Notes under the pieces: model-generated
What the model was told of the DNA's origin: nothing
The model's database searches: none
Seen by the model: the letters and a program-made list of their open reading frames with translations, nothing else
NCBI GenBank assembly: GCA_043803745.1
Contig: JAZDJS010000018.1
Span: forward strand, 1-32,602
Length of the DNA: 32,602 bases
Direction: 5' to 3'
DNA from: an archaeon
GTDB taxonomy: Archaea > SpSt-1190 > DYHY01
Translations under genes and position numbers: made by a program
Part shown: positions 1 through 32,602 of the stretch, piece after piece
Layout of the letters: each line of letters opens with the position of its first letter
How positions within the stretch are numbered: the stretch's first letter is position 1

Positions 1-1642
1 GGTAGTTGTAAATCGGGTTCGGCCTGTTCGAAATCCCTATCACAGACCCCTCCCGAGCCTTCACTTCCATCGTGTTCGAGACGGTTTCCTCATAGGTGTC
101 GTCCGTCGGGTTTATCGAGACGATAGGAATCCCCTTCCCGACAAGGGCAAGCGACCCGTGCTTCAGCTCTCCCGCAGGCATCCCCTCGGCATGTATGTAG
201 GAAATCTCCTTGAGCTTGAGCGCGCCCTCGATTGCGGCAGCGAAATTTATCCCGCGCCCGATGAAATAGAACGCATTGGCATGCTTGTATTCGGCCGCTA
301 TCTTCTTGAGAACCGCCTTGTTTGCCTCGATTGTTTCCCTCAAAAGGCGCGCAGCTTCCCTGACCTTGGGGAACGACTCCCTGTACTTCCCGTTGAGAGC
401 CTGTGCAAGGAGGTAAAATGTCATTATCGTCGCCGAAAACGTCTTCGTTGCCGCAACGCCGATCTCCGGCCCCGCACGCATGTAAATCGTCCCGTCCGAC
501 TCGCGGGTTAGGGAGGAGCCTACGACGTTCACTATCGAGTAAACCTTCGCGCCCTGTTTCTTTGCCGCCCGGACGGATTCCATGACGTCGGCGGTTTCCC
601 CGGACTGGGAAATCGCAATGACAAGCGTGCCTTTTCCAAGGGAGCCCGCAAAATGGCTGAACTCAGAGGCAAGGAGGACGTCGCAGTAAAGCCCGTTCTC
701 CCTGACGAGAAGATACCGCCCTATCAGCGCGGCGTGGCGCGAGGTTCCGCAGGCAACCATCACTATTCTCTTCGCCGCCCTCATCTCCGCCGTAAGCTTC
801 CGGATGACTTTTTCATCCTGGGCAATTATCGCAGGCAGGGTTTCCGGCTGTTCCTCGATTTCCTTCAGCATGTAGTGGGGATATCCGTTGAGCTTGGCAG
901 CTTCGGGGCTCCAGGAAATTTTCCAGAGCGGGCGGCGGATTTTCTTTCCATCCTTGGTAATTGAAACGCCTTTTTTCGTGAGAACCGCCAGTTCCCCGTC
1001 CTCGAGAACCATTGCGTTCCTCGTGTGCGCAAGGAAGGCCGGCACGTCGGATGCAAGGAAATTCTCGCCCTTGCCAACCCCGATCACGAGCGGGCTCGAT
1101 TTGCGGGCGGCGACTATTTTTCCCGGTTCAAGCGGGGAAACCACGCCAAGGGCATATGAGCCTTGGAGAAGGGGCAGGATTCTTGCCACTGCCCCCTCCA
1201 AGGTCATTTGCCTGCCGGAGGAATTTGCGAGTTCGCCAGCAATGAGATGCGCAATAATCTCCGTGTCCGTTTCCGAGGAGAACTTCGCTCCCCGGGAAAT
1301 TAGCCCTTCCTTCAGTTCCACGAAATTCTCGACAATCCCATTATGGACAACGCCGACAATCCCCTTCGGATCGAAATGCGGATGGCTGTTCGGGATAGAG
1401 GGCTTCCCGTGCGTTGCCCAGCGGGTGTGCGCGATCCCGGTCGTTCCAAGGAAGGATGAATAATTCACCTGCGCCTCGAGCCCGCTTACCCGCCCGACTG
1501 ATTTTCTGACCCGGAATTTTTTTCCGCTGTCAATAACGACAATCCCCGCCGAATCATATCCGCGATATTCAAGGCTTTTCAGCCCGGAAATAAGCAGCTG
1601 AGCGCAGTTCTTTTCACCGACATACCCTATTATTCCGCACAT
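1..1642 (-). CDS. glmS: Glutamine--fructose-6-phosphate transaminase (isomerizing); 3' end runs off the window
   Basis: Manual minus-strand translation from ATG 1642 gives MCGIIGYVG...LEYRGYDSAG (N-terminal nucleophile Cys of class II glutamine amidotransferases). Near the window edge it reads EGALKLKEISYIHAEGMPAGELKHGSLAL (second SIS domain). It is missing from the ORF track, consistent with its stop lying outside the window. Confidence 0.97.
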   Translation of the reverse strand, partial: MCGIIGYVGEKNCAQLLISGLKSLEYRGYDSAGIVVIDSGKKFRVRKSVGRVSGLEAQVNYSSFLGTTGIAHTRWATHGKPSIPNSHPHFDPKGIVGVVHNGIVENFVELKEGLISRGAKFSSETDTEIIAHLIAGELANSSGRQMTLEGAVARILPLLQGSYALGVVSPLEPGKIVAARKSSPLVIGVGKGENFLASDVPAFLAHTRNAMVLEDGELAVLTKKGVSITKDGKKIRRPLWKISWSPEAAKLNGYPHYMLKEIEEQPETLPAIIAQDEKVIRKLTAEMRAAKRIVMVACGTSRHAALIGRYLLVRENGLYCDVLLASEFSHFAGSLGKGTLVIAISQSGETADVMESVRAAKKQGAKVYSIVNVVGSSLTRESDGTIYMRAGPEIGVAATKTFSATIMTFYLLAQALNGKYRESFPKVREAARLLRETIEANKAVLKKIAAEYKHANAFYFIGRGINFAAAIEGALKLKEISYIHAEGMPAGELKHGSLALVGKGIPIVSINPTDDTYEETVSNTMEVKAREGSVIGISNRPNPIYNY

Positions 1643-1765
1643 TTTTCAACTTGGGCTGAAAAACCGCTCGGTTTAATAAGCATTCCTCAAAACGGGTTCC
1701 GAGCGCACTGAAAGGATTGAAAGGGGTCCTCCGATTTGGTCTTGTTTTATGCCTCTTTTCCAATA

Positions 1766-1788
1766 AGTATTATAAATTCGTTAATACT
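1766..1788 (+). promoter_or_regulatory. TATA box (TTATAAA) embedded in an inverted repeat AGTATTA-N9-TAATACT; candidate autoregulatory operator
   Basis: AT-rich box about 25 nt upstream of ATG 1798; perfect 7-bp arms at 1766-1772 and 1782-1788. Confidence 0.55.
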
Positions 1789-1797
1789 GGTTCCATC

Positions 1798-2715
1798 ATG
1801 ATTTTAATAGTTGAAAAAACCGGAAACAAATACGTGGCAGCCGAGGGAAAACTCGTTACGCCCGCGGCGTTCTCGGTTTTGCTGAACCCCCTGCGGCTGA
1901 AAATACTTTCCGAAATCGCGGGCAAGCCGGCATATCCATCAGAAATCGCCGGGAAAATGCGGCTGCCCGAACAGAAGGTTTTCTACCACATCAACCAGCT
2001 TAGGAAAGGGGGCTTTGTCGAGATTGAACGGCGGGAGGAGCGTCGGGGGGGTCTTGCGAAATATTTCCGGGCAACCGGCAAGGCTTTCGCGCTCAAGCTC
2101 CCGAACGCGGAGGAATTCGACCTCCCGGTTTCCCTGCCCAATGCAACGAGCATCCCGAAGTTCCTTTCCGGCTTTGTCACAAGGGGCGGCGAGTTTGACG
2201 GGCTCGTTGTCGTCGGCTCGCCCGATGCCCACGGCCCGAACAAGGCAAGAGCCCGCGACGGGCACTATGCAACTGACCTGGCCGGATTTGTCGGAAGCAT
2301 TGCGCGGATATTTTCCCCCGTTGTGCGGACTGACACCGAGATAAAGGAAAGCGAGCGGAAAAGGAACCTGATTCTCGTCGGGGGGCCGATAACAAACATG
2401 CTTGTAGGAGAGGTTAACGGGTCCCTGCGCTTGCGTTTTGACGGGGATCACAACTGGGACATCTATTCCGAAAAATCCGGCAAGTTCTATTCAGAGGAGG
2501 AGTGCGGGATTATCGCAAGCGCGAAAAGCCCTTGGAACCCCGACGCGCGGATTGTGGTGATTGCCGGAAAGCGCTTTTCCGGGACCCGCTCCTCAATACT
2601 CGCAATCCTTTCCGGCGGGGAGAAATTCTCTTCCGCAGGGAACCTTGTTGTCGAGGGAACTGACCTTGACGGGGACGGGATTGTTGACTCCGCTGAAATC
2701 AAGGAGTCGTTCTGA
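1798..2715 (+). CDS. ArsR-type winged-HTH regulator fused to an S-layer-C-terminal-like alpha/beta domain ending in a DxDxDG loop
   Basis: LNPLRLKILSEI...PAYPSEIA...EQKVFYHINQLRKGGFVEI is an ArsR-like HTH. The C-terminal domain has NLILVGGPITN and IVVIAG..FSGT and ends DLDGDGIVDSAE. ATG 1798 chosen over TTG 1717 from the TATA position. Confidence 0.8.
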   Translation: MILIVEKTGNKYVAAEGKLVTPAAFSVLLNPLRLKILSEIAGKPAYPSEIAGKMRLPEQKVFYHINQLRKGGFVEIERREERRGGLAKYFRATGKAFALKLPNAEEFDLPVSLPNATSIPKFLSGFVTRGGEFDGLVVVGSPDAHGPNKARARDGHYATDLAGFVGSIARIFSPVVRTDTEIKESERKRNLILVGGPITNMLVGEVNGSLRLRFDGDHNWDIYSEKSGKFYSEEECGIIASAKSPWNPDARIVVIAGKRFSGTRSSILAILSGGEKFSSAGNLVVEGTDLDGDGIVDSAEIKESF

Positions 2716-3030
2716 ATAGGCGAGGAAATCCGGCTGAGCCGGGTTGATGCAAGCGAAATAAAAGAGGCGTTCTAGCCAAAAGTCGCTTGCGAAATCTGGA
2801 GCGGAGCGAAAGGTCGACGCGGCAGAGATTAAGGAGTCTTTTTGAGTCTGCTGCGGAGATCTGGAGCGGTTGAGGCAGAGGCATTACCAACGAAATCCGG
2901 AGCCAATGTTTGATGTAGGCGGCGGAAGCGAAAGGTTGATGCGGTGGAAGTGAAAGAGGCATTTTGAAACTGCGGACGGGGACTCCGGCGAATCTGAGCT
3001 GCTGCCGGCGAAATCAAGGAAGCCTTCTGG
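2668..3030 (+). repeat. Array of degenerate direct copies of the upstream gene's last ~11 codons
   Basis: Gene end 2683-2715 reads VDSAEIKESF*. Copies: 2743-2775 VDASEIKEAF*, 2813-2845 VDAAEIKESF*, 2935-2967 VDAVEVKEAF*. Partial copies: 2975-2992 (DGDSGE) and 3007-3030 (GEIKEAFW). Confidence 0.85.
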
Positions 3031-3036
3031 AAAGAA

Positions 3037-3390
3037 CTAGAAGAGTTCCTGCAGTTCCTTGCCCCATTTCGCGCCGGCGACGATGAGGATTGCCCCGAGA
3101 CCGAAGAACCCGAGGGAAACGTACCGGAGTATCCCGGTAGGCTTGACAAGGCTCGAAATTGCCTCGTAAATCCCGATAAGGACGAGACCGACATATATTG
3201 AGGAGAATGCGAACGCAAGGGTTATCAGGAAGGTTTCCTTCTTCGAAAGGACGAGATACCGCTCCGAAACCGTAATCCGCTTGAGTATGTTCTCGGCAAG
3301 GCCCTTCAGCCCCCAGGCATATACCAGAAGGATTAGTATTGTCGCGATGAACGCCGGATCCCTCAAAAGCTCCTCTGAAAATGAGACCAT
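3037..3390 (-). CDS. Small hypothetical membrane protein (about 3 TM segments)
   Basis: From ATG 3390 (MVSFSEELLRDP...), with three hydrophobic stretches; no recognised family. Confidence 0.7.
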   Translation of the reverse strand: MVSFSEELLRDPAFIATILILLVYAWGLKGLAENILKRITVSERYLVLSKKETFLITLAFAFSSIYVGLVLIGIYEAISSLVKPTGILRYVSLGFFGLGAILIVAGAKWGKELQELF

Positions 3391-3470
3391 TCTGCCAAGG
3401 AGAGGGGGTTCTTGATTAAAAGGTTTCCGGGGGAGAAAAAGATAAATCTGGGCCGGGACCCAGGAGCGCC

Positions 3471-3806
3471 ATGCCAATACTGAAACTCGTGAAGGGGAGC
3501 CGGGAAGCCAAGTTCCTCCATTTGCTTGACCTGAGGAACATGAAGGTGATATTCAGCAAGGACAGAACTGGCGTGCGGGTCGAGGTTTGCGAGACGAAGG
3601 ACAAACCGCCTTACATTGCAACCCTGAAATTCTCATTTTACATAAGCGAGACCGAATATTCAAAGATAGCGAAGAAGCATCAGGGAATAATGCAGAAAAT
3701 GATGCAGGACCTTTCAAACCTTTCAAGGACGATTGAGAAGCTCTACAACAGCAAGAGGAAGTCGGAAATCCAAGATGGCAATGGCGAAGAGAAAAAAGGC
3801 AGGTAG
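3471..3806 (+). CDS. Hypothetical protein, 111 aa
   Basis: ATG start preceded by GGAG; protein-like composition; divergent from the 3390 gene; overlaps the ferredoxin start. Confidence 0.6.
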   Translation: MPILKLVKGSREAKFLHLLDLRNMKVIFSKDRTGVRVEVCETKDKPPYIATLKFSFYISETEYSKIAKKHQGIMQKMMQDLSNLSRTIEKLYNSKRKSEIQDGNGEEKKGR

Positions 3807-4041
3807 GATCGAACCCCGGGCGGGACTGAAAGCAAGGTTCGTGATAAGGCAGGTCGTCCGGGAATGCATTGGCTGCGGGGCTTGCGCGGCGGTTTCACGA
3901 AATTGGAAGGTGAAGGGGGAAAAGTTCATTCCGAGGGAATCCGTCCTTGGCAAGCTCGGGAAGAACCTCGAGGCAGCGGAAGTCTGCCCCGTCACCTGCA
4001 TACACATAATTGACAAATTGAAAAAGAAGAGGCTTGCCTAG
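3775..4041 (+). CDS. Monocluster ferredoxin with a basic N-terminal extension
   Basis: ECIGCGAC (CxxCxxC) plus distal EAAEVCPVTCIHI; start at ATG 3775 or 3781. Confidence 0.85.
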   Translation: MAMAKRKKAGRIEPRAGLKARFVIRQVVRECIGCGACAAVSRNWKVKGEKFIPRESVLGKLGKNLEAAEVCPVTCIHIIDKLKKKRLA

Positions 4042-4051
4042 ACCCGGGAAA

Positions 4052-4651
4052 ATGCAGAGGCAGAAGGATCTTTTCGGCAGGGGGGCAAGACGGAGCTTCA
4101 AGTTCGCCAAGGCATTTTCCCCGAAAAAGCGAACTGGAAGCGCAGGGGAGGACCGGATTGCCGCCTTTCTCTCGGAAAAGGGGGTTTCCTTCAAGAGGCA
4201 CGGGATAATCTCCCGGACGGCAAGGCTTTCTGAGAAGGAGAAATCGGCCCTGATAATACGAAGCTGCCCCAGGGAAACGTTCGCGCTTCTCTCAAGGGAG
4301 TTCTCGCTTGAAAAAATCCATCCGGAACTCTTCAGATACGACTTTCTTGTGGAAGGTTTCCGGGAGGGCACTAAGAGGGCGGTTGTCTGTATCGAATATC
4401 TCGGGCTCTACAGGCCGGCTGCACGGGTTGACAAAAAGTCCTTCCGCAGGAGGCATGTCAGGCAGGTTGCGTTCTACACCTTCTTCAAGACGCCCCTGAA
4501 GCGGGAGGTCTACCGGCGCGCTGGAATCGAAATCGTGGAGATACTTCCCGGAGAGCTTGAGAATCTCGAGTCGATTCTGGCGCCCGTTCTGGATGCGCTC
4601 TCGCAGGAGAAAGCTACCCTTTCCGGCTGGCTCTCTTCGTCTTTCCCCTAG
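4052..4651 (+). CDS. Putative restriction-endonuclease-like (PD-(D/E)xK / Vsr-DUF559-like) protein
   Basis: Motif order SAGEDRIAAFL..KGVSF ... RYDFLV ... CIEYLGL ... KREVYRRAGIEIVEI resembles these nuclease domains. ATG 4052 follows the ferredoxin stop. Confidence 0.55.
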   Translation: MQRQKDLFGRGARRSFKFAKAFSPKKRTGSAGEDRIAAFLSEKGVSFKRHGIISRTARLSEKEKSALIIRSCPRETFALLSREFSLEKIHPELFRYDFLVEGFREGTKRAVVCIEYLGLYRPAARVDKKSFRRRHVRQVAFYTFFKTPLKREVYRRAGIEIVEILPGELENLESILAPVLDALSQEKATLSGWLSSSFP

Positions 4652-5267
4652 AAAACTCCATATAGGAAAAGATTAGGACTCCGGCAAGCGCGGGGATTGT
4701 CAGGACAATAGAGAGGAAGAAGAGGAAATCCGAAAAGATTCCGGCAAGGGCTGCGGCTGAGAACGCGAGGAAAACCTTCCCGGCAAGCGCGTTTGCATTC
4801 TTCCAGGTTGCGTCGCTCTCAAGGGTCCAAGGGGTCCGGACTCCGACAAAGTAGTTCCTGCGGGTTTTCGGCAAAAGTATCCCGAGGGAAGCGAAAAGGA
4901 CCGAGAACAGGGGGGCGAGTATTTTGGAAATCCCTATTTGGATTCCGAGCGCATGGGCAAGGACAAACGAATGGACTCCGAGGAAAAAGAGGGCGAAGGC
5001 TGCCTGGAATATTTGGTATTCCCTTGCGAAAAAGGGGTAGTTTTCCCTCAGGGGGTCGAGTTTCGGAAGGAGCTGGAAAAGGGCGAGGAGGAACGCGAGG
5101 AAAAGGGGGAGTAGGGCGGCGCCGAAAAGCTTGCCCGAATAGCCGTCGGGCTCACCGGAAAAGCCCCAGTGCGTTGCGACTTTCTCGGGAAGCCGGTCAT
5201 ATGCGAGCGCGGAAATCAGGATTGAAGCAGCAAGAAAGAGGAAGGCAATCTTCCGGAAAAGTCCCAT
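4614..5267 (-). CDS. SdpI-family membrane protein (DUF1648 + SdpI/YhfL domains)
   Basis: LPEKVATHWGFSGEPDGY (DUF1648 motif) and RNYFVGVRTPWTLESDATWKNAN (SdpI signature); about 6 TM segments. Confidence 0.88.
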   Translation of the reverse strand: MGLFRKIAFLFLAASILISALAYDRLPEKVATHWGFSGEPDGYSGKLFGAALLPLFLAFLLALFQLLPKLDPLRENYPFFAREYQIFQAAFALFFLGVHSFVLAHALGIQIGISKILAPLFSVLFASLGILLPKTRRNYFVGVRTPWTLESDATWKNANALAGKVFLAFSAAALAGIFSDFLFFLSIVLTIPALAGVLIFSYMEFSRGKTKRASRKG

Positions 5268-5287
5268 CCGAATCCTCTGCGCAATCC

Positions 5288-5298
5288 TTTTTTAAATA
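5288..5298. promoter_or_regulatory. Central AT tract, probable shared TATA element of divergent SdpI and Nudix genes
   Basis: TTTTTTAAATA in a 52-nt divergent spacer, about 21 nt from each start codon. Confidence 0.5.
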
Positions 5299-5319
5299 GG
5301 AATCGGGTCCTGCCGGAAA

Positions 5320-6279
5320 ATGGCTGAACCGGGCGAGAACGCAACCCTTGTTTTCGTTGTGCAAAGCGGAAAGATTCTTCTGATACGGAAAAAGAGGGGA
5401 ATCGGCGCGGGAAAATACAACGGGGTCGGCGGGCGGATTGAGCCGGGGGAAACCCCGGAGGAATGCGCGCGGAGGGAAGTGAAAGAGGAGCTCGGGCTGG
5501 TTCTTTCGGAAGCCGAACTGAAAAGGCAGGGCTTGCTCCGCTTTTCCCGGGGGCGCGACCCGTTCATGGATGTGTGGGTTTTCCGGGCGGACTCGTTCTC
5601 CGGAAGCCCTTGCGAAACCGATGAGGCAATCCCGTTCTGGTTCGAAACCGGGAAGATGCCGTTCGACGAGATGTGGGCTGGCGACCGCTTCTGGCTCCCT
5701 TTGCTGATTTCTGGGAAGAGGTTCCTCGGGAAATTCTCCTTCGACGAGAGCATGGAAAAACTCGTTTCGAAGGAAGTTGTGGAGCTTCCGGGCCGGGAGG
5801 AAACGAAAATCGTGACAAATGCGCTCCTTGTTGACGAAAAAGGACGGACGCTCCTCATTGAGCGCAGGGGAACCGAGCTCGGGAAGGGCAAGCTCGTTTT
5901 CCCGGGGGGGAAGGTTGAGCCGGGGGAATCGGTTCGTGATGCGGCGGCAAGGGAGCTTCTTGAGGAAACCGGAATATCCTCCCCGCCCGAAAGCCAGGAA
6001 CTTTTGGGACGGAACTGGTTCATTTTTCGGGGGAAGCTTTCAATGGAATCCTTCGTTTTCAGGTCGGATGTCTTCTCCGGAAGCGCCCGGGAAACTGAAG
6101 CGGGAATTCCCGGCTGGTTCCCGGGGGAATCGCTCCCGTACGAGCGGATGTGGGCTGATGCCCGGCACTATGCCGACCTCGCCCTTTCCGGAAGAAGGTT
6201 CGAATGCGTTTTCATCTACGACAATCCGAAGACCAACGTTCTTGAAAAGGCAGAGGTTTTCATTCTCCCGTCTTCTTAA
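5320..6279 (+). CDS. Tandem two-domain Nudix hydrolase (MTH1/8-oxo-dGTP diphosphatase-like)
   Basis: Two complete Nudix boxes, GGRIEPGETPEECARREVKEELG and GGKVEPGESVRDAAARELLEETG, followed by MTH1-like PFDEMWAGDRFW and PYERMWADARHY. Confidence 0.9.
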   Translation: MAEPGENATLVFVVQSGKILLIRKKRGIGAGKYNGVGGRIEPGETPEECARREVKEELGLVLSEAELKRQGLLRFSRGRDPFMDVWVFRADSFSGSPCETDEAIPFWFETGKMPFDEMWAGDRFWLPLLISGKRFLGKFSFDESMEKLVSKEVVELPGREETKIVTNALLVDEKGRTLLIERRGTELGKGKLVFPGGKVEPGESVRDAAARELLEETGISSPPESQELLGRNWFIFRGKLSMESFVFRSDVFSGSARETEAGIPGWFPGESLPYERMWADARHYADLALSGRRFECVFIYDNPKTNVLEKAEVFILPSS

Positions 6280-7033
6280 GCTTCTTCGAATTGGCAAGGA
6301 CAATCAGGTTCGCCCGTCCCCGCTTGTATTTCCTCACAAGCCCGCGGGCTTCAAGCTCCGAAAGAAGGAGGCTTGCCTTTGCTTCCGAATAGGGCATTTC
6401 CCGTCTCAGCTCGCGTTGGATGATTCTCCCTCCTGCAGCTGAAATTTTTTCAAGTATTTCCGCAAGCTCCGGATCGAGATTCTTTTTCGGTGTTTGGACG
6501 GGACGCGCCGCAAGCTCCCGCGAAGTCGCCTTCTTTCTTCCGGCAGCCGGCTTTTTCCGAAGGAACCTGAAATAAATGTAAAAGGCCCCCCCTGCGCCAG
6601 CTCCAATCAGCAAAGGGATAATGAAGAGGTTTGGAGTTGCCTGTCTTGGAACTATCTGGATGTCGATGGACGGCGACTGCTCCTCGTCAAGGTTCCCTCC
6701 CGAGGGAACCGCGGGAAAGAGGATGAAATCAATCCGGTAAGGGCTCCCGTCGTCAAGGACCTTGATTGTCGAAGAATCCTCGAGGAGTTTCTCGGCGCCC
6801 CGGAAGCTTTCCGCCTTCAAAAGGTAGATTCCCTCAGGAACGAAGAAGGAGTATTTTCCGCTTTCCGAAACAAGGGTCTGCTCCGGGGTCGTGTTTATTG
6901 AAAAGACGACCGGACTTGCGAGGGAAAGGTCCTCCCAGCTGTAGGCGCCCCCGGAAATTTCGGCTGAAAAGACGGAGGCGGACAGCAGAAGAATCAGGAG
7001 AAAGGCTGCCGGAAGTGCGACAGGAATCTTCAT
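6260..7033 (-). CDS. Membrane-anchored winged-HTH regulator (COG2512-like)
   Basis: N-terminal signal peptide, beta-rich extracytoplasmic region, one TM (LFIIPLLIGAGAGGAFYIYF), then GGRIIQRELRREMPYSEAKASLLLSELEARGLVRKYKRGRANLI (wHTH). Confidence 0.8.
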   Translation of the reverse strand: MKIPVALPAAFLLILLLSASVFSAEISGGAYSWEDLSLASPVVFSINTTPEQTLVSESGKYSFFVPEGIYLLKAESFRGAEKLLEDSSTIKVLDDGSPYRIDFILFPAVPSGGNLDEEQSPSIDIQIVPRQATPNLFIIPLLIGAGAGGAFYIYFRFLRKKPAAGRKKATSRELAARPVQTPKKNLDPELAEILEKISAAGGRIIQRELRREMPYSEAKASLLLSELEARGLVRKYKRGRANLIVLANSKKLKKTGE

Positions 7034-7060
7034 TCCTGGATTGCCCGTAAACTGGGGATA

Positions 7061-7081
7061 TAAAGCTTTAGGTGAAGCTTC
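7061..7081. promoter_or_regulatory. Tandem AAGCTT-centred palindromes in a divergent promoter; candidate operator
   Basis: TAAAGCTTTA (7061-7070) and GAAGCTTC (7074-7081), cores 12 bp apart, overlapping GATATAAA. Confidence 0.35.
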
Positions 7082-7120
7082 GTAAAGTGTCTACTTAAGG
7101 TTCTGCAGCGGGCCCGGGTT

Positions 7121-8020
7121 ATGGCAAAAACAAAAGGAACCAAGGCGCCTTTCGCATCAATCGTCATTGTTTTGGCGGTTATTGCAATTGTCGCATTGGG
7201 AACCCTTTCCCCGGCGTTTTCAGTCCCAGGAGGGAACTTGAAGAATTTCCGGGAAAGGGCGAAGGAACAGTATGGGGCTGCCTTTGGAAAGTACAAGGCG
7301 GCTGTCAACGAGTACAAGGACGCGCGCCAGGGGTTCTTCCAAGCAAGGGAGAATTTCCTCAAGGCAAGGCGGCTCGGCGGACGAAACGCGAGCGAGACTG
7401 ACGTTCTCGCGGCAGCGAAACGCTACATGGCAACTTCGTCTGACCACCTGGTGACGCTGATAGAACATGTCGAGAACGAGGTCGGGATATTGACGTCGGT
7501 AAACGCAACTGATGCGCCCGGACTTGAGCAGCTGCAGGAGAACTGGCTCAACCAGCTTGAAGCTACAAAGGCTAATGTTACGGCAATAAGGTCGAGGATT
7601 GAAAACGCAACTGAAAAGCAGGAGATTGTCTCTGCCGCAAATGAACTTGGCCAGGTTTGGAAGGTTGTAACGGAGCTTTCCCAGAAAATCTACTACCTTG
7701 CACGGGTTGAAAGGGGAGTCGCCCTCTACAGGAGAATTTCCCTCGTAGAGGCGCGGATTGGAAACAGGACGAGTGAGCTTGCCGCAAACGGGACGTTTGA
7801 TGCCTCGGAGATTGAAGCTGAGCTTGAGCAAGTCAAGCTTGCTCTTTCCGGTGCGCAGGGCAGTTTCGTCGAAGCGAGGACCTACTTCGGAGAAGGCCAA
7901 AGGGAGGCGGGCAAGGCTAAGATGTCCGAGTCCCACGACTTCCTGAGGGATGCGCTCGCAAGCCTGAGGCGTGCATATGCAAGCTACAGGGATGCCGCCG
8001 GGAATGAGGACGGTGCCTAA
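7121..8020 (+). CDS. Secreted or membrane-anchored alpha-helical (coiled-coil) protein
   Basis: Basic N-terminus and hydrophobic helix (IVIVLAVIAIVALG), then a long A/E/K/R-rich helical region with several N-x-S/T sequons (NAS, NAT, NVT, NRT, NGT). Confidence 0.75.
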   Translation: MAKTKGTKAPFASIVIVLAVIAIVALGTLSPAFSVPGGNLKNFRERAKEQYGAAFGKYKAAVNEYKDARQGFFQARENFLKARRLGGRNASETDVLAAAKRYMATSSDHLVTLIEHVENEVGILTSVNATDAPGLEQLQENWLNQLEATKANVTAIRSRIENATEKQEIVSAANELGQVWKVVTELSQKIYYLARVERGVALYRRISLVEARIGNRTSELAANGTFDASEIEAELEQVKLALSGAQGSFVEARTYFGEGQREAGKAKMSESHDFLRDALASLRRAYASYRDAAGNEDGA

Positions 8021-8022
8021 GA

Positions 8023-8253
8023 ATGGCAGCCAAACGAGTTGCGGCCGTTCTCTTCGCAATGCTCCTTGCGGGAATCGTGCTTTTGGCGGGATGCGTTTCC
8101 GGCCGGGTTGCTGCTCCGGGATCCGGGACGGGAACCGTTTCCGACGAAATTTCCGTACTGGATTCGGAGCTCGCCTCCCTTGAAGGGGATTCCCTCCTCG
8201 GCGCGGGGGACGACCCTTCCGGAAGTTTCGACTCCGACATACTCGGGTCTTAG
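8023..8253 (+). CDS. Small acidic lipoprotein
   Basis: Signal peptide ending in lipobox LAGC; D/S/G-rich tail; starts 2 nt after the upstream stop. Confidence 0.75.
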   Translation: MAAKRVAAVLFAMLLAGIVLLAGCVSGRVAAPGSGTGTVSDEISVLDSELASLEGDSLLGAGDDPSGSFDSDILGS

Positions 8254-8257
8254 GGAG

Positions 8258-8283
8258 CTTCTTTTCTTTTTCTCTTTCTTTTT
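8258..8283 (+). terminator. Oligo-pyrimidine (T-rich) archaeal-type terminator
   Basis: CTTCTTTTCTTTTTCTCTTTCTTTTT immediately after the lipoprotein stop. Confidence 0.6.
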
Positions 8284-8328
8284 CCGGAAAAATCGAAAAG
8301 AACTTTAAACCTCCGCGGATTTTCATTG

Positions 8329-9414
8329 ATGATGCGGGAAAAAAAGGATGCTGACCCTCAAAGAAAGGGGGAAAATTTCGGGGACGGCTTCTCGGACGGA
8401 TTTGTTCCCCTGAAATCGCTTGATCTTTCGAAATGCAAGACGATTGACGACATTGTCAGGGGAATGTCCCTCACTGCGTTCGGGGGGCGCGAAGTTGGCG
8501 AGGCTGCCGACGCCCTTGAGAAGATGGTGCGCGACAAGTCCTGCTTCCGGGTCCTGACCCTTTCCGGGGCAATGACCGTTGCTAAAATGGGCCTCGTGAT
8601 CTGCGACATGATTGACTGCGGAATGGTTGACGCGGTCGTGTCAACGGGCGCCCTGATGGCCCACGGGTTCATCGAGGCTGCCGGGATGGCGCATTTCAAG
8701 TACGATTCCCACAAGATGGCCGATGAGGAGCTCTATCAGAAGGGCTATGACCGGGTATATGACACTCTTGAACTTGAAAGCAACCTTGACGGAGCGGAGA
8801 ACATCATCAGGGCAATCTATAGGACCCTCCCCCAAGGAGAGGAAACCTGCAGCTGGAAAATAAACCGGCTGTTCGGAAAATTCCTTTCTCAGAACACGAA
8901 AAGAAGCGAACGGGGAGTCCTCAAGTCAGCTTACCTGAACGATGTCCCCGTCTACATTCCGGCGTTCACGGATTCCGAGTTCGGCCTCGACTTTGGGATT
9001 TATCGGAGGCGGATGAAGCTCGACGGAAAGCCGCCGGCGAAATTCAATCCGTTCCACGATCTTGAAGATTACACCGCGCGGGTGAAGGCTGCCAAAAGGC
9101 TGGGGATATTCACGATTGGAGGAGGGGTCCCGAGGAACTGGGCGCAGCAGGTCGGGCCGTACCTCGACATAATAAACACCCGGATTGGCGAGGGCGGAGC
9201 GTTCAAGCGGTTCCATTATGCTGTAAGGATTTGTCCGGAACCCGCCCACTGGGGGGGCCTTTCCGGCTGCACATATTCGGAAGGGGTTTCCTGGGGAAAG
9301 TTCGTCCCGGTTAGCGAGGGCGGAGTCCAGGTTGAAGTCCACTCTGACGCGACAATTGCCTGGCCTTTCATTGTGAAGGCTGTGATGGAGCGGCTGGAGC
9401 GCAGGAAAATATGA
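8329..9414 (+). CDS. Deoxyhypusine synthase-family protein
   Basis: Motifs VVSTGA, YIPAFTDSEFG, IGGGVPRNW, GGLSGCTYSEGVSWGK (catalytic Lys in SWGK) and VHSDATIAWP; TTTAAA about 20 nt upstream. Confidence 0.92.
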   Translation: MMREKKDADPQRKGENFGDGFSDGFVPLKSLDLSKCKTIDDIVRGMSLTAFGGREVGEAADALEKMVRDKSCFRVLTLSGAMTVAKMGLVICDMIDCGMVDAVVSTGALMAHGFIEAAGMAHFKYDSHKMADEELYQKGYDRVYDTLELESNLDGAENIIRAIYRTLPQGEETCSWKINRLFGKFLSQNTKRSERGVLKSAYLNDVPVYIPAFTDSEFGLDFGIYRRRMKLDGKPPAKFNPFHDLEDYTARVKAAKRLGIFTIGGGVPRNWAQQVGPYLDIINTRIGEGGAFKRFHYAVRICPEPAHWGGLSGCTYSEGVSWGKFVPVSEGGVQVEVHSDATIAWPFIVKAVMERLERRKI

Positions 9415-9500
9415 GGGTGGTGCCTCCCGCGCGGAAGGAGGAATTGACAAGTCCTCTTCAGGGGGCTGTGATGGAGCTGCTGGAGCGCAGGAAAAAATGA
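9378..9500 (+). repeat. 37-nt direct repeat of the DHS 3' end including its stop codon
   Basis: 9378-9414 GGCTGTGATGGAGCGGCTGGAGCGCAGGAAAATATGA vs 9464-9500 GGCTGTGATGGAGCTGCTGGAGCGCAGGAAAAAATGA; 35/37 identical. Confidence 0.92.
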
Positions 9501-10357
9501 GAAAGATTGGAATTGTCGGCCTTGGAATAATGGGGCGCGGGATTGCGGAGAATTTTCTTGGGAAAAATCACCATGTTTTTGTCTGGAACCGAACGACAAG
9601 CGTTTCGGAGGAGTTCGGAAAGAGGGGCGCGATTGTCTGCTCAAGCCCGGAAAAAGTTGCAAAGAGCGCCGACATTGTCTTTGAAGTTACCGCAAACGAC
9701 GAATCCTCGCGGGAGGTTTGGCTTGGGAACGAAGGAATTATTGCGGGGGCGAACCCCGACAAGTTCCTGGTTGCCTGTGCAACTCTTTCCTCCGGCTGGG
9801 TTGACGCGCTTGCACAAGAGTGCAAAAGCCGGGGTTTTGTTTTCTTTGATGCGGCGCTGACCGGGGGGCGGATTGGGGCGGAAACTGGAAGCCTCACGCT
9901 TCTCTGCGGCGGCGATGAAAAGCTGCTTGATGAACTAAGGCCGGACCTTTCGGCAATTTCCAAAGGCGTCCTTCACTTCGGGCCGGCCGGGCAGGGGATG
10001 CGCTACAAGCTGATTTTGAATTTCCTCCAGGCAACCCACATGGCCGGATTCAACCAGGCAATGAAAATTGCCAAATCTCAGGGAATGGATTTGAAAAAGG
10101 TTTCCGATGCCCTGGTCGAGAGGCCTGGCGGGGTAATCACATCTATTGCAAAGAAGGCGTATTTCACGGAGCCCGACCCGGCGACTTTTTCGGTTGAGTG
10201 GCTTGCAAAGGACCTGGGATATGTGAGGGAAATGGCCGGGCATTCCGGCGGGCCGCTTCTTGACGCAGTCTTCGACGAATGCAGCAAAGCCGTCAAGGCC
10301 GGACTTGGGAAAAAGGACTGGGCAATGATCGGAAGGTCCCCTGCTGACGGAGAATGA
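9497..10357 (+). CDS. NAD(P)-dependent beta-hydroxyacid dehydrogenase (3-hydroxyisobutyrate dehydrogenase family)
   Basis: KIGIVGLGIMG Rossmann motif, VWNRT, FDAALTGG (DAPVSGG-like) and GQGMRYKLILN with the catalytic Lys. Confidence 0.9.
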   Translation: MRKIGIVGLGIMGRGIAENFLGKNHHVFVWNRTTSVSEEFGKRGAIVCSSPEKVAKSADIVFEVTANDESSREVWLGNEGIIAGANPDKFLVACATLSSGWVDALAQECKSRGFVFFDAALTGGRIGAETGSLTLLCGGDEKLLDELRPDLSAISKGVLHFGPAGQGMRYKLILNFLQATHMAGFNQAMKIAKSQGMDLKKVSDALVERPGGVITSIAKKAYFTEPDPATFSVEWLAKDLGYVREMAGHSGGPLLDAVFDECSKAVKAGLGKKDWAMIGRSPADGE

Positions 10358-10360
10358 ATT

Positions 10361-11644
10361 TCACTCGGTTTTTCCGGCCGGCGCAAGCTTGCAGGCTTCC
10401 TTCACGATTCTGAACGCCCCGGAAAGGTTCGGATTCTTCGTCAGCGCGCTCTTCTGCATCCGCTCGAGGTCGTCCTCATATATCGCAAGCTCCTCAACAG
10501 GGTCGAGGGGGATGTCCCAGAGGGAGTGGACGACGCGGCCCCGCTTCTCGAGTATTGCGGTCGCGATGTTCATTTCCTCATGATATCCGATCGGAGGCAG
10601 GGAATAAATCGGGGCGGGATAGAACGAAAGCTCGCTCGGCTTCGTTATCAGCGCGTCGCAGTCCCGGATCTCCTCGGCAAGCCCGGCTATTGCATCGAGC
10701 CTGCTGGAGTTTTTCACTATTCTTATCCCATCGGGGCATCCAAGGGATTCGAGCTTCTTCGCAGCCTCGAAATGGTGCCCTACATAGAACACTATTTCCG
10801 GCCTCTTCCCGGAATACTTTGTATACGAGGAGAGGAGCTTTTCCATCTGGGGGAGCTGCGCGCCTGCGCCCCCCATTGCAACGACATAGCGGGGGGTTTC
10901 GCGCGCCGTTTCTTCGGGACCCCAGGGGGCGCCCCGTATTGAATCGGGGCTTATTGGCTGGCCGGTGATCTTGACCATTTTCAGCGACCTGTCCGATGGA
11001 ACCCCGTAAACGGAGAGGGCACGGATTACGTCCTGCGCGCATTTCTCGGAGCCCACGAAATAATTCCCGGTTTCCTTCCGGACAAAGCTAGGATAGACTG
11101 CGTCGTCAAGGGGGATTATCGCAAAGCGGTTCGCATACTGCGGGTATTTGTAGAAAATGTCGCCGGGGACGAAATGGAACGAGAGGACAACCCCCTCGAG
11201 ATGGGTCTTCAGGCGGGAAATCTCGACGAGCTTCCTCGTTATTATGGACATCGTGTCAAGGCGGGAATTTTCAGCCATTTCCCGTGATGCCTCGTTCCAG
11301 CTGTATTGGAAGAAAAGCGCGCGGGAAAGGGTTTCGTAAAGGTCGCGGGCGGCCCATTCAACGAGACGGGCGCCTATCCCGGAAAGGAGAGCTGGAGCGT
11401 AAATTAGCTTCGGGACTATTTGCTCGCTTTCCGAAAGAAGCTTCCGCCTGTGGAGTTCCGCATTGGTTATTTCGGCAGCCCGCGCAACGGCTGAAGCGCC
11501 CCGGTAGTGCCCGTTGCCCGCAAGAAGATAGAGACAGTTGATTATTAGTTTCCCCTTCGGGGATGCCTTGACCGAATTCGCGATTTCCTGAAGCTCTTCG
11601 TCCGTGAGAAAATCAGAAAAGACGAACGAGAATTTCCCGGCCAT
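10361..11644 (-). CDS. GT-B fold glycosyltransferase, MGDG synthase/UgtP-like
   Basis: AGNGHYRGA, VVAMGGAGA, LITKPSELSF and PIGYHEEMN match GT28-type motif order; start at 11644 inferred from the TATA position. Confidence 0.72.
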   Translation of the reverse strand: MAGKFSFVFSDFLTDEELQEIANSVKASPKGKLIINCLYLLAGNGHYRGASAVARAAEITNAELHRRKLLSESEQIVPKLIYAPALLSGIGARLVEWAARDLYETLSRALFFQYSWNEASREMAENSRLDTMSIITRKLVEISRLKTHLEGVVLSFHFVPGDIFYKYPQYANRFAIIPLDDAVYPSFVRKETGNYFVGSEKCAQDVIRALSVYGVPSDRSLKMVKITGQPISPDSIRGAPWGPEETARETPRYVVAMGGAGAQLPQMEKLLSSYTKYSGKRPEIVFYVGHHFEAAKKLESLGCPDGIRIVKNSSRLDAIAGLAEEIRDCDALITKPSELSFYPAPIYSLPPIGYHEEMNIATAILEKRGRVVHSLWDIPLDPVEELAIYEDDLERMQKSALTKNPNLSGAFRIVKEACKLAPAGKTE

Positions 11645-11663
11645 TGCATGGACTTGGCGCATG

Positions 11664-11672
11664 TTTTTTATA
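11664..11672. promoter_or_regulatory. Probable bidirectional TATA element
   Basis: TTTTTTATA tract in a 50-nt divergent spacer, about 20 nt from ATG 11644 (-) and about 22 nt from ATG 11695 (+). Confidence 0.5.
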
Positions 11673-11694
11673 ACCTTATTGTCCCCGGCATTCA

Positions 11695-11967
11695 ATGCAT
11701 TCCTTTGAGGGCGCATTTTTGGACGCCGAGTTTTCGGAATTCCTGAATGCGATTGAGGCGGACGACCGGGAAAGTGCGCTCCAATTCATCCGGGGTTTCC
11801 GGGAACTTCTTGAGAAAAGGGACCCGCTCGACCGGGATGAAACGCTTGACTGGCTTTCGGAAAAGGTCGGGAAAATAGCCGACAAACTCGTTTTCTCGAA
11901 AGTTGTCGATTTCCTCGTTGAGAACGATTTGGTTGACAAGGGAAAACCTCCTGCAAAAAGTATTTAA
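11695..11967 (+). CDS. Small acidic helical hypothetical protein, 90 aa
   Basis: ATG start, amphipathic helical pattern, fills the gap between neighbours. Confidence 0.7.
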   Translation: MHSFEGAFLDAEFSEFLNAIEADDRESALQFIRGFRELLEKRDPLDRDETLDWLSEKVGKIADKLVFSKVVDFLVENDLVDKGKPPAKSI

Positions 11968-11991
11968 TACTTGAAAGTGAGTAATTGTTTG

Positions 11992-12909
11992 ATGAATTGC
12001 ATTGCATCAGACACCCTTTCTCCGCTTCTTAGGCCGGGCTCTCTTGAGATTCTCGGGCGCGCCGCCCTGGCAGCGGAGGAAGTTTATCCTGAACTCGTCC
12101 TCCTTTTCGGGGAAGCTGGGTCGGACAAGCCCGCACCCTCGGTTGTTTTCTTCGACAGGAAGGAGCCGGGGATGCTCGTCGCATATGGGCGGGAGCTCTC
12201 TCCGAACGCAATTGAAAGCATGCGGGGAAAGAGGAACACCCTGAAGGCAGACGCATCCGAAGCTGAGCGGGCAATGTACGTACCTCTGGGAATCCCAGGG
12301 GAAAGCTATGAGACTGTCCTTGCTGCTGTCTGCGTCGAAGCAAGCCATCTTGCGGCGGCTCCGAGGCATCCTTCGCTTCCGCTTGCAATTGCGGGAGTAC
12401 CGTCGGAACGAGGAACCCTCGGGGAAGTTGCGAACGGGCTTTTTCTTTTTGCGCGGGAGAATTATGCCGGTTTCGTGAGAATACCTCCGAACGAGCTTTT
12501 CGAGGGGATTGGAAAGGGCTATCTTTCTTCAGTCAGAGGAGTCCAATTCAAAAGGGGGCTAGCGAACAGGCTCTACCCGGTTTTGCGCGGGATTTCGCGG
12601 GCAGCCGATTCGACTGAAACGGAACGGCTGGTTGCCCAGGGAAGGGAACTGATTCTTGCCGAATCGGAAAGCCTTGTTGGCGAAACTTTCATTTCAAGGG
12701 CTGCCTGCGAGGCGCCCCGCGAAAACCATCCGAACGTTGCTGCGGCTGTCGAAAGCTTGGCAAGGCATCTTCCGGTCCAGGCGGGGCTTCTCCTATATGA
12801 GCGGGCAGAAGCTGGCTCTCCCGGGGATTTCGGGAAAATTTACGGGGCTTTCCTTGCGAACGCCGAAGCCCCGGAGATAATCCGGCTGGTTATGAAGACT
12901 CCGTATTGA
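11992..12909 (+). CDS. Hypothetical protein with a degenerate zincin-like motif
   Basis: Long ORF; ATG 11992 lies about 25 nt after TATTTAATA; AAVCVEASHLAA and NELFEGIG motifs. Confidence 0.65.
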   Translation: MNCIASDTLSPLLRPGSLEILGRAALAAEEVYPELVLLFGEAGSDKPAPSVVFFDRKEPGMLVAYGRELSPNAIESMRGKRNTLKADASEAERAMYVPLGIPGESYETVLAAVCVEASHLAAAPRHPSLPLAIAGVPSERGTLGEVANGLFLFARENYAGFVRIPPNELFEGIGKGYLSSVRGVQFKRGLANRLYPVLRGISRAADSTETERLVAQGRELILAESESLVGETFISRAACEAPRENHPNVAAAVESLARHLPVQAGLLLYERAEAGSPGDFGKIYGAFLANAEAPEIIRLVMKTPY

Positions 12910-12920
12910 CGGCGGCTTAG

Positions 12921-12952
12921 AAAAAAATAAGAAACATTTCCGAAAAACAAAA
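12921..12952 (-). terminator. T-rich terminator for the rps10 transcript
   Basis: Minus strand reads TTTTGTTTTT...TTTCTTATTTTTTT downstream of rps10. Confidence 0.5.
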
Positions 12953-12964
12953 CAGCCGGAAAGG

Positions 12965-13005
12965 ACTTGCTTTGCAAATCTCAATCTCGATGTTCTGACT
13001 CCCCC
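12965..13005 (-). repeat. Degenerate copy of the rps10 3' end
   Basis: Aligns to 13043-13082 with about 32 matches in 42 columns; NIEIE is preserved through synonymous changes. Confidence 0.75.
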
Positions 13006-13040
13006 TTGTCCAGCTCCGGCTGGACCTCGGGAATTCCTAA

Positions 13041-13355
13041 TTACTTCGCTTCGCGAAGTTCTATCTCTATGTTGACTCCCTCGGGCACGTGCAGCCTCAT
13101 TATCTGCCGCATTGCCCGGTCGTCAACGCCAAGGTCGACAAGCCTCTTGTGGACGCGCATTTCCCAGCGCTCCCAGGTCATCGTGCCCTCCCCGTCCGGC
13201 GACTTGAGCGTCGTGATCTTAAGCTTCTTCGTCGGGAGGGGGACCGGACCGGAAACCTTCACTCCGGTCTTGAGGGCAATCTCCTTTATTTGAGAGCCAA
13301 TGCTGTCAAGAACCTTCGAATCGGCGCCGGACAGCTTGATTCTCGCTTTTTGCAT
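13041..13355 (-). CDS. rps10: 30S ribosomal protein S10 (uS10)
   Basis: KARIKLSG...[15 protein letters not shown]...[22 protein letters not shown]. Confidence 0.98.
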
Positions 13356-13366
13356 TTTGGTCTTTC

Positions 13367-14638
13367 CTAACCCGTTTTCGGAACGAGGTCGATTACCATT
13401 CCAGCGGCAACCGTCTGACCCATGTCCCTTATTGCGAACCTTCCGAGCGGCGGGAAATCTTTCGCCTTTTCAAGGCAGAACGGCTTGAGCGGTACGCATT
13501 TTATCACCGCAACGTCGCCCGTCTTGATAAAGTCCGGGTTCTCCTGCGCAACCTGACCCGTCTTGGGGTCGATTTTCTTGAGGAGCTCGGTTACGGTGCA
13601 TGCGACCTGCGCCGTGTGCGCGTGGAACACTGGAGTGTATCCCTTTGCGATTACCGTCGGGTGGTTGAGGACGACAATCTGGGCGGTGAATTCCGCGACA
13701 ACCGTTGGCGGATTGTTCGGGCTTCCGACAACATCTCCCCTGTGGACGTCGTTCTTTCCGATTCCTTTTACGGAGAATCCGATGTTGTCTCCGGGAAGCG
13801 CTTCGGTAAGCTGCTCATGATGCATCTCGATTGACTTCACTTCCGCCTTGAGCCCGGATGGCATGAAAACCACTGTGTCGTTCGGCTTGAGCCTGCCCGT
13901 TTCGACGCGGCCGACCGGAACCGTTCCGATTCCCGTTATAGTGTATGCTTCCTGGATTGGCAGCCTGAGCGGCTTGTCAACCGGCTTTTCCGGGGGCGAG
14001 AACATGTCGCATGCCTCGAGGAGCACGGGTCCCGTGTACCAGGGCATGTTGGTGCTCTTCTTGACAACGTTGTCTCCCTTGAGCCCGGAGATCGGGATGA
14101 ACTTGATTTCCTCGACCTTGTATCCTATCTGCTTGAGGAATTCGGAAACCGCTTCCTTCGTCCTTTTGAAAGCTGCCTCGGCATAGGTTTCCCTGTCCAT
14201 CTTGTTTACTGCAATTATCAGCTGCTTGATTCCCAGCGTGCGCGCCAGGAAAATGTGCTCCTTTGTCTGGGCTTGCGGACCCTCTACGCAGGAAACGACA
14301 AGGACTGCCGCATCCGCCTGGGATACCCCGGTAATCATGTTCTTGACAAAGTCGCGGTGCCCCGGAGCGTCGATTATCGTGTAGTAGTATTTCTGGGACT
14401 CGAACTTCTTGTGCGAAAGGTCGATTGTCATTCCCCTCTGGCGCTCTTCCTTGAGGCTGTCCATTACATAGGCAAGCTCGGTTCCTTCCATCCCGAACTC
14501 CTTCGCCTTGTCCTGGAGCTTTTTCATGTCTCCTTCGGAGATTGCGCCTGTGTCGAACAATACGCGCCCGACAGTCGTGCTCTTGCCGTGGTCAACGTGC
14601 CCGATAAAGATCAGGTTCATGTGCAGTTTGTTTGCCAT
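13367..14638 (-). CDS. tuf: Translation elongation factor aEF-1alpha
   Basis: [34 protein letters not shown] and [16 protein letters not shown]; ATG 14638 preceded by GGTGA. Confidence 0.99.
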
Positions 14639-14788
14639 TTTCTTTCGTTTCACCTTTTGTTTAGTGGTTGGGGGATGCGCCGTTTGGGCTATTTAAAAAG
14701 ATTTTGCTGGGCTCGGATTGAGCCAAAGAGCTTGCAGAAAGCTCGCCGAATGCTCACTAATAAAAACGTCTGGAGACGGAGCGGCCCC

Positions 14789-15469
14789 GTGGACTGGAAG
14801 AAACCCCTTCTGTTTATTTTCGGGATAATTGCGTACATTGGGCTTTTTTTCCTCCTTTACGAGCTTTTCCTTGACAGGAACCGGATAATCGACCTTGCCG
14901 GGGACGGGGGCGTCCTGGGACCGGCGATAATTGTCGCGCTCTTCATACTGCAGGCGGTCGTCTTCTTCCTCCCGGGGAACGTTGTCACGATTGCCTCCGG
15001 ATACCTTTTCGGCTTTTGGGGCGCGCTTTTCCTCAATTTCTTCGGCAGCCTTCTCGGGACGGCGCTCCTTTTCATTCTCGCGAGGAGGGCGAGCAGGTTT
15101 TTCGGCTACTCGAAGCTTGTTCTTGCCGAGCTCGATTACATCAAGCAGTTCTTCAAGAAGGCGCGCTCACGGCGGAAGGCATATGTCCTGACAAGGGCCG
15201 CTCCGATGGTTCCGGGGGACACCGTGACCGTTTTCGTCGCGTCATTCACGAAAAACTCATTCTGGGAGTTCATGTTTTTCGTTGCAATTGGCTCGGTTCC
15301 AAAGACAGTCCTTGACACTTTTGCCGGAACGGTAATTCGGGAATACGGGCTGATAAGCTATCCCTTTCTCTGGGTCTTCTCCTTCCTCGTCCTGCTTCTC
15401 ATCGCGGACTTTTTGATTGAGAAGAAGAAGGGGCTTGTCCAGAAAATCAAGCTTCCCTGGAAGGTTTGA
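14789..15469 (+). CDS. TVP38/TMEM64 (DedA superfamily, VTT domain) membrane protein
   Basis: LQAVVFFLPG..VTIASGYLFG.WGA...G..LG, TRAAPMVPGD and FWEFMFFVAIGSVP; start GTG 14789 (alternative ATG 14750). Stop abuts the aEF-2 stop. Confidence 0.85.
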   Translation: MDWKKPLLFIFGIIAYIGLFFLLYELFLDRNRIIDLAGDGGVLGPAIIVALFILQAVVFFLPGNVVTIASGYLFGFWGALFLNFFGSLLGTALLFILARRASRFFGYSKLVLAELDYIKQFFKKARSRRKAYVLTRAAPMVPGDTVTVFVASFTKNSFWEFMFFVAIGSVPKTVLDTFAGTVIREYGLISYPFLWVFSFLVLLLIADFLIEKKKGLVQKIKLPWKV

Positions 15470-17656
15470 TTATTCCTTCTTTGCGACTTCCTCGGTCTTC
15501 AGTCCCTTCCGCTTCCGGATTTCGTTGACTGTTGTCTCGGTCAGGCCCTTCGGGAGCATCTCGAACCTGGAATCAACCAGGCTCCAGAATCCCCTTCCCT
15601 GGGTCGCCGACCTGAGGTCGGTTGTGAAGCCGAACATCCCGGATACCGGGACGTCCGCCATTATCACCGCGTTTCCTCCCTCGTCAAGGATTTCCAGGAT
15701 TTTGCCCCGGCGCGACTGGACAAGCCCGCTTGCGGAGCCCATTGCCTCGTGCGGTATGTCGACCCTCACTTTCTGGATGGGCTCAAGCAGCCTTGGCTGC
15801 GCCTCGTACATCGAGTCGCGGATAGCGTCCCTTACGGCGGGGATTATCTGCGCAGGTCCCCTGTGGATTCCGTCCTCGTGGAGGGTGCAGTCTATCAGCT
15901 TTATCACAAGCCCCTGGCATTTCTCCTTCGCAAGAGGTCCCTGGTCAACTACGTTCCGCCAGCCCTCTAGGACCGTGTCTATCACCTCAGGCAGATGGAC
16001 CTGCCCCCTCGTGACGTCGATGAAAAAGTTGCCCTTGTAGATTTCGATGACCTTCTTCGCAATATCCTTTTCCATTCCGAGCTCGATAAGCTTGTTCACC
16101 AGCGGAAGGTCCTTGCTCTTGACTCTTGTGTCGTAAATGTCCCCGTCCCCATATGCCTTGAAAAGCTTCTCGGACAGCGGCTCCACAATTATGTAGAATT
16201 TGTTGTGCTTGTTCGGCGACTTGCCTTCCCTTTCAGGACCTGCTGCCGAAACCGTTTCCCGGTAGACGACAATTGGCTGGGAAACGTTCACCTGGACCTT
16301 CCAATCCCGCTCAAGCCGCGTCTGCCAGACGTCGAGGTGGAGCTCGCCAAGCCCGGCCCACAAATACTCGCCGGTTTCCTGGTCAATCGTCACCTTCAAG
16401 GTCGTGTCCTCGCGCGCAATTGACTTGAGTGCCTCGATAAGCTTGGGCAAATCCTGCGGGTTCTTCGGCTCAATTGCCTTCGTAACGACCGGTTCGAAAG
16501 CGTGCTTGATTTCCTCGAAAGGTTCTATTATTTCCGAGGCAATCGTTTCCCCGGCGCGGGCGGTCTTCATTCCGACAATTGCGACGAGGTTTCCGCAGGG
16601 GATTGCGTTGACAAGGAGGCGGAAGGGCCCCTTGTAAATCCCGACCTGCTGGACAACTTCCTTCTGCTTCTCGCCGATTAGTTCGACTATCTGACCCGCG
16701 TGGATTGTTCCGGAATAGAGGCGGACTGCCGCAACCGTTCCCGCATGCGGGTCGCTTATGACCTTCGTCACAACGCCGACCGTCGGACCGTTCGGGTCAC
16801 AGGTAAGGAGCGCTTTTCCGACAACGCTTTCAAGGTCCCCGTGCCAGATCTTCTTGATCCTGTATGCCTGCGCGCTTACCGGGTCCGGCAGGTGCTTGAT
16901 AACCATCTGGAGAAGCGTCGTTGTCAGGGGAATCAGCTTGTGAAGATCCTTCTGCTTTTCCTCCTCAACAGCCTTTATTATCTGGGCGAAACCGACCCCG
17001 GATTCCTTCATCATCGGGACATTTATCGCCCACTTCTGGTATGCCGAGCCGAAGGAGACTGACCCCTCCTCAATTGAGACCCGCCACTTGGATTTGTATT
17101 CGTCCGGGGCGTATTTGTAGATTATTTCGTTGACGTTCTGGATGATCTTGACGAACTGCTTCTGCATTATCTCAGGGGTGAGCTTGAGCTCCCGCACATA
17201 GCGGTCGACCTTGTTGATGAAAAGGACCGGCTTCGCCCTGTCCTTGAGTGCCTGGCGGAGGACCGCTTCGGTCTGCGGCATCACGCCCTCTACGGCATCG
17301 CAAAGGACAACTGCCCCGTCAACCGCGCGAAGGGCGCGTGTGACCTCGCCGCCGAAATCCACGTGCCCTGGGGTGTCTATCAGGTTGATGAGATAGTTTT
17401 TCCCGTTGAAATCCTGGATCATCGAGACGTTCGCGGATTTGATTGTTATTCCCCGCTGCTGCTCGATTTCGTCGTAGTCCGTCCAGGTCTGGTCCCCCGC
17501 AAGCTCGTCGGAAATGATTCCCGCGCCCGCAAGAAGGTTGTCGGTGAGGGTTGTTTTCCCGTGGTCAACGTGGGCGACAATCCCGATGTTCCGGATGAGG
17601 TCCGGATGTGACATTAGTTCAAGCGTTTTCTCTTTGACTTCTTCCTGAGTTGCCAT
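15470..17656 (-). CDS. fusA: Translation elongation factor aEF-2
   Basis: AHVDHGKTT, RGITI, DTPGHVDFGGEV, NKVD; diphthamide loop HEDGIHRGPAQ intact. Confidence 0.99.
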   Translation of the reverse strand: MATQEEVKEKTLELMSHPDLIRNIGIVAHVDHGKTTLTDNLLAGAGIISDELAGDQTWTDYDEIEQQRGITIKSANVSMIQDFNGKNYLINLIDTPGHVDFGGEVTRALRAVDGAVVLCDAVEGVMPQTEAVLRQALKDRAKPVLFINKVDRYVRELKLTPEIMQKQFVKIIQNVNEIIYKYAPDEYKSKWRVSIEEGSVSFGSAYQKWAINVPMMKESGVGFAQIIKAVEEEKQKDLHKLIPLTTTLLQMVIKHLPDPVSAQAYRIKKIWHGDLESVVGKALLTCDPNGPTVGVVTKVISDPHAGTVAAVRLYSGTIHAGQIVELIGEKQKEVVQQVGIYKGPFRLLVNAIPCGNLVAIVGMKTARAGETIASEIIEPFEEIKHAFEPVVTKAIEPKNPQDLPKLIEALKSIAREDTTLKVTIDQETGEYLWAGLGELHLDVWQTRLERDWKVQVNVSQPIVVYRETVSAAGPEREGKSPNKHNKFYIIVEPLSEKLFKAYGDGDIYDTRVKSKDLPLVNKLIELGMEKDIAKKVIEIYKGNFFIDVTRGQVHLPEVIDTVLEGWRNVVDQGPLAKEKCQGLVIKLIDCTLHEDGIHRGPAQIIPAVRDAIRDSMYEAQPRLLEPIQKVRVDIPHEAMGSASGLVQSRRGKILEILDEGGNAVIMADVPVSGMFGFTTDLRSATQGRGFWSLVDSRFEMLPKGLTETTVNEIRKRKGLKTEEVAKKE

Positions 17657-17715
17657 TATTTATCGGAAAAGGGGGTTGTTTTAACCTTTTTAAAAGTTGG
17701 TTTCGGGCTTTCCGG

Positions 17716-19407
17716 TCAGTTTCCGCAAAGGCCGTCTATTTCAAGGTATTTCGAAAGCTGGGCCGTGACGAACCGGTCGTCGATTTGCCCGCTGGAGAAG
17801 GGAAGAACCGCAATTCTCCCCGGCGCGGAGGAATACGGCGCAAAGATTGAGAGGCATTTGGCAACCTCCTCGGTTGCGCCTGTCGCGCCCCGGAGGGTTT
17901 CTTGCACGGTCCCGAAAACCCTTCCCGAAACAGTTGCCTTCCGTCCCTCAACTGAAACTGAAAAACCGGGGGAGGAAAAGGGCAAGCTCCCGTAACTTGC
18001 CTGGAGGAACGCGCCGTCAAGGAAATTTCCGGAAAAGGCGGTTTCGGCAACTTCCGGGTCGCTGAAATCAAGCTCTATTGTCTCGGAATATCTCCCGTCC
18101 TCCGCCGGCGCATAGCTTATTCTGGCGGAAACAAGTCCGGTTTTTGAAAGTCCCGCGTCATCATCGCCAATCCGCCTTGCCCGCTCCCCGTCCCAGGAAA
18201 ATGTCCTCGGAGCTGCCGAAATCTCAAGGGGCTTTCTTAGCCTGAACGCCTCATTGAGGGTTTCCTCGAGGTAAAAGTTGAGCGGGATGGCCTGGATTGA
18301 GTAAAGCTCCGGTTCCGGGGGTCCGGATGTTTCGGAAAGGAACCCGACCGGATGCCCGTCGAAAATGCCCGCTTCCGAAAGGAGGTTTTCCGAGAATTCC
18401 GCATATGCGGCAAGGAGCGCGTCAAGGCTTTTCTCGGCAGCCTCCACGTTCCCGGCCATGAATGCGAATTCAGAGGAAATGAAGTGGCCTGCGTTGGTTG
18501 AACGCACTCTTGCCGGGAAATTCTTGGCCTCCTCCCCGGCAGCCGCATCTATCAGCTCCTCGAGATAGGGGAGATATCCTTCGTCGATTTCCCGGGTTGT
18601 CCCGAAATCCCTTGAAATCCCGATTCCGACGGTTCCCTCGAGCGCAAGCAAGCCGTCCACTTCGGCTGCTTCGAGTGTATATTCGAAAACTGGGATGAAT
18701 TCTCCAGCCGCAGCCCCTTCAGCGAAGCGGCCTATGTAGGTCTGCTTCTTTCCGGAGCTAATCGCCTTCCGTACCTGAGGACTCCCTTTCGGGAATTCGA
18801 ATGAAACCGTTGCCGTTTTTTCATCCGGAGGAAACTGCCTTTCCGCGCCGGAAATCTCCGGGGCGCCTCCCGCTGGAACGGGATGGTTTGGAGGCGTCAT
18901 TTCAGCTTCCTCGAAAAAATTGAATCTCACCTGCCCGGTAATTCCTTTTTCCTCTAGGGCAAGCGCGACAAGGGCGCGGTATGTGTTTATTAGCGAGCAG
19001 ACTCCCTCGTGGAACTCCGCTTTCCTTTCCGGATATGACTCGGCTGGAATGTAGGCATATGTGCTCAGGCAAGTCCCTCCGGAAATGTCCTGAAACATTG
19101 GGGAAACTCCGTCGAAAGCCGATATTTTTCCGGGGACGCCCGCAAGGGAAAGATAGTCCCTTTTTTCAGCTTCGGAAAGCTGCTCCTTGAAGAAAACTGA
19201 AACCTTCGCGCAGGTTACGTCCTTCCCGGGAATATCCTTTCCCGCCCGCACAAACTGGAGATGCACTGCCTCGATATACAATGCAGCCCTGTCCGAAGGG
19301 GGAAGGAGACCGTAATAGCTTCGGCTGCCGCCTCCATCAAGAGCGGCGAGAATAGGATCTTCTACCTCCCTGAAATTGAAGGAAACCTCCGTCCTTCCCT
19401 CAGCCAT
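17716..19407 (-). CDS. Acidic hypothetical protein, domain architecture X-X-Y; paralog of the upstream gene
   Basis: ATG 19407 overlaps the upstream stop (ATGGCTGA); visible internal repeat of about 160 aa. Confidence 0.8.
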   Translation of the reverse strand: MAEGRTEVSFNFREVEDPILAALDGGGSRSYYGLLPPSDRAALYIEAVHLQFVRAGKDIPGKDVTCAKVSVFFKEQLSEAEKRDYLSLAGVPGKISAFDGVSPMFQDISGGTCLSTYAYIPAESYPERKAEFHEGVCSLINTYRALVALALEEKGITGQVRFNFFEEAEMTPPNHPVPAGGAPEISGAERQFPPDEKTATVSFEFPKGSPQVRKAISSGKKQTYIGRFAEGAAAGEFIPVFEYTLEAAEVDGLLALEGTVGIGISRDFGTTREIDEGYLPYLEELIDAAAGEEAKNFPARVRSTNAGHFISSEFAFMAGNVEAAEKSLDALLAAYAEFSENLLSEAGIFDGHPVGFLSETSGPPEPELYSIQAIPLNFYLEETLNEAFRLRKPLEISAAPRTFSWDGERARRIGDDDAGLSKTGLVSARISYAPAEDGRYSETIELDFSDPEVAETAFSGNFLDGAFLQASYGSLPFSSPGFSVSVEGRKATVSGRVFGTVQETLRGATGATEEVAKCLSIFAPYSSAPGRIAVLPFSSGQIDDRFVTAQLSKYLEIDGLCGN

Positions 19408-20716
19408 TTTCAGCCCCTGCCAAGGAAGCAACATATTCCTTCGCCTGCCTTACTATCTCTTGCTTGTTCCACTCCAACTCTTCATGCTCAACCGTCCCGG
19501 GCCGCCGCCCAAGCTGGTATGCTCGCTCGCGCCGTTCAAGAGAATCCTCGACAACCCGTCCTAGATCGTCTGGGCTGACCGGAATCCCGACCGGGACGAA
19601 ATAAATCGATCCCTTCCGAAGGGGAAAGATGCGCGAAAGAACGTGGCTCAGGTCGGTTGCAAGCCGCCGTAGCTCGGTTCCAACCCCCGCGAAATCCTCG
19701 GCAAGATAGTCGGCGAACTTGAATGTCCTGCCCCTCTGGATGTAGCAAATTCCATAGTCCTGGAGTGCTTCCTTGAGGTTTTCGACATCCTGCGGCTCAA
19801 TGTCAAACTCCGCTTCAATCACATATTTGTCCCCCCGGTGCTCACCGGAAAGCTTCAGGTTCGGAACCGGGAGTATTTGCGTTTCCCCGACCGAGGAAAC
19901 TCTTGGCCCGCTTCGTTCAATTGAATATTCTGCCTTGAGGATCGGCCCGTCATAGAAGGCAATCCTTCCCGGGAACTGCTCATTTGCCCATTCCTCGGAA
20001 TCTGGAGAAATCATTGCCTCGAATGGGAGGTGTGCATAGGGTGTGCGTTTCGGCTCCCTTGCTTCTTTTCCGTCTTTTCCGCGCACACCCGGGGGGGTTC
20101 CAGGAAGCGTCCCGGCATAATCGTCATCTGGATATGGAGTAGGGACTTCCCCGAGAATTTTGGAAATACCAACCGCGGTAACTTCGACGTCATTGGTGTG
20201 ATCGGATAGTTCTATTGTCCTCGGCAGGTCCCCGGAAATCTCCTTGTCATATAGAGCCTCCGCAACAATTGCCTGGTATGCCAGGAGGACCCTATCGAGG
20301 TTATTTGCAGCGCCCGAAAGGTTCCGTCCCTGCTCCGAAATGAAGCAAAAGTTGGTGGAAACGCAGAAATCCTCGTCAGCTTCGCTGTCCGAAAGTTCGG
20401 TTTCCTCGAGCCCCGCTATCGAGAGCCCGCCAAGGAGTTTCTCAAGTAAGGGGAGGTATGTTTCCCTTATCTTCGATCCGGAATATTCCTTCGAAAGGAA
20501 TACTGCAAAATTCCCCCTTGTCATCAGGCTGCCATTTGCGCCCCCGGCAGTCTCAAGTTCTAGTTCAGCCAGGGTGATTAGTTCGTTCTCCGGCGAGCCG
20601 TCGGGAAATCCCCCGTTATAGTATGTGTAAGATCCAACCGACCCATCAATTGCGGAGAGGGTGTTTTCTCCTTGGGGGAAGTTGAAAGCTATCCTGGAAG
20701 ATTCCGCGTTTAGCAA
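19400..20716 (-). CDS. Acidic hypothetical protein, domain architecture X-linker-Y
   Basis: 438-aa ORF with a TTG start preceded by GGAGG; similar to both repeats of the downstream gene. Confidence 0.8.
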   Translation of the reverse strand: MLNAESSRIAFNFPQGENTLSAIDGSVGSYTYYNGGFPDGSPENELITLAELELETAGGANGSLMTRGNFAVFLSKEYSGSKIRETYLPLLEKLLGGLSIAGLEETELSDSEADEDFCVSTNFCFISEQGRNLSGAANNLDRVLLAYQAIVAEALYDKEISGDLPRTIELSDHTNDVEVTAVGISKILGEVPTPYPDDDYAGTLPGTPPGVRGKDGKEAREPKRTPYAHLPFEAMISPDSEEWANEQFPGRIAFYDGPILKAEYSIERSGPRVSSVGETQILPVPNLKLSGEHRGDKYVIEAEFDIEPQDVENLKEALQDYGICYIQRGRTFKFADYLAEDFAGVGTELRRLATDLSHVLSRIFPLRKGSIYFVPVGIPVSPDDLGRVVEDSLERRERAYQLGRRPGTVEHEELEWNKQEIVRQAKEYVASLAGAENG

Positions 20717-20766
20717 TGTCCGTAACCCCTCCCGGATGCTCCTCCATCCGAAGGTTAAATACCTTT

Positions 20767-21972
20767 TCAGGATTTAATCTTCTTTTCCATGAAATCTCTG
20801 AGCTTGCCGAACGCCTCCCTGAGTGTTTCCGGCTCCGCAAGAATCACCGAACGGAAATGCCCTGGCGAAAGGAAGCCGCTTCCGTTGACAACGACAAGAC
20901 CGGTTTCCCGCATCTGGTCGAGGACGAACTCCTTGTCGCTTGCCCAGCCCCCGGCTGAAAGGTCGACCTTGGGGAAAACATAGAACGCGCCAAGGGGTTT
21001 TTGGACTGAAAGTCCTGGGGTGCTATTGACAATTTCCGAAACTAGTTCAGCCCGCTCGGAAAGCTTCCTCTGGATTTCCCCGAAATGGAGCGTGTCATCC
21101 CAGGCTGAAACTAGCGCCCTTTGAAGGGGGGTGCTTGCGGAAAGCCGGAGGCGGGAGAGCTTTTTCACTCCTTCCTCAACTTCGGCAAGGGCCGGGTCGC
21201 CGGCGGGATTGTGGAAATAAATGTAGCCAAGGCGCCAGCCAGGCGCAAGGAAGTTCTTCGAGAACCCGTTCATCACAATGACGGGGAGGTCGCCGGCGAG
21301 CTTTGCGGCGGGCACGTGCTTCGCGCCTCCGAAAATGAGCTTGTCGTAAATCTCATCGACAATTACAGGGATTCCCTTTTCATGCCCTAGCTTAATTATT
21401 TTCTTGATTGTTTCCGGAGGATAGACCGCCCCGGTCGGATTGTTCGGGCTTATTACGCAGATTGCCTTTGTTCTTTCCGAGATTTTCCCCTCGATTTCGG
21501 AAACATCGGGAGCCCAGCCGTTCCCCTCAACGCAGGGATAGGTGACAACCTTGCCGCCGAAAAGCTTCGAATAGTCGGAATAGGGAGGATAAACCGGGGC
21601 GGGGAGGAGAATCTCGTCTCCATCTTCAAGGAGAGAGGCTGCAAGGAAAAGAAGCGCTTCGGAAAGGCCTGCTGTGATTACAATTGATTCCGCATCTGCA
21701 GGAAATCCGGCTTTTTTCCCCTCGACCTCCGCGATTTTTTCCCGGAGGGCGAGCTTTCCCTCGGAATCGGAATAATGCCCTACTTTCCTGTCGATTTCCC
21801 GCTTCAGAGCTTCCTTCAGGTGGTCCGGCGTATCGAAATCGAACTTGTTAGGGTCGCCGATGTTGAAATAATACATCTTCTTTCCGGAGGCTTCGAGCGC
21901 CCTTGCCGGCTTGAGGATGTCCCTTATTGCGGAAGTTAGGGAGGAAACGCGCTTGGTAAGGAGAGCCCTCAT
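20767..21972 (-). CDS. PLP-dependent class I/II aminotransferase (alanine aminotransferase-like)
   Basis: FNIGDPNKFDF, ISPNNPTG, VDEIYD and NGFSKNFLAPGWRLG (PLP Lys). Confidence 0.93.
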   Translation of the reverse strand: MRALLTKRVSSLTSAIRDILKPARALEASGKKMYYFNIGDPNKFDFDTPDHLKEALKREIDRKVGHYSDSEGKLALREKIAEVEGKKAGFPADAESIVITAGLSEALLFLAASLLEDGDEILLPAPVYPPYSDYSKLFGGKVVTYPCVEGNGWAPDVSEIEGKISERTKAICVISPNNPTGAVYPPETIKKIIKLGHEKGIPVIVDEIYDKLIFGGAKHVPAAKLAGDLPVIVMNGFSKNFLAPGWRLGYIYFHNPAGDPALAEVEEGVKKLSRLRLSASTPLQRALVSAWDDTLHFGEIQRKLSERAELVSEIVNSTPGLSVQKPLGAFYVFPKVDLSAGGWASDKEFVLDQMRETGLVVVNGSGFLSPGHFRSVILAEPETLREAFGKLRDFMEKKIKS

Positions 21973-22050
21973 TCTTCAAGCGGAAAAAACTGGGGGAATA
22001 AAAGCCTTATTCGGCGCCTGGCGCTGGTTTGTCGGTTTGTCGTTTTTTCC

Positions 22051-22665
22051 TTACTTTGCCGCCTCAGCCTGTCTTTCCGTGTTGATTTTCTTCTCAACGG
22101 CAAAGCTCTTCGGGTCGTTGGCCGCGGCCGCGATAAGCTCATCAACAAGGACCATTGTCAGGTTCCTGTTCGAGCCGCGCGACTTGTTGAAGCAGCCCTT
22201 TGTGATTATCCCGAGCGCGAGGTCCACTCGCCTTTGAGGCGAGACGTCAACCGAAACCGGTCTCCTGACCCCGCCCATCATCACCGCGGTCGTTTCTCCC
22301 CTGGGCGCGGAGTTCTCGATGGCCCTGACAAGCAGCTCAATCGGGTTCTTCCCGGTTTTCGCGCTTATCTGGTCGAATGCCGCGGAAACTGCTGCAATTG
22401 CCTTTTGCTTCTTTCCAGTGTTCCTTCCTGAGGTGAATATGTGCTTCCTCGAAAGGGAAGAGTGCCCGGTAACCGAAATCTTGTTTATGAGCCGCTCGAC
22501 AATGTTTATCTTGTTCTTCCAGAACCGCTTCTTGACGTGCCGTCCCCCGGAATGCGGGAGAATCGTCGGCCTTAGGTTGATGTATTCGGCAAGCCCAGGA
22601 GCGTTGACCTGGACTGCATAGTCGTATTTTCCGAAAAGTTTTGGTGCTTGTTGGATGTCTTCCAT
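22051..22665 (-). CDS. rps7: 30S ribosomal protein S7 (uS7)
   Basis: PHSGGRH..KRF, IVERLINK, NPIELLVRAIENSAP and VDVSPQRRVDLAL. Confidence 0.98.
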   Translation of the reverse strand: MEDIQQAPKLFGKYDYAVQVNAPGLAEYINLRPTILPHSGGRHVKKRFWKNKINIVERLINKISVTGHSSLSRKHIFTSGRNTGKKQKAIAAVSAAFDQISAKTGKNPIELLVRAIENSAPRGETTAVMMGGVRRPVSVDVSPQRRVDLALGIITKGCFNKSRGSNRNLTMVLVDELIAAAANDPKSFAVEKKINTERQAEAAK

Positions 22666-22673
22666 TTTTCTCT

Positions 22674-23111
22674 TTAACGCCTCTTCTTCTCCTTCTTGCT
22701 CCTTCTCAGTTCAAGAACCGCAATCCCGTTGACCTTCGTGACAATCCAGCGCACGCCGGGAATGTCTCCCATCGCGCGTCCCATTGCGCCTCCGATTCCC
22801 TCGACCTCTACCTCGTCGTGCTCGTCAATGAACGTTATTGCCTTGTCCCCGGGAGTCATTGCGGTTATCTGCTTCCCGTTCTTTATCAGCTGGACGCGGA
22901 CGCACTTGCGGATTCCGGAGTGGGGCTGCTTCGCCTCGACTCCGACCTTTTCAAGGACTATGCCGCGACCCTGCGGGGCTTTCCTCAGCGGGTCGGCTTT
23001 CAGCCTTGTCCCGTAGAAGACCTGCCTGAACGCCTTTTGTGAGAGCCTGAATTTCTTGCGCCTCTTTGCGAGTTTGGCTGCAGCAAAGAGACCCTTTGGT
23101 TTTTTTGCCAT
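22674..23111 (-). CDS. rps12: 30S ribosomal protein S12 (uS12)
   Basis: [31 protein letters not shown] and GDIPGVRW. Confidence 0.99.
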
Positions 23112-23140
23112 TGGGCTTGGCTCCCTTCAGGGGTTTTTAA

Positions 23141-23182
23141 GGGTTCCCGATGGGTTCCCGATGGGTTCCCGATGGGTTCCCG
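23141..23182. repeat. Perfect 11-bp tandem repeat (GGGTTCCCGAT) x3.8 adjoining the rps12 TATA box
   Basis: Units start at 23141, 23152, 23163 and 23174 (partial); minus-strand TTAAAAA at 23134-23140. Confidence 0.95.
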
Positions 23183-23198
23183 GGGGGAGGGCTTGGGC

Positions 23199-23897
23199 TT
23201 ATTTCCTGGAAAGTTCCGCAATTGAGAATACCCCTAGAATTATGAGAACTCCTGCGAAAACAGCGGTTATCGGATATGGAACGCCTGCGACAACCAGCAG
23301 GGAAATTGCAAGAACCGCCGGGGGGAAACGGTCAAGAGCTGCCGTCTGCACCTCAGCCAGATACAGCTTTATTGAAAGCTCCGGAAAGCTCCTTGCCTTC
23401 AGCGGCAAAAGCCAGGAATATCTCGCGTAGGCGGGGAGAATGCGGGCTGCCCTGAAGAAAACGAAAAGCAGTGCGAGATAATAGGCAGGGAATTCCGCGG
23501 AGAGGAGCTCGAGCTTCCCAGTGAAGAAGCCGTTGAATAGGAAATATGCAGCAGCTGAGGAAGCTGCCGCTGAAAGGAAGCCAATTCCCCTTGAAAGCAG
23601 GTCTGCTTTCTCGGTTCTCACTGCAAGGGCGAGGAATTCCTCCGGATGGGAGAATCCGGAAAATCGTTTTGTTTGCAGGAACCTGAGATATGCGGAACCC
23701 ACCTGGAAGACCAGTTCGAATGAGAGCGCAAGAACGACGAGCCCGGTCGGGAAGCCGGCATATTCGTAGAGGAAATACCCGACAGCCCCGAGCATGAGGG
23801 CGCGCAGGGCAATGCTGAACAAGGAGAAGTGGGAATTGATTTTTTCGACCCGCCTGAGGAGGCTTTCCGCGTGGTTTTTCGGGATTTTCGGGACCAT
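23199..23897 (-). CDS. Hypothetical polytopic membrane protein (about 6 TM)
   Basis: Multiple hydrophobic segments; ATG 23897 lies about 25 nt after minus-strand TTAATA. Confidence 0.72.
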   Translation of the reverse strand: MVPKIPKNHAESLLRRVEKINSHFSLFSIALRALMLGAVGYFLYEYAGFPTGLVVLALSFELVFQVGSAYLRFLQTKRFSGFSHPEEFLALAVRTEKADLLSRGIGFLSAAASSAAAYFLFNGFFTGKLELLSAEFPAYYLALLFVFFRAARILPAYARYSWLLPLKARSFPELSIKLYLAEVQTAALDRFPPAVLAISLLVVAGVPYPITAVFAGVLIILGVFSIAELSRK

Positions 23898-24024
23898 TTG
23901 GTTCAATTGGAACGGCGCGATATTAAGGGTTTGCGCTCCCTTTCAGTCCTCGGAATTGGAATTTGAGCGCGTTTTCCTTGAGTTTCCTTTGAATGTGACG
24001 TGGTGAACCTGATTGCCCGCAGCC

Positions 24025-24154
24025 TTGAACTACCGCGGGCTAAAGCCCGCGGATTCTCGGTAATAGGCGGGCTTCGCCCGCAATCACAGTGTGAAATCTG
24101 GAGCGCGCGTATTTCCGCCCTCAAAGGGCAGAGTTTTGCGCGCGAAAGAATAAA
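24025..24154 (+). mobile_element. Non-autonomous IS200/IS605-like miniature element (PATE-like), no ORF
   Basis: Left hairpin TTGAACTA-CCGCGGGC-TAAA-GCCCGCGG-ATTC; middle hairpin GCGGGC-TTC-GCCCGC; right hairpin TTCCGCCCT-CAA-AGGGCAGAG within a GCGCGC stem, ending GAAAGAATAAA. These resemble IS200/IS605 subterminal palindromes. Boundaries are approximate. Confidence 0.6.
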
Positions 24155-24239
24155 CCGGGATTTGTCTTCACAATTAACGTAAGCGAAATGTTCGGAGGCG
24201 GGGAAGCTGATATGAAACTGTTTCCGACCTGATAATTAA

Positions 24240-24677
24240 CTAAGCAACATCTACATCGTCAATCTTGTGATGGCGTAGGAAATATCCCTTCGCCTCGTTC
24301 AGCCGCTTCTTCCCGTTGGCAAGGAGCGCCTTCTTGTCGTTCGGGTTCTCGACCTGGAGGTTAATTATTTTCGCTCCGGTCGACTTCTGCGCGGTATAGG
24401 CGTTCTTTATCTTGACAGGGTAGACGAGGTTCTTCAGGAACTGGATGGGATCCTTCGAGTATTCTATCAGGTCTATCTTCTTCCCGAGGGCATCCTCGAC
24501 CTTCTTGACGTTCGCGCCAGCCTTGCCTATCGCAAGCCCCATGTCCCCCTCGTTGACAATGAAAACGACCTTGTCAGGGTACGTTATGCAGTCCTTGACC
24601 CCCGCATTGGTGAGGGATTCGAAAAGGCTGATGAAGCGGAAATCATCTGTACTTATTTTTATTACTCTTTCCGCCAA
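24240..24677 (-). CDS. nusA: Archaeal NusA-like protein (KH domains)
   Basis: FESLTNAGVKDC...GDMGLAIGKAGANVK..LGKKIDLIEYS; syntenic after rpl30e; TTG start. Confidence 0.95.
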   Translation of the reverse strand: MAERVIKISTDDFRFISLFESLTNAGVKDCITYPDKVVFIVNEGDMGLAIGKAGANVKKVEDALGKKIDLIEYSKDPIQFLKNLVYPVKIKNAYTAQKSTGAKIINLQVENPNDKKALLANGKKRLNEAKGYFLRHHKIDDVDVA

Positions 24678-24684
24678 GTGGACC

Positions 24685-24957
24685 TTATGCCTCCTTGAGG
24701 ATTCCGACTACGGAAACCTGGTGCGGCCTCTTGGAAATCTCGCCCAGGTCGACGTTGGTCCCGGGAAACTTGTATTCCGCAGCCTGGCCGAGGCAAGCGG
24801 CGATTTCCTTCTTTATGTTCTCCGGCGTGTTCTCCGAATAGGCAACTAGCGAAAGCTTCCCGGCTTTGAGGAACTTGAGCGCCCTTTCCGTGCCAAGGAC
24901 AATCTTCTTTTCGGAGACCGCCTTTGAGATCAATTTCACGAATTCCTTGTGTTCCAT
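24685..24957 (-). CDS. rpl30e: 50S ribosomal protein L30e
   Basis: KIVLGTERALK, FPGTNVDLGEISKRPHQVSVVGI; canonical position after rpoA''. Confidence 0.93.
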   Translation of the reverse strand: MEHKEFVKLISKAVSEKKIVLGTERALKFLKAGKLSLVAYSENTPENIKKEIAACLGQAAEYKFPGTNVDLGEISKRPHQVSVVGILKEA

Positions 24958-25003
24958 TTCTTCACCTGTCCCTTTTTTACCCTTTTTTAATTCTCACTTT
25001 TCA

Positions 25004-26149
<1,146 letters not shown>

Positions 26150-28822
26150 CTATGCTCCTACTCCCTTTTTCGTGCCTGAACCTGATTTTTTCTTGCCCGC
26201 CTTCCCGCTGCTGCCCGCAAAAGCGAGCGAGCGGGTTTTCTTTATCGAAAGTATTCCCTGGTCGGTTTTCGACGGGTCGAGCCCGTCTTCGCCATACATG
26301 AATTGGACGATCCCTCCGCGGGAATCCCTGACTGAATAGTCATAGTCGACGAATAGGTCCTGGAGCGCGTTGGAAAGCCTCCTGTACATGTACCCTGACT
26401 TGGGCGTCCTCATCGAGGTGTCCGTGAGCCCCTCGCGACCGGCCATCGCAACCCAGTAGAACTCGAAGGGGTCAAGACCGCTTCCGTAGGAATTCTTGAC
26501 GAAGCCTTTTGATGCCGCGCCAATGTCCCCCTTCTTGAAATGGGGGAGCGTCCGCTCGAAATACCCGCGCCTCACGCGCCCTCCTCCGACCGCCTGTTGC
26601 CCGAGACACGCTGCCATCTGCGCAACGTTGAGGACCTTTCCCCTTGCCCCGCAAATTGCCATGATGATCGCCGGGTTTGTCGGCTGCACATACTGCCTCA
26701 CTATTTCGACAGCCTTGTCCCTCGCGCGGTTGAGCGCGCCCATTATCTCTAGCTCAAGGGTCTGCCTAAGTGTCATTCCCGGGAGCGCCTCAAGCTTCGC
26801 GGCGGCGTAATCCTCGATGGATTTCAAGGATTCCGCTTCCCCTTCGGAAAGGACCTGGTTCACGGATGCCTTGGCTGACGCGGAAATTTCGAAATCCTCG
26901 ATTCCCACCGAAAAGCCCGTTCTCCTGAAGAATGAAAGTCCGAGTCTTGTGAAGTTGTCGATGAACCTCTTCACCTTTTCCGAGCCGTACTTTTGCGTGA
27001 AATAGTCGAGGAGTTTGCCCTCTCCCGAGCCGATTGCGGACTCGTCAATCACGCCCGTCTTGAGTTCGCCCCTTTCGATCTGCACGTGGGTTTTCGGCTT
27101 GCACGTCTCGGGAGTGCAGTTCCGGCAGCCGTGGAACTTGCATGCCTTGCTCCTGAATGACATTGAGATGTCCTTCGGGAGTATCTTCGAGAAGAGTTCC
27201 TTGCCTGTGACGGGCCCTTCGACCTCCTCGTCAATCCCGGCTTCGAAAAGGATCTGGTTCGCGTCCTCCCGCGAAAGCCGGGTTTCCGGAAGGGTCAGTA
27301 GATAAAGCGCGGTCATATGGTCCTGGTGTCCCCCTACGATCGGCCCACCGTATCTCGGCGACCTTATTTGCTTGGAAACGCGCATCAGCTCCTCGGCCTC
27401 GACGGAAGCCTCAAGGGTCTGCGGAACGTGCAAGTTCATTTCGTCACCGTCAAAGTCCGCGTTATACGGCGGACATACCGCCGGATTCAGGCGGAACGAA
27501 TGGTATGGAAGCACCCGCGCCCTGTGGGCCATTATCGAAAGCCTGTGCAAGGACGGCTGCCTGTTGAAAAGGACGATGTCCCCGTCAACAATGTGCCGCT
27601 CAACAATCATTCCTGGCTTTAGTTCCTCGGCAACCTGTTCCTTGTCGTCCTCGGTAATCCGTTTCTTCCTTCCGTCCGGAAGCAGTATGTAATTCGCCCC
27701 GTTCTTCTTGTTGGGCCCGTTGAGAATGAGCTTCTTGAGCCACTCAAGGTTCCGGTCGGTTGCCATTTCCGGAACGGTCAGCTCCTGCGCAACCTCGTAG
27801 GGAATCCCGACCTCCTCGATCGAGATCTGCGAGTCCGGCGAAATCACCGTTCTTGCCGAAAAGTTCACGCGCTTTCCTGCGAGGTTGTACCTGAATCTTC
27901 CCTCCTTGCTCTTGATTCTCTGGGCAATCCCCTTGAGGACGCGTCCGGCCCTGTGCCTTGCGGGCGGTATTGACGCAACCTCGTTGTCAATGAATGTTGT
28001 CGCGTGGTATTGGAGAAGCTCCCAAAGGTCCTCTATTATTACGGAAGGCGCCCCGGCGCCCATGTTCTCCTTGAGCCGGAGGTTTATCCTCATTATGTCG
28101 ACAAGCTTGTGCGTGAGGTCATCCTCCGCGCGCTCCGAGGAATCGAGGGTGATTGACGGCCGCACAGTTACGGGAGGAACCCCCAGGGCAGTCGTCACCA
28201 TCCATTCGGGCCTCGCTGATTTCAGGTCAAGCCCGAGGAAAATCAAGTCCGAGTTCGGGACTTTCTCAAGCTGGTCCCGGATGTCTATCGGAGTGAGCTT
28301 TTCCCTGTCCCGGTAGTATGTTGTCGGCTTTTCGAACTTGATCGGCAGGTTCTTCTGGTTGCAGTGCGGGCATGCCTTCGCTCTTGCGCACAGCCGATAT
28401 ATCTCCGGAACGAGCTTCCATTTGGACATCTCGGTCTGCTCCTTGTCAAGCTGCTCGTAGAGCTTCTTGTATTTCGCGCTTGCCTTCGCGTCAAGGCGCG
28501 CTCTCCCGCAGTTATGGCAGGTTGACGCAAGGATGCGGTAGATTATCTCCGCGAACTTTATGTGGATGACCGGCCTTGCGAGCTCGATATACCCAAAGTG
28601 ACCGGGGCACTCCCCGACCCTTGAGCCGCACGTCCTGCAGCGGAGCCCCGGGTCGACTATTCCCATGCGCGGATCCATCAAGCCTCCCTCGACGGGGAAC
28701 CCGTCCTGGTCATATAGCTCGGAAACAGTCACCTCGAGGGCTGAAAGCTTCCGTATCACCTGGGGACTCAAAAGCCCAAAGTCAATTGAGCCGATTCTTT
28801 TCTTGATTATTGGTTGTGCCAT
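26150..28822 (-). CDS. rpoA1: DNA-directed RNA polymerase subunit A' (Rpo1N)
   Basis: CPGHFG clamp Zn site, LFNRQPSLH and catalytic YNADFDGDEMN; no intein evident from length. Confidence 0.99.
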   Translation of the reverse strand: MAQPIIKKRIGSIDFGLLSPQVIRKLSALEVTVSELYDQDGFPVEGGLMDPRMGIVDPGLRCRTCGSRVGECPGHFGYIELARPVIHIKFAEIIYRILASTCHNCGRARLDAKASAKYKKLYEQLDKEQTEMSKWKLVPEIYRLCARAKACPHCNQKNLPIKFEKPTTYYRDREKLTPIDIRDQLEKVPNSDLIFLGLDLKSARPEWMVTTALGVPPVTVRPSITLDSSERAEDDLTHKLVDIMRINLRLKENMGAGAPSVIIEDLWELLQYHATTFIDNEVASIPPARHRAGRVLKGIAQRIKSKEGRFRYNLAGKRVNFSARTVISPDSQISIEEVGIPYEVAQELTVPEMATDRNLEWLKKLILNGPNKKNGANYILLPDGRKKRITEDDKEQVAEELKPGMIVERHIVDGDIVLFNRQPSLHRLSIMAHRARVLPYHSFRLNPAVCPPYNADFDGDEMNLHVPQTLEASVEAEELMRVSKQIRSPRYGGPIVGGHQDHMTALYLLTLPETRLSREDANQILFEAGIDEEVEGPVTGKELFSKILPKDISMSFRSKACKFHGCRNCTPETCKPKTHVQIERGELKTGVIDESAIGSGEGKLLDYFTQKYGSEKVKRFIDNFTRLGLSFFRRTGFSVGIEDFEISASAKASVNQVLSEGEAESLKSIEDYAAAKLEALPGMTLRQTLELEIMGALNRARDKAVEIVRQYVQPTNPAIIMAICGARGKVLNVAQMAACLGQQAVGGGRVRRGYFERTLPHFKKGDIGAASKGFVKNSYGSGLDPFEFYWVAMAGREGLTDTSMRTPKSGYMYRRLSNALQDLFVDYDYSVRDSRGGIVQFMYGEDGLDPSKTDQGILSIKKTRSLAFAGSSGKAGKKKSGSGTKKGVGA

Positions 28823-28860
28823 TGTCGTTCTCGTTCCTCTTCTTCACTTTTTCAATTCCC

Positions 28861-30699
28861 TCAGCTCTTGTTCTCCAGCCTGAGGCGCGGGAAAACTCCT
28901 AAGCTCATCAGCTCGTGCAGGAGGAGGTGGAAAGCGTAGGAAACCTCGATGAACTCTATCCGCGCCGTTTCTCCGCACATCGGACAGTGGCTCTTCTCCT
29001 TGGCCTTGTCATATATCGCGGGGATTCCGCAGCCGGTGCATATGGGAACGACCGTCTTGTCCGAGTCAAAGCGCTCCTTTAGGAGGAGTGCCGCCCCGTG
29101 GGCAACCAGGCAGTCTTTTTCCATTTCTCCCATCCTCAGGCCGCCTTTCTTGCTCCGTCCCTCGGTCGGCTGGCGGGTGAGTATCTGGACCGGCCCGCGC
29201 GAGCGCGCGTGAAGCTTGTTGAGCACCATGTGCCTGAGCTTGTGGTAGTAGATTACACCGACAAAAATGTCCGCTTCGAACTTCTTCCCGGTTATCCCGT
29301 CGTAAAAAACCTCCTTGCCGTCGGGCCTGAAGCCGTTCGCCAAAAGAACCTGCTTCATTCCCTCTACCGGATTCTCGGAGAACGCGGTTCCGTCAACATA
29401 GTCCCCTGAAACGCATGCGCCCTTGCCCGTCAGAAGCTCCATCAGCTGGGAAACCGTCATCCTTGAGGGGATTCCGTGCGGGTTTGCAATCATGTCCGGG
29501 ACAATCCCGTTCTCTGAATATGGCATGTCTGCCTGGTCAACAATCATTCCGACAACGCCCTTCTGCCCGTGCCTTGAGGAGAACTTGTCGCCGAGTTCGG
29601 GAGTTCTGTCGTCCCGCACCCGTATTTTCGCCATCTTGTGCCCCTCCTGGTCCTCCGTAAGGAGAACTAGGTCGGCCCATCCGGCTTCCCCGTGGCGCAC
29701 GACAATCGAACTTTCGCGCCTTGCCTCGGTTCCCTTGCGGAAAATGTCGACCGCTCCGAGGAATCTTGGCGGGCTCGTCCGTCCGATTATTACGTCGTCG
29801 CTTTCAAGCCTTGACTCGAGCTCGACAAGTCCGTCTGGCCCGAGGTTCCTGTAAAGATGATCCATCCGGTAGCCGACGATTTCCTTTGTCGGGAGCTCGA
29901 TTGTGTCCTCCTGTCCGGAAGGGTGCCTCTGTTCCTGTGTTACGTACGGGCGGTAGAAGGTGCTTCTCCCGAGCCCGCGATCGATTGCGCCGCGGTTGAG
30001 CACTACGGCGTCTTCCATGTTATACCCTTCCCAGGGCATCAGCGCAACAACGAAATTCTGGCCTGCCGCGTGCGCGTCAAAGCCGACAATTCCCGTAAGG
30101 CGCGACCTAACGATGGGCTTCTGCGGATAGTGCAGGATGTTCGAATATGTGTCGAACCGGATGAGGTAGTTTGTCGTGTAAATCCCGAGTGCCTGCTTTA
30201 CCCCCTTCGACGCCCCGTAATTTACGCGGTCGCCCCGAGAATAGTTGGCAAATGGCACAAGGCTTGCGGGGAGTCCGAGGATTGTGACGGGGTCGACCTC
30301 CAGGTGGGTGTGCTCGGGCGTGACGTTTTCGGGCCAGAGCGCAATAAGAGCCTCCTCTTCCTCGTCAGCGTCAAGGAACTCCATCTTGCCTTCTGAAAGA
30401 AGGTTTTTCCACGTCAGTTCGCCTTTCTTGAGCTTGGAAAGATCCTCCTTGCCCAGCAGCGGCTTGCCGTTTTCGACGATTATCAGCGGCCTTACAACGC
30501 GCCCGGAATCTGTGAAAACCCGAACCTCGTTGAAGTGCGGGAGGAACGCTATCGTTGTTTCAGGGACTATTTTCCCGTTCCGCCGTTCCGCCCTGAGCTT
30601 CTTGACGAGCTCCGGTCCGTTCTCGTGATTACCAACGAATCTTCCGTTGAGGAAAACGTCTACTTTCTCTCCGCCAGATTTCTTCTCCAATGATGCCAT
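28861..30699 (-). CDS. rpoB1: DNA-directed RNA polymerase subunit B' (Rpo2C)
   Basis: GYNMEDA, GDKFSSRHGQKG, RQPTEGRS..GGLRMGEMEKD and C-terminal CxxC...CxxC. Confidence 0.98.
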   Translation of the reverse strand: MASLEKKSGGEKVDVFLNGRFVGNHENGPELVKKLRAERRNGKIVPETTIAFLPHFNEVRVFTDSGRVVRPLIIVENGKPLLGKEDLSKLKKGELTWKNLLSEGKMEFLDADEEEEALIALWPENVTPEHTHLEVDPVTILGLPASLVPFANYSRGDRVNYGASKGVKQALGIYTTNYLIRFDTYSNILHYPQKPIVRSRLTGIVGFDAHAAGQNFVVALMPWEGYNMEDAVVLNRGAIDRGLGRSTFYRPYVTQEQRHPSGQEDTIELPTKEIVGYRMDHLYRNLGPDGLVELESRLESDDVIIGRTSPPRFLGAVDIFRKGTEARRESSIVVRHGEAGWADLVLLTEDQEGHKMAKIRVRDDRTPELGDKFSSRHGQKGVVGMIVDQADMPYSENGIVPDMIANPHGIPSRMTVSQLMELLTGKGACVSGDYVDGTAFSENPVEGMKQVLLANGFRPDGKEVFYDGITGKKFEADIFVGVIYYHKLRHMVLNKLHARSRGPVQILTRQPTEGRSKKGGLRMGEMEKDCLVAHGAALLLKERFDSDKTVVPICTGCGIPAIYDKAKEKSHCPMCGETARIEFIEVSYAFHLLLHELMSLGVFPRLRLENKS

Positions 30700-30735
30700 T
30701 ATTATCTTTCCTCTCCTTCTTGCCTGCTTGCCTGC

Positions 30736-32241
30736 TTACTTGCTCCCCTCTCTTATCGCCGGTTCAACCCCGGCTGAAAACAGGAACTTGCGTATCGGTT
30801 CGTCGTCGCTCCCGTGAGTAACGCGCGCAATAAGCGCAAGGTTCTTCCTTAGCCCGATGTTCTGCCCTTCCGGGGTTTCCGATGCGCAAAGCTTTCCCCA
30901 GTGTGTCGGGTGGAGTTCACGCGCCTCGAAATGCGGCTGCGATGTTGTCAGCGGCGAAAGGACGCGTCTCAGGTGGGAAAGCGTGTCGAGGTAGTTCAGT
31001 CTCTGGAGGTGCTGCGATACCCCCGTCCTTGAGCCGACCCAGTACCCAGTTGCAAGGGCGGACTGGAGCCTTCCGGTCAGGAGCTGGCTACGCACAATTG
31101 TCTCGATGGGGGGTTCCCGTCCCCTCTTCGTAATCCGCTCGAACGAATATTTCATGTCGTTCACCATCGCCTTGAAAGCCGCGCGGAAAAGCTGTTCCAT
31201 CAGTTCGCCGGCAAGCTTCAGGCGCTTGTTCGAGTAATGGTCCTTGTCGTCGTCCTTCAGGAGGCCGTAGTGGAGCTTAATCAGGCGCTCGGTCACTTTC
31301 CCGAGATAGATTGCCTTCTCCCTGCGCGCGCCCGGAGCCCGCCCTATGTGCGGAAGAAGATACTGGTCGATGAGTTCTTGGACGCGCTGGACCCTGTACT
31401 CCTTGCCCTGACCTATCTTCAGCTGCCTTCCTATCCAGTCAAGGGCATCCTCTATTGTCTTGCATTCCTCTATTGTCTCAAGGTTGACCATTACATCCTC
31501 GGCAAGCTCCTCGTTTTCAGAGATTGCGTTCCCTATTTCCTCGTCGCTCTCGAGGCCAAGGGCCATCTGAAGCACGCCTACCGGAAGCTTCGAGATTCTT
31601 CCGAAGCTCACGCGGACCGTTCCGTCGTGCAGGCGCTCGAAAAGGTGCGGAATCCGTATCCCCGGAGCTTCCGAGAAAAGCCGGGCGGCGTGCGTGACGG
31701 GCCCGCTCTTCTTGGTTTCAAGGAGGGGCGTGTTCGGCCCAAGATCCTCTATAGCAATGAGGACGCGCTCCGTCCCGTTGATCACGAAATATCCGCCCGG
31801 GTCGGAGGGGTCCTCGCCGTTCTCGACAAGGTCGCGCGGGCTGAGCTTTGAAAGATAGCAGGGGCTGCTCTTGAGCATTATCGGAAGGGAGCCGATTTCG
31901 GTTAGAACCGGGTCTTTCCTGACTCCGTCCTGCTCGACGAAAAGCTCAAGCGTTATCGGCGCCTCATACGTTATCTGCCTGACCCTTGCTTCCGAGGGGT
32001 AGATTTTGTTCATTGAGCCGTCCGCTTCCTTGACAACCGGGTTTCCTATCGCGATTTTTCCGAATTTTATCCGGTATTCCTTCGCGCCCTGGGGGATTAT
32101 TGCCGGAAGGAGCTCGCCAGTCTCGTCGACGACGACCTGCATCCCCTTCTCCATGAACCTGTTGAACGAGTCGATGTGGTGCCGGACCATCCCGTACTCT
32201 GCGAAAAAAGCCTTTACAATTTCCTCTCCTAGATCGTTCAT
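30736..32241 (-). CDS. rpoB2: DNA-directed RNA polymerase subunit B'' (Rpo2N)
   Basis: HHIDSFNRF, DPGGYFVINGTERV, DDKDHYSNKRL and ETPEGQNIGL. Confidence 0.98.
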   Translation of the reverse strand: MNDLGEEIVKAFFAEYGMVRHHIDSFNRFMEKGMQVVVDETGELLPAIIPQGAKEYRIKFGKIAIGNPVVKEADGSMNKIYPSEARVRQITYEAPITLELFVEQDGVRKDPVLTEIGSLPIMLKSSPCYLSKLSPRDLVENGEDPSDPGGYFVINGTERVLIAIEDLGPNTPLLETKKSGPVTHAARLFSEAPGIRIPHLFERLHDGTVRVSFGRISKLPVGVLQMALGLESDEEIGNAISENEELAEDVMVNLETIEECKTIEDALDWIGRQLKIGQGKEYRVQRVQELIDQYLLPHIGRAPGARREKAIYLGKVTERLIKLHYGLLKDDDKDHYSNKRLKLAGELMEQLFRAAFKAMVNDMKYSFERITKRGREPPIETIVRSQLLTGRLQSALATGYWVGSRTGVSQHLQRLNYLDTLSHLRRVLSPLTTSQPHFEARELHPTHWGKLCASETPEGQNIGLRKNLALIARVTHGSDDEPIRKFLFSAGVEPAIREGSK

Positions 32242-32505
32242 TTTATTCGATTGATTCCTCCGTCAATTTTTTGTCCTGAAAGTGGAGCGAGATTTTTCCC
32301 CGGACGTTTCGGGAGATGATTTCCGGGCGAATGAAGGTTCCGAATGGGCCGAGAATTTTCGCCGCGTCGGTGAAAGGAATTTCCGGGGAGGCAGGAGCTT
32401 CTTTGAAGTTTTTTCTTACGCCCGTGAACGGATTTCCGGAGCGGCTGAGTCCTCTGCAGAGGACGAAGTCGACATCGCCGATTTCCGAATTCCCACGGTC
32501 GGCGA

Positions 32506-32602
32506 TGGCGGGCCCGGTGGGATTTGGACCCACGACCACCTGGTTGCTTCGCCCGCGGCCTTCGTCCGAGCCGCGGAAATAAAAGCCAGATGCTCTACCA
32601 TG
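32506..32602 (-). tRNA. tRNA-Lys(UUU) with a 35-nt intron at 37/38 (32545-32579) and encoded CCA; 5' end outside the window
   Basis: Minus strand: ...CATGGTAGAGCA-TCTGG-CT-TTT-A-[intron]-A-CCAGG-TGGTC-GTGGG-TCCAAAT-CCCAC-CGGGCCC-G-CCA. CUUU pairs with intron GAAG as the central BHB helix. Confidence 0.93.

Follow-up and report, generated by a model that had tools for sequence, protein, structure and literature searches.

The window analyzed here, a 32,602-nt stretch of archaeal DNA (contig C18 of genome G000), raises the question of why three unrelated genes are each trailed by a direct copy of their own last codons. The copies could be former gene ends, functional RNA elements, traces of integration, products of neutral duplication, or assembly errors. 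G000 is a small DPANN-type archaeal genome of 1.23 Mb in 51 contigs and is 90% complete.

Gene-end echoes in the window

The preliminary description had reported downstream direct copies of the gene end, here called echoes, at an ArsR-type gene, a deoxyhypusine synthase (DHS) gene, and the ribosomal protein S10 gene rps10, and all three were confirmed. The DHS gene (8326–9414, + strand; Pfam DS, E 6e-74) ends in a gene-proximal copy (9378–9415) encoding AVMERLERRKI and a stop codon. A 48-nt spacer (9416–9463), which is unique in the genome and contains hairpin-like and GGAGG-rich stretches, separates it from the echo (9464–9501), which encodes AVMELLERRKK and a stop codon and is 36/38 identical to the gene-proximal copy. 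The next gene, an NAD-binding dehydrogenase (9497–10357, + strand; Pfam NAD_binding_2 and NAD_binding_11), starts inside the echo, and its ATG overlaps the echo TGA. This ATGA overlap marks the echo as the original DHS end.

The rps10 gene lies on the opposite strand (13041–13355, – strand; Pfam Ribosomal_S10), with its gene-proximal end copy at 13043–13080, a 37-nt spacer at 13004–13040, and a decayed echo at 12965–13003 (31/38 identical with two indels). The two copies are 37–39 nt apart, and their alignment score of 32 was attained by 3 of 11,380 shuffled gene/downstream pairs. The spacer contains part of an inverted repeat with imperfect 18-nt arms (12997–13014 and 13019–13036, 72% complementary, 4 nt between) and a 7-bp core, GTCCAGC-CGGA-GCTGGAC. 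The echo carries AACATCGAGATTGA, the allele of the rps10 genes in relatives G001 and G003, whereas the G000 gene itself has AACATAGAGATAGA.

The ArsR-family HTH/S_layer_C-like gene (ORF at 1717–2715, + strand, start codon uncertain; Pfam HTH_20, HTH_5, and S_layer_C) ends in the EF-hand-like sequence DLDGDGIVDSAEIKESF and a stop codon. Its functional tail, unit 1 (2677–2715; GIVDSAEIKESF and TGA), is followed on the same strand by four copies in differing frames: unit 2 (2737–2775; SRVDASEIKEAF and TAG), unit 3 (2807–2845; RKVDAAEIKESF and TGA, in another frame), unit 4 (2929–2967; RKVDAVEVKEAF and TGA), and unit 5 (2992–3030; AGEIKEAFW), which has lost its stop and adjoins the end of a convergent gene (3037–3477). 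The spacers of this array are homologous to one another. Translated in all six frames, the whole genome holds five matches to the motif E[IV]KE[AS]F[*W], where the asterisk denotes a stop, and every one of them lies in the array. Pairwise mismatches among units 1–4 fall at the three codon positions 13, 8, and 43 times, respectively, in pairs that are not independent. The open stretch of unit 3 has no in-frame ATG, GTG, or TTG, and reading by eye showed no in-frame start codon for units 2 and 4 either.

Two separate metagenome contig records, L085 and L086, are 100% identical over 3216 nt and both contain an ArsR-like array. L085 and G001 are 91.9% identical, and the last 36 nt of the G001 gene align twice in L085, where the last echo occupies the position matching the gene end in G001. 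The tail type beginning VDSAEIKE is the gene end in G000 and G001 and an echo in L085; conversely, VDASEIKEAF plus stop is the gene end in L085 and an echo in G000, where it is the peptide of unit 2. Of the C-terminal swapping proposed earlier, this trading of places between G000/G001 and L085 is the one hint.

Echoes behind protein genes across the genome

The last 48 nt of each ORF-called gene (n = 1138) were aligned to the 300 nt downstream of the same gene, with 10 shuffled gene/downstream pairings as the control. Echoes with a score of at least 30 were found behind 12 of 1138 genes, compared to a shuffled mean of 0.5 (maximum 2), and echoes scoring at least 40 behind 8 genes, compared to none. 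At the threshold of 30, the reverse-complement control gave 0/1138, mid-gene segments 1/789, and 5′ ends against their upstream DNA 2/1107. Roughly 1 in 100 protein genes thus carries an echo, which begins a few dozen bases 3′ of the gene, and the phenomenon is larger than the three loci noted at first. Gene and echo differ at 32 positions, 3, 6, and 23 of which are first, second, and third codon positions, respectively. This third-position excess is significant against one third (p = 9e-6) and against 0.46 (p = 0.003), the share expected if a neutral copy decays in place. Stop codons are retained, with TGA, TAG, and TAA interchanging. On the two tests that the preliminary description had set itself, excess over shuffled pairs and third-position bias (23 of 32 mismatches), the survey sides with it.

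Several echoes appear recent, being exact or nearly exact with a unique spacer (43/43 on contig C11 and 48/50 on C50). Older ones carry alleles that relatives have as gene ends, which agrees with the earlier proposal that echoes were once functional ends. Besides the rps10 case, the SepF echo tail TGGAAAGGGTTTGA equals the G001 gene end, and the ATPase echo matches the G003 gene at 31/35 positions and its own gene at 32/41. The synonymous differences of the SepF echo are clustered, with 7 in the last 6 codons plus stop and none in the preceding 35 nt.

An unbiased survey found 108 local direct repeats, compared to 3 in the control, among them tandem repeats lying wholly between genes and in-frame repeats within genes. 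In 15 of 1133 genes, the 48 nt directly after the stop codon likewise have a downstream repeat. The spacer is repeated together with the echo in head-to-tail arrays at the thermosome gene, C49:66742, tRNA-Arg, tRNA-Glu, tRNA-Ala, and the TrxB-like gene of G001. Many other echoes, among them DHS, C11, C50, and the majority of short-class tRNA echoes, have no second spacer copy.

Echoes behind tRNA genes

Echoes follow 24 of the 38 tRNA genes in G000, compared to 3.7% in controls, an approximately 60-fold enrichment over protein genes (12/1138). Nineteen of the 24 are perfect, with lengths of 11–19 nt and positions 47–208 nt downstream. The 13-mers from tRNA 3′ ends have 22 nearby downstream copies, located 31–282 nt away with nothing over background beyond that, and no upstream copies, whereas 13-mers from the middle of tRNAs have no nearby copies. 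In 16 of 24 cases the copy extends to the final base of the called tRNA. Echoes begin either at position 57 in the T loop or where the 3′ strand of the T stem starts.

Spacers are 19–99 nt long, gene-free, and locus-specific, and sharing between loci is limited to short hairpin or terminator modules. The C11 spacer resembles filler in that 51 nt of it match a module next to tRNA-Leu on C42 with 96% identity. Spacers of this size, without genes and unique to each locus, do not support the accessory cassettes suggested earlier. Of 34 short-class echoes, 16 have CTCRR immediately on their 5′ side, compared to a background of 0.7%, and GGACYTCG occurs within 45 nt upstream of 27/34 short-class and 7/32 long-class echoes. 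The hairpin motif YTGA-stem-loop-stem-GARRTY is over-represented, with 67 occurrences at a 2-bp stem (7–13 in shuffles) and 19 at a 3-bp stem (2–4 in shuffles), and its stem sequences vary. The strict GA-hairpin pattern is not enriched at protein-gene echoes (2/13, compared to 114/1125 other genes), and reading junctions by eye revealed no microhomology.

Recurrence in relatives and polarity of the copies

The tRNA echoes are restricted to one order in this comparison: they are present in four other genomes from that order (G001, G003, and G004, and at one tRNA only in G002) and absent from the one distant archaeon searched. The same tRNAs are echoed in four genomes, and where the tRNAs differ (Phe, Thr-TGT, and Arg-TCG), the echo matches the tRNA end of its own genome. 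Meanwhile, the spacers are essentially unalignable between genera (0.23–0.72 global identity). Protein genes behave likewise, with self-matching echoes in G001 at the thermosome (22/22), T2SSE-type ATPase (43/43), and TrxB-like genes and in G003 at rps10 (18/18), where the fractions denote exact copies that appear recent and have a unique spacer. Among approximately 33 readable orthologue ends in relatives, 4 scored at least 30, whereas none of the 110 long open frames from the relatives' tRNA-centred loci did (Fisher's test, p = 0.003, computed with 4/35). Independent self-matching echoes at the same genes in different genera point to a local hot spot or selection and argue against the repeated docking of mobile cargo envisaged in the preliminary description.

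The distal copy is the older one, a former gene end in its original downstream context. This polarity, also suggested earlier, is borne out by the ATGA overlap at DHS, by native trailer modules behind the last echo (tRNA-Pro, tRNA-Thr, and tRNA-Val), and by the last echo in L085 relative to the G001 gene end.

Possible origins of the echoes

We tentatively favor, with a probability of roughly 0.37, a scheme in which insertions recur at the 3′ ends of transcripts and duplicate the terminal segment, and in which unequal crossover and homologous exchange later reshape the result. An intergenic-type block (19–99 nt, rich in hairpins and T-tracts) would land inside the last 11–57 nt of a gene, leaving the terminal segment on both sides of the block. 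The upstream copy would remain joined to the gene and under selection, and the downstream copy, attached to the old trailer or neighbor, would decay. The event itself, placed in the termination zone, may be staggered-break repair or template switching during replication. Its targets may be heavily transcribed genes (tRNAs, rps10, and thermosome, with high expression guessed from the gene names), and its breakpoints may lie at hairpins such as the tRNA T-loop and the GA-flanked motif abutting many tRNA echoes. Unequal crossover between copies could later build or collapse arrays (ArsR, tRNA-Arg, tRNA-Glu, and TrxB in G001), and one copy could be overwritten by gene conversion or by homologous exchange with relatives that have diverged, such that the differences would be almost all synonymous and stop codons kept. 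The clustering of the SepF differences makes such an extra recombination step necessary. For perfect echoes beside nearly unalignable spacers, selection or gene conversion acting on the echo fits as well as recurrent formation.

Some features sit less easily with parts of this scheme. The DHS, SepF, ATP-grasp, and RNase J genes are not obviously highly expressed, which speaks against the link to expression. The uniqueness of most spacers in the genome, the junctions free of evident microhomology, and the strict GA-hairpin pattern that is not enriched at protein-gene echoes also weigh against it, and the break, the template switch, and any enzyme are proposals only.

Selection could instead keep the echo and its adjacent GA-flanked hairpin as a functional RNA module. 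It may be an antisense small RNA with 11–19 nt complementary to the neighboring tRNA or mRNA 3′ end directly 5′ of a CUGA-type hairpin, as in a guide RNA, or a cis signal for 3′-end formation. The own-end matches at the same tRNAs in four genomes beside nearly unalignable spacers, the many perfect tRNA echoes, the conserved junction, the over-represented motif with its varied stems, and the recurrence at orthologous protein genes are all consistent with such a module. However, third-position differences with kept stops in protein-gene echoes are a coding signature rather than a base-pairing one, the echo class of tRNA-Thr-GGT differs within one genus (long in G000, short in G001), and one paralogous T-arm echo has non-compensated changes. 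The echo modules have no Rfam match and no C box, and folds of T-arm echoes had no bulge-helix-bulge motif and a z below –2 in just 2 of 7. The tRNA-processing set includes RNase Z, RNase P RNA, and the CCA enzyme, so it has no missing step for an echo device to fill. Overall, we consider maintenance as an RNA element rather doubtful.

Unlikely, too, is the model of the preliminary description, in which a trans-acting site-specific recombinase, which may come from a virus, from a plasmid, or from the cell that hosts this symbiont, integrates small elements carrying a replacement gene end, and displaced ends accumulate downstream as arrays of attachment-site remnants. It would explain the sharp repeat ends, which often coincide with the last tRNA base, the gene-proximal position of the newest copy, and the likeness of diverged copies to alleles that function in other lineages. 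In the classes reported by Williams in 2002, T-loop-class tRNA attachment sites span the same stretch, from T loop to 3′ end, as these echoes. On the other hand, the spacers lack cargo or recombinase remnants, are tightly bounded in distance, and do not form a family, repeat length varies (11–57 nt), and the targets would have to include 24 of 38 tRNAs and unrelated protein genes. Since many copies are exact, the donors would have to be nearly identical. The search that the preliminary description called for found no tyrosine recombinase (PF00589), serine recombinase (PF00239), or reverse transcriptase in the 90%-complete G000, nor were Y1 transposase, TnpB, or Cas1 found there.

Neutral tandem duplications in intergenic DNA, together with unequal crossover, seem equally unlikely as the source, although the many local direct repeats, the repeated post-stop segments, and the arrays with repeated or homologous spacers (including ArsR) suit them. 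Echoes would then be a survivorship effect, as a duplication starting inside the last codons is tolerated and one starting elsewhere in genes is not. Such a process does not predict the many echoes without a second spacer copy, the tRNA enrichment, the sharp recurrent tRNA breakpoints with their junction motif, the recurrence at orthologues, or a synonymous bias above in-place neutral decay. Tandem joining of strain variants during metagenome assembly is extremely improbable: the assembly is fragmented and incomplete and some echoes resemble allelic variants, but echoes occur in four other assemblies, L085 and L086 carry identical arrays, unique spacers separate the copies, boundaries fall exactly at tRNA ends, and the DHS echo bears the functional start of the next gene.

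Comparison with known systems

Partial copies of tRNA or protein genes left at attachment sites (attL/attR) by integrases acting on gene 3′ ends are similar in that a gene's terminal segment is directly repeated, with the intact gene and a displaced partial copy on opposite sides, and in that tandem events move older copies away. The newest copy lies by the gene and older ones are pushed downstream in Prochlorococcus tandem integrations (10.1101/2020.12.28.424599), and partial tRNA copies remain after integration in Thermococcaceae, with older ones displaced (PMC9897764). Those repeats, as far as described there, flank integrase-bearing elements of 9–23 kb or larger at few tRNAs per genome, whereas the gene-free spacers here are far shorter and locus-specific, most tRNAs are affected, and no integrase or resolvase was found. 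Transposons, MITEs, and casposons, through target-site duplication, and Cas1, through repeat duplication, likewise flank an insert with direct copies of the target, the left copy keeping the upstream and the right copy the downstream context. In contrast to these, the duplication length here is not fixed, the inserts are not a repeated family, and neither Cas1 nor the transposase families searched (Y1 and TnpB) were found.

Polymorphic toxin genes (CdiA and Rhs) have orphan C-terminal modules downstream that are whole toxin domains with immunity genes. Displaced alternative ends are similarly stacked behind a functional gene, short homology could allow swapping, and ArsR tail types that end the gene in one genome are echoes in another; however, the echoes span 4–19 codons, contain no ORFs, and follow tRNA genes and unrelated housekeeping genes. 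Archaeal C/D box sRNAs share small GA-pair structured motifs at gene 3′ ends, sense or antisense, and a guide-like segment directly 5′ of CUGA, and Pyrobaculum C/D box sRNA genes overlap or abut the 3′ ends of protein genes (PMC6009581). The echo modules differ in having neither a C box, a C′/D′ pair, nor an Rfam match and in copying the neighboring gene's own end rather than an rRNA or tRNA modification site, and gene-end duplication is not described in the available part of the Pyrobaculum report.

Gene-end echoes are a recurrent feature of G000 and its relatives for which no known mobile-element enzyme in the genome accounts, and they may be traces of a DNA event that is specific to this lineage and recurs where transcription units end.

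Genome-Wide Occurrence of Echoes at Protein-Coding Genes

The source genome of the window (G000; 1.23 Mb in 51 contigs, denoted C11, C16, and so on, of which C18 is the window in its entirety; G+C 54%; 90% complete according to the genome listing) is regarded as that of a DPANN-type archaeon because the closest named relatives in a search with the DHS protein are MAGs of Micrarchaeota, Iainarchaeum, and Woesearchaeota. Its 1156 ORF-based genes were called with its own self-trained codon model. The identities given earlier to three window genes, an ArsR-type regulator (1717–2715, plus strand), DHS (8326–9414, plus strand), and rps10 (13041–13355, minus strand), are borne out by Pfam, and the ArsR-family HTH protein additionally matches S_layer_C. 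The C-terminus of the ArsR-type protein (window 2650–2715) has an EF-hand-like loop, DLDGDGIVDSAE, kept by orthologues throughout the class (DEDGDG.VDSVE). Such a loop combined with the S_layer_C match is unusual in a transcription regulator.

The last 48 nt of the 1138 genes with sufficient flank were compared with their own downstream 300 nt. Direct copies of the gene end (hereafter, echoes) with a score of at least 30 occur behind 12 genes, against an average of 0.5 in ten shuffled pairings, and 8 genes reach a score of at least 40, which no shuffled pairing does; the recurrence proposed in the preliminary description is thus well above chance. The same scan yielded 0 with the reverse complement, 1/789 with mid-gene windows, and 2/1107 when 5′ ends were set against the sequence upstream of them. 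Local direct repeats, searched for without bias, number 108 (3 in the control): some are in-frame and intragenic, some are gene-end echoes, and many are intergenic and lie beside tRNAs. The echo-bearing genes are unrelated and include those for a thermosome, a T2SSE-type ATPase, SepF, an ATP-grasp protein, RNase J, a TrxB-like reductase, DHS, and S10, among others. The repeated block spans 16–57 nt (omitting one 15-nt row that is an alignment artefact), in most cases includes the stop codon, occasionally extending as far as 23 nt past it, and the gaps between copies are 35–99 nt in G000.

The copies differ from their genes in a coding fashion. Across 13 echoes, mismatches at codon positions 1, 2, and 3 number 3, 6, and 23, and codon changes are synonymous in 21 cases vs. 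non-synonymous in 9. The third-position share (23 of 32 mismatches) exceeds one third (p = 9e-6) as well as the share of about 0.46 estimated for a selected gene copy paired with a freely decaying echo (p = 0.003), so the synonymous bias described for individual window copies extends to the aggregate. Readthrough or an alternative genetic code was rejected, as 11 of the 13 loci (score at least 28) have the echo in a frame other than the gene's and gene or echo ends use all three stop codons. Independent small ORFs were likewise rejected as a general explanation: four of the 13 open stretches have no ATG, GTG, or TTG, and four more have their sole start codon at or after the echo start. The metagenome contig L085 contains one 13-codon ATG ORF; the spacers inspected at echo loci have no spacer-specific start-bearing ORF.

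In the window, the ArsR-type gene is followed by four more copies of its tail, three of which retain the peptide V-D-x-x-E-I/V-K-E-A/S-F plus the stop, in differing frames and without a start codon. This pattern has 5 matches in the six-frame translation of the whole genome, all of them at the ArsR locus, and mismatches among the ArsR units at codon positions 1/2/3 are 13/8/43. Beyond a gap of 48 nt, the final 38 nt of DHS recur with two changes. This echo (window 9464–9501) shares part of its TGA with the ATG of the downstream gene, and the DHS stop in use is now found 86 nt before this preserved ATGA overlap; the echo is therefore the original DHS end, the copy in use lies upstream of it, and DHS and the next gene are a once-overlapping pair that has since been pulled apart. 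The rps10 echo is decayed (31/38 identical, two indels), and its score is matched by just 3 of 11380 shuffled pairs. None of the three loci is reported by Tandem Repeats Finder, owing to excessive divergence or too low a copy number.

Two further features were observed. A perfect 11-nt tandem repeat, GGGTTCCCGAT, is present in 3.8 copies at window 23141–23182, between two minus-strand genes. By eye, (A/T)TAGG often stands right after the stop codon at echo loci (e.g., TGAATAGGC, TAATTAGGC, and TAATTAGGA), and such loci include window 2713–2721, window 13033–13043, C50:14531, and C48:4491.

Echoes at tRNA Genes

At 24 of the 38 tRNA genes, the last 11–19 nt are copied 47–208 nt downstream (control, 3.7%), and 19 of these copies are perfect; compared with protein genes, echoes are about 60-fold enriched at tRNAs. 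The 13-mers at tRNA 3′ ends have 22 nearby same-strand copies downstream and 0 upstream, while mid-tRNA 13-mers have 0 copies nearby. Two classes can be distinguished. Long-class echoes begin at T-loop position 57; many have in front of them a copied T-stem 5′ strand plus TTC and then an insert of 26–40 nt, which sits exactly within the T loop. Short-class echoes begin at the T-stem 3′ strand, and, across four genomes, have CTCRR directly 5′ in 16/34 cases (background, 0.7%) and GGACYTCG within 45 nt upstream in 27/34. When seven T-arm echoes with 26–40 nt inserts were folded, z ranged from +0.4 to –3.8 and none showed an evident bulge-helix-bulge of the kind that marks a tRNA intron, here at position 56/57. 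Of 109 matches to the T-loop insert in a loose fuzzy search, most are noise. Rfam recovered only tRNAs on 18 echo loci and nothing in the window. RNase Z, RNase P RNA, and the archaeal CCA enzyme are encoded in all five genomes of the order, and ordinary tRNA processing is therefore in place.

The RNase P RNA matches are longer in G000 (C19:54361–54715, 355 nt) and its congener G001 (C8:15619–15922, 304 nt) than in G002–G004 (251–259 nt); the G000 and G001 matches score under the Rfam gathering score, and these RNAs may carry insertions. The starts of tRNA genes are also copied: the first 10–24 nt of 13/40 tRNA genes recur 72–190 nt upstream (controls, 2%), often behind their own TATA-like box, such that promoter and tRNA start appear doubled (e.g., C16:14187–14260, C19:3620–3692, C21:20085–20157, and C36:7659–7744).

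Spacers and Associated Hairpins

The insert of the long class and the upstream motif of the short class are two orientations of one hairpin, YTGA-stem-loop-stem-GARRTY, which consists of outer pairs, tandem G-A pairs, and a variable inner stem. This GA-hairpin is over-represented in G000 (67 vs. 7–13 in shuffles, with a 2-bp stem; 70 vs. 9 intergenic matches with a looser pattern), and its sequence looks strand-specific and k-turn-like or GA-motif-like. Examples in the window are located at 2842–2862 and 2870–2898. The strict pattern is not enriched at protein-gene echoes (2/13 vs. 114/1125 others), and therefore the hairpin is not claimed as part of the protein-gene junctions; looser matches were noted by eye at the thermosome gene, C34, C49:66742, DHS, and rps10 of G003, a genome of the same family.

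The 13 spacers are unique in the genome by blastn apart from shared modules of 17–51 nt. The longest lies in the C11 spacer, where 51 nt are 96% identical to a module elsewhere (C11:3718–3768 vs. C42:16411–16461) and related to a trailer module composed of AACCC, a T-rich/A-rich hairpin, and CCGTTSACGGG. The trailer module occurs in 17 copies, mostly directly behind tRNAs or echoes (e.g., C19:3571, C21:22203, C30:11073, C49:69018, C51:12204, and window 32419 on the minus strand), and its sequence is probably that of a bidirectional terminator. Tetraloop hairpins of the form GTCCTC-NNNN-GAGGAC, with 57 matches at up to two mismatches, are spread over intergenic DNA and echo spacers (window 32451, for example). 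Downstream of the ATP-grasp orthologue in G001 (locus L296), intergenic units of about 80 nt stand head to tail at least twice, the gene end being excluded.

Recurrence in Related Genomes

Based on 29–30 tRNA loci per genome rather than whole genomes, tRNA echoes were found in G001 (same genus, 16/29), G003 (same family, 13/29; controls for both, 5–7%), and G004 (same order, 12/30; control, 8%). They are not above the genome's own control in G005, from another family of the class, and number 0/29 in the distant archaeon G019. Orthologues of protein-coding genes also carry echoes, each matching its own gene: the thermosome (22/22, spacer of 19 nt), the ATPase (43/43), and the TrxB-like gene (three exact copies with a period of 67) of G001, and rps10 of G003 (18/18). 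In total, 4 of about 33 readable orthologue ends have an echo, compared with 0/110 long open frames at the relatives' tRNA-centred loci (Fisher's test p = 0.003, computed with 35 ends, among related genomes that are not independent samples); the SepF orthologue of G003 was excluded from this count. The relatives read have no echo at SepF, C11, the ATP-grasp gene, or DHS. The best alignment of the DHS 3′ end in G001 has frame breaks and allows no clean reading, and at the RNase J locus the G000 and G001 spacers are similar by eye, with a possible decayed echo in G001.

The ArsR orthologue has two echoes in the metagenome contigs L085 and L086, which are identical records, and no echo in G001. 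The L085 and G001 loci are 91.9% identical, the last 36 nt of the G001 gene align twice in L085, and the last L085 echo abuts the convergent neighbour just as the G001 gene end does. The tail type at the gene end of one genome is that of the echo in the other.

Comparison With Known Systems and Alternative Explanations

The echoes resemble attachment sites duplicated by integrases in that the direct repeat is the terminal part of the target gene, and the preliminary description accordingly proposed docking sites for small accessory cassettes. The polarity fits this proposal. However, no element, integrase, or remnant lies between the copies (gaps of 35–99 nt in G000 and 19 nt at the G001 thermosome), and the spacers are miniature, cargo-free, and locus-specific. 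Phage_integrase (PF00589) and Resolvase (PF00239) have no match in the 90%-complete G000, although the enzyme could be encoded outside the genome, and RVT_1, Y1_Tnp, TnpB zinc-ribbon, and Cas1 have none either, whereas control genomes match in each of these searches; a XerA-type Phage_integrase is present in 4/4 archaeal control genomes. In Thermococcaceae, partial tRNA copies flank integrated elements of 9–23 kb (PMC9897764). In Prochlorococcus, tandem integrations at tRNAs displace older elements outward (10.1101/2020.12.28.424599). In Pyrobaculum, gene 3′ ends are overlapped by C/D box sRNA genes (PMC6009581); the antisense strand of the echoes has only an adjoining CUGA-type motif, and no RUGAUGA C box was seen by eye. 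The passages considered from these three sources describe no short-range echoes, and none were found described in the full-text literature covered, namely main texts outside subscription journals. Rfam at E ≤ 1 gave no family match except tRNA and chance matches on tRNAs. Unlike transposons or MITEs with target-site duplications, the echo spacers are not a multi-copy family and the duplication varies in length (11–19 nt at tRNAs, 16–57 nt at protein genes); the three transposase-type domain families searched, PF01797, PF07282, and PF01867, are absent from G000.

Neutral tandem duplication by slippage or unequal crossover explains the true arrays, in which spacer and gene end are both repeated (ArsR, thermosome, C49:66742, tRNA-Arg, tRNA-Glu, tRNA-Ala, and G001 TrxB). 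It differs from what is seen at DHS, C11, C50, and most short-class tRNA echoes, and fails for the 60-fold tRNA excess, the missing second spacers, and the recurrence among relatives. Duplication of a whole unit followed by deletion was rejected for tRNA-Val-GAC and tRNA-Thr-GGT, where the sequence past the echo is unrelated to the spacer. An assembly artefact, such as strain variants wrongly placed in tandem, is unlikely because echoes appear in five assemblies and two metagenome contig records.

Origin and Possible Function of the Echoes

Four observations indicate that the distal copy is the older gene end: the ATGA overlap at DHS, the native trailers behind the last tRNA echo, the L085/G001 comparison, and the gene ends of relatives. 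The rps10, SepF, and ATPase echoes are more similar to the relatives' gene ends than to the one in their own genome. The exact echoes with unique spacers (C11, C50, and the G001 and G003 cases) indicate recent events that need no diverged donor, and the diverged, purely synonymous echoes, such as SepF with its 7 differences in the last 6 codons and the stop, indicate that a functional allele of another lineage later replaced one copy or gave rise to it. We favor a mechanism in which insertions recur at transcript 3′ ends and duplicate the terminal segment; repair of staggered breaks, or template switching, at hairpins may cause them, and unequal crossover and homologous exchange would subsequently reshape the loci. 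The polarity and the exact young copies are explained by this reading, as are the arrays, the sharp tRNA breakpoints, the filler-like spacers, and the lack of recombinases. Insertion alone does not account for the persistence of perfect echoes beside fast-diverging spacers, or for the fact that different genera are affected at the same genes.

On account of those two observations and the conserved junction motif, a functional RNA reading stays under consideration, although we regard it as rather unlikely. The echo and the GA-flanked hairpin would then form an RNA device matched gene by gene, present beside each tRNA and some mRNAs as either an antisense small RNA or a cis element with the exact 3′-end sequence, co-evolving with its target for 3′-end recognition (processing, protection, modification, or quality control); it would be RNA-guided and order-specific, and occasional recombination would also swap C-termini. 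The coding-type divergence of the protein-gene echoes argues against it. If the functional reading is correct, a new class of target-matched RNA elements would accompany the majority of tRNA genes in an uncultured archaeal order.

Under either reading, partial copies of tRNAs and gene ends will, in these genomes, confuse gene callers, tRNA counts, and island finders based on attachment sites. If insertion with terminal duplication is the correct mechanism, these genomes record frequent small rearrangements at transcript ends and offer a natural read-out of break and template-switch sites in archaeal chromosomes, and the process could create novel C-termini and 3′ UTRs and uncouple genes within operons, as exemplified by the DHS overlap.

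Follow-up and report, generated by a model that had tools for sequence, protein, structure and literature searches.

A stack of respelled gene ends behind an archaeal regulator gene, consistent with serial replacement of its 3' end

The window, the whole stretch of 32,602 nt analysed here, belongs to a 51-contig metagenome-type assembly of an archaeal genome (G000; 1.23 Mb, 90%-complete). It contains a regulator-like gene whose product carries an N-terminal HTH_20/ArsR domain (Pfam HTH_20, E=1.8e-10) and an S_layer_C-like domain (Pfam S_layer_C, E=8.1e-8), and for which 375 homologues were found at E<=1e-20. The C-terminus of this protein has a DxDxDG-like loop and ends with ...DLDGDGIVDSAEIKESF*. 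The DxDxDGxxDxxE spacing visible there is one that we take to be an EF-hand or calcium-binding loop pattern; with EF-hand profiles the last 39 amino acids gave sub-threshold scores (E=0.08-0.13), namely E=0.079 and 12.9 bits versus a cut-off of 25.9 for EF-hand_5, and E=0.13 for EF-hand_1. Further downstream, the region of interest is bounded by a convergent gene for a membrane protein (Table 1) that matched no Pfam family and whose gene is syntenic in G001, G003 and L021. Two minus-strand ORFs at 2699-2962 and 2829-3218, the latter overlapping the membrane-protein gene in another frame, were rejected as genes for want of a credible Pfam family. A change of the genetic code or read-through was also rejected, since TGA is the commonest stop of long ORFs (475/911), and a neighbouring 547-aa glmS-like ORF that is open under table 11 likewise counts against a code change. 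Comparison of the window with Rfam at the gathering threshold gave no match, with only chance-level matches (E 1.2-8.2) in 2600-3100.

Table 1. Genes, copies of the gene end and intervening elements in the window
Feature	Position	Strand	Basis
Regulator-like gene, 305 aa	1798..2715	+	ORF list; Pfam profile matches
c0, live end, last 10 codons and TGA, VDSAEIKESF*	2683..2715	+	sequence, translation
Trailer after c0: GAAATCCGG motif and small palindrome CCGGC..GCCGG	2716..2742	+	sequence, fold
c1, displaced copy VDASEIKEAF*, stop TAG, regulator's frame	2743..2775	+	sequence, translation
Hairpin of unit c1, arms 2749-2756 (inside the copy) and 2783-2790 (after the stop)	2749..2790	+	fold
Spacer: box A GAAATCTGGAGC (2791-2802) and purine-rich leader ending GCGAAAG (box B)	2791..2812	+	sequence
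c2, displaced copy VDAAEIKESF*, stop TGA, different frame	2813..2845	+	sequence, translation
Hairpin of unit c2, arms 2818-2826 and 2847-2855, 9 bp with one G-T	2818..2855	+	fold
Long spacer: box A 2856-2867, degenerate copy, box A 2892-2903, mini-insert	2856..2934	+	sequence
c3, displaced copy VDAVEVKEAF*, stop TGA, no hairpin	2935..2967	+	sequence, translation, fold
c4, distal broken remnant (DGD..SGE..EIKEAFW), stop mutated to TGG	2975..3030	+	sequence, translation
Convergent membrane-protein gene, 146 aa, bounds the array	3037..3477	-	ORF list; Pfam search

Four to five old copies of the regulator's last ten codons are stacked behind the gene, respelled and encoding nearly the same peptide. 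An earlier note on this DNA had reported copies at 2743, 2813 and 2935 with partial pieces downstream, and every one of its sequence statements held when the letters were re-read and translated. Recounting confirmed 8 differences between the live end and copy 2 (7 at third codon positions, 1 at a first position and none at second positions) with 9/10 residues kept, the second motif of the spacers (box A) does lie at 2725, 2791, 2856 and 2892, and copies 2 and 3 have a common leader and no upstream start. No ATG, GTG or TTG stands between the previous in-frame stop and any of the copies, and the displaced copies are untranslated. The partial pieces, 2975-2986 and 3007-3030, the second of which ends in TGG with no stop, appear by eye to form one longer piece of a former gene end (c4, 2975-3030), which extends back into the DGD loop, lacks 12 nt and has gained 20 nt (2993-3012) between the copies of an 8-nt direct repeat. 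It adjoins the end of the convergent gene. Decay, judged by eye, grows distally: c4 is broken, c3 has no hairpin and a further copy at about 2869-2888 is degenerate and internally deleted, while c1 and c2 are intact and have hairpins. The best explanation of c4 is that it is the oldest remnant in the stack. Tandem Repeats Finder returned 0 rows for 2400-3300 because the units are less than 70% alike; a repeat search with divergence allowed detected them at 66-74% identity, the period of the array varying from 57 to 72 nt. A simple slippage repeat was rejected on this empty output, the variable period and the codon-periodic divergence (p=1e-4) described below, and a dispersed repeat family because blastn-short with the array against the genome gave only chance matches of 13-17 nt outside the locus.

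The units are built to one plan, with the 5' arm of a hairpin in the two variable codons, the 3' arm just past the stop, the stop codon in the loop, and trailer motifs after it. Box A comes after the live end, and box B before the displaced one. The trailer at 2716..2742 stops directly at the GTTGAT of c1, and in G001 the units of an array behind a different gene are set apart by trailers of this design that likewise run up to a GTTGAC, with 26/40 aligned columns identical. Box B (GCGAAAG) directly precedes c2, and the mini-insert 2892-2934, which by eye resembles the insert at C2:69957 and the sequence at C44:5288, ends in the leader GCGGAAGCGAAAG. The box A pattern had 12 matches in G000 versus 0 for the reversed control; its 5 matches in G001 fell mostly inside coding sequence, and box A alone is therefore not a genus-wide marker. 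A relaxed box A-box B expression was noisy (52 matches, mostly in genes), and only its intergenic cases were used.

The c1 hairpin comprises 8 Watson-Crick base pairs (9 in the fold), which was matched by 2/1000 shuffles of the 3' flank. The c2 stem is weak on its own, as its 5 contiguous Watson-Crick pairs were reached by 318/1000 shuffles. In L021 the live end has a stem of 8 bp (6/1000 shuffles) and the first displaced copy one of 7 bp (13/1000), and the c1 stem recurs in the homologous L021 unit, where a compensated G-C pair takes the place of A-T. By the shuffle test c0, c3 and c4 have no such stem across the stop, nor do the end of the G001 gene and the distal ancestral copies. Hairpins were thus counted in 3-4/8 regulator units, three by the shuffle test and c2 by fold only, and the fold z-scores of single units reach only -1.2 to -1.4. 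Stems of at least 7 bp across the stop codon occur at 90/1131 genes versus 80/1131 in the control, the strongest including two tail-copy loci, and are not a general gene feature.

Variable columns among the five copies amount to 4/10, 1/10 and 10/10 at codon positions 1, 2 and 3, so that all third positions vary versus 5/20 first and second positions (Fisher p=1.0e-4). This skew, together with the finding that 5 of the 6 matches to E[IVL]KE[ASG]F in a six-frame translation of the 1.23-Mb genome fall in the array, marks the array as more than chance. The stop was kept as TGA or TAG in 4/5 copies, and the copies are mutually identical at 6 to 9 of 10 residues. It is the same two residues that vary in the copies (SA, AS, AA, AV) and in natural homologues (DSV, DAV, DAA, DAS). 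Third positions differ among the copies at about the level seen between genera, with the peptides intact, and the only identical core common to the copies is GTYGA. The codon-periodic divergence supports a protein-level constraint recorded in now non-coding DNA, as the earlier note had proposed. A diversity-generating retroelement was rejected, the differences lying at third codon positions, involving all four bases and not being confined to adenines. When live and displaced copies were pooled over loci by an automatic boundary rule, 4, 6 and 16 differences were counted at positions 1, 2 and 3 (p=0.003), a lower bound and not the main statistic, as the rule clipped the loci with the heaviest respelling; and since the loci had been found via peptide similarity, their last five codons are biased towards synonymous differences.

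We also compared the locus with its relatives. In G001, which belongs to the same genus, there is no array, and the gene end abuts the convergent gene where c4 lies in the window; c0 and the live end of G001 are identical at 25/33 nt. In 18 other genomes the regulator orthologues stop at this DxDxDG-like loop or shortly behind it, which excludes a frameshifted remnant of a repeat-protein gene. L021 and L022, which come from two assemblies and are identical at the regulator array and 93%-identical to G001, have their own array behind the regulator, independent of that in the window. The gene bodies of G001 and L021 have 830/891 nt in common (6.8% difference) versus 23/33 nt for their live ends (10 differences; P=4.8e-5 vs gene body), and the two displaced copies of L021, near-identical to each other, match the live end of G001 at 26/33. 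On sequence comparison, end replacement is apparent in this close relative, independent of the window. The earlier note had suggested comparing the copies with orthologue C-termini, and this comparison showed that the c1 peptide is identical to the live C-terminus of P0005/L021 and that the varying residues match homologues. At the nucleotide level c1 matches the L021 live end at 27/33, and c1 with its flank is identical to the L021 unit at 44/66 aligned columns. Protein scans of metagenomes and of a genome collection yielded 2 loci each.

The end-copy process recurs at many genes, genome-wide and genus-wide. A downstream tail copy was found at 33/7043 ORFs of G000 versus 8/6430 controls and, in the 364 kb of G001 that were sampled, at 8/1737 ORFs versus 2/1556 controls; the genes are unrelated and include housekeeping-type ones. 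Period-3 mismatch patterns were observed at C48:50213, C21:86031, C36:44952, C1:5850 and C12:10298. At C48:50213 the displaced copy agrees with the same-genus orthologue at 20/24 positions and the live tail at 15/24, whereas the orthologue of G003, another genus, agrees with the live tail at 18/24 and with the displaced copy at 13/24. By eye, G003 has a seemingly related insert and a decayed displaced copy at this orthologue, and in both genomes the insert closes with one common short motif immediately ahead of the displaced copy. The same comparison was non-discriminating at C12:10298 (19 vs 18 of 24) and C21:86031 (26 vs 23 of 33). An array at C49:67089 consists of four PKIAS* units; two synonymous spellings are used, and every unit has a 10-bp 3' arm that matches its own spelling. 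Elsewhere the duplicated gene ends enclose cargo inserts of 776, 1149, 1479 and 3063 nt with HD, nucleotidyltransferase, Fic and surface-protein genes. Identical cores can be long at other G000 loci (35 nt at C48:50213, 61 nt at C12:10298), and a second family of hairpin elements in the genome is inserted between perfect gene-end duplications of 36-43 nt.

From the codon periodicity, the position of c4 at the site of the G001 live end and the replaced end of L021, the array is probably a set of displaced former 3' ends, left by serial 3'-end replacement through small modules exchanged between related lineages; of the two readings offered in the earlier note, this one is strengthened and the silent-cassette array is not. 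A short module of about 55-90 nt would have recombined in several times, ten codons ahead of the stop at the Val-Asp codons GTYGAY, and would each time have supplied its own respelled, protein-equivalent last ten codons and stop. Most units would add a 3' arm that folds onto the two variable codons with the stop in the hairpin loop, and next a generic trailer, box A GARATCYGGAGC and then purine-rich box B directly before the older copy. Every such event would have kept the gene intact and moved the previous end downstream, where it was no longer translated and could decay. That the copies differ almost only at third positions would be explained if the ends supplied had first evolved in related lineages, serving there as live ends. 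The recombination could be due to a candidate site-specific activity at GTYGA; just as well, donor DNA carrying end, insert and end could have recombined out of register by homology or microhomology.

Matches to the tyrosine and serine recombinase families PF00589 and PF00239 numbered 0 in the 90%-complete G000, although as positive controls 14 and 12, respectively, of 14 reference genomes did have matches, and Y1 transposase PF01797, TnpB PF07282, Cas1 PF01867 and IS110 PF01548 had no match in this genome either. The sole DDE transposase found there, a DDE_Tnp_1 at C15:86409-86936, is on another contig and unlinked. Viral contigs gave 0 matches to the end-mimic pattern and 0 to the trailer pattern. 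The spacers at the regulator locus measure only 27-89 nt and hold no ORF, a size that cannot accommodate an autonomous element or a double-stranded circle. Against modules speak these negative results and the small spacers, the lack of an identical core beyond GTYGA, the tandem duplication also seen in the genus, the two loci at which orthologues do not discriminate, the weak c2 stem with the modest fold z-scores, and the newest unit, which does not look foreign because c0 is of the genus-native SA type without a clean hairpin. A bolder version, which we put forward only tentatively and would not expect to hold in full, is that a tiny non-autonomous 'gene-end module' of a previously undescribed kind circulates in this Altiarchaeota-related genus. 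The 5' arm and loop of its hairpin would encode a respelled C-terminus and stop for one host gene, with generic end motifs following; it would insert at the last codons, displace the old end, be able to carry toxin-antitoxin-like, Fic or HD cargo, and spread between species via a candidate recombinase or via the duplicated ends as homology arms.

An unlikely alternative to serial replacement is in-situ tandem duplication, in which slippage or unequal crossing-over doubles a 55-70-nt unit across the stop and the downstream copies decay neutrally; with the first copy still completing the gene, the duplication would be tolerated. That in-situ tandem duplication does take place in the genus as well is clear from perfect or near-perfect stop-spanning units at G001 L061 (3 x 61 nt) and L067 (3 x 67 nt) and at C21:52697 (82-nt offset) and C21:808 (20 nt, 3 copies) of G000. 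The near-identity of the two displaced L021 copies fits it too, as does the C49:67089 array, which resembles a duplicated two-unit block, and local direct repeats concentrate at gene borders (47/100 loci vs about 10% non-coding DNA, on a crude gene map). Neutral decay, however, predicts a third-position excess of at most about 2:1, as opposed to the 7 versus 1 between c0 and c2 and the 10/10 versus 5/20 variable columns overall. Nor does it account for stops that were retained despite a two-step TGA/TAG difference, or for third positions that diverged about as between genera next to intact peptides. In L021 the departure from G001 is in the live end and not in the displaced copies, and the copies at C48:50213 resemble orthologues from different genera.

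We regard it as quite improbable that selection maintains the array as 3'-UTR hairpins with an effect on RNA stability, termination or translation termination, and that its likeness to the gene end stems from gene-end sequence forming one arm of each hairpin. Stems of differing sequence do stand at the same place in 4/8 regulator units (c2 by fold only) and in all 4 units at C49, including displaced units with perfect 10-bp stems; the stop lies in the loop, and stems of this length across stops are not general (90/1131 vs the control's 80/1131). Whereas 7-10 nt would suffice for a stem, every copy conserves the full frame of ten codons with its stop, most strongly so in the loop residues EIKEAF. 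The stemless c0, c3 and c4 and the absence of an Rfam family match also speak against it, and the end replacement in L021 would be left unexplained.

A store of silent cassettes or alternative ends, from which the gene would acquire a different C-terminus through recombination, read-through or frameshifting, is very improbable. All copies are in direct orientation with an open frame and a stop, and c1 is in the regulator's frame 9 codons past the TGA; copy 2 does not share that frame, the almost equal ten-residue peptides leave nothing to vary, no identical stretch is long enough for recombination with the live end, TGA as commonest stop argues against a code change, and the same structure occurs at many unrelated, housekeeping-type genes. 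To the same very low degree we credit an assembly artefact in which strain variants of the gene end were strung together: the genome is a metagenome-type assembly of 51 contigs, but the spacers are unique and absent from the gene, the array lies in the interior of a contig that measures at least 32.6 kb, its units differ too much to be repeats that were collapsed or expanded, two metagenome contigs with separate names (L021, L022) agree exactly in a comparable array, and similar structures exist in another genome, G001.

If serial 3'-end replacement is true, small archaeal genomes would gain and lose DNA by a route that standard annotation misses, as short modules, sometimes gene cassettes, would enter at the last codons of particular genes together with a replacement end. 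This would explain how toxin-antitoxin-like and Fic cargo enters genomes that show no integrases. The stack would be a built-in chronological record, a datable log of successive invasions and transfers between lineages, and a natural case of synonymous respelling coupled to a compensating hairpin arm. In annotation such stacks may be mistaken for repeats, small ORFs or read-through extensions.

A keyword search of titles and abstracts, which was not exhaustive, brought up neither stacked respelled gene ends nor hairpin modules encoding the C-terminus of a gene. A CRISPR array was rejected, as the repeats are 66-74% alike, the spacers have common motifs and Cas1 was not found. REP/BIME- or MITE-type elements are short hairpin repeats behind stop codons, sometimes in tandem; unlike the units described here, the known families have one consensus and are not known to encode a tailored copy of a C-terminus and stop, and known MITEs have target duplications much shorter than the 15-60 nt seen here. 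In pilE/pilS and the R64 shufflon, partial gene-end copies are likewise stored beside an expressed gene, but these systems hold different coding variants and recombine via conserved blocks or inversions, whereas the regulator copies encode near-identical peptides in direct orientation without conserved recombination blocks. In integron cassette arrays the newest unit is nearest to the fixed end, units are small and promoterless with hairpins conserved in structure and variable in sequence, some cassettes are gene-less and some have cargo, and unit borders begin with GTT. The regulator stack resembles them in having the newest unit nearest to the fixed end, small promoterless units, hairpins, GTT borders, and gene-less as well as cargo units. 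Unlike integrons, its genome has no PF00589 match and its neighbours are the regulator and the membrane protein with no attI platform; attC sites are imperfect palindromes between RYYYAAC and GTTRRRY, and the borders GTTGAT, GTCGAC and GTTGAG fit GTTRRRY only partly, with no inverse core seen by eye; integron cassettes are not known to duplicate or replace a host gene end.

A substitute 3' end is known from phage 21 in icd. Prophage e14 in E. coli icd has the same arrangement, in that the element brings a substitute 3' end and the old end remains as the icdC pseudogene (PMC13626634). The likeness is that the 3' end of a gene is duplicated, the live end being part of the inserted DNA and the displaced end a C-terminal fragment on the far side, and that the two ends differ mainly synonymously with the protein kept. 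The regulator locus, unlike icd, has inserts of 27-89 nt without genes or an integrase, four to five stacked ends instead of two, no long identical core and a hairpin across the stop. Measured by what characterizes attL/attR-type sites, it has a direct 3'-end duplication flanking inserted DNA with the gene intact; a tyrosine or serine recombinase was not found, and the identical core is only GTYGA. Serial integration at tRNA genes leaves arrays of partial tRNA genes, as with tycheposons in Prochlorococcus (bioRxiv 10.1101/2020.12.28.424599). The regulator stack differs in that its target is a protein-coding end, which results in a codon-periodic signature, that elements are missing or tiny, and that no integrase was found. 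What both have in common is that newcomers at the same site push older ones away and that remnants of the attachment site accumulate as a record.

The regulator-like gene is separated from the convergent membrane-protein gene by an intergenic gap of 321 nt, which holds all the displaced copies of the regulator gene end described in the earlier note. By eye, a further degenerate copy with an internal deletion could be recognized near 2869-2888, and the distal remnant reads as a single longer stretch of former gene end with 12 nt deleted and a 20-nt insertion carrying an 8-nt repeat on its flanks. As the earlier note says of copies 2 and 3, no start codon was found between the preceding in-frame stop and the copy for any array copy. 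Antisense ORFs in the array region gave no family match, and an Rfam search gave no match either. The glmS-type ORF, divergent from the regulator gene, is ordinary. The window is contig C18 of G000, an archaeal genome of 1.23 Mb in 51 contigs (90% complete).

Positions of the regulator locus in the window and of gene cassettes elsewhere in G000
Feature	Position	Strand	Description
glmS-type glutamine-fructose-6-phosphate aminotransferase ORF	2-1642	-	547 aa, open at window edge
Regulator-like gene	1798-2715	+	305 aa; HTH_20/ArsR domain, S_layer_C-like domain; C-terminus ...DLDGDGIVDSAEIKESF-stop
Copy 1	from 2743		VDASEIKEAF-stop
Copy 2	from 2813		VDAAEIKESF-stop; frame differs
Copy 3	from 2935		VDAVEVKEAF-stop
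Distal remnant	2975-3030		broken; reads DGD..SGE..EIKEAFW
Membrane-protein gene	3037-3477	-	146 aa
HD-domain cassette	C12:9520-10300		776 nt; duplicated upstream-gene ends on flanks
Nucleotidyltransferase + partner ORF cassette	C33:8398-9550		1149 nt; duplicated upstream-gene ends on flanks
Fic/DOC cassette	C45:3560-5040		1479 nt; duplicated upstream-gene ends on flanks
959-aa Cys-rich surface protein cassette	C2:940-4002		3063 nt; duplicated upstream-gene ends on flanks

The pattern E[IVL]KE[ASG]F occurs six times in the six-frame translated genome, five times at the array locus. Among the five copies all ten third codon positions vary, compared with 4/10 first and 1/10 second positions (Fisher p=1.0e-4), and the stop is kept in place in four of the five, once as TAG; between the live end (the current last ten codons and stop) and copy 2, the differences at codon positions 1, 2 and 3 number 1, 0 and 7. 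This divergence bears out the proposed protein-level constraint and argues that the differences were acquired while the copies were translated somewhere. The two variable residues (SA, AS, AA, AV) are also those variable among natural homologues, and occupy what we take to be non-liganding positions of a DxDxDG-type loop; Pfam EF-hand matches for the regulator C-terminus were sub-threshold.

A search of 40 other relatives led to some match in 26 of 41 genomes (G000 counted) and to regulator orthologues in 18 further genomes, and the comparison of C-termini suggested earlier revealed that these proteins terminate at this loop or immediately past it; few of the relatives are close, the genomes are metagenome-derived and unit counts are small. 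In the same-genus genome G001 the orthologue ends with VDSAEIKEVF, its stop overlaps that of the convergent membrane gene and no array is present at the locus; the distal remnant of the window sits at this ancestral end position. Two metagenome contigs close to G001, L021 and L022, are identical in this region (gene body 93% identical to G001, 830/891 nt) and carry an independent array, with live VDASEIKEAF followed by LDSAEIKEAF and VDSAEIKEAL, the latter adjoining the membrane gene, each with its stop. The L021 live end differs from that of G001 at 10/33 nt (P=4.8e-5 at the gene-body rate) and its two displaced copies match the G001 live end at 26/33 nt, which shows that the end was replaced after these lineages split and that the former end was retained downstream, in support of the serial 3'-end replacement envisaged in the earlier note. 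The peptide of window copy 1 is exactly the L021 live C-terminus (27/33 nt), and copy 1 with its flank matches the L021 live unit in 44 of 66 columns. An origin of the array by neutral tandem duplication is unlikely, as it is contradicted by L021 and by the codon pattern: unused drift since a local duplication should alter all positions, with a third-position excess of about two-fold at most.

In copy 1, the L021 live unit and the L021 first displaced unit, the codons of the variable residues pair with a stretch starting 0-9 nt past the stop, forming stems of 8, 8 and 7 bp that were matched by 2, 6 and 13 of 1000 flank shuffles, respectively. Copy 2 folds into a stem of 9 bp including one G-T, weak in the shuffle test. 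No such stem is formed by copy 3 or the current live end in the window, nor by the end in G001 or the copies at the distal, ancestral position. The stems differ in sequence between units, with one compensated pair between copy 1 and the L021 live unit. After the stem follows box A (GARATCYGGAGC; 12 occurrences in G000, three of them in the window array, vs 0 for the reversed control), and box B, a stretch rich in purines (GCGGAAG or GCGAAAG), directly precedes the next copy. The live-end trailer, consisting of GGAAATCCGG, a small CCGG palindrome and GTTGA, recurs in G001 behind a different gene, between three units of that gene's end; several of these motif resemblances were judged by eye. A functional array of 3'-UTR hairpins would account for the stems but leaves the conserved frames, loops and stops unexplained, and we regard it as quite improbable. 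The silent-cassette array of the earlier note, or a read-through system, is very improbable because there is nothing for switching to vary, and so is an assembly artefact, as the spacers are unique and identical arrays occur in two assemblies.

Stop-to-stop ORFs of >=80 aa were scanned for a copy of the last five residues plus stop <=300 nt downstream, with the region 2 kb further on as control. Tail copies were detected at 33/7043 ORFs of G000 (control 8/6430) and at 8/1737 in 364 kb of G001 (control 2/1556). By eye, one class of end duplications is perfect and extends 6-40 nt beyond the stop, and a second is respelled, the likeness ending at the stop codon. Live and displaced ends show period-3 mismatches at C48:50213, C21:86031, C36:44952, C1:5850, C12:10298 and C48:4493. 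Because the loci were chosen by peptide similarity, their last five codons are skewed to synonymous differences; the pattern still appears to hold beyond these, since codons -10 to -6 of C21:86031 differ at 5/5 third positions, all synonymous (our own reading of the alignment), and at C48:50213, detected by a 35-nt nucleotide match as well, the adjacent seven-codon tail has six third-position changes and an altered stop. A second stack, C49:67089, consists of four PKIAS-stop units in two synonymous spellings, with the 3' arm of each unit complementing its own spelling (stems of 10, 6, 10 and 10 bp). The G001 orthologue of the C21:86031 gene likewise has end copies. The C48:50213 displaced copy resembles the same-genus orthologue (20/24; live tail 15/24) and the live tail that of G003, a genome of another genus (18/24; displaced copy 13/24), a pattern that fits out-of-register recombination from a relative. 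The G003 orthologue (L072, G003:C3) has a decayed displaced copy in the same place downstream, preceded by the short motif that also closes the C48:50213 insert, and by eye its insert looks related; if so, this duplication would be older than the divergence of the two genera. From these sequence comparisons, end duplication and replacement is probably a general process. Within the window, a second duplicated gene end was observed at 9378-9501 (...AVMERLERRKI-stop, then ...AVMELLERRKK-stop 86 nt on; 38 nt at 95% identity), with a 48-nt insert between the ends that holds GCGCGGAAGGAGG.

In the layout, the gene is followed by its new end, then by box A and box B, and last by the old end. An element that carries a mimic of the gene end and integrates site-specifically would leave such a layout (attL, attR), and the order, with the newest end proximal and the oldest distal and most decayed, is that of serial integration. 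Against a classical integrative element count the spacers, far too small for one, and the mere GTYGA common to the copies at the regulator locus. Also against it, searches of the 90%-complete G000 for tyrosine and serine recombinases, Y1 transposase, TnpB, Cas1 and IS110 enzymes were all negative, and no viral contig carried the end mimic or trailer. Tyrosine recombinases of any kind were missing, even the Xer type (14/14 control genomes matched), and none of the four gene cassettes (776-3063 nt) has a recombinase gene. In an alternative route that needs no dedicated enzyme, a naive gene end may take up the end-insert-end DNA of a relative by out-of-register recombination, the two end copies acting as homology arms. 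In-situ tandem duplication occurs as well and may seed arrays. Our preferred explanation, probable though far from certain, is therefore that the gene end was replaced serially by modules which related lineages exchange.

Several side elements were also noted. A second small insert family with a hairpin ACTTTTTCT..AGAAAAAG(G) (C11:3675-3847, C50:14503-14628, C50 ~10700, C44 ~5330) sits between perfect direct duplications of gene 3' ends of 36-43 nt, unusually long as target duplications. A hairpin-rich element of ~130-200 nt, in which a GTGAAATCTGGAGCGCGCG motif occurs alongside several GC-rich stems, is present in two copies (window ~23990-24200, C48 ~58800-59010); it had no Rfam match at the gathering threshold and may be an unclassified small RNA. 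Perfect tandem repeats at contig ends (C19:1-116, C50:1-371; units of 44 nt and ~111 nt), one of which spans a gene end, may have caused the contig breaks there.

A keyword search of the literature at the level of titles and abstracts found no published description of such stacks. Prophage e14 of E. coli offers the closest parallel: icd runs into the prophage, with the old C-terminal fragment icdC at the far end and mainly synonymous differences between icd and icdC (PMC13626634). In tycheposons, serial integration drives earlier elements outward along with partial tRNA genes (bioRxiv 10.1101/2020.12.28.424599). The stack behind the regulator gene differs in its depth and insert size, in the lack of a detected recombinase and in having a hairpin that encodes the gene end.
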